A stretch of DNA of 64,000 nucleotides, taken from the IMG/VR virus record IMGVR_UViG_3300045988_154892; one strand, written 5' to 3'. Below, piece after piece: positions 1 through 64,000 of the stretch. The notes below the pieces were generated by a model. The model had not been told where the DNA came from, ran no database searches, and was given only the letters and a program-made list of their open reading frames with translations. The DNA comes from a virus. The position numbers and the translations under genes are program-made. Within the stretch, counting starts at the first letter, position 1. Each line of letters opens with the position of its first letter.

Positions 1-3000
1 TCATTGTTGTAGCATCTGATTTCATAGTATTAATATCGCCTTGTGCATTAGAAATACTCTTTTGTAGCCCAGAAGCTGTCGCTTGTAATGAACTTACGTC
101 TCCTTGTGTATTGCTTAAATCCGTTCTGATGCCTGTTGCTGTTTGTTCCACTTTTGTAATAGCAGAGCTTGTATCTTCTGGAGCCGGACTCCATTCGGAA
201 TGACGATTTCCCTTTTCGACTTTGAACATTTTCCATCGAACAGTTCCACTTTGGACATAATCATGTCTTAGATTAACAAACCAATATGAATTTTTTATCT
301 GGTCTGCAGAAACGGTTGTCGTATATAAAAATTCTTTCGTTCCGCTTCCAGAAATAGCAATGCTTGGACTTGATGGAAATGCTCCAGAACTCCATCCCGT
401 TACATTTCCACTACCTTGTATCCATACTTTGGCAGTTTGCCCAGTAGCAGCAACAATATTTGAATAATTGTAATATAGATAAATCGTAATTTCATCACCT
501 GCAGCAAGACCATCTGTTAGAACGGTTGCAACTGATGGGCAGATATTTTCTGCACCACTAAAACCAGAAAACTCAGAAGAATAAGAACTGGATGTATTTC
601 GAGCAAGATTTCTGCCTCCAATATAAAGAGAATTGAAATCTGTTTGTTTTGTATATGTTTTAGATACTTCTTGTGTGATGCTATCTGCTTTCACTTTAAT
701 AGCACTATTCATTTCTGTTGTTGTAGAATAATTGGCAAATTTACCATTAATCTCTTTTTTTACTTGATCTAACTGCACATTGGTAGCACGTAAAGAAATA
801 TCATTTGTATTTTGCTGAATTGCTGTTTCAGCAGAAGATATTCTTGTTTCCATCGCCTTAATACGAGATACAATCACATTGCGAATTTTTAATGTTCCTG
901 AAAAATTTCCCCAACTTTCAGTTTGAAGGAATACTCGAAAATATCTTGAATTTACTGGAACGCTAACTACAGAACTAATTTTTGTAGCTGTTGCTGCGGC
1001 AGTAGCAGTTGTTCTTGTGCTATAATTAATACCAACGCTTTGTTTTTGAGCATTAAATCCATATAAGCCGATCGCAGTACCTTTATAAGTACTATCTGTT
1101 CCTTCATTCGTTGAGTTGCCTTTTACAGAAGTAGAGATTTCAAACTCTATATTAAATGATTCTCCACCCATGCATTCATAATATCCAGAAATAAATTTAT
1201 CCCTTGACAAAGTTTTTACTGTATACCATTTACCATCTGCCGTATTATCATATGTAAAACCAAAATAATCTGCAGTGTCTTCTTTTAATTGTGAGTAATT
1301 CATTGGATCGCGGCTAAGAATATTAATATTAGTATTATTATTTGTTATTTGCGACTGAAGGTTTGTTGACGTCCTTTGTAATTCAGAAATATTGCCTTTT
1401 GCATCCGAAATATCTGATTTCATTGTCTTTGCATCGGATTTTAAAGTGTTAACATCTCCCTGGGCATTCGTGATTTTTGTTGAAAGACCAGACGCGTCAG
1501 ATTTTAAAGTCGTGATATCACCTTCAGCAGTTTTAAGTTCTGCTTTAATTTCTGTATCTGTTTGAGATAAGGTAGTAACATTTCCTTGAAGTGTTTTGAC
1601 ATTAGTTTCGATTTTTCCAGCACGTTGGTCAAAACTTGAATATTTGCTCGTTGCGTCATTTTTAGTTTCATATGTAGATGCAACTGTTTGTTTGAATCCT
1701 GTAGCATCTTGTTTTATAGAAGCAATGTCTTTTTGGACACTTGCTTGATTATTTTTGACTGTGGTTTTAACATCGGATACTTCCGAGGTTATTTCGCCAA
1801 TCTTAGTTTCTTGCGAACTCACTTGATCCCGAAGAGATTTAACGGTTGTGCCATCATAATTATTTACTGCGGTTGTAATATCTGTTTGCCAAACCTTGTT
1901 TGTAATTTTCTTGTCAATACCATCCACTTTGCTAGATACACCATTAACTCTGGTAGTTACAGTAGTCAAGGCATCCTTCATTTTGTCATCAGATAATACG
2001 ATAACCGTCTGTCTGTCTAGCACAACAGATACTTTGTCAGTTTGACTTAATGTACATCGTACACTTTTAATGTTATTTGACGTTGGGGTATAAGTTAAAG
2101 ATGATTCATTTTTTGAAGAAAGATATGTGGATTTGAAATCACTTCCTGTTGTCGATTCTTCTATTGTAAAAAGACCATGATACGGAATTCTATCGCTTCC
2201 ATCTTTCTGATAATAAGCATTAAATGTAATAGAAGCAGGAGAGAGTGTTCCATCATATGTTTTGTTTATTACATATGATGATGGTTCTATGGAGTAGATA
2301 TAGGACAACCCACCATCTTTAGATTTTGTCCAGGTAAAGTTTTTAACTAATGTTTTTCCATTTATACTAAATGTTAAGACTATATTTCCAGTTAATGTTG
2401 ATTCAGTGCCAAGTGTAGCATTTTTTACGATATTCAAAATTATCGATCCATCATTAGATATTGTACAATTCTCAGTTGACCCAAGGGTCATTCCAGATGG
2501 AAGAGTGCCGACTGCTACACTACATGGTGTTCTTGTTAAACCTCGATACCCTACAAATGATATCTCTATTAACATATCATTAATGACATGTCCATCATAT
2601 GTACATGGAATATTTTGTGATTCGTTTCCAAGAGATATACTTAAAGCAGGTTCGCCAGGATTTCCCTGACCACCAACTGCACCCGCTTTTGCAAGTGACC
2701 AAGAAACTTCTTTCTTAAATACTAATCCATTTACAGAAATTGGTATGGAGAATTTTCCGTAATCTGCTTCAATTTTATTTCCAGCCTCGACAGAAAATGT
2801 GATTGTATTATTTTTTTGTGTTACCGAAATTCCATTTTTACTTTCAACTGTTCCAATAGTGAAATTACTAACTGCATCTGTACCTTTGAATACCACAACA
2901 GAAGTATCAAAAGATTGATCCATTAAAGCAATATTATTTTGATTAGAAACAGAGAATGTTATATTTTCATTTTGAAGAATAACAGTATATGCCGACTCTC

Positions 3001-3232
3001 CATCGTTACCTTTGATTCTTGTCCATGTATAATCGTTAGGATTATCGGATTCATGTTTTTCAGTTTTGTTATAAGCAATGCCTATATAAACTGCATTTGT
3101 TGGATCGTCCGTTAAGCCAGTTCCATTTTCATCTTGTGCATACTTCACCCAGATATATTTGGAATCTGCGGATGTTCCATCTTTTCCATGTTGCAAAATC
3201 AACATGTCTAATTCGTTGCTTGATAGTAACAT
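1..3232 (-). CDS. Tail fibre / receptor-binding protein, first ~1077 codons (gene continues past left edge)
   Basis: ATG at 3232-3230 follows AAGGAGGTG. My - strand translation stays open to position 1; the codon at 235-233 is in frame with 3232. It is absent from the ORF track because there is no stop in the window. Motifs: SADSKYIWVKYAQDENGTGLTDDP..YIGIAYNKT..NDYTWTRIKG, a heptad-rich middle, and WKMFKVEKGNRHSEWSPAPEDT, typical of Gram-positive phage fibres. It lies downstream of Dit/Tal. Confidence 0.6.
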   Translation of the reverse strand, partial: MLLSSNELDMLILQHGKDGTSADSKYIWVKYAQDENGTGLTDDPTNAVYIGIAYNKTEKHESDNPNDYTWTRIKGNDGESAYTVILQNENITFSVSNQNNIALMDQSFDTSVVVFKGTDAVSNFTIGTVESKNGISVTQKNNTITFSVEAGNKIEADYGKFSIPISVNGLVFKKEVSWSLAKAGAVGGQGNPGEPALSISLGNESQNIPCTYDGHVINDMLIEISFVGYRGLTRTPCSVAVGTLPSGMTLGSTENCTISNDGSIILNIVKNATLGTESTLTGNIVLTFSINGKTLVKNFTWTKSKDGGLSYIYSIEPSSYVINKTYDGTLSPASITFNAYYQKDGSDRIPYHGLFTIEESTTGSDFKSTYLSSKNESSLTYTPTSNNIKSVRCTLSQTDKVSVVLDRQTVIVLSDDKMKDALTTVTTRVNGVSSKVDGIDKKITNKVWQTDITTAVNNYDGTTVKSLRDQVSSQETKIGEITSEVSDVKTTVKNNQASVQKDIASIKQDATGFKQTVASTYETKNDATSKYSSFDQRAGKIETNVKTLQGNVTTLSQTDTEIKAELKTAEGDITTLKSDASGLSTKITNAQGDVNTLKSDAKTMKSDISDAKGNISELQRTSTNLQSQITNNNTNINILSRDPMNYSQLKEDTADYFGFTYDNTADGKWYTVKTLSRDKFISGYYECMGGESFNIEFEISTSVKGNSTNEGTDSTYKGTAIGLYGFNAQKQSVGINYSTRTTATAAATATKISSVVSVPVNSRYFRVFLQTESWGNFSGTLKIRNVIVSRIKAMETRISSAETAIQQNTNDISLRATNVQLDQVKKEINGKFANYSTTTEMNSAIKVKADSITQEVSKTYTKQTDFNSLYIGGRNLARNTSSSYSSEFSGFSGAENICPSVATVLTDGLAAGDEITIYLYYNYSNIVAATGQTAKVWIQGSGNVTGWSSGAFPSSPSIAISGSGTKEFLYTTTVSADQIKNSYWFVNLRHDYVQSGTVRWKMFKVEKGNRHSEWSPAPEDTSSAITKVEQTATGIRTDLSNTQGDVSSLQATASGLQKSISNAQGDINTMKSDATTM

Positions 3233-3253
3233 TGCCCACCTCCTTTTTATGTG

Positions 3254-6200
3254 TTACATTTTTTCGATTAATGTATCGATATCTTTATCTGTTAATATAT
3301 TCGCATTTTCCTTGATTGCATCGATAACGGTTGTTCCAATCTCTTCATAAGATTTGCTGAGTAATTTATTTAAAATTGCATCTGCTAATAAATCATAATT
3401 TATCTGTTTAAGAGATTTTCCACTATTGACAAATACGCTATCAGAAGAATCAAGCACTTCAGTTGTATTTACATCAATAATATTTTTGCTCGAAGCAGAA
3501 GTATCTGATGCTGCTTCAACGGAATATAGACTAATTCCATTTTCATCTTGCAATGTATTTGATTGCTCATCCGTAATTGACACTTGTGCTACGTCTCCAA
3601 TATCAACTAGACAACGAATTCTCTTACGTATAATTGATTTATCAACATTAATTGTCAATGTTTTATTATTTCCAACCGTTTTCCAACCACCTGACTCGTT
3701 ATTTATAATTTGCCATTTGTAAGATATCGGTTCCATAGGCGTAGCACCTTTATATACTTGACATGCACATATAGTACTCGTAATTGTTGTATCATCATCA
3801 AACACTACTCCTTTTTCGCTGGTGATAATTACAGAAATAGAAGGCTGTCCATCGACTCCATTTAAACTATCCAAAATATGTACAGTTAATACATCGTATA
3901 ATTTTTTTGTGGAATCTTCGACTTTAATAACTAAAGATTTTTTTGTTGATGGTAATGTTGCAATATAAGAAGATGGTATTGTGATTGAAGTTTTATCCGT
4001 AGATACATATCTTGTATTTTCTGCATTATCTATATACCATTTACCGATTTTAACATCATTTCTATATTTTGCCGTTATAGTTATATTGTTTGGAGATATA
4101 ACACCATCTATTTTTCGAAATATCTGTTCACCATATAAGTCTAGCGTACCGATTTTATCTTCTACATTTTCAATTTGATCAGTAATTTGTTTTTTAATTG
4201 AGACGAACTCTGCATCAACTCCATGCCCATTAACAATGACTTTTGTAGCATCAACATTTCCATTTTTATCTGCTTCAACAATATTAAAATTTAATTTATC
4301 CTTAGAAAGAGTACCATCTGCAACCATATCATTTTTGATTAATCCATCAGCAATAGCAGACTCCTTGATTCCTTTTGAATCAATTAATATACCTTTTCCA
4401 GTCTCGTCATATAAAGTAAACGTAAAATTGTCCTTTGCATCACGACCAATTTGAATACGTACATTATTATTTTTGTCTTTAAATTGCATTGTGTTACCAA
4501 CGATAGTAAGTCCACCATCGTCGGAAGCAATATTAAATTTATCGGCAGAAATAGTACTTGCCTTTAGCATTGCTACAGTAATATTTGCCGCAATCAAATC
4601 ACGAATTACTGCATCGTCAACAACAACATTACTGGCAGTAAGATGAATAAGGTGTCCAAGTTCTGCAGAAATATTTCCAGCCAATAAACTATCAATCGCA
4701 GCAACAACTGCGGATAATTCCTTAAAATTACCACTACCTGCGACAATTTTATCAGCAGAAATTAATTTTGACTGTAGATATTCGAAATATCCATTCTCAC
4801 CATATAGATCAGTAACTTTAATCAACTTGGCATTTAATTCTTGTAATGATATAGAACCACTACCAAGCATACCTGCGAATTCATTATTTATAATGGAAGA
4901 AACTTTATTGCTGAATGCACCAGAGGATAAAAGCTTTTGGATTAGCCCAGATGTAAGAGTGATGCCTTCATTGTTTAAGAAATTATTAGATGAACCAGAT
5001 GCGGAAGATTTACTACCACCAGATGAATTATCCAGAAGATAAGAAATATCAGAAAATCCATTTTTGGTTCGAGTCATATTGGAAAATGTTAATTCGATAT
5101 TGTTGTCCATTGTTAATGGATTGTATGTCATTTCAATTAAACGCAGTTTTATAACATTACTATTTCCAATCGTTAAATACAAATAATCTCCACGGTTGAT
5201 GTTTTTTGTATAATCTTTATATTCACTTTTCGCTAAAAAGTTATCTAATGATGTTGTATATTGATATTGTGGGTGAGAAGATATGTATAAATCATCAGAT
5301 GCAGCGTCCAGCAATTTTAGTTGCTCATCAATTGCAGAAACTTGCTCATCAGAATCTGTGAGAAACATATTATCATTTGAATATGTTCCATCATAATAAA
5401 CCTTAGATAGTTCTAATAAATCTTTTGTCGAAAATGAAATTGTATCAGATAGCGATGAGATATTTCGATTGGATTCATCAGTGATATAATTTGCATTCTC
5501 ATCAGTAATAGAAACATTAGTTTGATGAACCCAAGTTTCTTTGTTTACTTGTTGAGTTAATTGAACTCGTGTTTTATTATATCCATTTAAAACATCATTG
5601 GCTGCATCAATTTCAGATTGTCTCTGATCATATGCTTCCTGGCATCCTCCTACATAATTAGAATCTAATTGATTTTGAGCGTCCAGATATTTTGTATACA
5701 TCTTATCATGAATGTCTTTAGTGTGAGAAGAATCTTCAGAATATGGTTTATCGTAACCGCCCTTTTTACAAGTTTCAATTGTGTTTTTATACTCTTGCAG
5801 CTTTACTTTTAATTCGTCTAATCCGTATAACTTCCAATCGGTTTTATAAGAGTCTACGTAATCTGCATTGTCATCGTCAGTAGGTAATTGACGATTATCT
5901 ATTTCGATTTGAATAGATGGAAGAATTACATCTCGAATTTGATAATAATCATTAGCATCCGAAGACTTTTTCAAGGCATCCTCATCAAACTTGCCATCGC
6001 TATCTACATAGAATTGTTCATAACCCTTGAGTTGGGCCTGGTAATTTGCTTGTGCTTCCTTTAATTCATCATCTGTAAATGTACTCCAATCTGTAGAGCA
6101 ATCATCCAAAGGAACACGATCATACAATTCTGTGATAACTTTCATCTGTTGATTATATTTTCTAGTCGCTTCAATATAATCAATTCTACAGTTTTCCATA

Positions 6201-7195
6201 TCTTGTTTCCAAAGATTGTATTTTTGAATAAAAGCAGAAGAGAAGTACTTTTCGTTTAAATAATAATCAATATTTTCAATATAATTCGAGCCAAAATTTA
6301 CATAAGTGATACCAAGATCATCTGATCCTTGTACATAATAACGTGTAAACATCTTGCCATCGTCAACAGATATATCTTGAGATTGCTGTAAGTTTTTAAA
6401 GTTAATATTTACATTGGTATTTTCTCCGTAATTTTCAGGATGATAAGCATTAATTTTCATATGTAAAAAATCAAAAACAAAAATACATTGAAAATACTGT
6501 GCCATATCCTGTGTGAAAAAAGAATAAACATCCTGACTCTCAATATCAAATGCGCCTATTTCATCAGATAATAGAGTAGAAGTCTCAACATATTTACCAT
6601 CTTTATATGTACGATATGTTTTTGGAATAGTATCTATTTCCCCTATTGACCAACCATAGACACCACCAGCCTTAAGAACAAGATCTAACAGACTTAATTG
6701 TGGATTATTTGGATTATAAAACTTGATTTGCTCTTTTGCGAATTCTACGTCCCCTATTTTCTCAACATTGTTATCCGCAAGCATTTCATACGAATCTGTT
6801 GTCCCTTGATTAATTTTAAAATTTTTTAAATCATGTTGCTCCATTTCTATCTCTGCTGAGTGACAGGTGATAGTTTTAACCTCTTTGATTCCATCGTGTG
6901 ATATTTTAGGTGCGTCCATGATAAACCATCCAACATTATCGACATATACTCGCATAAGCCAAGCAACTAAATCATATACGTTGGAATGTACTAATTTTGA
7001 TAAACCATATTCATCTTCGATTAAAATATTTTCATTGATATCGAATGTTAATTCATATGTATTAATGAATTTGGAAGTAAGCTGAAATGTACTTTCTTCG
7101 ATTCCGTTGATAGCGCATAGAATTTTATTGTTTGGTGTACCTAAATACACATGACTTTGTATTGGTTGGTTATACCGATCATAAACAATGTTCAA
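3254..7195 (-). CDS. Tail-associated baseplate hub / minor structural protein (Tal-like), 1313 aa
   Basis: Long ORF directly after the Dit-like gene, in the canonical TMP-Dit-Tal-fibre order. The N-terminus (MNIVYDRYNQPIQSHVYLGTPNNKILCAINGIEE...) resembles the phage minor structural protein N-terminal region as I recall it. Confidence 0.55.
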   Translation of the reverse strand: MNIVYDRYNQPIQSHVYLGTPNNKILCAINGIEESTFQLTSKFINTYELTFDINENILIEDEYGLSKLVHSNVYDLVAWLMRVYVDNVGWFIMDAPKISHDGIKEVKTITCHSAEIEMEQHDLKNFKINQGTTDSYEMLADNNVEKIGDVEFAKEQIKFYNPNNPQLSLLDLVLKAGGVYGWSIGEIDTIPKTYRTYKDGKYVETSTLLSDEIGAFDIESQDVYSFFTQDMAQYFQCIFVFDFLHMKINAYHPENYGENTNVNINFKNLQQSQDISVDDGKMFTRYYVQGSDDLGITYVNFGSNYIENIDYYLNEKYFSSAFIQKYNLWKQDMENCRIDYIEATRKYNQQMKVITELYDRVPLDDCSTDWSTFTDDELKEAQANYQAQLKGYEQFYVDSDGKFDEDALKKSSDANDYYQIRDVILPSIQIEIDNRQLPTDDDNADYVDSYKTDWKLYGLDELKVKLQEYKNTIETCKKGGYDKPYSEDSSHTKDIHDKMYTKYLDAQNQLDSNYVGGCQEAYDQRQSEIDAANDVLNGYNKTRVQLTQQVNKETWVHQTNVSITDENANYITDESNRNISSLSDTISFSTKDLLELSKVYYDGTYSNDNMFLTDSDEQVSAIDEQLKLLDAASDDLYISSHPQYQYTTSLDNFLAKSEYKDYTKNINRGDYLYLTIGNSNVIKLRLIEMTYNPLTMDNNIELTFSNMTRTKNGFSDISYLLDNSSGGSKSSASGSSNNFLNNEGITLTSGLIQKLLSSGAFSNKVSSIINNEFAGMLGSGSISLQELNAKLIKVTDLYGENGYFEYLQSKLISADKIVAGSGNFKELSAVVAAIDSLLAGNISAELGHLIHLTASNVVVDDAVIRDLIAANITVAMLKASTISADKFNIASDDGGLTIVGNTMQFKDKNNNVRIQIGRDAKDNFTFTLYDETGKGILIDSKGIKESAIADGLIKNDMVADGTLSKDKLNFNIVEADKNGNVDATKVIVNGHGVDAEFVSIKKQITDQIENVEDKIGTLDLYGEQIFRKIDGVISPNNITITAKYRNDVKIGKWYIDNAENTRYVSTDKTSITIPSSYIATLPSTKKSLVIKVEDSTKKLYDVLTVHILDSLNGVDGQPSISVIITSEKGVVFDDDTTITSTICACQVYKGATPMEPISYKWQIINNESGGWKTVGNNKTLTINVDKSIIRKRIRCLVDIGDVAQVSITDEQSNTLQDENGISLYSVEAASDTSASSKNIIDVNTTEVLDSSDSVFVNSGKSLKQINYDLLADAILNKLLSKSYEEIGTTVIDAIKENANILTDKDIDTLIEKM

Positions 7196-7197
7196 AA

Positions 7198-8286
7198 TTA
7201 TTCACCAACCTTTCGTGCCTCAATATGTTTTATACGAAAATCACAATTACCATAAAATAAGAAAGAATTATTCCCGTGAACTAATTGTATCCAATACATA
7301 TGAGCGACATTATTGATGCCTAATTTATCATATCTTACCATCCGTCCAAGCTCATCATTAATTGTTAATTTCTGGCAATCCATAGATATATTTAAATCTT
7401 TTGAAACAGACAAAACCATAATGCCATTTTCGATGATATAATATACTTTTGAATCTGTTCTATAAAAAACCGTACATGCTGTTTCATTTCCATATGCATC
7501 AATTAATTTAAATTGAGTCAATGTATTATCGCATCTCCAATTAATATCTTTGGTTTCTTCTGAAATGTCAAATTGTGCAGTACATGCATTTGATTTTGCA
7601 TATAATTCAACATAAGAAATTAATTGTCCCATATAATTTGTATTAGAGGAAGATAGTGTTCCTGTTTCGCAAATCGTACAATCAGACATATTACAAATTA
7701 CAATATCCCCATTTGCTTTTGGAAAAATATCAATCGTTGGATACACATAACTATTTAATTCATCACTGTTATTTGCGATTAGAATATTTTTATATGTTGA
7801 ACATGATACGTTAGTTGTAATATCGTCGGTATAACCAAACGGGGTTGTGCATTTAAAATATAATTTTAATCCAAAGGTTTGAGAATTTACCGAATACGAT
7901 TCAATATTATTAAACCATCCAAAATAACGAATTGTATCATCAGCAGAATCATCGGTTCCAGAAAATGTCAGCCATTCTGGAAAATGAGAAGAAGTGAGCC
8001 ATTTGGTAATTTCTCGACGCTCAGACTTTGTGATAATAGAATCACTTTGACTTAAATATGTGCATGGGTCTTTGATAATATCTAACTCAAATTCTAATGT
8101 GTCATTCCACTTATCATAGAAATAATTTGGTTCCGTTTTATAGCGATTTGCATCACCTGTCTCCATATCCCTATCCATTGCCATATTTACATCTGATCCA
8201 CCTTCAAAATCCACGGATACATATTTCACACTTAAATCACTCAGTTTCTTTCCCATAAACGTAAAATCTTTAAATTCTTTTGCCAT
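7198..8286 (-). CDS. Distal tail protein (Dit-like), 362 aa
   Basis: First ORF after the tape-measure stop. The start (FKDFTFMGKKLSDL...VSVDFEGG) resembles siphovirus tail-component family proteins. The call rests mainly on position. Confidence 0.5.
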   Translation of the reverse strand: MAKEFKDFTFMGKKLSDLSVKYVSVDFEGGSDVNMAMDRDMETGDANRYKTEPNYFYDKWNDTLEFELDIIKDPCTYLSQSDSIITKSERREITKWLTSSHFPEWLTFSGTDDSADDTIRYFGWFNNIESYSVNSQTFGLKLYFKCTTPFGYTDDITTNVSCSTYKNILIANNSDELNSYVYPTIDIFPKANGDIVICNMSDCTICETGTLSSSNTNYMGQLISYVELYAKSNACTAQFDISEETKDINWRCDNTLTQFKLIDAYGNETACTVFYRTDSKVYYIIENGIMVLSVSKDLNISMDCQKLTINDELGRMVRYDKLGINNVAHMYWIQLVHGNNSFLFYGNCDFRIKHIEARKVGE

Positions 8287-8324
8287 TTTCTCACCTCCAA
8301 AAATTTGTTATAGTTATAGAAATA

Positions 8325-8350
8325 GGAGAGTACCTTTGACAGTACCCTCC
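8325..8350 (-). terminator. Hairpin after the TMP stop (attenuator or terminator)
   Basis: On the - strand, GGAGGGUAC-UGUCAAAG-GUACUCUCC is followed by UAUUUCUAUA. The U tract is weak. Confidence 0.4.
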
Positions 8351-8358
8351 CATAAAAA

Positions 8359-9838
8359 TTACATAATTATCTTGTGTCCAAGTCTTCCGTATTCGTCAGC
8401 CAACTTTTTCGTTGTATACGTATACGATTTTTCCAGTATTTTCTGCAATCCAGGCAGAGCATCCCTGTCAACATTACCTTCAACTGTGAGTAATGAATCA
8501 TAATGATTTGTTACCGTTACATTTCCGACATTGCTGATATTCTGAGGAATACTATTGTAGATAACATTGGCAGCATTAGCACCAAAGCTATTCGGATCAG
8601 TAGTACCCCATGTCATGAGATTGCTTACAAAATCCGCTGGTATTACAGAATCGCCTTTATTCACGCGAGTAAGCACAGCACCATCGTCACGAACAATAGT
8701 TTCTGGTATATCATCATGTTTCGTATAACGATTCTCATCAGTCCAAGCCAACTGATCTTTATCCGCATTAACGACACCATTCTCGTAACCACTAATCTGA
8801 CTAAGACGTACCCATCCAAGATCACTATAATTAGGATCATGCGCACTTTTGATATGGATCTTAAAATCACCAGTAGTACGTCCATTTCCGCCATATTCCC
8901 TAGCAGTGTAAGAGTCAATAACAACAGCACCAGGCTGACCGGAAAATCTATTACCCTTTGGAGACATACCCCAAGAGTCATTGTAATAAGATCCCGTGAA
9001 CGTTACGACATCGCCAACACGAGGAATGCCATCGCCGCCTGTCTTAGCAGGTTGTGGTTTTGGGGTAGGAGCCGGTGGTTTCGGCTTCGCATTGACCTTA
9101 ATTGATACTTTTGCAGACAGTCCACTTCCATCGGTAGTGGTAGCAGTAATCGTACAAGAGCCAGGTTTCTTCGCTTTTACCGTGCCATTTGATACAGTAG
9201 CAATTGATTCATTACTTGATTTCCAAGCAAGAGTTTTATTGGCTGCATCGTTCGGTCTGATTGTAGCAGTAATACTTGTGGATTTGCCCTCTTCCAGTGT
9301 AGTAGAAGTAGGAGACACCTTTAGTTCCGCAACCTTACGATTCGTTGTATCTTCCGGTTTGACTAATTGATCCGCAAGATCACTGTTTGCTTTTGAATTA
9401 CTGTTTATTGGATCAGTTTTTGTACCAGATGCGGTACTGGATGGATTTTTATTTGCACTGGACTGAGACTGTGATGCGTTGGAATTTTGATTCTTAACAC
9501 CTATCTCTGTGCCTAGATCAGACTGGGTATTGTTAAAATCTGTACTACCTACCCAGCCAGTATTTTTGATGATAGAATTGATTTTCCCATATGCTTCTTG
9601 ATAAGAGGACACGGCTTTGTCAAGCATAGAATTAATGATCTCAAGTTGTTTGTCGGCATTATGACTGATTTCGTACTCGGTGTTGTCCAACGTCTCTTGT
9701 AAATCCGAAGAAAGCTTGTCGAAACCTTGAGACTGCATATCATAAGCATGGTCACGCTTCGTATCATCAAGATCTTGCTCTGCAGTTTCCAGTTCGGCCC
9801 TTAATTTTCGTAATTTGCTTTGTGACTCTAGATTATTT
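8359..9838 (-). CDS. Tape measure protein, exon 7 (C-terminal 492 aa; Ig-like Big_2-type and SH3-like segments)
   Basis: The frame of ORF 8359..9738 stays open upstream to 9838 (..NNLESQSKLRKLRAELETAEQDLDDTKRDHAYDMQSQGF). The ATG at 9738 has no SD. The coiled-coil sequence continues that of exon 6. Also contains VSPTSTTLEEGKSTSITATIRPNDAANKTLAWKSSNESIATV, which is Big_2-like. Confidence 0.75.
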
Positions 9839-11534
9839 CATTATTTCTTTTCACTTATTCGCTACATAAGTGAGAGAGTAAAACTCTCCTCATATTTTCA
9901 TATGAGATTAGACTATATCTTCTGTTTATTAATCTAACTTATTTTATGGAAAATGTATTTCATTTTTGGGCGTTTAAAAGTAAGTTTCAATTCTTCTATG
10001 AGAATTTTTTCTAAATTATCAATTTCCCAATAGGGCATACGTAAAAGTTCTATATTATTATTTTTACAAAATTCGTTTTTGATATTATCATGTTTTTGAA
10101 CCCATTCTAAATTCTTTATTGCATCTTGTTCTGTCATCGATGATGTACGTTTAATTGGCTCATAATGATGAATACCATCAAATTCTATACATTTATTATA
10201 TGTAGGTAAATAAAAATCAAAAGGCAATGAATTCTTATCATGGCAATCATCAAATTTAAAACCTCTATAGTATTCTACATTATAATTATTTAAAATCTCT
10301 GCTATGATAGTTTCTCCAACGCTATTACTTGAACAATTTGGACATTTCCCGTCATAGTATTTTCTGCAATAATTACTAAAAGAAGAATAAAATATATTAT
10401 TACAGCTACCACATAAAATTTCTAATTTACTGTGACTTTTCTCATAAACTTCTGACAATAATTTATTATTATTTTTACTTTCAACATAATTTTTGACATA
10501 ATCATAACTTAGTCTAATTGCATTTCCAATTGCTTTATTTGAACATTGCGGACACCCATATTTTGCTCTTTTAAAATTACTTAGAGATGTAATGTATGTA
10601 TGACCACATTGCTTATTTTTAAAAACAAGATTTGATATTTTACAATTTACATAATCATTAGGATTTAATATGTCACAATTCTTTTTATTTGCAATGCTTA
10701 TTAGATCTTCTACAGAAATTCTTCTTTCCTCTGATATTTTTTCTAAAATACAATCATGACATATTGAATTACCGTATATAATAGAACTGGCAAGCATTTT
10801 TTGATCTCCATGCTTTTGACATTTAAACTCTACAAAACTCTTAACCCCAGTATAATCTTCAAATGAAGTCAATGGGATATAATTATACTGATTACAAAAG
10901 TTTAAATATTCGTTATAAGAATCAACATATTTATCATTTTTGATATCAGCAATCTTTTGCACTTTACATTCTTTTTTATTACAGCAGCTTTTAGTGATTT
11001 TTTGAAGACCCTTTTGATAGCCACCATAATTCGTTTTAAATATCTCTCCACAGTAATCACATGTCACTTGTACCAATACTTTACAAGTTGGCATAAGATC
11101 TTCTGCTTTGCACATAAATAAATCCCCAGTTTTTGTATATGTATAACCCTTTCCTACATACCATTTAACGTTATGCGCATTCCATTTTACTTCAACTTTT
11201 TGATTTTCTACTAACATATTCACCTCCAATCTTTTATTCTCTTCTTGTAAAATTGCACAACAAAAAATCACGTATCTTTCAACGTGATTAAATCCATAAA
11301 AATAATTATATTTAATAAACAGTTTGTATTTTTCGAGTTGCCAATCGCTTGCAACCCTATGGTGGTACACTCATCCCACCTAGTCGTTGAACGTTCTCCT
11401 ATTCGGAGTTTCGCTGCTGATTGTCCAATCTATATATTTTTCAAGCATTCACGTTTTGCTTTATTTCATGCATCCGTTGTAGCATATATAGCTCTAAGGA
11501 TATTCCAGCATTTAAACAAATTCGGCAAATATTC
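9839..11534 (-). mobile_element. Group I-type intron (TMP intron 6), 1696 nt, carrying a homing-endonuclease gene
   Basis: The 5' exon ends ..UCGGU and intron nt 9-13 GCCGA form a 5-bp P1 with a U.G pair. The intron ends ..AGAAAUAAUG. Splicing restores the frame (..AQIMALESV|NNLESQSKL..). The 3' part has three hairpins, including a GAAA loop and a GUAGCGAA loop. The core block GACAAUCAGCAG..AACGUUCAACGA is shared with the 39.3-kb intron. Confidence 0.7.
9934..11217 (-). CDS. Intron-encoded homing endonuclease (Cys-rich Zn-finger N-terminal modules + PD-(D/E)XK, Vsr/DUF559-like C-terminus)
   Basis: The likely start is the internal ATG at 11217 after GGAGGTGAAT; the track ORF extends to 11370 through intron RNA. 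The N-terminus VEVKWNAHNVKWYVGKGYTYTK..VQVTCDYCG matches the HNH protein at 55688. The C-terminus LPFDFYLPTYNKCIEFDGIHHYEP is a restriction-endonuclease-like motif. Confidence 0.7.
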   Translation of the reverse strand: MLVENQKVEVKWNAHNVKWYVGKGYTYTKTGDLFMCKAEDLMPTCKVLVQVTCDYCGEIFKTNYGGYQKGLQKITKSCCNKKECKVQKIADIKNDKYVDSYNEYLNFCNQYNYIPLTSFEDYTGVKSFVEFKCQKHGDQKMLASSIIYGNSICHDCILEKISEERRISVEDLISIANKKNCDILNPNDYVNCKISNLVFKNKQCGHTYITSLSNFKRAKYGCPQCSNKAIGNAIRLSYDYVKNYVESKNNNKLLSEVYEKSHSKLEILCGSCNNIFYSSFSNYCRKYYDGKCPNCSSNSVGETIIAEILNNYNVEYYRGFKFDDCHDKNSLPFDFYLPTYNKCIEFDGIHHYEPIKRTSSMTEQDAIKNLEWVQKHDNIKNEFCKNNNIELLRMPYWEIDNLEKILIEELKLTFKRPKMKYIFHKIS

Positions 11535-14500
11535 ACCGATTCTAAAGCCATGATTTGTGCTTTAAGGCTATTTATGTTGTTATTCTGAGAATTAATCTTC
11601 TTAGAATAGTCGTACATATCCTTCTGCTGTGTCAGGGCTTCTTTTCTCTTGCTGATTATTTTATCAAGATAATCAACCTCTGTACTCATAGCATTCTTAT
11701 ACAGATCAACCAGACTGTCCTGATATGATTTCACATCTGCAATCGAACCTTGAATACCTTCACGGTAATCTTTTGACTTGTCATTATATTCCGTTAAGGA
11801 AATAACCCCATTGTCATAAGACTCTTTTAGTTTTTGCAGACCCGTGGTATAATCTGCAATTTTTTGTTTTGCCGTACCAATACTCTGCTGTAAGAGAGCA
11901 ATCTGTGCCAGTCCCTCTTCCGTGATACGTCCTTGTTTATCAAGGAATGCATCATCGTTCAGAAGGTCGCGGAAACTTTTCAGCTCATCTTCAAGGTCAC
12001 TATATTTCTGGATGGCATCGTCAAGTGGCTTAAAACGTAGTTCATAGATACTATCTTGAAGAGATTCATTGTCCGTAATCAGTTCCAGAGTATTTTCTTT
12101 TAGCGTTTGAATCTTTTCTGCATAATCTTGATACGATTTAGAATTGACATCAAGAACCGCCTGTTTCTGCCGGTATATTTCCATCTGCTTTAGATTCTGC
12201 TGTACCTGAGCGTTATTATTATCTATACGGTCAGTGTATAGATTCTCTGGCACATCACGATTCTGGGATTGCAGGTAAGAAATATATTTCTCCGTAATAT
12301 CCGAATTACGTTTGATTCCGTCAATTACATTCTGAATAGTATCAATTTTAATCTGATCCAATTTATCCCGTAGTTCAAGAAGGCTGGTAGAAGCATCATA
12401 AATCTTAGCTGTGAAATCTTGAATATTTTTCATAGCAGATTGATAAGCTTCGGAACCTTTCTTAAGATAACCACTGGAAAGCTGTGAATCTACTTCTTTC
12501 TGATAATCGGAAAGCTTTTTGGTAAGCTGATTATAAGTATCTTCCTGTGCTTTGATGGATTTATTGATGCTTGCATAGTTGTCTGGATTGTCGATAGCTA
12601 CGCCTAGAGCATCATTCAAGGATATTTTGGAATTTGCTACGTCTTTGATTTTATCATTGATGTCTACGATCGCATCATATTCTTTTTCAATGATTTCCAG
12701 ACGTTTCTCAGCAAGTTCGGTAATTTTATCTTCGAGCTTGGCTACGTTATCAGCAGCGGATTCATATTTACTGTAGTAGTCCTTATACTCATCAATCTTT
12801 TTCTTCAGATCCTCGTTGGTTACTTTTTCCACATCAAGTGTGCCATTCTGGATTTTAGAGATATAAGAAGGATCAAGCCCCACGTTCGCCGCAAGCTGTA
12901 AATACTTGTTGGCTGACTGCTGATTTGCAGTTAATTCCTGCTGAACTTTACTGATAGCGTCATATGCTTTTGTCTGCTTCTGTGCCAGACCGATAGCACG
13001 ATCAATGTTATCAACTGCAATCTCAGTAGCACGAGACATTTCCTTAAGAAATACTTCTATCCAGTCGAAGGTTTCCTCGGTTGCTTCTTTGGTGGAAGAA
13101 CCACCGGATGAGGATCGAGTTGAATCACCAGAAGATGATCGAGAATTAGAAGAGGCGCGTGTAGACGATCCGGAGCTACTTGAACCTGAAGAGGATTTGG
13201 AAGAACTTGTCTTATCTTTGTTCTTCTCTGATGTCATCACACCAGTATTCTTATGAATACCAGGAGAACCATTTCCAAGTACCAATGCTGTACCAGATGC
13301 GAAAGATCCGCCTTGTATTTTTCCCCTTCCACCACCAGACGTTACATAGCCGTTCTTAAGCAATTCTTCTGACTGACGATTATTGAATACAATTTGACCT
13401 TTCTTGATATTAACAAACTCAGCGCCATTATCACCAACGGTTCTCCATGTACTCGTAGCTGGATCAACAACAATCTCAGTACCTAATTCTCCGACAAGAG
13501 AAGTGCTTGACTCTTTTGCTCCCCAATTGCCCGATGCATATGCCGTTCCAAGAGAATGAGCCGTGCCGTTTACTTTGTGTTTTCCAAAACCAAATATATT
13601 AGCACCAACAGAAACAACTTTAGATACAACTCCTTTAATAGCAGATGCAAGTAAAGATACTTCGCCAGTACCGAACACATTGGCACCAACAGAAACAGTT
13701 TTTGATTTTACACCAGATATTGCATTGAATAAAGCATCAACAAGATCTGTCCCTTTAACATTTCCTGTAACATCTACATCTTTATTCTTAACATTATCTA
13801 TCGAATCACTTAGCTCAGATACCTGATCCTGTCCTGTCACGGTGGCATTAACTGATAGATCTGTATTTTTTGCAAGAAGATCATTAAGCCAATCAAAAAA
13901 TTGCGAAACTTGTGTCCCGTCAAGCTTCGGTGACATTGTAACAGTTTTCTCTGCTGGAACACTGTTCTCCATAGCCGCATCTAACTTAGATGTATCTCCA
14001 TCGACATGCATCTTGATTTCTTTTTCAGACAGTTTATCTAATGACTGCTCAAAAGAATTAACATCATCAGTGTTGATATTAAGGCTTGCCACAAGATCAT
14101 TGTCCTTTAGATCAGAGTATAAATCCTGTACTTTTTTCTCTGCTTCTGATGTGTCAATGTCAAAGCCCATATCTTTCATTTGATTCTGGGCATTCAAATC
14201 CTCATAAGCCTTTTGGAATTCCTGGAGCTTATTGATTGTCTCAGTAGATTCTTCGGAAAATTTACTTGTATCAATTGTCATTACTGCAGGTTGTTCCAAT
14301 TCCTGCTTCTCGATTAGCAAATCTTTTAAAGCATTGTATGCTTGTAAGACATTGATATTTCCTAAATCTAATGTACCATCGTCATTCTTTAGATTCTCTA
14401 AAGCCGTCTTTGCATTTTCAATATTTGCATCAATATCAATCGTTGTTGATTTATTATCTGTAGCTTCTGTTAAATTATCAACCTTTTCTTTTGCTTTGGT

Positions 14501-17221
14501 TGTATCTGCATCGACATCGATAACACCATTAGCATGTAATTGATCTCCAAAATTCTTATAGTCAGATTTATATTGATCACTCTGATAATATTCTGCCCAG
14601 GACTTTCCAGAATCAATAAATGCATCATTCATATATTTCATAGCGTCATAAACACTAGAAATTTGTCTTTGAATTGCATTCTTTGTGTTTTCATCTGTAG
14701 CATTCGACAGATTCGCTTTTAGTTCATCAATATAAGAAGCAGCTTCCTTATATGCGTCAAGATTTGCAACATCACTCGTATTAGCGCTTTCTGCTTGTTT
14801 AAGATATTGTTTCTTAGATGCATTTAATTCTGCCCAGGTTTGATTATCCCCACCTTCGTCAGCAGTATTCTGCAACTCGTCAATCTGCTGCTGAATAGAA
14901 GCAAGACTGTATTGAAATTGAATATTAACAACAACATCATGATCTGTTAATGTTGAAAGATCATTTTCATATCCCGCTAATTCTTCATCCCATCCGTCAA
15001 TAAGTTTTTTATACCGATCTTTTGTAGCTCCTTCTTCCATAGAATCATAAATAGTTTTGATTCCATTTAAAGCTGACTTGTATTGATCTAACTCATCACC
15101 AGACCAAACCATATCATTAAATTCTGCACCGTAAGCCTCCAGATTATGCATCAAAACTTCTACGGCGCTTACGCTTATTCCTAATTTGTCGGCAGCGTCA
15201 GCACTGCTGTTAAAATTCTCCGTCCATTGAAAATCATTATTACCATCTGCAATAGCAAGACCAACATTCTGAAGATCCGTTAAGAAATTTTCTGCACTCT
15301 GGAATTGATCCTCATTGTCAAAATATCTCTTAACTTTGTCCTGCGCTTCTTTCCAAGCTGCTTCATAAGCCTGTGCATCAAAAGTGAATCCATCGTCTGG
15401 ATTAATTTTCTTTTGAGTCATGAACTGGGCCGCTTCTTTAAAATCATCCGTGCCAATCTGACCATTCGCAAACAATTCGTCAGCTTGAGCAAGATATTCC
15501 GCCATTGTTTTCCAGGATTTATCTTGATTATCCGTATTAAAAGCAGTTGTAACACTTGACAGACTTCCTTCTACGGTGTCAATTGCATCAGCAGCATCTT
15601 CAGCAGCCGATGCGGTTTCTTGAAGATAAGATTGTAAATCAGAAATATTATCAATTCCAAGATCGTCTAATGTAAGACCCATGCCAGCAAGAGCTTTTTG
15701 CAATTCTTCAGCGCTGCCAGCAGATTCTTTTAATTCTGCTTTAAGAGCATTCTTGCCAAAAGAACCATCGAAGAAATCACTGAGAGAATTTAATGCTTTC
15801 TGTGCGTCTGTAAGATCTTTATCAGTAATTGAACGAAGCATCTTCCTGACTTTTTCAAAATACGGCTCGTAACCAGATAGTGCAGTCAAACCCTCTCCAT
15901 TTACAGAAAAAGCATTTAATATATCTGTAAAATCAGATGCCTTATCTTGAAGTTCATCTTCAATAGAATCTACCATTTTTTGAAGTTTTGCTTCATCCTT
16001 TTCGGCTTTCTTTCTGTCTTTTTCAGATATACCTTTTTGTCCCTGTTTTTCTATTGCTTTATCTAAAAGATTTTGGTATTCTTGGTAATATGCCAAGTAA
16101 GACTCAAGAGAGCCTTTAGTATAATTAATGTCATCCTCAGTATACTTTTCTACATCAACACCAGGATTTTTAAAGAAATCTTTCATCTCTTTATTAAGAG
16201 ATTTTGTACTTAGGCTCCACAATTGCTCTGGCATATCCATATATTCAGCTTTTTCTAACAAATCTTTTGCGTCATTAGCTGCTTTTCTTTGTTCTGATGT
16301 CACGAGCTGTTCTTTTAGATTTAATGTTCTTTCTAATTCGTCATTGCCAAGCTGAATTTTTTCTATTTCAGTCTGATCAACTAAAGTAAGTTGTATGTCA
16401 TTGGCGGATTGGATTTTATCAATCATCTCATCAACAGATTCGGTACCTTCTAATGCAACATTATAATTAGAAGCTATTTCCTGAAGAGTCTGTTTATATT
16501 GATCAGCCTTTGCATTTAGATTTTCTACTTCTTTTTGAGCATTTTGTAAGTTTGTAACATGCTCTTTAACATTTTTCAGGTTTGTATCATATGTAAGATT
16601 GTACTTATTATCTGCCCATTTAAATAGTTGATAAGCAGCAATTGCCGTGCCGACAGCCGCAATAATTGGAAGCATTGTTTTCAGAGTAGCAAGCAATCCT
16701 TTGAAATAATTCGAAAGATTAGAAAAAGCTGTGCCAGCTTTTGATGCAGATTCTGGGAGTTCAACGATAGAGTCACCTAATTCTGCATTTGCATTAATAA
16801 TCTTTTTTACTTGCTCGTTATATTCTGCGGAACCTTCTTTTAGTTTTCCTAATAAATCTTCTTGTTCTAAAGTTAACTTGCCTTGATTTTGTAGAGCCTT
16901 TACTAATACTGGAGCATTATTTGCAGAATCTTTTATAGCATCTGCATAAGTTAGTTTGCCAGTTGCAGCTTTGGCAGAAAGCGTCGCATCGCTTGCTAAA
17001 GCTAAAGCTTGGCTCCTTAATTCTTTATTTAATCCTAAAACATTTGCTTTTGCTTCTATTTGCTCTGAATTAAATTTACTAATTCCGTCTGATCCAACAC
17101 CGAAAGTTGCATTAAATGAATCTTTTAAATAATTCTGAAAATCATCATATGATCCTGCTTTTTTAAAACGTTTTCCACTTAGATCACCAAAACTGCCAAA
17201 TATATTTCCCAGATCTTTAAA
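11535..17221 (-). CDS. Tape measure protein, exon 6 (about 1895 codons)
   Basis: Huge coiled-coil-rich ORF with a hydrophobic segment (LLATLKTMLPIIAAVGTAIAAYQLF) and a Ser-rich linker. The track start is a TTG at 17257 with no SD. The last 46 track residues (VNICRICLNAG...) are intron read-through. The upstream boundary (17221-17254) is uncertain. Confidence 0.7.
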
Positions 17222-17244
17222 CTGCAAATTAATTGTTAATAATG

Positions 17245-17273
17245 TTGGATTTATCAAACAATTATGATATAAT
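17245..17273 (+). promoter_or_regulatory. Sigma-70-type promoter with extended -10, for the zinc-ribbon gene at 17301
   Basis: TTGGAT, a 17-nt spacer, then TGaTATAAT. About 37 nt are near-identical to the second copy at 18098-18135. It overlaps the putative 3' end of TMP intron 5 on the other strand. Confidence 0.6.
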
Positions 17274-17300
17274 ATAGGAAATATTGACGGAGGTGATAGT

Positions 17301-17879
17301 ATGTCAAAAGTATTTTGCCCAGAATGTCAAAATATAGTAAGCAGTTATGCTGAGACATGTCCTGATTGTGGATTTCCGATTTCAAAATATATAAAAGATG
17401 CAAAACTTAATGATTTTTCAAAAACGTTTGTATGTCCAAAATGTGGATCGTTTAGCACAGCAACAGATGTAGTAGCAACTATTCAATGTGATTTCTGTGG
17501 TACGCCAATGTTTCAAACGTCTGAGTCAACGACAATTACAATTTCAAATACATCATGGCCTAAAACAGAAGACGAAATTGATTCATATATTTATTCTCTT
17601 CTCGAAAAATGTGACAAAGTAGAGGAGTATGATATAGAAGCGCATCGAATTTACAAACAAAAATTAAGAGAGAGGGTAATGGCTCGTCGCAAGCAACAAT
17701 CTAATCAGCAATCCCCTGCACCACCATCCACTAATCAACCTCACTGTCCAGTATGCCAATCCACAAATATCGAGAAGATTGGCATGTTTAAGCGTATGCT
17801 TTCTACCAGCATGTTTGGAATTGCATCTGATAAGGTAGGGAAGCAGTGGCATTGTAAAAATTGTGGGAATAATTTTTAG
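17301..17879 (+). CDS. Triple zinc-ribbon protein, paralog 1 (192 aa)
   Basis: SD GGAGGTG. Motifs CPECx10CPDCG, CPKCGx17CDFCG, a Q/P/S linker and a C-terminal HCPVCQST..HCKNCG. Paralog of 20330..20917 along its whole length. Confidence 0.75.
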   Translation: MSKVFCPECQNIVSSYAETCPDCGFPISKYIKDAKLNDFSKTFVCPKCGSFSTATDVVATIQCDFCGTPMFQTSESTTITISNTSWPKTEDEIDSYIYSLLEKCDKVEEYDIEAHRIYKQKLRERVMARRKQQSNQQSPAPPSTNQPHCPVCQSTNIEKIGMFKRMLSTSMFGIASDKVGKQWHCKNCGNNF

Positions 17880-17881
17880 GA

Positions 17882-18082
17882 TTACTCCTTGTCTATCTTC
17901 AATTGTTCCACAAGACATTTCATTTTCTCCTGCAATATACGCTGCTCTTCAGTAAGAGTAGATGGATCAGTATATATGGAAGGATAATCAGTCTGCGGAA
18001 ATGGATAATCTATGATTGAATTTGCCATAACATATTTGTGGAATTTTTCAAGCCCATAATCAATTAAAATACTATCGTACAT
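17882..18082 (-). CDS. Hypothetical 66-aa protein (convergent with 17301..17879)
   Basis: Internal ATG at 18082 follows GAGGTGAATATAAA. The track ORF begins earlier, at 18121. No recognisable family. Confidence 0.45.
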   Translation of the reverse strand: MYDSILIDYGLEKFHKYVMANSIIDYPFPQTDYPSIYTDPSTLTEEQRILQEKMKCLVEQLKIDKE

Positions 18083-18104
18083 TTTATATTCACCTCTAGA
18101 AATG

Positions 18105-18133
18105 TTGGATTTATATAACAATTGTGGTATAAT
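18105..18133 (+). promoter_or_regulatory. Sigma-70-type promoter with extended -10, for the lipoprotein gene
   Basis: TTGGAT, a 17-nt spacer, then TGgTATAAT. Duplicate of the 17245 promoter. Confidence 0.6.
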
Positions 18134-18162
18134 TTAAAATTATCAAATATATAAATAAGCGG

Positions 18163-19263
18163 ATGGGAAAATACATGAAAAGAAAACACACAATACGGAT
18201 AACAGGTCTTTTATGCTTTTCTTTTTTTATTACAAGTTGTGGACAATCATCTGCAACATCAGCTTCTAGTGTAATCAAAGAGGCAGTTAATACTGATAGC
18301 ATCAAACAGATTATTTCAGAAGATAATGAAACGACTGACACAGCTATAGACGTTTCAGATCAATCAAGCAATTTAACAACAGATAAAGTGTCAAATGTAA
18401 CATGCTCATGGGAAGATAGTGAAGTACCAATAGAAGTTGGAAATGATAATTCAAAAGCACTAATTAAAGATACAAGAATTGTTAATTCTTCATATGGCAC
18501 ATTACTGATTATGGATTTTACATATACCAACAATACTGCGCAAGCATCAGATTTTATTAATGATAGCAATTGTGATGTAAAACCATATCAAAATGGTATA
18601 GAATTAGATAGACCAGGGATAACATCCGAAGCGGGTGTTTATGATTATAGTGATGCATTTACAAATGTAAAAGATGGAGGAATAATAAATACGCAACTTG
18701 TATGGGTTCTTAAAGATACGATGAACCCAGTTGAAATTGATTTTGGAATAGATTCAAATTACAATCCTGCATATTCAAAGACATTAACTTTAACTGTCGG
18801 CAAAGACATTGAAGATAAACAAGATGAATCGCAAGAAACAAAAGAATCCGATTATAATATATCGTGGCTGAATGACAATGTACCAGAAAAAATTGGAAAT
18901 GATAATTCGTATGCAATATTAAAAAATACATCTGTTTTGAAATCCCCGTCATATGGAATCGTATTAGTAATGGATTTTGAATACACAAATAATCTGGATA
19001 AAGCTAGAAATTTTATCAATAACACACCATGCCTTGTAAAGATTTATCAAAATGGTGTTGAATTAGATAGTCCTGGAAATACATCGGAACAAGGAATATT
19101 CGATTATTCTAATGCGTTTACTGGTGTAAAAAATGGTGGAACATTAAAAACACAGTTGGTTTGGGTTTTACCAGATGATAAAAGTCCCGTAGAAGTCGAA
19201 TTTGGTTTGGATAATAATTATAAACCACAATATGATTGTACATTAAACATTTCTGAAAAATAA
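18163..19263 (+). CDS. Lipoprotein with two tandem ~140-aa beta-rich repeats (DUF4352/DUF5067-like)
   Basis: Signal peptide plus lipobox (LLCFSFFITSC|GQ). Clear internal duplication: SWEDSEVPIEVGNDNSKALIKDT..MDFTYTNN..YQNGIELD..QLVWVL versus SWLNDNVPEKIGNDNSYAILKNT..MDFEYTNN..YQNGVELD..QLVWVL. The start could be 18163 or 18175. Confidence 0.75.
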   Translation: MGKYMKRKHTIRITGLLCFSFFITSCGQSSATSASSVIKEAVNTDSIKQIISEDNETTDTAIDVSDQSSNLTTDKVSNVTCSWEDSEVPIEVGNDNSKALIKDTRIVNSSYGTLLIMDFTYTNNTAQASDFINDSNCDVKPYQNGIELDRPGITSEAGVYDYSDAFTNVKDGGIINTQLVWVLKDTMNPVEIDFGIDSNYNPAYSKTLTLTVGKDIEDKQDESQETKESDYNISWLNDNVPEKIGNDNSYAILKNTSVLKSPSYGIVLVMDFEYTNNLDKARNFINNTPCLVKIYQNGVELDSPGNTSEQGIFDYSNAFTGVKNGGTLKTQLVWVLPDDKSPVEVEFGLDNNYKPQYDCTLNISEK

Positions 19264-19306
19264 ATTGGTTCACAATATTTAGTATAATGTGGGGAGGGAA
19301 AACTAC

Positions 19307-19924
19307 ATGGCATTAATCAAATGTCCAAAATGTGGTCGTGAAAATGTTTCTAATTCTGCTGAAAGGTGTCCGTCATGCGGATACAATATTAAGGAATACT
19401 ATGACAAGTCGCATGAAAAAGACAATGAAAATAAAAGAATTGTATTAGGTATAGGTATAGTAATATTAGTCTTTGCAGTCCTTTTCCTTAAGAAAGAATC
19501 GTTCACTACTCATGACGCTGATCCTTTTAAAAAATATTATTCGAACTTTGGAAAGGATATTTCGACTGTTAATAAATCTAAAAAATACATAATAAGTTCA
19601 ACATCTGACCATAAAGGAATGTTGGTAAACAATTCTGTTAAAATATGGAATATAGATGGAAAGTTATTATTGGTAGCTAACGACCAAGATGATGATGAAC
19701 TAGGACTTTTAATATGGAGTGCGGAAAATGTTGAATTAGATAATACTCAATTAGATCATATAATTGAAAAAATGGATAAATTATATGGTAAAAACACTTA
19801 TCATTACGATATTGAAAATGATTTAAAAGTATATGATTGGGATGAACTATCCAATATGAAAATTGAATTGTTTTATCGTCCCTGTATTAAAACGATGATG
19901 ATAAGTTTTTCAACAAATGAATGA
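19307..19924 (+). CDS. Zinc-ribbon membrane protein (205 aa)
   Basis: ATG at 19307 follows GGAGGG. CPKCGx11CPSCG is followed by one TM helix (IVLGIGIVILVFAVLFL) and an extracytoplasmic domain. A TATAAT lies at 19283-19288. Confidence 0.65.
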   Translation: MALIKCPKCGRENVSNSAERCPSCGYNIKEYYDKSHEKDNENKRIVLGIGIVILVFAVLFLKKESFTTHDADPFKKYYSNFGKDISTVNKSKKYIISSTSDHKGMLVNNSVKIWNIDGKLLLVANDQDDDELGLLIWSAENVELDNTQLDHIIEKMDKLYGKNTYHYDIENDLKVYDWDELSNMKIELFYRPCIKTMMISFSTNE

Positions 19925-19941
19925 TAAGGAGATTTAACGTT

Positions 19942-20277
19942 ATGAAATGTACAGAATGTGGCAAGGAATTAACAGCAGAAGAGCAGAGCCAAGGAACTTG
20001 TTCATCTTGCGGGAAAAAGATTGAAACTCCGGCAACATCCAATACATCGGAAGAAATTTATACAACGCTTGTTGGACAATCATTGAAGATTGTGGGAATA
20101 ATTGTTCTAGTAGGTGGTTTTATTGGATCTTTCTTAATAGGAAAAGATGATTATGGTTATCTTTCTTATTCTAGCTTTTTCTTTTATCTTTTTGTATCTG
20201 TTATCGGTGGTTTGCTGATTACAGGTATGGGCGAAATTGTTAATTTTCTATATACCATTTGCAAAAAGCTAAAGTGA
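19942..20277 (+). CDS. Zinc-ribbon membrane protein (111 aa)
   Basis: ATG at 19942 follows AAGGAG. CTECGx13CSSCG is followed by two hydrophobic helices. Confidence 0.6.
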   Translation: MKCTECGKELTAEEQSQGTCSSCGKKIETPATSNTSEEIYTTLVGQSLKIVGIIVLVGGFIGSFLIGKDDYGYLSYSSFFFYLFVSVIGGLLITGMGEIVNFLYTICKKLK

Positions 20278-20329
20278 TGTCGTATAGACTTCAACTCAAC
20301 TAGGAAATATTTACGGAGGTAATATCTAT

Positions 20330-20917
20330 ATGAGTAAAGTTTTTTGCCCTGAATGTGGAAAAATTTCAAGTCAATATGCAGAAACTTGTCCTGATTGTAG
20401 TTTCCCAATAGCCAAATACGTAAAAGACGCCAATCTTACAGACTTTTCAAAAACATTTGTATGCCCTAAATGCGGTTATTGGAGCGCCATGAATAGCATT
20501 GCTGGCGAAATTATGTGTGAATACTGCCATCTTCCTATGTTTCAAACAGATGAAGATGGCGATGTAACTCTAAAAGCAACGTTAAATATGAAATCAAATG
20601 AAGAAAAAGATGCTTATATTTATTCTCTTCTAGAACGTTGCGGTAAAACAGATGAATATAGTGAAGAAGCTCATCAAAATTTCCGCCGCAAATTACACGA
20701 ATGGGCAGAAGAGGAGCGTAAAAAACCGAGCCAACCAGTTTCGCAGCAGCAATCTACTCCTTCATCTACTAATCAACCTCACTGTCCGACTTGCGGTTCT
20801 ACCGACATCATCAAAATCTCAGCAGCTAAGAAAGCTGTAGGTGCTGGGCTGTTTGGCTTGTTCAGTAAAACTGCTAAGAGTCAGTTTGAATGTAAAAATT
20901 GTGGTTATAAGTGGTAA
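20330..20917 (+). CDS. Triple zinc-ribbon protein, paralog 2 (195 aa)
   Basis: SD GGAGGT. Begins MSKVFCPECG.. like paralog 1 and has the same three Cys4 modules. Ends ..HCPTCGSTDI..ECKNCGYKW. Confidence 0.75.
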   Translation: MSKVFCPECGKISSQYAETCPDCSFPIAKYVKDANLTDFSKTFVCPKCGYWSAMNSIAGEIMCEYCHLPMFQTDEDGDVTLKATLNMKSNEEKDAYIYSLLERCGKTDEYSEEAHQNFRRKLHEWAEEERKKPSQPVSQQQSTPSSTNQPHCPTCGSTDIIKISAAKKAVGAGLFGLFSKTAKSQFECKNCGYKW

Positions 20918-20951
20918 AATTATTCTACGTATGAAAAAAGCTAAGGAACAC

Positions 20952-21146
20952 TTAGACCTGATGCATTGGGAATTGTTCAAACATTTTGAATATTAATTCG
21001 ATATTAACTTTGTCTGATCCAGCAAAAAGTGGAGGTAGTGGTTTGCCGTTTTTATCATAAATTGTTTCACATAGAATAATATCATAATCGCCACATGATT
21101 CTTTTTTATTTGGATCAATATTTGACACATATGGTTTATTATTCAT
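20952..21146 (-). CDS. Hypothetical 64-aa protein (convergent with 20330..20917)
   Basis: ATG follows GAGGTAACAAAAA. No family recognised. Confidence 0.5.
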   Translation of the reverse strand: MNNKPYVSNIDPNKKESCGDYDIILCETIYDKNGKPLPPLFAGSDKVNIELIFKMFEQFPMHQV

Positions 21147-21186
21147 TTTTTGTTACCTCGGAAAACATAAAAGAAAATTTTATAGT

Positions 21187-21357
21187 AATAAAAACAAAAA
21201 CAGCAAACTTGCTATTCCACATTGCCCTGCATGTGGCAGCACAGATATAGAGAATATCAGCACGTTAAATAGAGCTGTATCAACTGCTATGGTAGACATT
21301 GCATCGAGCAAAATTGGCAAACAATTTCACTGTAAGAATTGTGGATATGATTTTTAA
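21187..21357 (+). pseudogene. Start-less fragment of a third zinc-ribbon paralog (C-terminal module only)
   Basis: My translation gives ..KNKNSKLAIPHCPACGSTDIENISTLNRAVSTAMVDIASSKIGKQFHCKNCGYDF*, homologous to the C-termini of 17301 and 20330. There is no in-frame ATG/GTG/TTG upstream back to the stop at 21085-21087, and no SD. Confidence 0.5.
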
Positions 21358-21390
21358 GATAACCATAAAACATAAGAGAGGAAAATTGAT

Positions 21391-22125
21391 ATGATTAGTG
21401 TAAATGACTTGAAATATACAACAGTATTTATTGCTGATAATACTGAAGAACCAAGACACTCTTTTACTGGTTTTATCATAAAATTAGCAACATCTCAAGG
21501 AGAATCATATTTCCTTTGTTCTTGCGGTCATTGTTTTGACAAAAATATTATGAATATATCTTTTGTTATATCCGCTATAGACGAAAACGAAGAAATGTCA
21601 GGTATAACTTTTAATATAACTGTCTCTCCTATAAAACATCCTTCTCTTGATATCGCCTATGTCGATATAACAAATACAATAATCAAGGCCTTGAATAAAT
21701 ACAATATAATTTTTCATTTTATAGAAGAATCAGACATTATTTTAAATGATGACAGATCAAGTTTTAATGATTTGGAAGATGTCTATCTCGTTGGCTATCA
21801 AGCAGCATTAGGGTACACAATCTTAGCGTATCCTTTTATTATTAAAGGAAATACTGCATCATCTATTCAGTTCAACTTTCAAAACGGATTCTTCACTTAT
21901 GCCAATACCAAAGAAGGTTTAAGTGGATGCCCAGTTTATATCAAAGTTAATGAAAAATACAAACTACTTGGCATACATCATTCTGCTAAAATACGTTCTC
22001 TTAAAATTACTACAGACGAATTTGAAAAGAAGTATGAAGAAAGTCTTGGTCTTTCTCAGGAAGTATATGCGTTTTATATACTTGATTTTATTAGAGAACA
22101 ATATCCTCTTGTGACGGAGAAGTAG
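21391..22125 (+). CDS. Trypsin/chymotrypsin-fold serine protease, cytoplasmic (244 aa)
   Basis: SD GAGAGG. Triad candidates are His in SCGHCF, Asp in LDIAYVDI and Ser in EGLSGCPVY, followed by LLGIHHSA. No signal peptide. Confidence 0.7.
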   Translation: MISVNDLKYTTVFIADNTEEPRHSFTGFIIKLATSQGESYFLCSCGHCFDKNIMNISFVISAIDENEEMSGITFNITVSPIKHPSLDIAYVDITNTIIKALNKYNIIFHFIEESDIILNDDRSSFNDLEDVYLVGYQAALGYTILAYPFIIKGNTASSIQFNFQNGFFTYANTKEGLSGCPVYIKVNEKYKLLGIHHSAKIRSLKITTDEFEKKYEESLGLSQEVYAFYILDFIREQYPLVTEK

Positions 22126-22432
22126 CTATTTGATAAACAGATTTAACACTTTGATCACCACAAACTAGATGAGTAATAGTATCTGAAGCTTTTGTCATTT
22201 TTAAATTAGTAATTGTAATTTTTGGCTTTTTCATAAAATGATTTTTTGCATTGGAGAAAATTTTATATGGGACAATTTCCTTATCAATCAGTCCATAGTT
22301 ATATAAAGACTCCATATTTTCAAAAAAATATTTGATTGTATTATACTCATTAGTGGTTAATTCTATTGTGTGTATTGTTTGTATAGATTCCTGATGATCT
22401 GTTTTGTTTGCTGTTTGATTGATAATAATCAC
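22091..22432 (-). CDS. Hypothetical 113-aa ORF, convergent with and overlapping the protease 3' end by 35 nt
   Basis: Fills the whole gap between the two protease genes. GTG start with no good SD. The first 10 codons and 5' leader are conserved with 23099..23422 (MIIINQTANK). Confidence 0.4.
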   Translation of the reverse strand: MIIINQTANKTDHQESIQTIHTIELTTNEYNTIKYFFENMESLYNYGLIDKEIVPYKIFSNAKNHFMKKPKITITNLKMTKASDTITHLVCGDQSVKSVYQIATSPSQEDIVL

Positions 22433-22460
22433 CTGCTTTCTAATTAAGGAGAAGTAAAAT

Positions 22461-23129
22461 ATGCTTACAAAAGAGAATTTGATTCATACTGTAACAAAAA
22501 TTACTGTATTAAAAGAAAATGATGAATGTAAAATTGGTACAGGATTTTTCTATAAATACCATGCAAATAATCGAGAAAATTATGCATTAGTCTCGAATAG
22601 GCATATATTTGAGAATATGAAAAACGCTTTGTTTTCTGTCCCTATTGAGCAAAACGATCAAGTGAATCTTCTAAACAATGAAATACGTATCCAACCATAT
22701 TTACATCCACAATATGACGTTGCAGTAATTGGAATAAATGATCTAATCGATTCACCAGAATATGTAGGAAAGCTAAAAATATCTTGGATTATAAAAGAAG
22801 ATATTATAACGGAAGATTTTCCAATATCTGCAATTGAATATGCGTTAATGATTGGATATCCGTTATCATTTCAGTCTGATAATTTTGTCACTCCACTTAT
22901 TCGAAGTGGCGTTATTGCGACACCTCTAAAATCAAAATTTAATGGATTGGAACGTTTCCTTGTGGATATGGAATGCTTTAGTGGATCAAGCGGATCACCA
23001 ATATTTATTAATCGTGATAGTCAATATTATTTAGTAGGGATTGAACAATCAAGCTATTCGTATAAAGAAAAAGAAGTTGGTCTTGGAGAATGCGAAAACT
23101 ACAATGTACTTTCTTCATTCTTGCCATAA
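22461..23129 (+). CDS. Trypsin/chymotrypsin-fold serine protease, second copy (222 aa)
   Basis: SD AAGGAG. His in VSNRHIF, Asp in YDVAVIGI, Ser in FSGSSGSPIF, then LVGIEQS. No signal peptide. Only distantly related to 21391. Confidence 0.7.
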   Translation: MLTKENLIHTVTKITVLKENDECKIGTGFFYKYHANNRENYALVSNRHIFENMKNALFSVPIEQNDQVNLLNNEIRIQPYLHPQYDVAVIGINDLIDSPEYVGKLKISWIIKEDIITEDFPISAIEYALMIGYPLSFQSDNFVTPLIRSGVIATPLKSKFNGLERFLVDMECFSGSSGSPIFINRDSQYYLVGIEQSSYSYKEKEVGLGECENYNVLSSFLP

Positions 23130-23422
23130 TATTTTACAAGAATTGTCTTATAGAGGGACTCAAATTGATTTTTAGATACTTGATTCGTTTTTAACGAGTC
23201 TACAATATCAAAATATGCCTTTTTAATACGACTATCGGTTTTTCTTTGCATTAATACAGCAGATAATATATCAATATCATTCCGTAGCATTCCTTCTCGT
23301 ATATATATTTGATTATCTGAATTAATATATACATATGACATATTTTGTGAATTTAATTTATCTGAAGACACAATTCTTGTTTCTATCTTGTTTGCTGTTT
23401 GCTGAATATTAATAATAATCAC
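23099..23422 (-). CDS. Hypothetical 107-aa ORF, convergent with and overlapping the second protease by 31 nt
   Basis: Same arrangement as 22091..22432. GTG start and the shared leader GAAAG(Y)AGGTGATTATTAT. Confidence 0.4.
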   Translation of the reverse strand: MIIINIQQTANKIETRIVSSDKLNSQNMSYVYINSDNQIYIREGMLRNDIDILSAVLMQRKTDSRIKKAYFDIVDSLKTNQVSKNQFESLYKTILVKYYGKNEESTL

Positions 23423-23460
23423 CTACTTTCATAAAAAATTTTAAGAAGAGGATAAAAGAT

Positions 23461-23559
23461 ATGTCATGGAAAGGTAGAGTCAGAAGAAGTATGCAGCCAT
23501 GGCCCTGGTGGGCTATAGCGTTGTTATTCTTTGTTGCATTTTTGTTGAAAATGTTTTAG
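23461..23559 (+). CDS. 32-aa basic/hydrophobic peptide (MSWKGRVRRSMQPWPWWAIALLFFVAFLLKMF)
   Basis: My own translation; the ORF is below the track cutoff. SD AGAGGA lies 8 nt upstream. One TM-like helix after an Arg-rich N-terminus. Confidence 0.45.
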   Translation: MSWKGRVRRSMQPWPWWAIALLFFVAFLLKMF

Positions 23560-23703
23560 AAGTGGAAGAGAAGAGTATTGGAAAGTTATATTTCCATATT
23601 CTCCTCAATTTAATGTTTACTGGCACATTTCAGCCCACGCACATCCTATAGACGTACTATATTTCGATATGGATATTTTATATGACTTCCATTTGTCAAT
23701 CAT

Positions 23704-23925
23704 CTATTTTACCGTTTTTCTGTTTTCGAAACGGTTAATAGCATCTATGCTAGATTTTACATTACGAGAGAAAAAATCATTTGCTTTTTTAGGATCTAAG
23801 ATAAATGCTTGATCAGAAGACTCATCTTTTACGTCTTTATTTCCAATTATAGTTACACATGCATCAATAATACCATCTGGATCAGATTCTAATATTTCAA
23901 ATACTAATTTAGATTTAGATTCCAT
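23704..23925 (-). CDS. Hypothetical acidic 73-aa protein
   Basis: ATG follows GAGGATGTGAAAGC. It lies immediately downstream of the structured 5' segment of intron 5. Confidence 0.5.
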   Translation of the reverse strand: MESKSKLVFEILESDPDGIIDACVTIIGNKDVKDESSDQAFILDPKKANDFFSRNVKSSIDAINRFENRKTVK

Positions 23926-24440
23926 GCTTTCACATCCTCTATTGTTATTCTGTAATTTGACGATAAATATCTATATAATTTTCCTATTATTTTCCAACAA
24001 CGCCAGAAATAGGATAAAAAGCTGGCGTGTGATGAGAAAGCATCACAACTTTCGCGTACCGTGGAACATGCATTCAACGCATATAAACTATGGCATTATA
24101 TACGCTGGAGGAAGGGTGTTCTCTCTACTCCTCCCAACTTTCATATGCTTCGCTCGTCATTATGATTTTATTTTTAATTTCATAATTGCTGCTAACGTTT
24201 CACATATTACTATACGTAGTTAGGTTGGCTCGTGCGTTCTCGCGGAATTTTCATCCATTTCACTGCATTATTGCAGAATAGCGAATTCGACGAATTGATC
24301 CTCTATTTATTTTTTACAAGCACTAATCTCCCTACGTTGAAATATCATTCCATTGCTATGATATTCTCCGCATTGATAAGCCAGTTTACGATAAACTATA
24401 GCCAGGATTTTGGCTAACCTATGCTTGATATAAATTTAAA
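23926..24440 (-). ncRNA. Structured ORF-free RNA segment, the putative 5' (core) part of TMP intron 5
   Basis: About 515 nt with many perfect hairpins on the - strand: UAGCCA-AAAUCC-UGGCUA, CUGCA-AUAA-UGCAG, GGAGGA..UCCUCC, GUGAUG-CUUUCU-CAUCAC, CGCCAG..CUGGCG, and a GCGAAAG element. Similar in size to ORF-less intron 4. P1 is not clearly canonical. Confidence 0.45.
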
Positions 24441-24614
24441 ACCACCAAGTGCTGTTAAAGCTGTGCCAAGTGGCCCAAGTGTTTCAGTAATTTTAGTAAG
24501 AATTTCTAAGAATTGTGTTCCGCTATCTATGACAGCCTTGAAAGTGTCTGATGATAGAACAGAAGTTGAAAATTCTTGGAATGTAGCCTTGAATCTTTCA
24601 AGACTGTAATCGAT
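24441..24614 (-). CDS. Tape measure protein, exon 5 (58 codons)
   Basis: My - strand translation is IDYSLERFKATFQEFSTSVLSSDTFKAVIDSGTQFLEILTKITETLGPLGTALTALGG, typical of the segment after the TP901 core. The frame stops 8 codons later (FKFISSIG*, stop at 24416-24414). The 3' boundary is either 24441 or 24417. Confidence 0.65.
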
Positions 24615-25157
24615 CGTTATATTAACAATAGTCGCTAATTATTGTTTTGTTGTATATTATATATAGGAATGATACACAATAAACTCATACCTTCGCATGA
24701 GAGTAGACTATTTCTTAACCACACTCTAAATAGAAGAGCAGCAGTCACACCTTTTCGATTTAAAGGGATCTCACCTACGTTTATAGCGATTACGCCCTAC
24801 GAGTATTGAATTAGATATTCGAGATTTCCACTCTTATTTTTAATATTCTCTGTATAAATAAGAATATTTTCTAATTCCCGACATGGCTCTAGTCGTTGAA
24901 GATTTTCCCTCGACTTAACTAACATTTGATCAATGTATAACGTTAGGGAACTTTCCTGCATGAACAGCAATTCCTGATTTATATAAAATCAGTAAACTTG
25001 ATACTTAGGCTTTTGACCATATATCATCCTTACGTTGTTTCTACTTTAGTCCCATCATAATATGATTTCTCCATTATTGTGGTGTAAGGCTTTACGCGTT
25101 ACCTGCAATTAAATGTGTTCTTTATGCACATTTCTGTACATACGGGTATACGAATTT
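24615..25157 (-). mobile_element. Group I-type intron (TMP intron 4), 543 nt, ORF-less
   Basis: The 5' exon ends ..AAGGGU and the intron ends ..AUAUAACG. Splicing joins ..ELANYQKG|IDYSLERF.. in frame. Hairpin-rich with no ORF. Its P1 candidate GGGU/ACCC at nt 11-14 has U-A instead of U.G. Confidence 0.6.
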
Positions 25158-25499
25158 ACCCTTTTGGTAATTAGCTAATTCCTTTTCGGCGGAGCCTTCG
25201 GAATTTTCCGCTGTTTGATATGCTGCCTTAATAACATCTACGTTATTCAGGGCGGCTGCCAGACTATTCGACTGATTTTTGCCGGCTAATATTTCAAGAA
25301 GTGAAGCACGGTTGATATCTGTCATATCTTGCCATTTTTCACCAATACCTACAACAATGTCATAAATATCCTTGAAATTATCTTTATCTTTCATGATGTC
25401 AAAGCCACCAGTTAATGCTTTGACTTTAGCTTGTAGTTTCGAAGTAGAAGTTACTAAACCTTCAGTATCTTCACCCATAGATTCAAGCTCGGTGTCTGC
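25158..25499 (-). CDS. Tape measure protein, exon 4 (114 codons, TP901-core segment)
   Basis: ADTELESMGEDTEGLVTSTSKLQAKVKALTGGFDIM..ASLLEILAGKNQSNSLAAALNN..ELANYQKG. The track ORF 25122..25523 adds intron read-through at both ends (TTG start, tail KFVYPYVQKCA). Confidence 0.75.
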
Positions 25500-27424
25500 C
25501 ATTCTGTTACTTTCATCTGACAAACAGATTACTGACCATAATATAATTATGGCGATACGTTATTTCTAGCGTATTCTCACGTTTCATATTTAAGGGAATT
25601 ATTGCGTGACGATTACAGTTATATTAACTATAAAAGAAATCTTATAGATTTGATCGGACTGTATATTATCGTTTCCTATTTATAAGGAGAGCGAGATAAC
25701 TTCAATTTATATGTTACCATATAAATCCTGCAGTCTCTTGGGATACTTATAATTTCACATATTATTTGTACTTATAATACCAATTATAACCACCAGAATA
25801 ATGTCTCCCAGAACAAAGTGCTGACGAAATATGTTTTGCTCCAGTGGCATCAATTGCTTCCTTAATCGTTGAGTATTCTGCAATGAAATTACCATTCTTA
25901 TCAAATTGAATTACTGGAGAATAATCTCTTCTTCTATAATTCTGAGGATATGTTGTTTTTCCATAATGAATTGCATCATATATACGGTGCTTCGTATAAC
26001 CAAGCATGTTTTCACAGTCAAAAACAGAATATCCTTGATTTAATAAAATTTGAACCTTTTGCTCATCTATTTTATTTGAATAATCGAGATCAATATATGA
26101 AGGCACAGATTGGATGTCAGGGAAAAATAATTGAATCATTTCCAAAACTGTATAATCTCTCTGATCTACTGCGTAAAAATTATATCCAATAGATTTCCAA
26201 TATTTTTCTTTGATTTTATCTTTTTGCTTTTGGTCTTCAAAGTCATGGAACCAACTCTGTATTTCAATTGCGATCTTTTGATTATGATTAACAATATCCG
26301 TTGGCAGTGGATGATTGGTATCTGGATTAACACATGATTTATCTTCAACAACAGTATCTGGAAATTCATGTAACCAAACTTGTTTTAAAACTAAAGCATG
26401 TGTTGATTCTAATTGGTTACATTCACAATGAGGACATTTTGCACCTGTTTTATTAGTAGATAAATTATCTTCACTTAAACATCTTTTTCTATTAATATTA
26501 TTCCAACTATTATAGAAGGTACGACCGCATTTCAAATGTTTTATCAGTAACTTTTCGTCTCTATTTTTAAAATGTTCCGATAAACAAATATATTCACCAT
26601 TTGTATTCTTATTGAGAAATGTATTTATATTTTGAATAGAATATTTATTCGACTTTGCTATTGGAAATGGATAACATTTATTCATTATTTGATTGTATAT
26701 CACATCATATAAATACCCATTATCGTCAAGACACGTTAAAGGTGATAGTGTTATCCCTTTAAAATCTGATTCTTTAATCTTAAGGTAAAATCCATGCATT
26801 GATAAATTATTCTTAATATCGTTATACGTCAGATTCTTAGTATATCCTGAACAAGTATCACACTTATTTTTATGTCCTTGTCTTACTGAGTCAAAAGTTG
26901 TTTGAAACAAATTTCCGCATTCACATCTAAATGTTAAAATACTATTTGAATTTTCATATTTTCCAGAAACATAAGTACATTTGCATTCTTCTTTATGCAA
27001 CTCTAAATAATGTTGGATATTGTATTCAATATCAGGATTCGATTTATGGAATCTAACCGGTTTCTTTGTTGTATGTTCTAGTTTGTTAAAACATGGATAT
27101 ACAATATACCCTTCCTGATCGTAACACCGAAATTTTGAATATGAATTTTTGTATTCTCCACTTATGTAAGTATATCCATATTGTTTTAAAAGTTCCACAA
27201 TATTTTCATCTTTATGTGATCTTTTGTCGTCCATTTAATTTTACCTTTCTTTTAATAATTCATTTTTATATTCTCTTAATGATTAGAAAGGTATTGATAA
27301 ATTTATTCTAAAATTATAAGTCTTTCCTACGTCTCTGGTGTTCCCTCACCATTTGACATATATAGTTATCCTCTATGCTATTTTTAAAGTGCTGCATAGC
27401 ATACAAACTTTCCTTGTATGGAGG
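25500..27424 (-). mobile_element. Group I-type intron (TMP intron 3), 1925 nt, with homing-endonuclease gene
   Basis: The 5' exon ends ..GAGGU and pairs with intron nt 10-14 GCCUC. The 3' end GAAAGUAACAGAAUG is identical to that of intron 2. Core blocks (GACUGCAGG..AUAUGGUAACAUAU..CUCUCCU, AGUCCGAUC, CACGCAAUAAU..AAACGUGAGAA) are shared with introns 1 and 2. Confidence 0.7.
25762..27234 (-). CDS. Intron-encoded homing endonuclease (Zn-finger modules + PD-(D/E)XK-like core + C-terminal IENR/NUMOD-like DNA-binding repeat), 490 aa
   Basis: SD AAAGG. Repeated Cys-rich YxxGxYxNS..F.C.CG modules. IAIEIQSWFHDFED is nuclease-like. The C-terminus VIQFDKNGNFIAEYSTIKEAIDATGAKHISSALCSGRHYSGGYNWYYK is an intron-endonuclease repeat type. 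Confidence 0.7.
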   Translation of the reverse strand: MDDKRSHKDENIVELLKQYGYTYISGEYKNSYSKFRCYDQEGYIVYPCFNKLEHTTKKPVRFHKSNPDIEYNIQHYLELHKEECKCTYVSGKYENSNSILTFRCECGNLFQTTFDSVRQGHKNKCDTCSGYTKNLTYNDIKNNLSMHGFYLKIKESDFKGITLSPLTCLDDNGYLYDVIYNQIMNKCYPFPIAKSNKYSIQNINTFLNKNTNGEYICLSEHFKNRDEKLLIKHLKCGRTFYNSWNNINRKRCLSEDNLSTNKTGAKCPHCECNQLESTHALVLKQVWLHEFPDTVVEDKSCVNPDTNHPLPTDIVNHNQKIAIEIQSWFHDFEDQKQKDKIKEKYWKSIGYNFYAVDQRDYTVLEMIQLFFPDIQSVPSYIDLDYSNKIDEQKVQILLNQGYSVFDCENMLGYTKHRIYDAIHYGKTTYPQNYRRRDYSPVIQFDKNGNFIAEYSTIKEAIDATGAKHISSALCSGRHYSGGYNWYYKYK

Positions 27425-27460
27425 CACAAAATTTACCTCTAAGTCTGGCACTTACGGTTT
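27425..27460 (-). CDS. Tape measure protein, exon 3 (36-nt micro-exon, NMWKTVSARLRG)
   Basis: It lies between two HEG-bearing introns and supplies the missing core segment: ..QDPDRVG|NMWKTVSARLRG|ADTELESMGEDTEG.., as in TP901-type TMP cores from memory. It ends in GGU. Confidence 0.65.
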
Positions 27461-28822
27461 TCCACATATTCATTCTGTTACTTTCCCATATGTGATATGG
27501 TACCGACTATATTCTCATATAGCGATTAGTCATTTCTGGCTAATTCCCACGTTTCATTATGTTATAGCGTGGCGACTATGATAAAATCATAGAAGTGTCT
27601 ATTGACAGTTCAGACTGGATCTTCATCCTATACAAAATAGGAGAGTAGCGAAACTCTATATGTTGCCATATAAAGTATTACAGTCGTTACGGTTATTTGT
27701 ATATTCTCTATAGCATAACCAAATGATTAGGCATTAGTCTATGCTGGTTTTTCTTTTAAAAAATATGGTTGGATTATTTCTGGATTAATTGATAGATTGT
27801 TATTTTCGATATGATAATTAAAAGAATTATAATTTTCTAAAACACCATGTCGGTCAACATATTTTTGAATTAACAATTTACAAAGATCTAAGTTATTATA
27901 AATATCATTCTCCCAAAGATATAGAACTTCGTATCCATAATTATTTTTAATATATGTATGTTTTGCTTTATCTTTTGGAATTCGTTTTATTTGAATACTT
28001 CTAGTCGGATATTCTGGGTATATAATAGGATTCGTATGCCAAAAATCTCCCATTACCTCTATTACTAGATTGAAATCGTCTAAGTAATTATCCAAAGAAT
28101 AGTATTTAATGTTCTTTTCGTTTGTAAATTTAATATTCATAGAAGATAATAAATCATTGATAATAACTTGAGGTTTCGTATTTGTATCAATTTCTTTGTT
28201 TTCTAAAATTTTGACCGCACGAATACGTGATTGCTCTTTCCAATTTTCATCTTGAGAATAAATATTTGTATACCAATCCTGTCTACATTTGGACGAGCAA
28301 AAATGATGAGAAAATCTATCTAGATTTGACTTTCCAACCGATATCTTTTTGCCACACCAATCACAATCACATACTTTCCCTTGGAATCGCACATTCTTTT
28401 CACCAACATTTGTTTTCTGCCATTCACTTTGGCATTTCATTGAACAAAATTGTTGATTTAATCTTTTCGGCGTTTCGAATTGTTTATTACATATTGGACA
28501 TATTCTATATTCATACGTCTGTTTATGCTGATATTCCATCTGGCATTTTGTACTACAAAAATGATGTTTTGCTTTATTGTATTGTGTTTTAGTTTGATAA
28601 ATTTCTTTTCCGCAAGTTTCACACGGAATAGTATAACCTGTTTTTGAACCCTTTTTAGGTATAAGATCATCTCCTTTATTATTTTATATAAACGTTCCCT
28701 TCCTAATTGAAACGTCATAAGAATATACAAATCTTACCTCGGTCTTGTCCACTTCTGGATATTAACCGATATAGCTACTTTTATTTTCATTACATTACTG
28801 CAAAGGTAGGCAATATGTTTCC
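27461..28822 (-). mobile_element. Group I-type intron (TMP intron 2), 1362 nt, with homing-endonuclease gene
   Basis: The 5' exon ends ..GUAGGU and pairs with intron nt 12-17 GCCUAC (6 bp, compensatory relative to introns 1 and 3). It ends GAAAGUAACAGAAUG. The core is homologous to introns 1 and 3. Confidence 0.7.
27739..28539 (-). CDS. Intron-encoded homing endonuclease, Vsr-like (EDxHD-type) PD-(D/E)XK, 266+ aa
   Basis: NLVIEVMGDFWHTNP..KDKAKHTYIKNNYGYEVLYLWENDI is Vsr-like. There are repeated CxxC...FCSxKCQxE(Y/W)Q zinc modules. The frame stays open about 150 nt upstream of the ATG (to ~28690) and encodes another such module without a canonical start. Confidence 0.65.
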   Translation of the reverse strand: MEYQHKQTYEYRICPICNKQFETPKRLNQQFCSMKCQSEWQKTNVGEKNVRFQGKVCDCDWCGKKISVGKSNLDRFSHHFCSSKCRQDWYTNIYSQDENWKEQSRIRAVKILENKEIDTNTKPQVIINDLLSSMNIKFTNEKNIKYYSLDNYLDDFNLVIEVMGDFWHTNPIIYPEYPTRSIQIKRIPKDKAKHTYIKNNYGYEVLYLWENDIYNNLDLCKLLIQKYVDRHGVLENYNSFNYHIENNNLSINPEIIQPYFLKEKPA

Positions 28823-28973
28823 ACCTACGCGGTCTGGGTCCTGTAGTGTTGTATTGGTTCCAGTGATTAAAGCAATTGATTTTGAGAGGCTCGTATGACT
28901 CGCATTAAATGAAGCTGCACTACGCTGCAACGCTTCACCAATACCGTCTGATCCAATTGCGAAATTATTTGCT
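28823..28973 (-). CDS. Tape measure protein, exon 2 (151 nt)
   Basis: My translation is (V)ANNFAIGSDGIGEALQRSAASFNASHTSLSKSIALITGTNTTLQDPDRVG, a hallmark TP901-family TMP core sequence. No start codon. A TGA lies in frame just upstream. Confidence 0.8.
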
Positions 28974-29281
28974 CATTAAATTTGTTACTTCTTTTATTCT
29001 CCACAAATAAAAAAGAGTAGGTCATTTCTGCCTACTTCTCACGTTTTAAAATATTCGATTATTGCGTGAGATCGGACTATATATTCTTCCTATTACAATA
29101 GGAGAGCAACTTCACTAAATTATGTCTCCATAATAAAGCCTGTAGTCTCTACGCATTCTTGATAAAAATCAAGTCTTTGCTCGGTCTTAGCTATCTCTAG
29201 CCTTTAACCGATATAGTTGCTATCAATATGTATTAAGCACATAAAGCATATACATTACTGCATATGGAGGCAGCTATGTTT
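28974..29281 (-). mobile_element. Group I-type intron (TMP intron 1), 308 nt, ORF-less
   Basis: The 5' exon ends ..GAGGU and pairs with intron nt 11-15 GCCUC. The intron ends ..GUAACAAAUUUAAUG. Splicing gives ..VDKFNEV|ANNFAIG.. The core is homologous to introns 2 and 3. Confidence 0.7.
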
Positions 29282-31857
29282 ACCTCATTAAATTTATCCA
29301 CAATTGATTCAGCCTCATCAGCTTGCATATTAAAACCTTGTAACGTAGAAACCAAACTTTCTGAAGCCGATTCCTGCGTCATATTATCTCCAACTCTCTG
29401 ATACAAGGTTGTAACATCAGAAAGTTTCTTGGCATCGTCAAGCGACCAACCCAACTTTGACCAATCCGCAGTACTACTAATTACATCACTAACTGTAGCA
29501 CCATATTTCTTGGCACTTTCAGCAGCCTGATCCCAGTACTGACTTAATTGGCTCTCCGATGCGTCACTTGCGACTTTTGCCAGCTCAATCTGAGCATCAT
29601 TAATTTCCTTTACATTAGAAACAACCTTTGATGGAATTTCCATAACGACATTCTGTAACATGCCGTAAATTCCCGTAAACTGAGCAATTTGATTAACAGC
29701 ACGTTTTGTATCTTGCCAAAAACTTGCACCTGTTAATCCTTCGGCAGAAATTTTTGCCTTCAAATCTCGTGCTTTAGCATCAACTTCTAGCTTTTGTCCT
29801 TCTGTTGTTACATTTTTATAAGCATCACGGACTTCTTCAAGCTGTGCCTTATATTTCTTCCATGCCTTGCTATTGTTGTTGATATAAGATTGCATCTCGT
29901 TTGACGCACGTAAAGCGACACCAGGTGCGAGAGTAGCAGTTTCCTCTGCCTTGACCTGTTTTATCGCTGTCTTATATTTTTCTTCCTCTTCAGTCATCTT
30001 CTGAAGATTCTTACTTAAACGTTCAACCTCTTCGTCACTAAGATCAGAAACCTTAGTGTCTTTCATAGACTTTTCAAAGTCTTCACGGATCTCTTTGAAT
30101 TGTTTTAAGTTTTCTCTTGCACGAGTTAGAGATTCAGAAGTCTGCCCTTCATATTTAGAGAGATCATTTTTATAACCAGCTTCCGTTGCAGAATATTTGC
30201 CTGTTGCTAACTCTTTTTGAACTTCCGCGAGCTTTTTGCGCGCATTAATTTCCTGCTCGATATTAGCAATGGTTTTTGAATTGTCATAATCAACAGCCTT
30301 TGTAATTCCAGAATCCTTTGATGTATAAGCCGTTCTCAACTCATCCAGTTTATCTAATTGTGATTTACTTGCAAAACCATCAGAACTTTGTACGAGCTTG
30401 TCGATTTTATCAATAGTTTTCTGAAGTGATGTGCTGTCAAGATTTTTAGATAAAGAATCGCCAAGTGTTTTTGCAGTTGTTTCGACTTCACTTAGTTTTG
30501 AATTTAAAATATCCGCATCCGCAGCGATTTGAGTTAAGTTACTATCCGATCTTTTTGACAATTCCGTTTTAATACTGTTTTGCTTTTCGTGAATGGTTTT
30601 AACGGCAGCGTCAAATGAGTCTAATATGTTTTCTGACCCTTTTTGTCCGGCATATTTTGATCTTATTTTTTCAAACTTGGCATCCAACTGTTGAATAGAC
30701 GCATCTGAAACTAACTCTTTAACTTGAGCTACTTTCTTTTCAAGAGACTCTTGTGTTTTCTTAGCGGTTTTATCCACGGCAGAAGAACTGTTTTTAGAAG
30801 TCTTTTCCATTGTGCTATTGACAAGTGTCATTACATTTTTAAACTCTTGCCCAGCAGATGTACATTCATCAAACTTTGCAGTGATCTGATCCATTGATGC
30901 GCCAGAATTAACAAGATCCGACAATTCCTTTTCAAGCGACGTTATAGTTGAGTCAAGCGTCCGCGCTCTTTCAATGGCTTCTGTTGATTGTCCAGAATAA
31001 TTATTTAACTGCTTTGTTCGTAACCCTTGACGAATAGCAGTATTGTCATCATTCCCGTAAGCTTTTATGGTATTATCATTTTCTTTTCTGTAACTATTGT
31101 ATCCATTCGACTTTCGTTGGAAATGAGCTAAAGATTTTTGCTCAAGTTCGTCATTGTAAAATCCTAATTTTCTTGCATCAGAAATGTTTGTTCGAATTTG
31201 AGTCATTTCGTCTCGCAAATCAGAAATTCTACCTTTTACATAAGCTTGATCTCCAGTAGCAACTTTACCTTTAGCAGATTTCGTTTTTAGAGAGTAATAC
31301 TCTGTAATATCCTTATTTAACTGAGAATATGCTTTACGAAGATCAACTACGGTGGCTGTTTCAGATTTTAATTCGCCTTTATCATTATAATTTTGTTGTA
31401 CTCCGTTTGACTTTGTATAACTATGAGATGTAGAGGACTTGCCGTTTTTTCCATAACGAGTAGATCGTACAACTTTGTCAGCATTTATTCCATCAAGCTG
31501 ATCTTTATCATCCGCAGTTTTTTTTGATGATTTTGTCTTAGTTGTTGATTTCTTAGACTTTTTTTTGATCTTTTTATCTAGATCATCTATTTTCTTTTCT
31601 GCAGTAGACGAAACATCTGTATCAACCGAAATTTTTCTCTTTTTTTTTACTTTTTTATCTAACTTATCAAGTTCAGAATCATCAACCTTTGGCTTAATAT
31701 TTGTGCCAGCAAGTTCTTGAAGAGCTTTATTTGTTGCCTCCAAAGTCTCTTTTAGATTTTTTGTATCATTGGTAATCTCTTTAATACCTTGACTGATTTT
31801 GTCTTCCATTTCGGCTCTGATTTTTACTTCGCCTATATATTGTTTTGAGTCAGACAT
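29282..31857 (-). CDS. Tape measure protein, exon 1 (858 codons + 2 nt)
   Basis: ATG follows GGAGG. Lys-rich, coiled-coil N-terminal region ending in the TP901 core start (..ESIVDKFNEV). The track tail NIAASICSNVYALCA is intron read-through. Confidence 0.8.
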
Positions 31858-31870
31858 TTATACCTCCAAT

Positions 31871-32401
31871 CTAATCATCATTTAATATATCATTGATTCG
31901 TTTTTCAATTGCTATATTAATATAAGGGGACAACCGTCCAGATTCTATCTGTTGTTGAATGTATTCTTCTGGTGTCGGAGATGTATTTGGCGTCAATAGC
32001 CATCTGCCTTCGCCGTGCTTTCCCTCTTTGAAAAACTTATCAAAAGCATCTGCAGCAGGTAACGAACTTCCACCAAAAAAACTTGGATAATCGCTCATTC
32101 CTCCTTCATTTGTTATAGCATACAAACCAGAACCTTCGGATGATACCGACGTTTTAACCCCAGTTTTGAAATTATTTGTTCTTTTATAAACAGATCCTTC
32201 ATCATGTTTATAATATTCTGCTAATGCCTCATCTTTTAATTCATTCATTTTTGGCTGTAAATCTATAGCAACTTGATTTGCAATTTCTGAAGAAATGTTA
32301 TTTAATCTTTTTACTTTTTTTTCGTTTTTTTCAATTGCTTCTTCACATTCTTTCAATAAGTCATTGATCGAATTAAAAAGTCCATCCATAGATATAGACA
32401 T
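31871..32401 (-). CDS. Hypothetical protein (176 aa); position fits a tail assembly chaperone
   Basis: Immediately upstream of the TMP. No motif recognised. Confidence 0.3.
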   Translation of the reverse strand: MSISMDGLFNSINDLLKECEEAIEKNEKKVKRLNNISSEIANQVAIDLQPKMNELKDEALAEYYKHDEGSVYKRTNNFKTGVKTSVSSEGSGLYAITNEGGMSDYPSFFGGSSLPAADAFDKFFKEGKHGEGRWLLTPNTSPTPEEYIQQQIESGRLSPYINIAIEKRINDILNDD

Positions 32402-32472
32402 GATATATATCTCCTTGTTATAGAAAAATCTTCTGACATTTGACTGCCAGAAGATTTAATTAATTCTTATTT

Positions 32473-33081
32473 TTATTTATTCTTTTCTGTCATTCTTTTC
32501 TGTACATCCATTACGGTATCAACCATCACATCTCGAATTGCTTTTGCGTTAAGCATTTTACTTTCATTCATTTTTTTAAGAATATTCATAATCATTCCAA
32601 TGCTTTCTGGATTTTCAAGAATAGGTTTTGCGGCAACCTGAACATTTCGTCCAATATTTGCTACAGCATTTGCCATTTCTGCAATTTCCGTATACATTTC
32701 ATGTTTTTCATCCGTACAATGAATCATCTTTTGTAGTTTAAAATCTACAATCTTTTGTACACTTTCCATCACATGGTTTTTGGTATTAATGTATGTAAAA
32801 TTAATATCATTTTTCTTATCTGATTTATCTACATTGTAAAAAAATTTATTTACATGTGCGTGAAGATTTTTATCTTGCATAACACAATCATAGATTACAT
32901 CGTCTTTTTCAAATTCGACACCTTCAATAAAATATGAAGCAATTGCCACGATAAGTGCAGCTTCCTTATTCCACGGTGTATACTCACCGCCTTCAAACAT
33001 ATAATCTACAATGAAGTCAATTGCATTTTTCTCATCTGCAAGTGTAATAACCGGTTTGATTTTTACATATTTTGTAATCAT
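32473..33081 (-). CDS. Hypothetical protein (202 aa); position fits a tail assembly chaperone
   Basis: Second ORF upstream of the TMP. No slippery-site frameshift was seen. Confidence 0.3.
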   Translation of the reverse strand: MITKYVKIKPVITLADEKNAIDFIVDYMFEGGEYTPWNKEAALIVAIASYFIEGVEFEKDDVIYDCVMQDKNLHAHVNKFFYNVDKSDKKNDINFTYINTKNHVMESVQKIVDFKLQKMIHCTDEKHEMYTEIAEMANAVANIGRNVQVAAKPILENPESIGMIMNILKKMNESKMLNAKAIRDVMVDTVMDVQKRMTEKNK

Positions 33082-33281
33082 TTATTTTCTCCTTTTTGTT
33101 CCTGATAAACTCTAACTTCCCAATGATATCCGTCATCTGTATGAATACTATATTTATCAGAATAAGCATCATACTTCACCTGACAGATCTGGGAAGAGTT
33201 TTCTACTATTTTGAAATACAAGTGTGACGGCAAACAATAATTTCTCTTTTTTAAAATATCATCTATTTCACTGGAGTACAT
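33078..33281 (-). CDS. Hypothetical 67-aa protein
   Basis: Its start and stop overlap both neighbours, suggesting translational coupling. Confidence 0.4.
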   Translation of the reverse strand: MYSSEIDDILKKRNYCLPSHLYFKIVENSSQICQVKYDAYSDKYSIHTDDGYHWEVRVYQEQKGENK

Positions 33282-33792
33282 TGTTTACCTCGCATGTATC
33301 TTTTATAAACTGCTTAACGTCATAAGAATAATTTACCTTTTTAATGTGTGACTGCACACGTACAGTATCGTATTTTGCTAAATCCTTTTGATTAAAAGAC
33401 TTTTTGCCTATTTCTGAAATCATCTTGTTAAATTCCTGAATACTCATAAAATATGTATCATTGTTTTCTGTTCGAAAATTGAATAAAAATCCTGCAATTA
33501 AATTATGTTCGCTTGCGTCCGTAAGCTCATCAATTTGATTCTTTCGAATCATGCTTAGTGGGATACTTGTACCCTTAGTTGATTTTTGCTCTAAACAATA
33601 GAGTGTTTTTGACTTGTCATCTAAAACCAAACAATCACACATGTTATGACTTGCAAATCTTGTATTTTCACCAGATGCAAAGCTGGCTGCATTATCTTTC
33701 AAGCGATAGTACCAAACGTCTGGTAATTTATTAACAGAGTTTTTCCAATCAGCTTCAAATTGTTTTCCTGCGTTAATGGCGATTAAAATCAC
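33268..33792 (-). CDS. RecU-like Holliday-junction resolvase / PD-(D/E)XK nuclease (174 aa)
   Basis: GKQFEADW..YYRLKD..CDCLVLDD..LYCLEQKSTKG..IRKNQIDEL..AGFLFNF resembles the RecU core motifs (D..E.K) as I recall them. Confidence 0.45.
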   Translation of the reverse strand: MILIAINAGKQFEADWKNSVNKLPDVWYYRLKDNAASFASGENTRFASHNMCDCLVLDDKSKTLYCLEQKSTKGTSIPLSMIRKNQIDELTDASEHNLIAGFLFNFRTENNDTYFMSIQEFNKMISEIGKKSFNQKDLAKYDTVRVQSHIKKVNYSYDVKQFIKDTCEVNNVLQ

Positions 33793-33973
33793 TTCCTTCT
33801 ATATACAATAAAGCGGGAGAGTAGTGTTCAGTCATTTCTACTCTCCACAAAGAAAATGCCCTTACCAGGCGACTGAACTTTGGTCTAGTAAAAGCATTTT
33901 GGATGTGTTATAATAGTTAAACGGTCACAAGTTCTTAGTCTGTAATTTCAGAAGAAAGTTCTTGGTGATATCT

Positions 33974-34084
33974 ATGTTCTATGAAATGTATCCATTTCTC
34001 GTTCACGTATGTGCTTATTGGCGCTTCCGTCTTAATAGATGGGAATACGTTAGGGAGCACTGGCGTTCTTATCCTTCCCGATAG
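33974..34084 (+). CDS. W/R-rich 36-aa peptide, cassette A (MFYEMYPFLVHVCAYWRFRLNRWEYVREHWRSYPSR)
   Basis: My own translation. Paralog of 59089..59205; the differences are mostly synonymous (CGC/CGT, CTT/CTA, GTT/GTC, AGG/CGT, CAC/CAT, TCT/TCG). An extended -10 TGtTATAAT lies at 33906-33914. A 13-bp stem joins 33922-33934 to 34164-34176 and is followed by CUUUUUU. Confidence 0.6.
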   Translation: MFYEMYPFLVHVCAYWRFRLNRWEYVREHWRSYPSR

Positions 34085-34209
34085 GATAGAACACCACGCT
34101 TTGTAATTTTCCAGTAGAACCAGGGTTGAGCTTTCTGATAAAAACTTAACACGTCTATTGTGGGAACCTGTGACCGCTTTTTTACTTTCAATGAAATTCA
34201 TCTTTCAAA

Positions 34210-34887
34210 TTATTTCTTTTCATTGAATTTTAATTTTACTTCAACTGGTAATACAGGGAGATGCTCCATACAATAGTTAAACTTTGCATCTCCCGTATGG
34301 TTTCCGCCTATGGCGTTGTACGTTGCGTGAATACTGATAAACTCCTCAACCTCATCTTCTGGAATTCCATTATTAGCCAAATAAAATTTATATTTTTGGT
34401 TAATGCGATCCGCCAAAGATTCTTTTTGAGCTTGAATTAAATTTTTGATTTGTTCTTGTTCTTTTTCATCTGATTTAACAATTTGAGATATATTATCTTT
34501 TAATTCTTGCTGGATTTGTAAACTTTGTTTTCTATCATGGATTCTATTCTCAGAATATGTATTCACAATATTTTGCGTATCCGTGATAGCTTTACGGATC
34601 TCTTCCAGATATTGATCTAGATTTTCTTGTATTTTCTTATCATGTTTTATTGATTGACTGACATCTTCTTCACGTTGTTTTGAAAGTTCTTTTACCTCTT
34701 TTGCTGTATTTATAAGCAATTCATGTTCTTCTTTTTTCTCGCGCATTGCTTTTGTTTCAATGCCCAAGAATTCAAATAAAAACCAATGTAATACTTGAAT
34801 AATTGCCTGAAATCCTAGCAACGCTACAAAGATTGTTATTCCGAACGCCTTCCAGTCTATGCCAAAAAAGTCACGTATAGGTTCCAC
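34210..34887 (-). CDS. Membrane-anchored coiled-coil protein (225 aa)
   Basis: N-terminal TM helix (ITIFVALLGFQAIIQVLHWFLF) followed by a charged coiled coil. Adjacent to the holin. Confidence 0.5.
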   Translation of the reverse strand: MEPIRDFFGIDWKAFGITIFVALLGFQAIIQVLHWFLFEFLGIETKAMREKKEEHELLINTAKEVKELSKQREEDVSQSIKHDKKIQENLDQYLEEIRKAITDTQNIVNTYSENRIHDRKQSLQIQQELKDNISQIVKSDEKEQEQIKNLIQAQKESLADRINQKYKFYLANNGIPEDEVEEFISIHATYNAIGGNHTGDAKFNYCMEHLPVLPVEVKLKFNEKK

Positions 34888-34903
34888 ATTGCACCTACAC
34901 TTT

Positions 34904-35164
34904 CTAAGCCTTTGGCTCTGTGTAAGTCATAGCATTCTCTGAATCGCCAGCACCAGCAGTAGTAGGATCAATAACAATACCTAAAATAGCGAGCACAACG
35001 AATGCCGCATTAACAACATTTACAAGGTTATTTCCAAGTTCACTCAGATCAATCGTAAATCCAAACACTGCAGCAACAGCCTGGATTAATACAATAACTG
35101 CTGGAATTAGAGAAATCCAGAACATTTTATTTTTTGCTCTTACGAGCCAGTTAATATTTTTCAT
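34904..35164 (-). CDS. Holin (phi LC3 / LL-H-type), 86 aa
   Basis: MKNINWLVRAKNKMFWISLIPAVIVLIQAVAAVFGF..VVLAILGIVIDPTTAGAGDSENAMTYTEP matches the characteristic INW..R.KNK.FW...DPTT.G..DS pattern of this holin family. Confidence 0.8.
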   Translation of the reverse strand: MKNINWLVRAKNKMFWISLIPAVIVLIQAVAAVFGFTIDLSELGNNLVNVVNAAFVVLAILGIVIDPTTAGAGDSENAMTYTEPKA

Positions 35165-35169
35165 ATTCG

Positions 35170-35418
35170 TTACCCTCCATAGTTTTTGATCAGGTCGTAT
35201 GATATTCTCAATGGAACAACGAAAAAATAAGTATCATTGTCTTTCGTATCATGCCGGTAATATTGAATATATTTGTTTGCTAATTTTTGACTTGAAAACT
35301 TTGTGCATGATTCGATATCCGAGAAACAATATGATCCCATGTGGAGAGATTTAAGATATGTTCCATCAGCAGTCGCTAATACATATCTAAAAATTTCTTT
35401 TTCTTGTATATATTCCAT
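35170..35418 (-). CDS. Hypothetical 82-aa protein
   Basis: Tightly packed ORF with no recognised motif. Confidence 0.4.
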   Translation of the reverse strand: MEYIQEKEIFRYVLATADGTYLKSLHMGSYCFSDIESCTKFSSQKLANKYIQYYRHDTKDNDTYFFVVPLRISYDLIKNYGG

Positions 35419-35421
35419 ATG

Positions 35422-35646
35422 TTATTCCAATTCATAATTACACCACTGCTGGTATACTTGTGCAGAATCCTTTCTTGAAAAAATCATCACAATAATATTT
35501 CGATCATTTTTTGGATCTACGCTCGTATAAATATCAATTGGAAATACTCCGTTTTTGATATACAAAAGATATTGCTTCGGATTTACAATCCTGCAGACAT
35601 CTTTTTCAGAATAATCATACGGCTTTAAGTGTGTTTCAATTTTCAT
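35422..35646 (-). CDS. Hypothetical 74-aa protein
   Basis: Tightly packed ORF with no recognised motif. Confidence 0.4.
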   Translation of the reverse strand: MKIETHLKPYDYSEKDVCRIVNPKQYLLYIKNGVFPIDIYTSVDPKNDRNIIVMIFSRKDSAQVYQQWCNYELE

Positions 35647-35746
35647 CCTTTTTCTCCTGTTTAAATAGCGTAAAAAATAGGGATATACAAATTGAATAGT
35701 GGTAAATTTATTTGTATATCCCTAAAAATTAAATCACTATTCAAAA

Positions 35747-36064
35747 TCATTTTTTATCTCCTTCTGCAGGAGTCTTATTGACAGTTTTCTTTGCTATTTC
35801 TTTCTTTGTTAACTCTGTCAATACCGTTGTAATGTCATCAGAATATTTATCTATTTCCAATTTACAATTAGAAATCATATCTTTTGCATATTCCTTATTG
35901 TAGACGCCATCTTTGTATCCTGTAACGGCATCAAAAATATCATGGCAGTCCTTTGAGTCAAAGATTAACATCCAAGACGGTTTTGCTGCATCGTCCTCAC
36001 AAACAGGACAATATGTATATTCTTTTCCACAGACAATACAATTTCTTTTAATCTTTTTTGCCAT
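35747..36064 (-). CDS. Small zinc-ribbon protein (105 aa)
   Basis: CIVCGx7CPVC near the N-terminus. Confidence 0.45.
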   Translation of the reverse strand: MAKKIKRNCIVCGKEYTYCPVCEDDAAKPSWMLIFDSKDCHDIFDAVTGYKDGVYNKEYAKDMISNCKLEIDKYSDDITTVLTELTKKEIAKKTVNKTPAEGDKK

Positions 36065-36115
36065 TAATTCTCCTTAATAAAACGGCTGGCATATTTCAGC
36101 CAGCCATATCATTTA

Positions 36116-36907
36116 TCACTCGTCCTCTTCAATATCATCTTCTGCCATATAGAATTCATACAGAGATTTATCAGTAGAGCAGTAGTCTACCTGGAGATCT
36201 CCTTTGTATTCTAGCTGTGCATCAGTGGTAAGCTGCAGAGAAATCTCTGGGGATACCTGGAAAGATGGAAGCACAATATAGCAAGCACGAAGAGTGTCAA
36301 CAGAACATGGATCTACGCACAGAGCCTTAAGAGTAAGGCGTACGGTAGATGGGAATTTGTCTGCTTTGTTCTTAATCGCAAAACCGCTAGTAACATCACG
36401 ATCATATTTAACAATAAATAGTGTAGTGCTATCATCGGTCGGTAGATCAAGTTTCTTAGATGCGGTAGTATAACCAAATTCAGTAGCAGACGCCGCAGTA
36501 CTTTGTTTATAAGCTTTGCCCATAGAGCCATTTGCGCCCCATGCATTTACTTTAATTGTACCTTCTTTTGCATCTGTAAGAGTAAGAGCTGTACCAGCTT
36601 TTACAGTCATGATTTTTGGCATAGTAATCTTTGCAGAAGCAGAAGCTTCTTGTACACCAGTACCTGCAGCAGCACCAACAATATTAGTGTTGATCATCGC
36701 ATTATTTGCAGTATATGTACCAGTTTTTCCTTGCCAGAATTTCTTAATCAGAGTACCTCTTTGGTCAGTGGCATCTTTAGATTCAGCAGAAATATCAATG
36801 GTAGAATCGGCTAACTGGGACAGAGCATACAGAGGGTTGCCGTCTAAGGACTCTGCATAACCAGTTAGAATTCTATCAATGATAATATCACCTAACATAA
36901 AACTCAT
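36116..36907 (-). CDS. Major tail protein (263 aa)
   Basis: True start is MSFMLGD at 36907 after AAGGAGGAAAACACT. Ala/Thr/Gly-rich beta-type sequence with an acidic C-terminus. It sits between the connector genes and the chaperones/TMP. Confidence 0.55.
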   Translation of the reverse strand: MSFMLGDIIIDRILTGYAESLDGNPLYALSQLADSTIDISAESKDATDQRGTLIKKFWQGKTGTYTANNAMINTNIVGAAAGTGVQEASASAKITMPKIMTVKAGTALTLTDAKEGTIKVNAWGANGSMGKAYKQSTAASATEFGYTTASKKLDLPTDDSTTLFIVKYDRDVTSGFAIKNKADKFPSTVRLTLKALCVDPCSVDTLRACYIVLPSFQVSPEISLQLTTDAQLEYKGDLQVDYCSTDKSLYEFYMAEDDIEEDE

Positions 36908-36953
36908 AGTGTTTTCCTCCTTATTTTGTTTTTGTAAAATAAAAGACCAGGAA

Positions 36954-37829
36954 TTATTTCCTGATCTGTTTAATACGTTCATTTATTTTCGACCGATCAG
37001 AATTGACCTGTTCGGTTTTATTTTCATTTTGTTTTTGTGGTAGAACTTTTTTAGGCGTTGTCGAACGCATAAAATTAAATTGCTCCTTTGGGATTTTTTT
37101 CGTATCACAGAATCCGCTGTAAGATCCGCCTAGAAGTGCATGTGTAGCTTCATAGATTTGTAGTCGCTGAACACTATCCATGAATTCATAAATACCAACA
37201 TTTTTTAACTGTTCCGTCGTGTATTTAAATCCAGGGTGATTAACACAAAAAGAAATCATCGGTAGAAGAGTAGATTCATTTTGATTATTAGCAGCAGCCT
37301 TTTTCATTTGAATAGCTAGATTCTGTTCATCTTCATCAATGATGGCTTCTTTTGTAGCTCGTCCTTTTGCTTTTTCTACTTTTGGATGTCGATTAAACAT
37401 TGTCCGTAAATATTGAGCCATATATTGATATATAGCCTCATCCAAAACAACGTTTTGATCTTGATCACAAAGCACAATATTCTCTTCTTTATCAACATAT
37501 TGAATCAACTGAGAAAAATCATAACCATCAAAAACCAACTCTGTAATTTCTGGTTGTAAGCTACGATACGTCATCAAAAAGAGTTGATATTCAGAAAGTT
37601 TGTTCCAATCTATACCAGCTTTCCATAAATATAACCTATGAGTCGTTGGATTGGTAACAAACGGCGAGATAGAAGCATTCAGTTTATCTTCTCCAAAAGA
37701 TACAATATTCCCTATTGTTGGTTGCACAATTTTAATAATATTATTTACTACAAGATCTTCTGCAAAATATAATTTAAGCTGATCAAATTTAAAATCATAT
37801 TTTTTTGTGTCTTTGTTTGTTTCAGTCAT
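36954..37829 (-). CDS. Hypothetical structural-module protein (291 aa)
   Basis: ORF coupled by ATGA overlap to the upstream gene. No motif recognised. Confidence 0.4.
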   Translation of the reverse strand: MTETNKDTKKYDFKFDQLKLYFAEDLVVNNIIKIVQPTIGNIVSFGEDKLNASISPFVTNPTTHRLYLWKAGIDWNKLSEYQLFLMTYRSLQPEITELVFDGYDFSQLIQYVDKEENIVLCDQDQNVVLDEAIYQYMAQYLRTMFNRHPKVEKAKGRATKEAIIDEDEQNLAIQMKKAAANNQNESTLLPMISFCVNHPGFKYTTEQLKNVGIYEFMDSVQRLQIYEATHALLGGSYSGFCDTKKIPKEQFNFMRSTTPKKVLPQKQNENKTEQVNSDRSKINERIKQIRK

Positions 37830-38476
37830 TAGACACTCCGAAATTTATTAATCATCTGTGTCTTACCATTGATTGTTTTTGTAAGAGCGTTCGTATTTGT
37901 TGCTTCAAATACCACCTTACGAACAACATAGTTAGTGTCAGATGTATATTCAGAATTTAGACTCATGGAACATTGTGTTCCTAAAATATTCGACCAGTTG
38001 AATTTCTCTCTTAGAATGCTGGCTATAAGATCATGTCTTGGAATACCTGTAGGTTCATCGATCGTGTCTTTTGTATGAATAAAAATAAGCATTGTTAAAG
38101 ATGCATATTTTTCAACTGAATTATATTTTGGAGTATCCTTAAATCCCGTCTGATAGCATAGAAAATTTCTAGCATGATCCTGAACTTCAGGAAAGAACAG
38201 ATATGGTCTAATATTTCCATTTGCTCCAAAATAACGATCCCATTCACCTAAAGGTTCTCCATTCTCGTCAACATTGAGATTTCCATCATCATCAAATAAC
38301 TCATCTTCAAGATCTGTCTCGTGGAGAGCATATAACAACTCTGGACAGTGAAGAAGAGCGTTTTTTACTTTTTCTTTTACACGAATGTTTTCGTCATCCT
38401 GTGTTTCTGCATAAGATTGTAATTTATTTAGAAGACCTTTTCTGTCTTCAAAATCATAGATATATTTTTCCGACAT
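37829..38476 (-). CDS. Hypothetical structural-module protein (215 aa)
   Basis: ORF in the head-tail joining region. Confidence 0.4.
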   Translation of the reverse strand: MSEKYIYDFEDRKGLLNKLQSYAETQDDENIRVKEKVKNALLHCPELLYALHETDLEDELFDDDGNLNVDENGEPLGEWDRYFGANGNIRPYLFFPEVQDHARNFLCYQTGFKDTPKYNSVEKYASLTMLIFIHTKDTIDEPTGIPRHDLIASILREKFNWSNILGTQCSMSLNSEYTSDTNYVVRKVVFEATNTNALTKTINGKTQMINKFRSV

Positions 38477-38484
38477 AAAACCTC

Positions 38485-39171
38485 CTAAATTGAAATTTCA
38501 TATTGCGTTGTAGTTTCAAAAGATTGTCCATCTTTTTCAACAGTGCATACAATATCAAGTATATGATCTAAATAAGTTCTATCATTTGGAAATTTAATTT
38601 TGATTTGATTGTTAGATTTAACTACAAACCATGTAACCTTTTCAGTTAAGTCTTCTTCATCGACCGAACATTTCCATGAAAAAGTTGCATTAGAATAGTT
38701 GTCCGTTATCTCATTATGATCATCGTCATAAATCTTTAACGTTAATAACTTATAAGTGCCTCCAACTTTAATTTTTGGAGTAGAAGATATGATTTCAGAA
38801 TTTAATTTATTTGTAATAGGATCTGGTTCGATTGGCTCAATATCAGAATCATAATAATCAGCCCACATTCCTATAATATTTCCATCAGAATCTTTTTCAA
38901 TATAATCTTTGTTTTGATCAAAATAATCCTGATAGATAACAAGCTTCTGAATACCAATTGGTTGCGCATTTTCCACTTTACTGATTTTCCATGCTACAGG
39001 ATGATCGGTATAGGCACTAACTAAAACACGCATATTTTTGTTTTGGTCTGTTGAATACCAGATTTTTTCTGTAATACGGTTAAGAGGAAGCCAGATTTTA
39101 TCCTGGTTCTCTTGTTTTGTCATATATGTATCAGTCCAAAGGCCGCTGTTGTCTTGTAATGTGTTACTTTG
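38485..39171 (-). CDS. Structural-module gene, exon 2 (the 5' boundary is either 39171 or 39152)
   Basis: The track start is a TTG with no SD, and the frame is open upstream to a TAA inside intron-like RNA. The encoded sequence continues as ..QSNTLQDNSGLWTDTYMTKQENQ.. Confidence 0.55.
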   Translation of the reverse strand, partial: QSNTLQDNSGLWTDTYMTKQENQDKIWLPLNRITEKIWYSTDQNKNMRVLVSAYTDHPVAWKISKVENAQPIGIQKLVIYQDYFDQNKDYIEKDSDGNIIGMWADYYDSDIEPIEPDPITNKLNSEIISSTPKIKVGGTYKLLTLKIYDDDHNEITDNYSNATFSWKCSVDEEDLTEKVTWFVVKSNNQIKIKFPNDRTYLDHILDIVCTVEKDGQSFETTTQYEISI

Positions 39172-39427
39172 CAAACACGCTACGTTTACAAAGAATTATT
39201 TATAAAATAATTTTTCTCTATGTCTCCATAGAGTTCAGAGCACATCAACACCATATCTAAAAAGACTTAGGTGGTTCCCATTAACCCGCTTGGGTACTTG
39301 CTCGTTGAACGTTCTTCCTACATAAATAAGAAGCTTCACTGCTGATTGTCTCTATTTATCAGATTGTCACACTTAACTGTACTGATAACCTAACAAGATT
39401 TCCCAGCATAAAGAGAACTTTCGACAT
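39172..39427 (-). mobile_element. ORF-less group I-type intron splitting a structural gene (minimal extent; possibly 39153-39459)
   Basis: Shares a core block with TMP intron 6: GACAAUCAGCAG(Y)GAA..hairpin..GAACGUUCAACGA. It has a terminal hairpin with a GUAGCG loop and an AAAGUAACA motif near its 3' end, as in introns 1-3. Two in-frame splice-site pairs are possible. Confidence 0.55.
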
Positions 39428-40024
39428 ACCGTTTCCGATATGAAGCGCACAACTATACGAACTTTGCATTCTCAAGACTGCCCACATTTTCCTCTTAATT
39501 TTTCTATGACCATCTCGTTCAACCCATTCCAACTGATAATTGCATGGAAGGACAGAATATTTAATGAATTGATTCCCTATGTTTTTTGAAACAATCATCC
39601 ATTTTTCATAGACGCCCATATCATTGGGTAAATCCACGTAAAAACCGATCGGAAATTGCGTTTTGAATTTCCTGTGATAATCTGTTTCAAAATAATATAA
39701 GTCATCATTTTCTTCAAAGGTAAGTTTTTGTCTTGGACGAAATTGTAAATGATATTCGACTTGATCTTGTGATATTGATCCATACTGAGTTACAATAAAT
39801 TTTGCATCAATAGGTGTTTTAGTTGTATTTTCATAGGTCATATTCTGATTTTTATCTGGCTGGTCATCATGGTAAAAATCATAGATATAACACTTTTTGG
39901 ATTGGATATCGTTATCCCAGGTAAGATCCATAAGGTCATCAGATATGTTTTTCAGATTTTCGCCTACAGTACCAGATATCCCTACTGCTTGATACATTTT
40001 TTGCATTTCTTCAAATGAAGGCAT
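39428..40024 (-). CDS. Structural-module gene, exon 1 (3' boundary 39428, or 39460 under the alternative splice pair)
   Basis: True start is MPSFEEMQKMYQ at 40024 after GAGGAGGTG. The track tail (..MSKVLFMLGNLVRLSVQLSVTI) is intron read-through. Confidence 0.55.
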
Positions 40025-40028
40025 AGTA

Positions 40029-40358
40029 TTACACCTCCTCAATCTTAAGAACTGCCATTCCAGCATCCAATATTAGTTTTCTATATTTCCAGTATTTAAA
40101 CATTGGACTGTTGTAAAGATTTTGAGCTGCTTGCAACAAACTCATTGTGTCCGCAATAGCGAGAGGATATAGTAGAAGAGTGTTGTACCCATCTAATTTA
40201 TCCAACAAATTCTCAAAAGTTTTATTGACATCGACATTTGGATAGCTATCCGCTGTTTTTGGATCTACACACAATAATAAAAAGAAAATTGATCCACGAA
40301 TTGATTTTTGAATCTCTTCAACTTGATTATGAGGTATATTGCCATATAAATATTTCAT
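40029..40358 (-). CDS. Hypothetical head-tail module protein (109 aa)
   Basis: Tightly coupled ORF. Confidence 0.4.
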   Translation of the reverse strand: MKYLYGNIPHNQVEEIQKSIRGSIFFLLLCVDPKTADSYPNVDVNKTFENLLDKLDGYNTLLLYPLAIADTMSLLQAAQNLYNSPMFKYWKYRKLILDAGMAVLKIEEV

Positions 40359-40813
40359 GTTGTACCTCCGTCAAGATAAGAATTATATTCGTATCCATGA
40401 TCTCGAATGTATTTTCTGAGATTTCTTTTTAACTGTTCCAATCGATCAATATTATTCTTATAATTAGACTGCAATTTCTTTTCTTCTTTTCCACCGATCA
40501 TCATAGAAATATTTAAAATACTTTCTACTTGTGGTTGCATCCAAGAAATAACCATATATTGTGTTAAAATACTAAAAACAAATTCTTTATCTGATTCTTC
40601 GTCGATTGAATTATCTAACTCGAAAGTTATTTCTTCCATATCATCATCTAAACTAATTTGAGAAAATATTTTTCGAATATAAGGCTCTGCCACAGCATTA
40701 TGTAGCCAACCAGCCATTAGATTTGTCACATATGATTTTTGCAATCTGTAGAAATTTGGATCTGTTATAAGAGGATAAAATCGTTCAAATATATTTTCAT
40801 AATCGTAGGTCAT
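40355..40813 (-). CDS. Hypothetical head-tail connector candidate (152 aa)
   Basis: Called on position after the capsid genes only. Confidence 0.3.
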   Translation of the reverse strand: MTYDYENIFERFYPLITDPNFYRLQKSYVTNLMAGWLHNAVAEPYIRKIFSQISLDDDMEEITFELDNSIDEESDKEFVFSILTQYMVISWMQPQVESILNISMMIGGKEEKKLQSNYKNNIDRLEQLKRNLRKYIRDHGYEYNSYLDGGTT

Positions 40814-40835
40814 AATTCACCTCCGATCTTACTAA

Positions 40836-41492
40836 TTACATTTTTAGATCAAAACGAGTACCACAAACTTTGTCAATGATTTTCGCTTTGTTCCAATGTT
40901 CAAATGTACCATTTTCCATCTGAGTAGCGTAAATACCAATAATTCTATTTTTGGCGGTAATTGGTAACTGAATAAAAGCTGTTTCAAAATCACTATTAGG
41001 AAGATTCATAACTTTCTGAATATCTTCCTCGTTAAACATGCTTTCATAAACATCTTTTACTTCAAACCAATGATCATCATTAATTAGGTTTTCATCTTCG
41101 ATAATAATGTCTGGGTTAAAAATAGAACCTTTATGCTGAATCATTGCAGCTTTTAGATCTTGATATTCTACATTTCTGCGATCACCAGGGCCATTAAATG
41201 GATACACCATATGCGTATGATCCCCACTAAACAAGAAAACGCCTGGAAAAAGAGATCTGCAAGGAATCATCTCATCTGGCTTATAATCAGCATCTTTTTT
41301 TGATGTTTTCATCTGCTCAACTGAATCCATTTTTTTATTTACAGGTTGAATATAATTTGCCTTGACCATTTCTACAACATCATCGTCAAGGTTAGCCATA
41401 TGACTTTTGATACTAATGTCATTTTCCTGTAAAAGCTTAACGATATCAGAACTTGGTACATTAATTTGTTTTGCAAGTTCATAAACTTTCAT
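40836..41492 (-). CDS. Hypothetical protein with an N-terminal helical DNA/RNA-binding-like motif (218 aa)
   Basis: MKVYELAKQINVPSSDIVKLLQENDISIKSHM resembles IF2-N/Rho-N-type helical modules. Confidence 0.35.
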   Translation of the reverse strand: MKVYELAKQINVPSSDIVKLLQENDISIKSHMANLDDDVVEMVKANYIQPVNKKMDSVEQMKTSKKDADYKPDEMIPCRSLFPGVFLFSGDHTHMVYPFNGPGDRRNVEYQDLKAAMIQHKGSIFNPDIIIEDENLINDDHWFEVKDVYESMFNEEDIQKVMNLPNSDFETAFIQLPITAKNRIIGIYATQMENGTFEHWNKAKIIDKVCGTRFDLKM

Positions 41493-41520
41493 AGTTATTT
41501 ATCCTTTCATTCATAAAAAT

Positions 41521-41545
41521 AGGAGTGCAGTCAATCCACACTCCT
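41521..41545 (-). terminator. Rho-independent terminator after the capsid gene
   Basis: On the - strand, AGGAGUG-UGGAUUGACUG-CACUCCU is followed by AUUUUUAU. Confidence 0.7.
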
Positions 41546-41564
41546 AAAATAATTATACTTAAGA

Positions 41565-42668
41565 TCAGGTTCCAATCTCCCAGGTACCAAAGCGTACATT
41601 GGTCATAGTTTCAAGACCCATGCATGTTCTAATCTTATAATCCTTGGTTTCGTCTCCTGTGTCGCCCATTTCGTTTCTTTCAAATGTAGCGTCTGATCCT
41701 TCGTATACAAATTTGATGAATTTATCAATGTTATTTGGCATAACGAGAAGTTTTGTATCATCCTCAAGATATTTAGTTACATCATTGTAGGCAAATGCCT
41801 GTGGAATCTCAACAAGATCGGTGCCTTCGAAAGTACCAAGACGGCCCATTCTATATAAATCGCTTTTTGCTTCGGTGGATGCCCATTGAACATTACCAAA
41901 GTTTACAAGCTCGCCCAGGGCTACTTCTGTACCCATAATTACGGCTTTGGAACCAGTAGCAAGTTGTACATCAGAAATAAGTCTCTTAAGTTTTGCTTTA
42001 TTTTCTGGTTTTGCCTCACCTTTAATATTCCATTTAGTTGGAACTGGGAGCTGTTTTGAAGCAGACATAACTGCATCATGAAGCATTGTATTTGTATAAC
42101 GATTGAAAGCTTCTGTAATTTTATTCAGAAGTTCATTCCAATCTTCAACACCCTGCATGAATCTTGTTAAGTCAACATATACGGACATACCATAGTATCC
42201 AGTGCTTACGGTTCTTGTCTGTCCACCAGCGAGTCTCTGACGTTCAATCGCATGATGACCATTTGCAATTTTTGCAACAGTTAGAATACAATCATCTTTG
42301 ACATAAAAACTGTTCTTCTCGCCAATAGCAACATTTTTGAAATCAACATATTTTCTGAAGAATGGATCAGCTGACCATCCAGTAACAAGAGTGTCATCAA
42401 GTGTATCTTCGATAATTTCAAATAAAGCTTCTCTAACGGATGTTCTGCCTAATGCTCGTTTGATTTGATGGTCTGTTGGATTCTCAGGTAGACCGGCAAT
42501 ATTTATAAATTTCTTTCTAATAACAACATTGGCATCGGCCTGAGATTGTCCTTGAAGTCTATCATTATATGTATCAATACAGATTTTTGTGAACGTTCTA
42601 ACGTCATTCATATCTGCAAACTTTTCCTGATTTAAATCAGTATATTCATTAAAAAATAGTTTTCTCAT
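41565..42668 (-). CDS. Major capsid protein candidate (367 aa)
   Basis: It lies after the scaffold-like gene, is followed by a strong terminator, and has a size typical of HK97-fold capsid proteins. Confidence 0.55.
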   Translation of the reverse strand: MRKLFFNEYTDLNQEKFADMNDVRTFTKICIDTYNDRLQGQSQADANVVIRKKFINIAGLPENPTDHQIKRALGRTSVREALFEIIEDTLDDTLVTGWSADPFFRKYVDFKNVAIGEKNSFYVKDDCILTVAKIANGHHAIERQRLAGGQTRTVSTGYYGMSVYVDLTRFMQGVEDWNELLNKITEAFNRYTNTMLHDAVMSASKQLPVPTKWNIKGEAKPENKAKLKRLISDVQLATGSKAVIMGTEVALGELVNFGNVQWASTEAKSDLYRMGRLGTFEGTDLVEIPQAFAYNDVTKYLEDDTKLLVMPNNIDKFIKFVYEGSDATFERNEMGDTGDETKDYKIRTCMGLETMTNVRFGTWEIGT

Positions 42669-42688
42669 AATTTAATCTACCTCCTTTC

Positions 42689-43237
42689 CTATGCTTCTAC
42701 TGCGCGATTACGTTTTACGAATACTGCGTACTCGCCATTTGGCCATTGTTTGTAAATATATCCAACAAAACCATTTGTTGGATTGGTTGCATTCGGATCT
42801 GCAGCAACGGTCGTAAGTTTGAATCCAGAACCATCTACAACAACATACTTGCCTACGGCAAGTTCTGCATTATCTTTAAATGCTTCCTTGGAAAGACTAA
42901 ATCTATCTGTCTCAAATACTTCAAAAGCACGAATAATTTCACCTTTTCCGTTGTAGAATTGAGACTCTTCCTGCATTCTCTTTGTGTATTCCTCATAAAT
43001 TTTTACTGGATTTGCAAGAATAACAATTTTATCAGTTACTGCTGGTGCTGTACCGACTTTAAATACATCGCTTTCTTTATAATTTTCAGGTTTAAGAACT
43101 GCTACAGAACCATTGTCCATATCAGCACCATCATTAACCATGTTATAAAATGCGTTTGGAATATCTGTTGCGTGCATTAAAGTGCTATGAAATACGCCAT
43201 GTTTTTTATAAGCATAAGTATCAAAATTTGATGCCAT
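42689..43237 (-). CDS. Hypothetical head protein (decoration/auxiliary candidate), 182 aa
   Basis: It lies between the scaffold-like and capsid genes. Confidence 0.3.
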   Translation of the reverse strand: MASNFDTYAYKKHGVFHSTLMHATDIPNAFYNMVNDGADMDNGSVAVLKPENYKESDVFKVGTAPAVTDKIVILANPVKIYEEYTKRMQEESQFYNGKGEIIRAFEVFETDRFSLSKEAFKDNAELAVGKYVVVDGSGFKLTTVAADPNATNPTNGFVGYIYKQWPNGEYAVFVKRNRAVEA

Positions 43238-43312
43238 TTAAATTTTCCTCCTTTTGAAATTTTGAATAATAAAAAGAACCAATGCTCAATTGGTTCAGAA
43301 ATAACATTTCAA

Positions 43313-45124
43313 TTATTTTTTAAGAGATTTAAAATAATCTCCATATGGTGACTTTTCGTCATCTACAGTAGATCCTTCAGAATCTACTCCGAATCGCATT
43401 CCACCATTGAATTTCTTTTTTGTTTCTTTTTCTGGATTTTTTGCAGAGAAAGTTTCTGCATGAGATGTGATATAATCCGCAAAAATTACTTTTGCTTCTT
43501 TTTCGAGATCAACCAGATTGTATTTATCCATATTCTCAACTAGAGATTTGAACTCATCTGTATCTTTCAGAACAGCATATTTTTCTGCACTTAGAATTTC
43601 TTCTCTTTGAGAATGAAGTTTAGAAAATTCTGCGTTGCTTTTATACTCAACAAGTGCTGCATAATTATTTCTCATTTCATCGAGTTCGTTAAGCTCTTCT
43701 TGAGTAAGATATGTAGCAAACACTTCGACGCGATCACCGGTAAGAGAGAAGTTATCTCCATCTTGAGAATACGTTTGTTTGTACGCAATACCCGTCCAAT
43801 AATCAGACATAACCAGATATTTTTCATAAACTTTTACAGAATACCAACAATTATCTGATTCACCATACTGAGTATTTACCAGATTAGATAATGCAAAAAT
43901 TTTATCATCTAAAGCCACTTCAAAAGATTTTATATTGCCATCAATGTCAATTGAATATTTTTTCTTTTTCTTTTCACCTGTAGTTGATGTAACATCAGAT
44001 TCAGGGTCATCTTCGGATGATTTTTCACTATCAGACTCCTCTGGATTTTCATGACTGTTATCATTGTTTTTGCCGTCTGTCGTCGATTCAGCAGCATCTG
44101 AATTCTGTTCTGTATTCTGATTGCCTTCTTCTGCATTTGACTCTGGTGCCGAATTATCATCTTGATTTTCCAAAGTACTATCCGTATTACTATCGGTTGC
44201 GTCTGTACCCTCGAACTTTTCTTTAAATTTCGCTTCTAGTTCTCCATCAGATAATCCTTCGTAATCAAAATCAATATCTTCTTTTTTTACATTATATTTC
44301 TTTAACAATTCTTCGAATTTCAACAAATTTCCTCCTTTCGTAGAATTTTTATCATTGAAACAAACCTGCTCTAATCTGGATTCCAAATTAGAAATTCTGG
44401 TTTGCAAATCAATCAAAACTGAATTATGTTCTTCGCTAAAATCTACAATATCAGCTCTAGAACCTTCCATGCCTTCTCCTATTTCGGTTCCATCATTACG
44501 AGATCCCAAAAAAGTCGAGGCGTTTACATAGAAATTTTCCAGATCAAGTACTTTTTCTTTTGAATCATAAGATAATTCCTCAATAACAAGTTCGCAGCTA
44601 TTCTTTGTTCCATTTTTATTTTTTAAAATTGATACAGCCTTTGTATAATCTTCTGCAATGTAAGCATAAGCACACACAAAATCCTTATCTAACTTATCAT
44701 CATGTTCCCAAAAAGCTGGTTCAGAAGAAAACGAACCGATTTGGGATTCAATATATACATTTTCCTTTTCGCCTGTTTCTTCATTAACAACTGTTTTTAT
44801 CTCATGACCTTCAAAATCCCAAGAGCCATCGTCTAACTGATGAATTGCTCCAAGCACAGGCCTATCTGGAATTGTCTTCATTGCGCGTTCAGCAGATTCT
44901 TTTGAAACGCGCGATTTATTTCTGTTTTTCCCTGTATGGAAAATTTTAATTTTGACTTTTTGCATACCACGATGGTTTTCATCAACTGAATCCTCGGACT
45001 CAAATGTTGTCGGAACTTTCACTGCAAGTTTGTATCCAGTATCTTCTGAACTAAATTTTGCAAATTTTTGTTCCTCACAAAATTTAACTAAATCATCAAT
45101 GGTAAGCATTGTTTTATTACGCAT
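43313..45124 (-). CDS. Scaffold / prohead-protease-like fusion protein (603 aa)
   Basis: It lies after the portal gene. It has an N-terminal globular part (..RPVLGAIHQLDDGSWDFEGHE..), a long acidic low-complexity middle and a helical C-terminus. Confidence 0.4.
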   Translation of the reverse strand: MRNKTMLTIDDLVKFCEEQKFAKFSSEDTGYKLAVKVPTTFESEDSVDENHRGMQKVKIKIFHTGKNRNKSRVSKESAERAMKTIPDRPVLGAIHQLDDGSWDFEGHEIKTVVNEETGEKENVYIESQIGSFSSEPAFWEHDDKLDKDFVCAYAYIAEDYTKAVSILKNKNGTKNSCELVIEELSYDSKEKVLDLENFYVNASTFLGSRNDGTEIGEGMEGSRADIVDFSEEHNSVLIDLQTRISNLESRLEQVCFNDKNSTKGGNLLKFEELLKKYNVKKEDIDFDYEGLSDGELEAKFKEKFEGTDATDSNTDSTLENQDDNSAPESNAEEGNQNTEQNSDAAESTTDGKNNDNSHENPEESDSEKSSEDDPESDVTSTTGEKKKKKYSIDIDGNIKSFEVALDDKIFALSNLVNTQYGESDNCWYSVKVYEKYLVMSDYWTGIAYKQTYSQDGDNFSLTGDRVEVFATYLTQEELNELDEMRNNYAALVEYKSNAEFSKLHSQREEILSAEKYAVLKDTDEFKSLVENMDKYNLVDLEKEAKVIFADYITSHAETFSAKNPEKETKKKFNGGMRFGVDSEGSTVDDEKSPYGDYFKSLKK

Positions 45125-45183
45125 CCTATTGTCTACCTCCTTTCTTCAGAATATAAAAAATCCCATCCTGAAAGATGAGATAG

Positions 45184-45363
45184 TTAAACGTAAAGAATAT
45201 TACTATATTGAATTTTTGATAAATCTAAATCATCGGAAAAATATAGTTTATCATCATTTAAAAATGTATAGACGCCGTTTTGCGTATCAATAATTTGATA
45301 TCCCGATTTTACAAGCGTCTTCATTGTATCTATATCAGACACTTTAATAAAATTTTTCTTCAT
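45184..45363 (-). CDS. Hypothetical 59-aa protein
   Basis: My own translation (MKKNFIKVSDIDTMKTLVKSGYQIIDTQNG...) after AGGAG; below the track cutoff. Confidence 0.45.
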   Translation of the reverse strand: MKKNFIKVSDIDTMKTLVKSGYQIIDTQNGVYTFLNDDKLYFSDDLDLSKIQYSNILYV

Positions 45364-45380
45364 ATAAGTATCAGCTCCTA

Positions 45381-47048
45381 TTACATATTATTTTTATCTT
45401 GTTCACGAGTATCTGAGCCACTGTCTGTCAAATCTGTTGCATCAGATTCTGGCCTTCCTCCAGATATAGGATCTGTTCCAGAGCTTGTTTGAGTATAGCT
45501 TGTATTTAATGGAGTCATAAGATTTGATAATCCGAGTGCATTTTCAAGATACAACGCAGATAATTGTTCAAGCTGCGTATCGCCGTCGAGAATACCAATT
45601 TTCATTTTTGCAAATCCATTTTGAGCTGATTCAAGATACTCTTTCCTTTTGGATTTTCTTGTATACGGGCAGACACCTTCGAGGTATTTGATAGAAGCGT
45701 GATCTGTTCCAATAACATAATTAAAATACAGATTTAGATAACGATTAATTTGTGGAACCAGCGTACTATGCGCAATTTCCATGTCTGCGATAATTTGCGC
45801 TTCATAAATAGTAGATCCTGTTTTGTCATTATCAAGAATAACACCACCAATTCTCTTAAACAGATTTGATAAAGAACTAGAGATCATATCTGTATCATCG
45901 GTTGTATTAAGATCCTTAAATTCAATTGGCTCTATTGGAATAGGAGATAGACATGCGTTTACGCATTCAGGGAGTTTTTCAGCAAACTTATTATAATATT
46001 GAAGCGCAGTTACTGGATCAACTTCAAAATTATCTGGTTCATCAGATCCAGATATAGGCTTAAGTCTTGCAACAAGTAGTTTATATGCACTCAATTGATC
46101 TTTAGCCGTCTTTAAGGCTTGTAAATCAATGTTAGAAATTATGCTTTCAAATAACGAAGCAAACGGTGGATAATCCATAGTTGGATCATCAGAATTTATC
46201 TTGAAACAAATTTGCCTTTCTGGCTCCAGCTCTTGCCAACGAAAAGTAGAATCTTTTTGATAAGCTTCATATTTAGATTTAAATTCACTATCCCAATATT
46301 CGAGATAAGCTTCATGTGAACGAAAATACGAGAAATCAAACGCGAATCGAAATACACCGGCTTCGATCGAAGAAATTCTGCAATAATCTCCATCTAGGAT
46401 TTGGTAGAAACACGTACCACCTTCTTGGTCAGAATCATCATAGACATATGCATATACTGTATCTTCGCGCCATGCTACTAATAAAAGTTTTGTGATTTCA
46501 TCTTTGAAATCTAATCGCTGCCATCGAACTAGGGTTTCATAATACTTCTGTACAATTTCATTATTATTTATTGGTTGTGTTAAGTCGACAAGTGGAGTGA
46601 TATTAAAAGCGTCTCCACATATCATCCTGGCATAAAAATTACAAATACGACGATATTCATAACATAATCTATACAAATATCTACTTAAATTTCTAATTTG
46701 AGATTCATAGGATTTTGGGGATTTAAGATATGTACGAAGTGTTTCTCTAGAATAAGTCTGAAATGTTCTGTTTTCTGTTTTTGATAAGTCAACCAGCTGC
46801 AGTGCATCAAGCATCGCTTTAGTTGTTGCAAACATTTCATTTACGCGTTCTTGCTTAGTAAGCGTTGTACTGATTTCTTTAACGGTCTTTGCACCTTGCG
46901 GAGTACTCACTGTTGGTTTGATAGATTTTCTTGCATTCGCAAGTAATTTATCTACTTTATCCGTCTTTTTGCTTTGTGTTGTATTAGAAATGGGAGGTGT
47001 ATTATCTAACACCTTCGGTTTGTTTTTTGATCCTTTAGGTCTACCCAA
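45381..47048 (-). CDS. Portal protein (555 aa)
   Basis: Immediately downstream of the large terminase, with typical size and a basic N-terminus and acidic C-terminus. Confidence 0.65.
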   Translation of the reverse strand: MGRPKGSKNKPKVLDNTPPISNTTQSKKTDKVDKLLANARKSIKPTVSTPQGAKTVKEISTTLTKQERVNEMFATTKAMLDALQLVDLSKTENRTFQTYSRETLRTYLKSPKSYESQIRNLSRYLYRLCYEYRRICNFYARMICGDAFNITPLVDLTQPINNNEIVQKYYETLVRWQRLDFKDEITKLLLVAWREDTVYAYVYDDSDQEGGTCFYQILDGDYCRISSIEAGVFRFAFDFSYFRSHEAYLEYWDSEFKSKYEAYQKDSTFRWQELEPERQICFKINSDDPTMDYPPFASLFESIISNIDLQALKTAKDQLSAYKLLVARLKPISGSDEPDNFEVDPVTALQYYNKFAEKLPECVNACLSPIPIEPIEFKDLNTTDDTDMISSSLSNLFKRIGGVILDNDKTGSTIYEAQIIADMEIAHSTLVPQINRYLNLYFNYVIGTDHASIKYLEGVCPYTRKSKRKEYLESAQNGFAKMKIGILDGDTQLEQLSALYLENALGLSNLMTPLNTSYTQTSSGTDPISGGRPESDATDLTDSGSDTREQDKNNM

Positions 47049-47115
47049 TGATACACCTTCCTTTCGTAAAATTTATATTTTTAATTGGAGAATAAGAGAG
47101 AAGTGTGGGATAAAT

Positions 47116-49140
47116 TTAGTCAAAATATGAAAATGTTTTTGCTGTTTGAATTGGTAGCATATCGACGAGATTAGAAGAAGAGATAGATTTCTTCTTTTTA
47201 TTTTTAATATGTTCAAGTCTTTTTTCCGATAGGAACCAGCCTAACATTGCTAAGACATATGCCCTATCGTCGTGCATAGTTGCTTCAGAATTCCCCGTAT
47301 CCGCATCTTTATGTGGAGGAAGTTTAAAACTATCTTTTCCACCTTCTCTTTTTGTTCTGCAAATATTCACAATTTCTTCCTTCATGGCATCGATTTGAAC
47401 TAACGCCACCTCTTCATCCAAAGATAATTTATATGTAGTGGTTTTCGCTGATTCTATTTCAGATAATCTTTCTTCTAATTGTTCTTCATATTCACTGATA
47501 TCCAAATTCATTTTATCTAATTCAGCGCGAATACTTTCTTCAGACTTATGCATTAGCTCATCATCGACTTCCAGTATATTTAAGTAACCTTTATTGTCAT
47601 ATTTTTCAGTGAAATGAATTTTATTTGCTTCAACCATTTTTATCAAAGCTTCAAACATCTCTGATTTATATTTTGATGGTTCAATCAATTTTAACTTATT
47701 AACTGCTTCTGGATATCTCTTTGAATAGATATCTCCGTTTGTATAGTCTTTGTCAATTAATCCATGATGATTTTTCCCTGTTTTGTCTTTCCATTCCTCA
47801 ATTAGACTATCTCTAACCCAAGAGTTTCCACCTCCACCAGATCCTGCATCTGCCAAAACCAATTCGATGTTATCATAATCTAACGCATCACCATTGTAAT
47901 CCAACAGAAGATTATGCAATTCACGTATCTGGTCTTGTGTCATCATAGGAGTTTTCCTTCGAAGGCCTAAATCAGAAAATGAAATAACATTTACAATATC
48001 CATTGTGTACCCATCTTCTTCGTTGTATAATAGTTCTCCGATACCTAAAATTGAATTATCAGTAGATCTTGCTGGGTCATATGCAAATACAAATTTTCTT
48101 TCATTTGTATCATTATATAAAACAGGAGGCCTGTTATAAGAATTTCGAACAATTAGCGCACGTTTAATAATTTGTCCAACTCCACCATCTTGCGTAAATT
48201 GGTTATAATATTCTCGCATAGCTTTTTCAGGATTGTTTCTGATTTCATTCTCGATTGTTTCTCTATTTAACAATGAAGCAGGATAAGGTTTTCCGTGAAA
48301 AGTAGTGTTTATTACTATATCACAATTCAGATCCGCAACAAAATATCTTGGATCACCTAAAAACATTTTCTTTGAAAAGTCACGATATTTCTGATAAAAT
48401 GCAGTATCTACAGAAGATGCAGAGGATGCATATAATAATTGATGAGGGAATTCTTTTGGAACTGTGGCGACATCAATATCTCCGCCAAGTTTAAAGTCTG
48501 CACTCTGAGTTGTAAACGCACCAATAACATTGAATTCTTCTTCAGAAAGCCATCCTCCCTCATCAAAATAGACGGCCTCTGCACGTTTACCTCTTTTCGC
48601 ATTAATATTACTATTTAAGGTCTTCACAAAACTGCCATTATAAAGTTTATACGTGAATCCCATTGGATTATGGACAAAACCGGATGAATTCGCCTGAGAT
48701 ATTTCCACTTCATTTCTAAATACATCCGTAAGACCAGTCATTGATTCAATATTTTTCATTGCAATATCTTCAATTTTTCTAAATGTTTCTTGTGACTGAT
48801 CTGCAGTTCCAGAACAAATATATATTCTATAATTATTATGTAAAAGTCCACGAAGCATTGCATACAACGCTAATTTTGTTGTCTTACCAGCATTTCGACT
48901 TTCTAGCCATAGGACATACGGTCTTGTCCAGCTCATCATGAATGTATATTCCTGTGAATCTAATAAATCTACGCCCACGAATTCTGATAAAAATTTCGTT
49001 GGATATCGTAATCCCCATTGTTTTATTTCAGCTAATTTTTGATAACTTTCTAATTTTCTCTGAGATATTTCACGTTCTGTTGGTTTTACATAGATTTGGT
49101 AATTATTCGGCAATAAGATTCCAGAGTCTGTCTCAAGCAT
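47116..49140 (-). CDS. terL: Terminase large subunit (674 aa)
   Basis: Walker A-like ESRNAGKTTK, Walker B-like AVYFDEGGW, and a C-terminal nuclease-sized domain with acidic motifs. Confidence 0.8.
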   Translation of the reverse strand: MLETDSGILLPNNYQIYVKPTEREISQRKLESYQKLAEIKQWGLRYPTKFLSEFVGVDLLDSQEYTFMMSWTRPYVLWLESRNAGKTTKLALYAMLRGLLHNNYRIYICSGTADQSQETFRKIEDIAMKNIESMTGLTDVFRNEVEISQANSSGFVHNPMGFTYKLYNGSFVKTLNSNINAKRGKRAEAVYFDEGGWLSEEEFNVIGAFTTQSADFKLGGDIDVATVPKEFPHQLLYASSASSVDTAFYQKYRDFSKKMFLGDPRYFVADLNCDIVINTTFHGKPYPASLLNRETIENEIRNNPEKAMREYYNQFTQDGGVGQIIKRALIVRNSYNRPPVLYNDTNERKFVFAYDPARSTDNSILGIGELLYNEEDGYTMDIVNVISFSDLGLRRKTPMMTQDQIRELHNLLLDYNGDALDYDNIELVLADAGSGGGGNSWVRDSLIEEWKDKTGKNHHGLIDKDYTNGDIYSKRYPEAVNKLKLIEPSKYKSEMFEALIKMVEANKIHFTEKYDNKGYLNILEVDDELMHKSEESIRAELDKMNLDISEYEEQLEERLSEIESAKTTTYKLSLDEEVALVQIDAMKEEIVNICRTKREGGKDSFKLPPHKDADTGNSEATMHDDRAYVLAMLGWFLSEKRLEHIKNKKKKSISSSNLVDMLPIQTAKTFSYFD

Positions 49141-50335
49141 TGTTTGTTTCCACCAAATCTATGTTATTATCTTTTAAAAGTGATTTTAAATCATAATTTT
49201 CTTTAAGAAGAATTCTTGATTTTTCTTCACTTTCATCGGATTTCTTTTTATATTTATTTATCAATTCTCTTTGCTGAATAATCATATCATTATAGTCGTT
49301 TTCATCTAATCGAATCTGTTTTAAAATAGCTGCATCACTAATTTCAGCTACTTGTTGTAAACCGGCAGAATATTCAATATTATATAAATTTGTTTCAGCT
49401 TCAGACAGATTCATTTCTTTCATTTTCCGAACTTTACCAGTCCATGTATTTTCACCTTTTGAAGCGTTGACAGAGTGTTTTAAGCTGATTCCGTTATCTT
49501 TTGCCAAATTTAATACAGAAGAAGTTATTTTGTTTTTTGTATCTTCTAGGTTCTTTATTGTAGATATGTTTTTCTCCATATTTTTTACATCAGACATTAA
49601 CGAAGTAATTACATCGTTTATCTTCTCAATGTGACTAAAACTTTTTACGATTTCAATAGAAGAAGATGTTTTAAGTCTATCTTCATTTGCATCTTCGCTA
49701 GAATCTAAATAACCAATAAGACTTGCATATAGATATGGTTGATCACCAGGTTGTTCTTTTTCAAAGGGATCATATCCTAATAAACGAATTACATCTTTTT
49801 TATTTTGTGTAAACGTATCTAACAAATCTTTATTAACAGAAAAAGAATTTGATGTATCATCTATATTGTCATTTTTTTCATCTTTTTTCGAATAATAAAA
49901 ATCACTATCTGAGAACGTTTTGCAATTATATTGCCCCATCGCAACGTTTTTAATATATGCATTCCAAGGGTTAGATTTAACTCTTCCAGAAGCTAGATTA
50001 TCTGCTTCTAATACACTAGCATCCCACAAATCATTTAAAAAAGGCTTGTCCAAATACTTAAGGGCTAATATAACAGAATCTTTGTCTGGTTCATGTTCTA
50101 CTTTATCTTTCCCAATTTTTAACGCTATTTTTTTTGCACAATCCTTGCAAATAGGTGTAAGCCCACTTTTATTTAAAGGATCTGTACTTACATAAAATTT
50201 GTCTCTTGATTTATGAGTATCACACATATAGCACCAGGCACCATTTTTTAATGAATCAACTTTATCCTCTAATCGAATAATTTTGTCTTTCATTTGAGCA
50301 GCCGTTAATTTCGGCGCAGTTGTTTTTGTAGCCAA
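49133..50335 (-). CDS. Hypothetical protein in the small-terminase position (400 aa), with a Cys4 motif
   Basis: Overlaps the terL start. Contains CYMCD..CKDCAKK. Function is not recognisable. Confidence 0.3.
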   Translation of the reverse strand: MATKTTAPKLTAAQMKDKIIRLEDKVDSLKNGAWCYMCDTHKSRDKFYVSTDPLNKSGLTPICKDCAKKIALKIGKDKVEHEPDKDSVILALKYLDKPFLNDLWDASVLEADNLASGRVKSNPWNAYIKNVAMGQYNCKTFSDSDFYYSKKDEKNDNIDDTSNSFSVNKDLLDTFTQNKKDVIRLLGYDPFEKEQPGDQPYLYASLIGYLDSSEDANEDRLKTSSSIEIVKSFSHIEKINDVITSLMSDVKNMEKNISTIKNLEDTKNKITSSVLNLAKDNGISLKHSVNASKGENTWTGKVRKMKEMNLSEAETNLYNIEYSAGLQQVAEISDAAILKQIRLDENDYNDMIIQQRELINKYKKKSDESEEKSRILLKENYDLKSLLKDNNIDLVETNNA

Positions 50336-50366
50336 TTAACAGCCACCTCCTTTTTTGCATAATAAA

Positions 50367-51623
50367 TTAAGCACTTTCCGCAAGAACTGACAAAGTACTT
50401 TCTAAATATTCTACATATTCATAATTTATATTTACTTGCAAATTATTTTCCGTGAACCAAGTATCAAATTCTCCAGTATCGATTCTGTATAAAAAAGCCA
50501 AAAAGTCAAATGGAGAGAATTTTATATATCCATAATTGTCATGGAATAATTTATGTACCTCTTTGTTTATACATGCTCCATACCCATATAACATATGCAA
50601 ATCTTTTAATGTTAATCTTAATTCATCGAAATCTTCTTTGTTATAATCACATACTTGCTGTTTTACTTCTATTCCTGTTATTTTAAAAACTTCATCAACG
50701 ATATCTCTAAATGCTGTTGTATGATGTACATTATCAAATTCACTGCCAGTTATAACGCATTTATAATTACAAAATTCCATTGAATCATTGAACCAACTTT
50801 TTGTATCAGATCTTAACTCGACATAAGTAGAATTAATTCCACCTTTCCAACGACCATTTTCTTCGCCAACTAATGGATTTAAATGTCTTGGATTTTTATC
50901 TCCAGCCCATTTTCCCTTTTGCCTTTCGCTTATCATTTTGCATTGTTCTGGGCTACGTCTTTTACCTTTCCACCATCCATTATGAGTCTTAAAATATTCT
51001 CTTTTTGTTTCAGAAATTTTCTTTCTGGATTCTTCAGATAATGCTCGTCCTTTCAACTTTTCACTATTTTTTATACTTCTAGACAAATTAGCTCTAACTT
51101 GTGCATCGTAATTCTTGCCTTGCAGACCAAGAAGCGCTGCATGACATTCTATAGATCTAACGGTTCTATTTGGCAAAAATAAATTATGCAATTCTTCGCC
51201 AGTAAAATCTTTATATTTTTCTAACAATACATTATTTTCTTCATCCGTCCATTTTTCGGAAACTGTATAATCGGGGTCAAGAAAACCAGATTCCTTTTTG
51301 CTGCATTCTCTACATACATTTCTTAAACCATCAATACAAGATAGATCGATAGGAAAATATAATTTATTATTTGGTAAATCTCTATTGCATTTTTTACAAT
51401 GTCGTGTCCCTGAATAAAATAAATCTTTATTTTTGTTTTTCTCAATAATCTTCAGACGCTTTTCTTTATTAATTATTTTTTGACATTCTTTACATAAAGC
51501 ATTTAATCGTCCAAGTTTTTTATTTGCATAAGCAAAGAATTCATTTGTATTCGGGAATTCTTTTCCACATTTTGTACAAATTCTTGTTTTTGATTCAATA
51601 CTTGTTCCATGAGTATATCCCAT
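50367..51623 (-). CDS. Free-standing HNH (His-Me finger) homing endonuclease with Zn-ribbon, Myb/SANT-like and NUMOD3-like modules (418 aa)
   Basis: Likely start is MGYTHG at 51623. Contains CTKCG..CKECQ and CKKCN..CRECS. KWTDEENNVLLEKY is Myb-like. Repeated S.E.R.KIS..G..NP motifs. DNVHHTTAF..INKEVHKLFHDNYG is HNH-like. Confidence 0.65.
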   Translation of the reverse strand: MGYTHGTSIESKTRICTKCGKEFPNTNEFFAYANKKLGRLNALCKECQKIINKEKRLKIIEKNKNKDLFYSGTRHCKKCNRDLPNNKLYFPIDLSCIDGLRNVCRECSKKESGFLDPDYTVSEKWTDEENNVLLEKYKDFTGEELHNLFLPNRTVRSIECHAALLGLQGKNYDAQVRANLSRSIKNSEKLKGRALSEESRKKISETKREYFKTHNGWWKGKRRSPEQCKMISERQKGKWAGDKNPRHLNPLVGEENGRWKGGINSTYVELRSDTKSWFNDSMEFCNYKCVITGSEFDNVHHTTAFRDIVDEVFKITGIEVKQQVCDYNKEDFDELRLTLKDLHMLYGYGACINKEVHKLFHDNYGYIKFSPFDFLAFLYRIDTGEFDTWFTENNLQVNINYEYVEYLESTLSVLAESA

Positions 51624-51727
51624 TTTTATCGTCTCGCTTTCCACTCGCATAACAATTAAAAAGAGTAGGAAAGTAGTGCGAGTATCTACTATGCCAAAGC
51701 TCATGACTTCTCTGGTTTCCTACTCCC
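51624..51727 (-). promoter_or_regulatory. Structured 5' leader of the HNH endonuclease gene (copy X)
   Basis: GAGUAGGAAA pairs with UUUCCUACUC around a hairpin CCAGAG-AAGUCAUGAG-CUUUGG. CUCGC can pair with either of two GCGAG copies next to the start. Homologous to 56729-56828, with compensatory changes. Confidence 0.5.
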
Positions 51728-51853
51728 AAAAAATTAATCACGCTCCACTGACAGATCAATAAACACCAAACTGCTTATGATTACTTATTCTCCAATGAAT
51801 TTAAAGAGAATAAAAATATAAAACATGAAACAAAATAAAGAAAGGTGATTTAA

Positions 51854-52345
51854 ATGTGTAAAACTATAACAACATCAGATGGTAAAGTATTAGAACCAAT
51901 AACTCCATCTGAAGATCTCCAAAAACTACAGGAATTTTCTGATAAATTAATATCTGACACGAGTTATCAACAAATGCTGAATAGCAATATTAACATAAAT
52001 ATGTTTAAGAACATGCCCAAATTTCCATCTCCAGAAGAACGTTTAAAATTCCTTACTGACAAAATGGACTCTATGCAATCTGAGCTTGAAAGTCAGACAG
52101 AAGCTATGAGAAAAATTCAGTACGAAAACATGAAATTGAATGCACAAACTGAGATACAGAATAAAACATTAGATTCTAATTTGAAAGAATTGAATGAACT
52201 AAGAAATGTAAATGCAGAATTGAAAGCAGTGAATAAAAATCTTGAAAATAGCAATAGACACTATTGGCGAAATACCGCAATTACCGCAATTGTTTCATTT
52301 GTAGTTGCTTTAATATTTTATTTATTAGGATTTATAACGCCTTAA
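51854..52345 (+). CDS. Tail-anchored coiled-coil membrane protein (163 aa)
   Basis: SD AAAGGTG. Long coiled coil and a C-terminal TM helix (AITAIVSFVVALIFYLLGFI). Confidence 0.55.
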   Translation: MCKTITTSDGKVLEPITPSEDLQKLQEFSDKLISDTSYQQMLNSNININMFKNMPKFPSPEERLKFLTDKMDSMQSELESQTEAMRKIQYENMKLNAQTEIQNKTLDSNLKELNELRNVNAELKAVNKNLENSNRHYWRNTAITAIVSFVVALIFYLLGFITP

Positions 52346-52440
52346 AACAATAGAATCCGAAGTAGAATACCAGTGCATCCACCAAGAATTCCACCAAACA
52401 ACGCAGGATTAATTCTGTAAATTCCAGTCATACCTTTCAT
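52342..52440 (-). CDS. 32-aa glycine-zipper hydrophobic peptide (MKGMTGIYRINPALFGGILGGCTGILLRILLF)
   Basis: My own translation. GGAG lies 8 nt upstream. The track ORF 52342..52572 extends it artificially through tRNA-Leu. Confidence 0.4.
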   Translation of the reverse strand: MKGMTGIYRINPALFGGILGGCTGILLRILLF

Positions 52441-52468
52441 ATGTATGTCTCCTTTTATAAAAAAATAA

Positions 52469-52551
52469 TACCGGCAGCGAGACTCGAACTCGCACTGCTC
52501 ATAACAATCTGGGCTTAAACCAGATGTGTCTACCAATTCCACCATACCGGC
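52469..52551 (-). tRNA. tRNA-Leu (anticodon UAA), class II
   Basis: GCCGGTATGGTGGAATTGGTAGACAC..TCTGG-TTTAAGC-CCAGA, a long variable arm, then GCGAG-TTCGAGT-CTCGC. Two G.U pairs in the acceptor stem. No encoded CCA. Confidence 0.8.
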
Positions 52552-52586
52552 ATACGGAGGCACTGCCTCCATTCGCTAATTATATA

Positions 52587-52676
52587 CGGAGCCTGTGGGA
52601 TTCGAACCCACGCGCCGTTGTTAGCGGCCTGTCAGTTTTCAGGACTGATCTCTTCATCCAACTTGAGTAAAGCTCC
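52587..52676 (-). tRNA. tRNA-Ser (anticodon UGA), class II
   Basis: GGAGCTT..TCAGT-CCTGAAA-ACTGA, a long variable arm, then GTGGG-TTCGAAT-CCCAC-AGGCTCC. As I fold it, the anticodon loop has C rather than U at position 33. Confidence 0.7.
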
Positions 52677-52686
52677 AAAACAAAAA

Positions 52687-52770
52687 TGAGCAGAGTAGGA
52701 GTCGAACCTACGGTGTTTCTAATGTGACGGATTTACAGTCCGTTGCTATCGCCACTAAGCACATCTGCCC
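52687..52770 (-). tRNA. tRNA-Tyr (anticodon GUA), class II
   Basis: GGGCAGA..ACGGA-CTGTAAA-TCCGT, a long variable arm, then GTAGG-TTCGACT-CCTAC-TCTGCTC. Confidence 0.8.
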
Positions 52771-52779
52771 ATAAAAATA

Positions 52780-52802
52780 GGAGAGTAGATTGCTCCACTC
52801 TC
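52780..52802. terminator. Bidirectional-looking terminator hairpin between the DUF262 gene and the tRNA cluster
   Basis: The GGAGAGT..ACTCTCC stem is flanked by A/T runs on both sides. Confidence 0.5.
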
Positions 52803-52838
52803 CATAATAAAAATCATATTAAATTATTTCACAAAAAA

Positions 52839-53816
52839 TTATAGATTATCTACGACTTTATTCCAATACTGTAGACGAGCTTTAACGCCAGCAGAAGCAG
52901 TAGTTCCAGACTGTACGAGCTGTTTATATGCTTCATTGGAATCATAATTCTCAGCAAACTCATTTACCGCAGCTTCGAATTTTCTAAAATCTTTTCCGTC
53001 TTTAATACATTTATAACCGCCATACAGGATCATTGGGATAGAAGTAGATTTTACCTTGATTACTTCATCGCCTGTATTGAAAGCATCTAATACATCTGTT
53101 AATATACTGATATCAGTAGCATTGATATTTTCATCATACCAAACAACAAAACTGTCAATATCTTTCGCTCTAAATGATGTAAAATCATTTTCTTCATTTG
53201 TATTAATCAGCATAAGGGTTTCGCGGATCAGATCACGCTGAACATCTTTCTTATATTGTGCATCAGTAAGGATTTTCTCAAAGAACTCATGATCTGCAAA
53301 ATTAAAGATAACGTCACTTACTTTTTCACTCTCGATTGCTGTACGTTTTTGAGTATTGTTTAATGGTTTACCATTATTCTGACGAGTAAACATTTCTCGA
53401 ATATCTTCCCCAGTACAATCAGTAAACACATAGATTGTCATCTCATAATCATTTAATTTATCTTGTACAGCCTCATCAAGCTGTGCATATTTTTTACCAG
53501 CAATTTCATATACATCGCCATCAACTGTAACTGGTTTTAAATTTTTAGCCAATCTAAAACCATCTTTTTTAAAAAAGTCTCTTACTGTGGTAGCTCGCTG
53601 AACACCATCAAAAATTCTTCTTACATCGTCAGATCCGACTTCGCATCTAATTGGATCAATTGGATACGGACGAAGCATAGAGTCAATCAGTAAACTTTTC
53701 TGACGATTGCCCCACTGATTTTCCTGGCGTTGAAACTTGTGTTTCATACTGTATTTTCCTTTTGTGATATCTTTCGCAAAGTTCTTTGCACTCTGTCTTT
53801 TTACTACATAGTCCAT
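52839..53816 (-). CDS. DUF262 (ParB/GmrSD N-terminal-like) domain protein, 325 aa
   Basis: FQRQENQWGNRQKSLLIDSMLRPYPIDPI....IFDGVQRATTV is the DUF262 signature (QR..W......LIDS...DGQQR). No DUF1524/HNH half is present. It has its own promoter-like TTTACA..TGtGATAAT at about 53850-53885. Confidence 0.7.
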   Translation of the reverse strand: MDYVVKRQSAKNFAKDITKGKYSMKHKFQRQENQWGNRQKSLLIDSMLRPYPIDPIRCEVGSDDVRRIFDGVQRATTVRDFFKKDGFRLAKNLKPVTVDGDVYEIAGKKYAQLDEAVQDKLNDYEMTIYVFTDCTGEDIREMFTRQNNGKPLNNTQKRTAIESEKVSDVIFNFADHEFFEKILTDAQYKKDVQRDLIRETLMLINTNEENDFTSFRAKDIDSFVVWYDENINATDISILTDVLDAFNTGDEVIKVKSTSIPMILYGGYKCIKDGKDFRKFEAAVNEFAENYDSNEAYKQLVQSGTTASAGVKARLQYWNKVVDNL

Positions 53817-54025
53817 ACAAAATTACCTCCTGGATTTGATAATTTCACATTATCACAATAGGTAAATTTTGTAAAGGTACAGCACGTCCTTTTTATAAAT
53901 ATTTTTGCGATTTTTTGTATTTTTTGACGTCGCACATTTTCTCAGACATGTGCCATCACCGATTCCTAGACGTCAGTAGGAGATTGCAGTTTACGTGTTG
54001 CTGCACAACCGTCCATATTTTACTA

Positions 54026-54054
54026 TTGACAGATTTTTCCTCTTGCCATATAAT
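54026..54054 (+). promoter_or_regulatory. Consensus sigma-70 promoter (TTGACA-17-TATAAT)
   Basis: Exact consensus hexamers with a 17-nt spacer. It drives a ~390-nt + strand RNA ending at the 54421 terminator. Confidence 0.75.
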
Positions 54055-54219
54055 CTATATGTGAGAGTCCACCCAGGCGTTTCGTTTACGGCTGGATAAG
54101 ATGTTAAGGATTTTTCAGAGTCGCATCAGGATAGTGATATCCTGTTTAAATATACCCTTGCTAAGAAAGGAGGGTGATGCGATACGGATTTATTTCTTAA
54201 ATTTTTTAGAGATACATAC

Positions 54220-54315
54220 ATGGTCGTGAATGATAGTAACCTACTATCTACGATCGTTGCCGGGGTAGTTCTGTTGTTTTTACAGAATGTAATCCCAACG
54301 AAAAAAGACCGCTAG
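54220..54315 (+). CDS. 31-aa hydrophobic peptide, type I toxin-like (MVVNDSNLLSTIVAGVVLLFLQNVIPTKKDR)
   Basis: My own translation. It is preceded by a 7-codon mini-ORF (54177-54200) with a strong SD AAAGGAGGG. An 8-bp pairing joins the RNA 5' end (54070-54077) to its 3' end (54378-54385). Confidence 0.45.
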   Translation: MVVNDSNLLSTIVAGVVLLFLQNVIPTKKDR

Positions 54316-54420
54316 TTAAGCGATCCTTTTCGTAAGAAATTCAAATCAGCCGTCGTCCTTCGGCTCTGAGAAATCCACCTGGGTGAACATCTCAATTCTA
54401 TATATTCGATTTATTGGAAG

Positions 54421-54450
54421 CCACTTGATGTTCAAGTGGTTATTTTTATT
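54421..54450 (+). terminator. Rho-independent terminator
   Basis: CCACUUG-AUGU-UCAAGUGG followed by UUAUUUUUAUU. Confidence 0.7.
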
Positions 54451-54480
54451 ATTGTGATTGCTATGTAGTTCACTAAATCA

Positions 54481-54520
54481 CTCTACATTGCTCTACTTCA
54501 GTCTACTTTGCCTTACTTAC
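54481..54520. repeat. Four phased ~10-bp direct repeats (CTCTACATTG CTCTACTTCA GTCTACTTTG CCTTACTTAC)
   Basis: Seen directly in the sequence. They lie about 130 nt from the integrase stop and could be arm-type or iteron-like sites. Confidence 0.5.
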
Positions 54521-54526
54521 AAATGT

Positions 54527-54555
54527 AATATACCTTAATTTTTGAGGAATGTCAA
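54527..54555 (-). promoter_or_regulatory. Sigma-70-type promoter reading leftward (TTGACA-17-TATATT), antisense to the 54-kb small RNA
   Basis: The hexamers are read on the - strand. It is embedded in the palindrome GTCAAGTCAAGTCTTGAC. A back-to-back + strand TTGACA-16-TAAACT lies at 54564-54591. Confidence 0.45.
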
Positions 54556-54651
54556 GTCAAGTCTTGACAATTGGTAAATTTGTAGTAAACTGGTACGGTT
54601 GTCACAAAATCAAAATACGATCTATATATGTATTATTCTCCGGATGGAAGA

Positions 54652-55659
54652 TTAAATTCCAAACATAGAATTGATTGTATCTTCCGAATGATCCTTTAAA
54701 TATCCCTGGGTAGTACTTGGATCTGAATGGTGTGCAAAAATTTGCACCTGTTCCAAAGGATATTTTCTAGGATTACCATTTTCATCAAGTAATCTTAAAT
54801 CTGTTCCTTGTGATAAACACTCAAGTCTACTATGTCGCATGGTATGAGTGAAAATATTACATGGTTCTCCACGAACCTCCGACAATATTTTTGAGATACT
54901 TACAATCCGATCATAAAGAACAGAAGAATCCGAAATTGATTGTTTATTTTCGCCGCTTCCTTTGATCCATAGAGAGTCAATATCATCATCTCCGCGCAAT
55001 TCAAGATATTTTCTAATTAATTCTCTTGTATCATCTAAGTATACTAAAGGAAACTTTTTGCCTCGTTTTCCGACAACTACATTAGTTTTGTTTCCATCTA
55101 ACAATCCGTACTTTTGGATTTGAAATAATTCATTTTTTCTGCCAGCAGAATCAAAACCAATACTCCATAAAACTGCAAGCTGCCATTTTTCTTGTTGTAC
55201 TAAAATATCTCTTACTTTAATAAATTCATCATATGTAAAGAAAAAGTCATCTTCATTATCTTTTACAGGTGATTTTGGTATTCCATGTACTTTTTTTGCA
55301 TAATTAATTTCATAATCATAATCATCATCGTCTTCGCAAAAAGTAAGAAGACTATTAATGGCACTTTTTAATCTATTTGTTCTTGCAGCAGACATTTCGC
55401 ATTCTTCAGTAAAATATAAACTAAGATTTCTAAAATCTTTTTTCTTCAAATCTAATACGCAACGATTGTCCAATTCTTTTAATATATAAATCATAATAAT
55501 ACGAAGATCATTGTGATAACCAGCAATGGTTCCTTTGCTCTTTTTTCTCTGTTTATATTCTTGAAGAAAATCATTCATTATACGTTTATTCTCTTTATTA
55601 ACTTGCGCCCATAATTCTTCTGTATAAAAATTATGATAAATTCGACCTCTACTAGCCAT
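54652..55659 (-). CDS. int: Tyrosine recombinase / phage integrase (335 aa)
   Basis: C-terminal catalytic motifs: ..FDSAGRKNE.. (Arg), HTMRHSRLECL (H-x-x-R), and AHHSDPSTTQGYL (His and Tyr nucleophile). ATG at 55659 follows AAGGAAG. Confidence 0.8.
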   Translation of the reverse strand: MASRGRIYHNFYTEELWAQVNKENKRIMNDFLQEYKQRKKSKGTIAGYHNDLRIIMIYILKELDNRCVLDLKKKDFRNLSLYFTEECEMSAARTNRLKSAINSLLTFCEDDDDYDYEINYAKKVHGIPKSPVKDNEDDFFFTYDEFIKVRDILVQQEKWQLAVLWSIGFDSAGRKNELFQIQKYGLLDGNKTNVVVGKRGKKFPLVYLDDTRELIRKYLELRGDDDIDSLWIKGSGENKQSISDSSVLYDRIVSISKILSEVRGEPCNIFTHTMRHSRLECLSQGTDLRLLDENGNPRKYPLEQVQIFAHHSDPSTTQGYLKDHSEDTINSMFGI

Positions 55660-55687
55660 CCAACTCACTTCCTTTCAATATAAATTA

Positions 55688-56728
55688 TTAACAATCTATA
55701 TTTTTAGTGTTTTTATAATTTTGTATAAATTCTTGTATCTGTTCTGGAGTATTATTTTTTTCTCCATATAAAGAATGAAAACTATTTGGGTATTTTATAA
55801 GGTGACATGCTTCACATAATGTAATACCATTGTTTATATCGTATCTTAAGTCTGGATAATCTGAAAAATTATATAAATGATGGGCGTTTAAATTACTACC
55901 ACGTTTCCCACAGCATTGACATGTATAATTATCCCTATCAAATACTTTTCTAACCCACTCTTTGTAGTATGTATTATTTCTTGCCATATGCTGTTCTGTT
56001 GTCGAAAATCCATCAAATTCATCTAATGGAATACCTCGTTGTCTACATGACGATTTAATACGACCTTGCAACGTAGATTGTGACTCACGTACTTTTCTAT
56101 AACCATCTTTTTCTTCATAATAAACAGAAAGTAGTTCACTTCTTGTTGGAATAGTGTAACCATATTCTTTTATTAAAGAAATTACGGTATTACCTGTTGT
56201 ATTATATTGTTTTGCAATCTCTTCAGATGTCATATGCTTAATAAAATACATCATATATAAGATTTCTTTTGGTAATATGTTTTTCAAATTTCCATATTTT
56301 GAAATATTGAATTTTGAAATCCATCCACGCAATGTTCGTGTATTTATATCGCATTCTTTTGCAATATCTTCAGCATTCTTATTTTTTACTATATATTCGT
56401 TATACAGCCATTCTTTATTTCTGTAAGGGATTTCTATAAAATATAATTTCCCATTTTCATCTCTATATTTCTTTTTATGGCTTAAACATTCTTGGCAACA
56501 ATAAAGATCTGATCGTAAATTCAAATAATCTTTATAAGGCATCTTTTTTATTTGATTACAGAAATCACATTGCACATCAACATTAAGCGTCGATCCAGAT
56601 GTTAAATCTTGAACATTTACAAAAAACTCATCTAAATGTTTTGTATAAATATAACCTTTATTTTCATAATGTTTTCTTGTATTTCCAGTCCATTTTATTT
56701 TAACTTGTTGTGGCAATACTAATCCCAT
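55688..56728 (-). CDS. Free-standing HNH homing endonuclease (346 aa)
   Basis: C-terminus CQCCGKRGSNLNAHHLYNFSDYPDLRYDINNGITLCEACH is an HNH motif. The N-terminus VKIKWTGNTRKHYENKGYIYTK..VDVQCDFCN matches the N-terminus of the intron-6 endonuclease. There are central HTH-like repeats. Confidence 0.8.
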   Translation of the reverse strand: MGLVLPQQVKIKWTGNTRKHYENKGYIYTKHLDEFFVNVQDLTSGSTLNVDVQCDFCNQIKKMPYKDYLNLRSDLYCCQECLSHKKKYRDENGKLYFIEIPYRNKEWLYNEYIVKNKNAEDIAKECDINTRTLRGWISKFNISKYGNLKNILPKEILYMMYFIKHMTSEEIAKQYNTTGNTVISLIKEYGYTIPTRSELLSVYYEEKDGYRKVRESQSTLQGRIKSSCRQRGIPLDEFDGFSTTEQHMARNNTYYKEWVRKVFDRDNYTCQCCGKRGSNLNAHHLYNFSDYPDLRYDINNGITLCEACHLIKYPNSFHSLYGEKNNTPEQIQEFIQNYKNTKNIDC

Positions 56729-56828
56729 TTTTCCTACTTTCCCACCTACATAAAACTATATAAAAATAGAATGGGAGAGAGGTAGGTGACTCTACTCTAT
56801 TGGCTCATGACTTCCAATAGTCCCATTC
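56729..56828 (-). promoter_or_regulatory. Structured 5' leader of the HNH endonuclease gene (copy Y)
   Basis: GAAUGGGA pairs with UCCCAUUC around the hairpin CUAUUGG-AAGUCAUGAG-CCAAUAG, which has the same 10-nt loop as copy X. CCUAC can pair with either GUAGG copy next to the start. Confidence 0.5.
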
Positions 56829-56904
56829 CATTAATTCTCTCAATCAGCTATGACACCGATCGAGAGATCTATTTATCTTATTCTCTATTACAAATAGCAC
56901 ATTA

Positions 56905-57672
56905 TTATGTAGCAGAAATATTCTTTACCCACTGATCATAATTTTCGATAATCCATTTTCTACCTTTTTCAGTCCATTTCAGACATGGAGCAGCATTCTT
57001 TGCAGTATAACTCTGATAATCTGCATATCCTTCTATAATTAGCCATTCATATTCAGCATATGGACACCATGTTCCAGATTGATTCTTAAAAATAATATGA
57101 TTAAGATTCATAATCTCATTAAGTTTTTGAGCACTTCTATAACCAAGATCCTTTGCTACAACGGTAGTAGTAATTAATCCGTCTTTATTAAGAACTTCAT
57201 CATGATATTCAACTTTTGGTTTCTGTTCCTCAATTTCTGCAACAAGTGGAGCAGTTTCGATCTCAACAAGCCGTTTATGGGCATAAGCGACTTCACTTGG
57301 GTCTTTACTAAACAACTGTAATTTTAAACGTTCTTCTTCAGAAAGTGTTGTCCCAGATTTTAACGTTTCTTCCATGGCGTTGAATGCATTAATATATTTA
57401 AGTTTCCATTCAAGAGCCTTCTTACCAGTAAATCCCATTGCAAGTAATGAAAACCCATCACGATTAACAAGAAAACAACGATATTCTTTTCCACGAGAAT
57501 TTACATATGTAGATTCATTAAACATTTCACTCCACAAAATTGTGGAGTCAGATTTTAACATGTTATCGATATCTCTTAAAACTTGATCATGCCTTTTGCC
57601 AAATTTTTCTGCAATATCATTGCTACTTGCTACCACTTGCCCTTTTTCTTCTTTTAAAATAATTTCGTTCAT
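56905..57672 (-). CDS. Antirepressor: Rha-family N-terminal domain + KilAC C-terminal domain (255 aa)
   Basis: VVASSNDIAEKFGKRHDQVLRDIDNM..YVNSRGKEYRCFLVNRDGFSLLAMGFTG is Rha-like. LITTTVVAKDLGYRSAQKLNEIMN..IEGYADYQSY is KilAC-like. Confidence 0.7.
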   Translation of the reverse strand: MNEIILKEEKGQVVASSNDIAEKFGKRHDQVLRDIDNMLKSDSTILWSEMFNESTYVNSRGKEYRCFLVNRDGFSLLAMGFTGKKALEWKLKYINAFNAMEETLKSGTTLSEEERLKLQLFSKDPSEVAYAHKRLVEIETAPLVAEIEEQKPKVEYHDEVLNKDGLITTTVVAKDLGYRSAQKLNEIMNLNHIIFKNQSGTWCPYAEYEWLIIEGYADYQSYTAKNAAPCLKWTEKGRKWIIENYDQWVKNISAT

Positions 57673-57718
57673 TATATTTTGGTTTCTCCTTTTGCTAAGA
57701 AATATATTTTTTAGAAAA

Positions 57719-57754
57719 GGAGAACTGGTTGGTAATTATCCAACAAAGTTCTCC
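57719..57754 (-). terminator. Rho-independent terminator upstream of the antirepressor gene
   Basis: On the - strand, GGAGAACU..UUGGAUAAUUACCAA..AGUUCUCC is followed by UUUUCUAAAAAA. Confidence 0.65.
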
Positions 57755-57905
57755 ATTGCTGGTGCGATAGGAACATACCCTATACATTCGTTCCACCAAT
57801 AAAGATGAGATAGGAGAGTATTAACCATCCTATATTACTCATTATCAGGTTATCCACCCGTCTCTAATCATTTATTCTCTGCATTCGTTTGCAGAAAATT
57901 GTAAA

Positions 57906-57977
57906 CAGGAAGTCAGGGATTCGAACCCTGATTGACAGTTTTGGAGACTGTCGTGTTGCCAATTACACTAACGACCT
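57906..57977 (-). tRNA. tRNA-Trp (anticodon CCA) with two acceptor-stem mismatches
   Basis: AGGTCGT-TA-GTGT-AATTGGCA-ACAC-G-ACAGT-CTCCAAA-ACTGT-CAAT-CAGGG-TTCGAAT-CCCTG-ACTTCCT-G. Positions 4:69 (U-U) and 5:68 (C-U) do not pair. Confidence 0.6.
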
Positions 57978-58019
57978 GTATTTGAGTGCGTAAGCTGCAG
58001 TCTTACACACTCAACAAAA

Positions 58020-58622
58020 TTATAAATAAAAACTTTTCAAAATCTCAGATAGACGATTCTTATCAACCTGTTCAGATGACCAATATGAAATAGAACTATA
58101 TCCATTCTTATCATGCTTGCTACATGTAAATCCCTGTCCATCATCAGAGAAATCTACATCCATAGAATCGTCTTTGGATCGTGAATCACAGTCGTAGTCA
58201 TCACAATCATGGTTGTCGATCATATGATCAGGTTCATTACATTCTTCTTCATCTGTAAGCTGAAATTCATATTTCATATCCGATTCAAAATATTTAACGC
58301 ATTTAGAATTTGCATTTTCATCAAAAAATACAAATTTGGGAGATAACATACAATATCTTCCGTCCAATTTTAGCTTCTCGCAAAATATTTCATCACACAC
58401 AATACTGATAACATATTCGTCTTCATAGTTATCCCACTCAGGGTCTGCCAACTCAACAAATTTTAGATCATAATCGTAAAATACCAATTCTCTCAAAATT
58501 TCTTTTGCATGATCATACTTAGCAACAAAACTTACGTTTCGATCACAATCATGTAGTAGCTCATAAGTCTCGACAACTACTTCGACCAACTCTTCAATAC
58601 TTTTACATTTCAGTGTATGCAT
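58020..58622 (-). CDS. Hypothetical acidic Cys/Asp-rich protein (200 aa)
   Basis: ORF only; no family recognised. Confidence 0.45.
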   Translation of the reverse strand: MHTLKCKSIEELVEVVVETYELLHDCDRNVSFVAKYDHAKEILRELVFYDYDLKFVELADPEWDNYEDEYVISIVCDEIFCEKLKLDGRYCMLSPKFVFFDENANSKCVKYFESDMKYEFQLTDEEECNEPDHMIDNHDCDDYDCDSRSKDDSMDVDFSDDGQGFTCSKHDKNGYSSISYWSSEQVDKNRLSEILKSFYL

Positions 58623-58640
58623 AAAATCACCACCGATCTA

Positions 58641-58916
58641 TTAGAGAACAGCCTCTTTAAGAGCAGTAGCTGCCTTGAATTTCGGTGCTTTATGAGCGGC
58701 AACCATAATTGTTTCACCAGTCTGAGGATTACGTCTCTTAGATTCTGCCTTTTCTACAACCTCGAATTTTCCAAATCCTGCGATATTTACAGATTCTCCA
58801 TCAGCCATTGCATCTTTGATGGTAACGAAAACGGCATCTACATATTTTGCTGCATCTTTCTGAGTTACTTCTAGGTTTGCTGCTACGGTTTTAATAATAT
58901 CTTGTTTGTTCATCAT
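58641..58916 (-). CDS. HU/IHF-family DNA-binding protein (91 aa)
   Basis: MNKQDIIKTVAANLEVTQKDAAKYVDAVF..GFGKFEVVEKAESKRRNPQTGETIMVAAHKAPKFKA is a classic HU signature. The start at 58916 follows AAGGAGA; the track ORF begins earlier. Confidence 0.85.
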   Translation of the reverse strand: MMNKQDIIKTVAANLEVTQKDAAKYVDAVFVTIKDAMADGESVNIAGFGKFEVVEKAESKRRNPQTGETIMVAAHKAPKFKAATALKEAVL

Positions 58917-59088
58917 TTTAATATTCTCCTTTTGTTCAAATAAATTTTGCACTTATGAAGTGCTTGTCTAATTTTTTATAATGTGTTATTCTCTATAAGT
59001 ACGGAGCATCTTCCGTATTCTTGGTCATCGGCTTTTTCCCGAGTTTTGTACATTTGTTGTATAACAACGGAAAGGCAGGTGAAGTAAC

Positions 59089-59205
59089 ATGGCTATGTCA
59101 TATTCGATATTAACGCCAGTTCACGTTAATGCTTATTGGCGTTTCCGTCTAAATAGATGGGAATTTGTCCGTGAGCATTGGCGTTCGCTACCTCGACCAC
59201 GATAA
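59089..59205 (+). CDS. W/R-rich 38-aa peptide, cassette B (MAMSYSILTPVHVNAYWRFRLNRWEFVREHWRSLPRPR)
   Basis: Paralog of 33974..34084. TATAAT lies at 58977-58982. An 11-bp perfect stem joins 59023-59033 to 59281-59291. A terminator lies at 59304. Confidence 0.6.
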   Translation: MAMSYSILTPVHVNAYWRFRLNRWEFVREHWRSLPRPR

Positions 59206-59303
59206 AAACCGAGGAGCGCACCACGCAACGTCCAGATGGATCAGGCTCTCTGATAAGAGTTCTTGTATTCAATTCTAGGTAGCCGATGACCTTCTTTATA
59301 TGT

Positions 59304-59331
59304 AAGTACAGATGTATCTGTACTTATTTTT
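59304..59331 (+). terminator. Rho-independent terminator of cassette B
   Basis: AAGUACAGAU-GU-AUCUGUACUU followed by AUUUUU on the + strand. There is no U tract on the - strand. Confidence 0.65.
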
Positions 59332-59512
59332 CTACTTCAGCAGGATTTTGTAATTCAATAATTCCTACTTTGATCATGTATTCTGTTTCAAGATCCAGTA
59401 CATTAGCTACCGTATCATAATCTAAACCAGTTCGACCTTGAATGTATGAATTAAGTTCGTCATAATCCAATACTGGATTTTCGTCAATTTCTCCCATAAT
59501 TGTATTCTCCAT
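59324..59512 (-). CDS. Hypothetical acidic 62-aa protein
   Basis: ORF coupled to the upstream phosphoesterase gene. Confidence 0.45.
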   Translation of the reverse strand: MENTIMGEIDENPVLDYDELNSYIQGRTGLDYDTVANVLDLETEYMIKVGIIELQNPAEVEK

Positions 59513-60612
59513 TAATTAAGCTTAATTGAATGTTGTGTTGTAAGCCCTTGTCCAAGCTCGAACTCAAATAAACTCGCGCCAGGGTTAGATGTCTTCCTTA
59601 GAGACATCCCATATGGATCGACGCCAATAATAGATCTGACAGTAAGACATTCTGCATCAATTCCAACTTCCACATTCGTTTTATGATGGCAATGAGCGCC
59701 AATCAAATAATCAAAATGTGTTTGATAAGCTCGCGCATATTCATCAATTGCAGTTTTAATGTTCGGGACTTCGCCATGAATACCTAATACTGCATATGTG
59801 CTTAGTACGGAATAATCCATTCCAGTTGGATTTTCAAGAATTACAATATTCTTATTGTATTTAAGCCGTTCTTTAATTAATACAAGCATTGATTTACTCA
59901 TATTTTCATCTACGAATGCATTTTTCGGCGCACCGCAAATTCTAAGCTGATTATGATTTGAATCAATCACCATTTGAAATTTAATTCGTACATATTTACT
60001 AAGTTCATTTAACCAATTTGCAAGGAAATTGGCATACAGAATAGAAGAGTCGATAATACCATATCTAAGCTTCATAAGTTGGGAATTTAAACGCAAGACA
60101 CCCTGCAGTCCATCGCCTAACTCCCAAACATTTAATTCTGTAATATGTTCTTTATTCACAATCTGAACAACTTTATTTAAAAGATTCCACATACGTGTTT
60201 CGAAGATCTCTGGACTATATTCATTGATAATATTTCCAAACAAATCTTTAATCTCAAATTCAATCCCATAATGAGCATCAGCTAAACACAGAAGATATGA
60301 TTTATGATCATGTATAGGCGGAATATATTCCGGAATATCCAATGTTTTTAATTCACGAACTGCATTGCAAATTTTTTCTGTAACCATTTCAGCTCTTGCA
60401 TCTTCGCGTAGCCATTTTGAATATTCTAGTTTTTCTGTTTGGATTTTCTTACGAGTTTTTTCTAACTCTCTTTGCGCGATCCGGATATCCCGCAACTGTT
60501 TATCAGAATCAACAAACATATCACGATTTGCATTCAGCATTCGATCAAATGTCGCTTTATCCTTCCGAAATTTTGATTCTCCATAATGAGTTCCAAGTAA
60601 CTCATTAAGCAC
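59512..60612 (-). CDS. Calcineurin-like metallophosphoesterase (366+ aa)
   Basis: Motifs LADAHYG (D-x-H), ELGDGLQG (GD), DSNHNQ (GNH-type) and LGIHGE (GH). The frame is open about 105 nt upstream of the GTG start. Confidence 0.65.
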   Translation of the reverse strand: MLNELLGTHYGESKFRKDKATFDRMLNANRDMFVDSDKQLRDIRIAQRELEKTRKKIQTEKLEYSKWLREDARAEMVTEKICNAVRELKTLDIPEYIPPIHDHKSYLLCLADAHYGIEFEIKDLFGNIINEYSPEIFETRMWNLLNKVVQIVNKEHITELNVWELGDGLQGVLRLNSQLMKLRYGIIDSSILYANFLANWLNELSKYVRIKFQMVIDSNHNQLRICGAPKNAFVDENMSKSMLVLIKERLKYNKNIVILENPTGMDYSVLSTYAVLGIHGEVPNIKTAIDEYARAYQTHFDYLIGAHCHHKTNVEVGIDAECLTVRSIIGVDPYGMSLRKTSNPGASLFEFELGQGLTTQHSIKLN

Positions 60613-60731
60613 GTCAGCTACATCGTTCCAGGAACCGATTAAATCTTTATCATTGGTAACTCTATAGATGAGTTGATCATCTGTTTCGCCAGGTAATCTT
60701 TTATAGGAAGTAATAGTAGGTCACTCCCTTC

Positions 60732-60935
60732 TTACTCAACATCAACTGGCTCATCCAGCTCTTCTTCGTCCTTGACCTTAATATTGATTTCTACTGGCAT
60801 GTTTGCGAAGTCACGTAGAAGAGTAGAAAGTTGCTTATCTTCTCCATCAACATTAATTACCATTGTCTGTGGATTTAAAATACCAGTAACTTTCATTGAA
60901 GTTGTCGATGTTTTCTTATAAGTAAATGCTGCCAT
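60732..60935 (-). CDS. Hypothetical 67-aa protein
   Basis: ATG at 60935 follows AAAGGAGAATTATACGAT. The track ORF starts earlier. Confidence 0.45.
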   Translation of the reverse strand: MAAFTYKKTSTTSMKVTGILNPQTMVINVDGEDKQLSTLLRDFANMPVEINIKVKDEEELDEPVDVE

Positions 60936-60980
60936 ATCGTATAATTCTCCTTTTAATCCTAAAAATTTGTATAAAAAATA

Positions 60981-61000
60981 GAAGAGTAGCAAACTCTTCC
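60981..61000 (-). terminator. Rho-independent terminator after the ClpP-like gene
   Basis: On the - strand, GGAAGAGU-UUGC-UACUCUUC is followed by UAUUUUUUAUAC. Confidence 0.6.
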
Positions 61001-61660
61001 TTAAATAATTTCATCTAAACTTGTGATAATTTTATCAGCAACACCATATTTAATAGCTTCTTTCGCAGATAAATACCAGTCATTTTCAAAGTTTTCATTA
61101 AATACATCTTCTGGAATCTTTGTTCTAGATAAAACAAAGTCACCAAGTTCTTCGATTTGTCGTTGATAATTTAAAATTGCTGCAACTACATCATTGTATG
61201 TCCCAGCAAATTGACCAGCTCCCTTATGGATGAGGAATTCTGCCGTTGGAAATGTAAAACGCTCATGACATGCTAAATAAATAAAGCATCCACTTGATGC
61301 AGCAATACCAACATTAATTCCAATAACTTTTGTTTGGCTTAGTTGAATTGTATCAACCAAACAGTTATTTACCTCTAAATCGCCACCAGGACTAAAGAAG
61401 ATTACTTTAATTGGTTTACGTTCTTCTACTGGAATATTATTTTTCTTATCTTCCGAATTCCACTGCATAATCATCTTTGCATATTCCAAAGTCATGGTTG
61501 TAATTTCATCATCAATCCAAATAATTCTATCATCGTAATTTTTATAAAATTGTAATAGCGTAGGATCTGGCAACTGTAAATTTTCTACATTACTTGGGAT
61601 TGCAATGTCTAAATATGTTGCTTCTAATTTTTTCTTGAGTTCCTTTTTCTCCATTGGCAA
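61001..61660 (-). CDS. clpP: ClpP-family (S14) serine protease (219 aa)
   Basis: IKVIFFSPGGDLEVNNCLVDTI..VGIAASSGCFIYLACHERFTFPTAEFLIHKG matches the ClpP Ser/His region (S.GG...G.AAS.G..L.....R......IHQP pattern). Confidence 0.7.
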   Translation of the reverse strand: MPMEKKELKKKLEATYLDIAIPSNVENLQLPDPTLLQFYKNYDDRIIWIDDEITTMTLEYAKMIMQWNSEDKKNNIPVEERKPIKVIFFSPGGDLEVNNCLVDTIQLSQTKVIGINVGIAASSGCFIYLACHERFTFPTAEFLIHKGAGQFAGTYNDVVAAILNYQRQIEELGDFVLSRTKIPEDVFNENFENDWYLSAKEAIKYGVADKIITSLDEII

Positions 61661-61696
61661 TATGCCTCGTGCTTTCGTAATATTTCCATAAAAGGA

Positions 61697-62935
61697 TTAA
61701 TCTAATAAATCTGCCATAGCTGCAGTTTCACTTCGTTCTGTTTTCTGAAGCTGTACATAACCAAATTTTGTATGTCCTGCAAGTTTTTGTACAGTGGATA
61801 GTAAACCATTATTCATTCTAAAAAGAGTAGAATCTGTTTGTTTAAAATCTCCGTTCATCCAAAGAGCAGATCCTTCACCAACTCGTCCAATAAGAAGCTG
61901 GACATGTTCTTTTGTTAGATTTTCTGCTTCACTAACGTAGATAATCGCATTTTTAATATCTCGTCCTCGAATATAACCGAGATGTTCAACTTCAATATTT
62001 CCTGCCATAATCTGCATTTCCAGACCATTTTCTCCACCAAGGTGATCTGCTAACGGCATTGCAAATGGCAAAATCTTCTCAAATTTAGTACCAGGTAAGA
62101 AACCAACCTCATTTGCATCTTTTACGCCAATTGCATTTCTGACATAAATTAATTTCTCAAATTTTCCTTCTTCGATTAATTTGATAGCATTTGCAATCAT
62201 GAGATAGTCTTTTCCACTACCAAATCTACCTGAGATAACTTTGATTGTCTCTTCTTTGTCCTGTAGCATATCAAATGCTAAAACCTGTTGTGGGTTTCTT
62301 GGTTTGATTTTGCCCATAAAATGACTATTGATTTGTTTATAAGAAATAGGATGATATTCTTGTCCATTCCATTTTCTGTAATCAACAACCTCACCATCAT
62401 TCTTTCGAATTATCAGATATTCATTCAGAAGTGAATCATATTGATTTTCATTTAAATGTAAATAAAAATAACTCATTTCCTCATCAGAAAGAGTTACATC
62501 TTTGTATCCTGTATATTCATCAATATTTTTAACAAGATTTATTTCATTTACACCTTTAGTTGGTAGTTTAAAAATATTTTTTGAAATAAATTTACAATTG
62601 AGATCGTCTGTACAAACAATGACAGGAGATACATTTCGATTATATAAAACTGCTGATGCAAGAATAATGTTATCAGGTGTTTCCTCTAAGTAATATCCTG
62701 CAAGAATATTTTTTACATCTGTGTTAGTTGCGACAACCTCATATTCTCCATAATGCTCATCCAGCATATGAGCCGTTTGTCTGGCTTTGTATTTAACTTC
62801 ATTATCTTTATGACCTGAAGTCTTAATACTTTCAATCTCTTCAAGCGTCTTCTGTGAGATAATAAAGGGTTCTTTAAAAGCTTCCCTTTGCAAATTCAGA
62901 AGAGCATTGGTATCTAGGAATAATTTAAATTCCAA
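61697..62935 (-). CDS. phoH: PhoH-like ATPase with an N-terminal PIN domain (412 aa)
   Basis: N-terminus FLDTNALLNL is the PIN acidic motif. The P-loop is ISGRFGSGKDYL. IYVSEAENL is Walker B-like. RSETAAMADLL is the typical PhoH C-terminus. Confidence 0.7.
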   Translation of the reverse strand: MEFKLFLDTNALLNLQREAFKEPFIISQKTLEEIESIKTSGHKDNEVKYKARQTAHMLDEHYGEYEVVATNTDVKNILAGYYLEETPDNIILASAVLYNRNVSPVIVCTDDLNCKFISKNIFKLPTKGVNEINLVKNIDEYTGYKDVTLSDEEMSYFYLHLNENQYDSLLNEYLIIRKNDGEVVDYRKWNGQEYHPISYKQINSHFMGKIKPRNPQQVLAFDMLQDKEETIKVISGRFGSGKDYLMIANAIKLIEEGKFEKLIYVRNAIGVKDANEVGFLPGTKFEKILPFAMPLADHLGGENGLEMQIMAGNIEVEHLGYIRGRDIKNAIIYVSEAENLTKEHVQLLIGRVGEGSALWMNGDFKQTDSTLFRMNNGLLSTVQKLAGHTKFGYVQLQKTERSETAAMADLLD

Positions 62936-62968
62936 TAATTGATACCACCTTTCTCATTAAATTTCGCA

Positions 62969-63172
62969 TTAGCGATGATATAATTTTTTTCTATAATTTT
63001 CGAGTAGTCTCATATTATGAGGAGTCTCACACAAATAGAATTTTTTACGTTTATGACATGATTCCGAATGGGATACGCCGCCTTCCGCATAAGGAACTCC
63101 ATGCTTTACTAAATATTCTTTCTCTTGTTTAGTAATGAGTACTATATTAATGCACACCTTTCGTTTTAAATT
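62969..63172 (-). CDS. Hypothetical small basic protein (about 67 aa; start uncertain)
   Basis: The C-terminal two-thirds of track ORF 62969..63259 (..ITKQEKEYLVKHGVPYAEGGVSHSESCHKRKKFYLCETPHNMRLLENY..) looks coding. The N-terminal part of the track ORF overlaps tRNA-Ile and is rejected. Confidence 0.35.
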   Translation of the reverse strand, partial: NLKRKVCINIVLITKQEKEYLVKHGVPYAEGGVSHSESCHKRKKFYLCETPHNMRLLENYRKKLYHR

Positions 63173-63200
63173 TCTTTGCATTTGCCACAAAGATAAATAG

Positions 63201-63274
63201 TTGGGGTGGTAGGACTCGAACCCACGACCGTTCGGATATAAGCCGAATGCTCTCACCAACTGAGCTACACCGCA
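63201..63274 (-). tRNA. tRNA-Ile (anticodon UAU)
   Basis: TGCGGTG-TA-GCTC-AGTTGGTGA-GAGC-A-TTCGG-CTTATAT-CCGAA-CGGTC-GTGGG-TTCGAGT-CCTAC-CACCCCA-A. Pair 1:72 is U-A and there is one C-C mismatch at 3:70. Confidence 0.7.
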
Positions 63275-63289
63275 ATAATGCTACATAAG

Positions 63290-64000
63290 TAGCAAAATAA
63301 GTACGCTGAGATTAAACGTATCTTCGGAAACCTTTACCGACATTATTTTTTCTTCGGTTATCCACTATATGTTGCTTGCGCACACATATAGTATCTTCCA
63401 CAACCGCCTTTTAAGAAGAGGCTTATCTTCTTTGCTGTATGACTACTCAAGTTTCATCATTCCATTAACACTGCCGTGCTACAAATCTCTGCTAAGAGAA
63501 CTGTGCAGAATCCGCTTAACACATCCAGATATTGCGTATCTTTCAGTGTGTGTATTACCTCAAAAGAGATTACACATTTTGGCTGCTTACACCATACAGA
63601 GGTACAGACTTTCGCTTGTATAATTTGTTTACCTTTTGCATTAAACCAATTTTTATATTCTTCCTGAATATACTAATTAATAGAAACGAAATTGAATACA
63701 GAAGACGCGCTGCACCAGATGTTTCGTTATCTTTTGGATAACAAAATCCATCACGCCTTCGTAGCTTTCGGTTATAATCCCTACTCGCATCCTGCATAAG
63801 CTAATTTGGCATCTCTACCAATTCACTTACCCAAATGGACATCGCACTTGTCTAATAAGGACTCGCACTATATATCCTCCTAATTCCCCATCATATCTTC
63901 ATAGGTTCGCGTGAGCTATTCTGTTGCGCAGAAAAATGATTCTCAGCGGTTGCCCCTGAATCACCTTGTTGCTCCCTATTTCCTGACACTATTTCCACAC
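63290..64000. ncRNA. ORF-free, structure-rich region next to tRNA-Ile; candidate large ncRNA (runs off right edge)
   Basis: No credible ORF on either strand over more than 700 nt in an otherwise tightly packed genome. Base composition looks richer in G+C than the flanks. On the - strand there are many GNRA-type loops (GCGAAAG, CCGAAAG, GCGCAAG, CCGAAGA) and local stems. Confidence 0.4.

What the first reader, a model, noticed from the sequence alone, without database searches (positions are those of the whole stretch)
33906..34185. Paralogous + strand micro-gene cassette A: W/R-rich 36-aa peptide in an RNA closed by a 13-bp end-to-end stem
A stand-alone + strand unit sits in a gap of the - strand tail operon. 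It has an extended -10 (TGtTATAAT, 33906-33914). The stem CGGTCACAAGTTC (33922-33934) pairs with GAACCTGTGACCG (34164-34176, 12 of 13 positions) and is followed by a U tract.

The ORF at 33974-34084 encodes ..VHVCAYWRFRLNRWEYVREHWRSYP... Compared with copy B (59089-59205), most nucleotide differences are synonymous, including AGG versus CGT for Arg. This argues for a translated peptide under purifying selection.

The closing stems differ in sequence between copies but keep pairing, and similarity continues about 70 nt past the stop (CACCACGC..CCAG..CAGG..CUNUCUGAUAA). End-to-end mRNA pairing is a hallmark of hok-type type I toxin mRNAs, and Trp/Arg-rich cationic peptides are often membrane-active. 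I do not recognise the family.
Basis: partly seen in the sequence, partly recalled or inferred. Interest (0 to 1): 0.65.

Follow-up and report, generated by a model that had tools for sequence, protein, structure and literature searches.

The report
Phage micro-gene with anti-16S rRNA tail
Two small stand-alone genes in this gut phage each make a tightly folded RNA that encodes a conserved 36-38-residue basic protein and carries a tail complementary to the first ~40 bases of the host's 16S ribosomal RNA; I found no description of such a design, and it suggests the phage RNA docks onto the host ribosome's RNA.

Summary
Cassette A (33906-34183) and cassette B (58977-59327) are paralogous + strand units. 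Each has its own -10 box, a translated micro-ORF (dN/dS 0.11 between A and B) and an end-to-end closing stem. That stem covaries in more than 10 phage lineages.

The peptide belongs to a very large family of prophage micro-proteins (phrog_21154; 629 clusters at 50% identity). It is predicted to form a small beta-sheet and is not a membrane peptide. The same hairpin motif is repeated six times in a MuF-type polyvalent protein.

It is an antisense copy of nucleotides 1 to about 40 of Firmicutes 16S rRNA. It folds as a hairpin whose apical loop matches the extreme 16S 5' end. This holds in all 17 cassettes of this 3'UTR type (predicted duplex -34 to -53 kcal/mol in 16 tested; z -5 to -8 in 15). 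The two loop variants match the two 16S 5'-end types retrieved, largely from gut metagenomes.

Best reading: an accessory, oppositely oriented gene that makes a dual-function RNA, both an mRNA and an anti-16S antisense. The hok-type toxin idea is supported only as an analogy of RNA architecture. No expression data could be obtained.

The parts
33906..33914 (+). Cassette A promoter: extended -10 box TGTTATAAT. The predicted transcription start at about 33921-33922 coincides with the start of the closing stem.
   Evidence: A TATAAT box at the same distance from the first RNA structure is seen in nearly all homologous cassettes. Homology with relatives that carry a different gene in this slot ends at this box.
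33922..33934 (+). Cassette A closing stem, 5' arm (CGGTCACAAGTTC).
   Evidence: It is present in the minimum-free-energy fold.
33953..33969 (+). Cassette A split Shine-Dalgarno region, AGAAAG-TTCTT-GGTGAT. In the predicted fold it is paired with the 3'UTR.
   Evidence: P unpaired 0.23; 14 MFE partners in the 3'UTR.
33974..34084 (+). Cassette A micro-ORF, 36 aa: MFYEMYPFLVHVCAYWRFRLNRWEYVREHWRSYPSR (phrog_21154 family).
34092..34146 (+). Cassette A 3'UTR element antisense to 16S rRNA nt about 45 to 1. The loop CUUUCUGAUAAAAA matches the extreme 5' end of 16S.
   Evidence: duplex -46.3 kcal/mol, 40 pairs, z -6.0.
34107..34166 (+). Cassette A 3'UTR long hairpin that holds the antisense element.
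34164..34176 (+). Cassette A closing stem, 3' arm (GAACCTGTGACCG).
34177..34183 (+). Cassette A U tract (CTTTTTT) right after the closing stem; likely the 3' end of the RNA.
   Evidence: T-rich tails follow the 3' arm in many cassettes.
58977..58982 (+). Cassette B -10 box, TATAAT.
58998..59019 (+). Cassette B 5'-terminal hairpin. In other lineages the equivalent hairpin (CGTGG..CCACA type) has a different stem sequence and starts about 6 nt after the -10 box.
59023..59033 (+). Cassette B closing stem, 5' arm (GGTCATCGGCT).
59034..59041 (+). Cassette B UUUUUCCC motif, conserved as TTT(T)CC in B-type cassettes. It is predicted to pair with the GGAAAGG part of the Shine-Dalgarno region.
59069..59084 (+). 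Cassette B long, bulged Shine-Dalgarno region, GGAAAGG-C-AGGTGAAG.
59089..59205 (+). Cassette B micro-ORF, 38 aa: MAMSYSILTPVHVNAYWRFRLNRWEFVREHWRSLPRPR.
59216..59262 (+). Cassette B 3'UTR element antisense to 16S rRNA nt about 45 to 1.
   Evidence: duplex -51.4 kcal/mol, 40 pairs, z -5.8.
59281..59291 (+). Cassette B closing stem, 3' arm (AGCCGATGACC), followed by TTCTTTA.
59302..59327 (+). Cassette B canonical terminator hairpin with a T run, on the + strand.

Best explanation
Each cassette is an autonomous accessory gene of the moron type, set in the opposite orientation to its neighbours. From its own sigma-A-type promoter it makes a highly structured + strand RNA of about 260-310 nt. This RNA has two functions.

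(1) It is the mRNA of a 36/38-aa basic micro-protein predicted to form a small four-strand beta-sheet. The protein belongs to a very widespread prophage family (phrog_21154). Its core hairpin, Y-R-R-G-E-V-H-R, also occurs as a repeat in virion-injected MuF polyvalent proteins. I infer that it binds nucleic acid, probably RNA.

(2) Its 3'UTR is a long hairpin whose 5' strand and apical loop are antisense to nucleotides 1 to about 40 of the host's 16S rRNA. The loop matches the single-stranded 5' tail of 16S.

The two ends of the RNA are clamped by a covarying 11-13 bp stem followed by a U tract. I take this to serve termination and protection from exonucleases. The Shine-Dalgarno region is predicted to be masked by a UUUCC motif or by the 3'UTR itself.

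Most likely mechanism (inferred): the loop kisses the 5' end of nascent or immature 16S rRNA and the duplex then extends over helix 1 and the central-pseudoknot strand. This would interfere with, or report on, folding of the 30S 5' domain. The same rearrangement could unmask the ribosome-binding site, so the micro-protein would be made where its RNA is docked.

Shown: the coding selection, the promoter and terminator signals, the covarying closing stem, and the strand-specific complementarity to 16S.
Inferred: that pairing happens in vivo, what it does, and what the peptide does.
For: Coding:
- dN/dS is 0.11 for A versus B and 0.16 at the median.
- The peptides hit phrog_21154. There are 25 close homologs and 629 clusters, nearly all 30-60 aa.
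- AlphaFold2 gives pLDDT 80.6 and a four-strand sheet.
- The motif is repeated six times in the 1840-aa protein P0026, which has MuF, ART and CCA-adding/HD domains.

The + strand RNA:
- A -10 box lies about 6-7 nt before the first structure in nearly all cassettes.
- A U tract or terminator lies on the + strand.
- The closing stem has 11 pairs, all with compensatory changes, and is in the MFE fold of all 15 cassettes.
- Fold z-scores are -5.0 and -8.0.

Anti-16S element:
- The reverse complement of the 3'UTR finds its best match in a whole 16S gene at the very 5' end in 17 of 17 cassettes, with z up to 10.8.
- Against real 16S 5' ends (retrieved with a pattern that fixed 16S nt 7-36), predicted duplexes are -34 to -53 kcal/mol with 29-43 bp. 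The z-score is -5 to -8 in 15 of 16 cassettes and -2.5 in the other (L014). The other strand gives null values.
- The two loop variants, CTCTCTGATAAA and CTCTCGTTAAAA, match the two commonest retrieved 5' ends, TTTTATCAGAGAG and TTTTAACGAGAG.
- Substitutions relative to 16S are 44 G.U-compatible transitions against 6 of the opposite type (p = 3e-5, not phylogenetically corrected).
- With the loop held open, the + strand hairpin is more stable than the - strand one in 13 of 16 cassettes, and it has 20 G.U pairs against 10.

Accessory nature:
- 19 of 22 loci are flanked on both sides by genes of the opposite strand.
- Among 13 phages whose RecU is 93-97% identical, only 2 besides the window carry cassette A.
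- In three aligned relatives that lack it, the same slot, from the -10 box onward, holds an unrelated 54-aa ORF in the same orientation.
- Homologs in lambdoid prophages lie downstream of cI. In P2-like prophages they lie next to a defence hot spot.
Against:
- rRNA vastly outnumbers any mRNA, so stoichiometric inhibition of 16S is hard to imagine unless expression is very high or the action is local.
- In mature 30S subunits only about nt 1-8 of 16S are free.
- The helix-1-like pairing of 16S is better preserved on the - strand (4-5 of 5 pairs in most cassettes). So a - strand mimic is not excluded.
- G.U counts in the closing stem are symmetric, 4 against 4.
- Homologs outside this Firmicutes (Lachnospiraceae-associated) phage lineage lack the anti-16S element, so the peptide does not need it.
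- Masking of the Shine-Dalgarno region rests on thermodynamic prediction only.
Confidence: 0.5

Rival explanations
1. The - strand is the functional RNA. The surrounding operon transcript reads through the cassette, so it carries a mimic of the 16S rRNA 5' end (helix 1 plus the 5' tail in a hairpin loop) enclosed by a long-range stem. This mimic would act as a decoy or processing signal for host factors that recognise the 16S 5' end, such as RNase J1, RNase III or RbfA-like factors. Alternatively it would punctuate the polycistronic mRNA. On this view the micro-ORF on the other strand is an independent rider.
For: - Helix-1-like pairing is kept on the - strand in most cassettes (4-5 of 5 pairs). 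It includes G.U and compensated variants that would be mismatches on the + strand.
- The real pre-16S leader forms a hairpin of the same shape around the mature 5' end (sequences).
- 19 of 22 cassettes lie inside operons of the opposite strand.
- G.U counts in the closing stem do not favour either strand.
Against: - Similarity to real 16S stops at about nt -8. There is none to the upstream leader (mean z -0.6) or to the 3' trailer, so this is not a miniature precursor.
- Close relatives replace cassette A by an unrelated small + strand gene. That argues against a cis element the operon needs.
- Promoter, 5' hairpin and U tract are all organised for the + strand.
- The + strand hairpin is the more stable one in 13 of 16 cassettes.
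- Closing stems also occur in homologs that have no 16S-like sequence.
Confidence: 0.15
2. This is a plain micro-protein moron. The RNA structure only stabilises and terminates the mRNA and tunes translation. The 16S complementarity is a by-product, for example recruited rRNA-derived sequence that happens to form a good hairpin, and it has no trans-acting role.
For: - The peptide family is widespread without any 16S-like sequence.
- Closing stems exist in those homologs too (L067, L082 and the short Firmicutes group).
- The antisense segment is mostly buried in a hairpin.
Against: - The element has been kept in 17 diverged cassettes of two old paralog groups, although synonymous sites are saturated (dS above 1).
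- The apical loop is the most conserved part (CTCTC is invariant). It tracks the lineage-specific 16S 5' tail.
- Substitutions are biased towards G.U-compatible changes, 44 against 6.
- A generic stabilising hairpin would not need any of this.
Confidence: 0.2
3. This is a hok-like type I toxin-antitoxin module. The closed, translationally inert mRNA encodes a toxic cationic peptide. Antisense transcription, possibly from the surrounding operon, or slow processing would control it.
For: - The RNA ends are paired and the Shine-Dalgarno region is predicted to be masked.
- The RNA is built for stability.
- The cassettes have a patchy, accessory distribution in prophages.
Against: - The peptide has no hydrophobic segment and is predicted to be a beta-sheet, not a helix.
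- Trp is not conserved.
- No - strand promoter or conserved antisense gene lies inside the cassettes.
- There is no match in the PADLOC defence library.
- The same motif is a repeat in large injected proteins, which fits a binding module better than a toxin.
Confidence: 0.1

Closest known systems
hok/sok-type (type I) toxin mRNAs
   Same: A small ORF in a stable RNA of about 250-400 nt, whose 5' and 3' ends pair (fold-back inhibition) and whose ribosome-binding site is masked. Found on mobile elements.
   Different: The peptide is basic and hydrophilic, with a predicted beta-sheet fold, and is not a membrane helix. No antisense antitoxin gene and no overlapping leader ORF were seen. The 3'UTR is complementary to rRNA rather than being a processing tail.
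Dual-function RNAs (SgrS/SgrT, RNAIII/hld, SR1/SR1P)
   Same: One transcript carries both a small ORF and a separate base-pairing module.
   Different: The predicted target is the 5' end of 16S rRNA, not an mRNA. Complementarity is about 40 nt, not a short seed. The element is phage-borne.
U3 snoRNA pairing with the 5' end of 18S pre-rRNA, and the bacterial pre-16S leader pairing with 16S nt about 10-25 (established knowledge; the leader hairpin was seen here)
   Same: An RNA strand pairs with the region of small-subunit rRNA that must later form helix 1 and the central pseudoknot.
   Different: Those are cellular assembly chaperones acting on their own rRNA. This would be a foreign, trans-acting RNA, and its effect on assembly is unknown.
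phrog_21154 and the beta-hairpin repeats of MuF-type polyvalent proteins (Iyer et al. 2017, PMC5512222, for that protein class)
   Same: The same invariant motif, V.V..Y.R.R....E.V..H.R..P. The stand-alone peptides match the PHROG profile (E about 6e-5). P0026 carries six copies between its enzymatic domains.
   Different: No function has been assigned to the PHROG. My keyword search of the polyvalent-protein paper did not find the motif, and it has no Pfam model.
Phage morons and accessory slots
   Same: Own promoter and terminator, orientation opposite to the operon, and presence/absence and cargo swaps among near-identical phages.
   Different: The cargo is a 36-aa ORF embedded in an elaborate, conserved RNA.

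Membership tests
hok/sok-type type I toxin-antitoxin | Small hydrophobic, membrane-inserting toxin peptide | tested here: not met
   GRAVY is -0.6 to -1.4. The best 19-residue hydropathy window is 0.45, where about 1.6 or more is needed. AlphaFold2 predicts four beta strands.
hok/sok-type type I toxin-antitoxin | Pairing of the 5' and 3' ends of the toxin mRNA (fold-back inhibition) | tested here: met
   An 11-13 bp closing stem with compensatory changes at all 11 pairs. It is in the MFE fold of all 15 cassettes folded.
hok/sok-type type I toxin-antitoxin | Ribosome-binding site masked in the full-length RNA | tested here: inconclusive
   Predicted P(unpaired) of the Shine-Dalgarno region is 0.16-0.46. 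This is thermodynamic prediction only.
hok/sok-type type I toxin-antitoxin | Cis-encoded antisense sRNA antitoxin with its own promoter | tested here: inconclusive
   The consensus scans found no - strand promoter inside either cassette. Read-through from the flanking operon could still supply antisense RNA.
hok/sok-type type I toxin-antitoxin | Toxicity of the peptide on expression | not testable with these tools
   Needs an expression experiment.
phrog_21154 micro-protein family | Significant match to the family profile | tested here: met
   E = 5.9e-5 for A and 7.7e-5 for B. A profile of homologs finds 629 clusters.
phrog_21154 micro-protein family | Invariant motif V.V..Y.R.R....E.V..H.R..P in a protein of about 30-60 aa | tested here: met
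   Alignments A4 and A7; both window peptides carry all ten invariant residues.
Trans-acting antisense or dual-function RNA | Own promoter and terminator on the strand that carries the complementarity | tested here: met
   Conserved -10 box; 5' hairpin or closing stem at the predicted start; U tract or terminator on the + strand.
Trans-acting antisense or dual-function RNA | Extended, statistically significant complementarity to a defined target | tested here: met
   16S nt 1 to about 40. In 16 cassettes tested, duplexes are -34 to -53 kcal/mol; z is -5 to -8 in 15 of them and -2.5 in L014. The other strand and the short cassettes give null values.
Trans-acting antisense or dual-function RNA | Recognition loop that presents part of the complementarity unpaired | tested here: inconclusive
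   CUCUC is at least 4/5 unpaired in the MFE fold of 8 of 16 cassettes. With the loop constrained open, an enclosing hairpin forms in 13 of 16.
Trans-acting antisense or dual-function RNA | Demonstrated pairing with, and effect on, the target | not testable with these tools
   No RNA data were available.
Any Rfam family | Match to a curated covariance model | tested here: not met
   Nothing at gathering score. Only chance-level hits at E up to 10.
Miniature pre-16S rRNA (full mimic on the - strand) | Similarity to the 16S leader and to the 3' trailer or processing stem as well as to the mature ends | tested here: not met
   Leader upstream of -8: mean z -0.6. Trailer: z -1.1 to 2.7. Only the mature 5' end is matched, plus the trivial complement of the Shine-Dalgarno sequence.
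attP-type copy of a host gene end (integration into an rRNA gene) | A near-identical core in a single copy | tested here: not met
   Identity to 16S is only about 70-90%. There are two copies per genome, always linked to the micro-ORF. No 16S-like 21-mer occurs elsewhere in the window. Adjacency to an integrase gene was not examined.

The most novel reading that the evidence does not exclude
The RNA is a phage-encoded, rRNA-directed riboregulator. Its 3'UTR loop captures the 5' tail of nascent 16S rRNA, and strand invasion blocks helix 1 and the central pseudoknot. That would shut down or slow new 30S production. The same rearrangement frees the masked ribosome-binding site, so synthesis of the RNA-binding micro-protein would be triggered by, and localised to, immature 30S particles. 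In that case the system would be both a sensor and an effector of host ribosome biogenesis, a target class for natural antisense RNA that I did not find described.
Probability: 0.2. Interest if true: 0.93.

Novelty: new variant of a known kind. Interest (0 to 1): 0.8.

Why it matters
Known natural antisense and dual-function RNAs of bacteria and phages act on mRNAs or on other sRNAs. In the literature searches I could run, I found no description of one aimed at the 5' terminus of 16S rRNA.

If the pairing is real, temperate and large gut phages of Firmicutes (Lachnospiraceae are the only named hosts found) would have a compact RNA tool to touch ribosome biogenesis or to dock onto 30S subunits. 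The finding would also give a first functional handle on a very large family of unannotated prophage micro-proteins (629 clusters). These proteins sit in lysogeny-expressed or defence-associated slots of lambdoid and P2-like prophages, including Shiga-toxin phages.

The system is small enough (about 260 nt of RNA and a 36-aa peptide) to be tested directly in vitro. Two cultured lysogens carry it.

Tried and rejected
- Rfam, at gathering score and at permissive E-values: no family.
- Pfam, solved-structure sequence search, Foldseek against PDB, and PADLOC on the peptide: nothing significant.
- Nucleotide search of the cassette in the phage collection: no match.
- The idea that the - strand is a complete miniature pre-16S rRNA: rejected. 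The leader upstream of -8 and the 3' trailer show no similarity.
- The idea that the 5' arm of the closing stem (often ..CCGCCAGC..) is antisense to 16S nt 30-50: rejected. No cassette's best hit falls there and z is at most 2.8.
- Using G.U against A.C counts in the closing stem to pick the strand: uninformative, 4 against 4.
I used per-sequence constrained folds instead.
- RNAduplex against the whole 16S: energies were not discriminating because the duplexes had huge loops. I replaced it by local alignment and by a 56-nt target.
- The 88-aa ORF on the - strand across cassette A: not conserved, 21-97 aa in homologs, so spurious.
- Literature searches for phage rRNA mimics or anti-16S RNAs found nothing relevant. 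A keyword search of the polyvalent-protein paper did not find the repeat.
Full report
**1. The observation**

- TGTTATAAT lies at 33906-33914.
- CGGTCACAAGTTC (33922-33934) pairs with GAACCTGTGACCG (34164-34176) at 12 of 13 positions, and CTTTTTT follows.
- The ORF at 33974-34084 is 36 aa (a TTG start at 33962 would give 40 aa).
- The paralogous ORF at 59089-59205 is 38 aa.

Copy B has its own closing pair, GGTCATCGGCT (59023-59033) with AGCCGATGACC (59281-59291). After it come TTCTTTA and a canonical + strand terminator at 59302-59327.

**2. The ORF is a real gene of a large family**

Selection on the ORF:
- Over the 25 conserved codons, A versus B gives dN 0.115 and dS 1.03.
- The median dN/dS over 112 pairs of cassettes is 0.16.
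- Third codon positions carry twice the entropy of first and second positions.
- The 88-aa ORF on the opposite strand is not conserved.

Family membership:
- Both peptides match phrog_21154, a family of unknown function (E about 6e-5).
- They have no Pfam, PDB or PADLOC match.
- A profile search found 25 close homologs, all labelled hypothetical.
- An exhaustive profile search found 629 clusters at 50% identity, almost all 30-60 aa.
- The invariant residues are V.V..Y.R.R....E.V..H.R..P. The tryptophans are not conserved.

Distribution of homologs:
- In Shiga-toxin and other lambdoid prophages they lie downstream of cI and orf22 and before N, followed by a terminator.
- In P2-like prophages they lie right after gene A, next to a PrrC-like candidate defence gene.
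- They also occur in genomes of Lachnospiraceae, Bacteroidota and many Proteobacteria.

Properties of the peptide:
- AlphaFold2 predicts a four-strand beta meander (pLDDT 80.6). Foldseek finds nothing significant.
- The core hairpin occurs six times in a 1840-aa polyvalent protein with MuF, ADP-ribosyltransferase and CCA-adding/HD domains. That points to a binding module.
- The peptides are hydrophilic and have no membrane-spanning potential.

**3. The closing stem is a conserved, covarying feature**

In 54 viral contigs and several metagenome contigs that encode relatives, a long-range inverted repeat sits at a fixed position. Its 5' arm lies 52-66 nt before the ATG and its 3' arm 63-80 nt after the stop. 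The sequences are unrelated between lineages. Examples:
- CACACTCGCCAGCC / GGCTGGCGAGTGTG
- AGCCACCAAG / CTTGGTGGCT
- AGGATATCGG / CCGATATCCT

RNAalifold on 16 cassettes recovers 11 pairs, each with compensatory double changes. Stems that flank the ORF also occur in a short Firmicutes subfamily and in two proteobacterial homologs.

The full-length + strand RNAs fold with the closing stem in the MFE structure and far better than shuffles: z -5.0 for A and -8.0 for B. The Shine-Dalgarno region is predicted to be mostly paired in all 15 cassettes folded.

**4. The conserved 3'UTR is antisense to the 5' end of 16S rRNA**

This is the main new result. I fetched a 16S gene with the tools (a Priestia megaterium plasmid rRNA operon, with boundaries from Rfam).

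Match to 16S:
- The reverse complement of the 3'UTR finds its best local match in the whole 16S at the very 5' end (nt about -20 to 35) in all 17 cassettes of this 3'UTR type (15 of which have a clear closing stem). The z-score reaches 10.8.
- None of six short cassettes does this.

Comparison with real 5' ends:
- I fetched 119 16S 5' ends from metagenomes, many from human gut. The search pattern fixed 16S nt 7-36, so only the bases upstream of GAGAG varied freely.
- The two commonest variants, TTTTATCAGAGAGTTTGATCC and TTTTAACGAGAGTTTGATCC, are exactly the complements of the two loop variants of the cassettes, CTCTCTGATAAA and CTCTCGTTAAAA.

Predicted duplexes between the + strand 3'UTR and 16S nt -8 to +48:

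| Sequence | Duplex energy | Base pairs | z versus shuffles |
|---|---|---|---|
| 16 cassettes | -34 to -53 kcal/mol | 29-43 | -5 to -8 in 15; -2.5 in L014 |
| Cassette A | -46.3 kcal/mol | 40 | -6.0 |
| Cassette B | -51.4 kcal/mol | 40 | -5.8 |

The opposite strand gives null values, as do five of the six short cassettes (L026 reaches z -3.5).

Extent and shape:
- Complementarity stops at about nt -8. There is no significant similarity to the upstream leader or to the 3' trailer. So the matched region is the mature 5' end.
- The element folds as a long hairpin. The 5' strand covers 16S nt about 35 to 12, and the apical loop covers nt about 11 to 1.

Distribution: homologs outside this Firmicutes (Lachnospiraceae-associated) phage lineage lack the element.

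**5. Which strand acts?**

Evidence for the + strand:
- A conserved -10 box lies 6-7 nt before the first RNA structure. That structure is the closing stem in A-type cassettes and a 5'-terminal hairpin with lineage-specific stem sequences in B-type cassettes.
- U tracts or terminators lie on the + strand.
- Substitutions relative to 16S are 44 G.U-compatible transitions against 6 of the opposite kind.
- The + strand hairpin is more stable in 13 of 16 cassettes and has 20 G.U pairs against 10.

Evidence for the - strand:
- A helix-1-like pairing is kept better there.
- Nineteen of 22 cassettes lie inside operons of the opposite strand.

Against a cis role in the operon:
- Among 13 phages whose RecU is 93-97% identical, only two besides the window have cassette A.
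- In three aligned relatives that lack it, the slot, from the -10 box onward, holds an unrelated 54-aa ORF in the same orientation.

**6. Interpretation**

I favour (confidence about 0.5) an accessory gene that makes a dual-function RNA. It would be both the mRNA of an RNA-binding micro-protein and an antisense hairpin aimed at the 5' end of (pre-)16S rRNA. The end clamp would give stability and termination. The ribosome-binding site is masked, and docking may open it.

Rivals:
- A - strand decoy or processing element (0.15).
- A plain moron whose 16S-like sequence has no trans-acting role (0.2).
- A hok-like type I toxin module (0.1).

The last of these shares the RNA architecture but fails the test for a hydrophobic toxin.

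**7. Limits**

- There are no transcript data.
- The statistics are not corrected for shared ancestry.
- The hosts of most contigs are unknown.
- The literature library is partial. Searches found no prior description.

Noticed in passing
window 63303-63761 (-) and 63200-63274 (-): A full-length GOLLD RNA (Rfam RF02032, 195.9 bits) lies next to a tRNA-Ile(TAT) gene.
   Followed up: no
window 52468-52771 (-) and 57905-57978 (-): A cluster of tRNA-Leu(TAA), tRNA-Ser(TGA) and tRNA-Tyr(GTA) genes, plus a separate tRNA-Trp(CCA) gene. A PhoH-like gene lies at 61697-62935.
   Followed up: no
L211 1187-1351 (-), the slot equivalent to window 33906-34200: In close relatives, the slot of cassette A holds an unrelated acidic 54-aa ORF (MRNFTDEELEQ...). 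It sits behind the same promoter position and has the same orientation. The slot is therefore a variable accessory slot.
   Followed up: partly
L043 about 3019-3021: One otherwise 99% identical ortholog of cassette B has a TGG-to-TAG nonsense change in the first conserved Trp codon. The RNA elements are intact.
   Followed up: partly
L027 2971-3084 and 5281-5394; L029 2971-3084 and 4947-5060: Some phages carry two cassettes within about 2 kb, in the same orientation. In L027 both carry the same 16S 5'-end loop type, as do the two window copies.
   Followed up: partly
L024, L025, L044, L061, L068 and L069 (short cassettes): A Firmicutes subfamily (MGNVPMVHVRAYWRFRLNRWEHVRKHLRHYP) lacks the anti-16S element. 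It has a closing stem that hugs the ORF (for example GGTATACCACCTC / GAGGTGGTTATACC in L024) and a perfect 12-nt Shine-Dalgarno sequence.
   Followed up: partly
L067 and L082 (proteobacterial homologs): Closing stems flank the micro-ORF here too: GTGAGCCGCCAGC / GCTGGCGGCTCAC, and GGTTACCGC / GCGGTAACC. There is no 16S-like 3'UTR.
   Followed up: partly
P0026 (1840 aa, metagenomic): A polyvalent protein with MuF, ART-PolyVal and CCA-adding/HD domains carries six copies of the hairpin motif (for example ARPYIRTRRGRFEHVKGY) between its domains.
   Followed up: partly
L004 3096-5324 (-), Enterobacter P2-like phage ENT4: The gene next to the 31-aa homolog is a 742-aa ATPase that matches the PADLOC candidate system PDC-S06 (E 7e-256) and, more weakly, PrrC.
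   Followed up: no
L001 2399-2560 (-), VT2-Sakai: In the RefSeq record of VT2-Sakai the annotated CDS at this spot (VT2-Sap22) is on the strand opposite to the conserved 40-aa micro-ORF (L001 2462-2584 +). The annotation probably picked the wrong strand.
   Followed up: no
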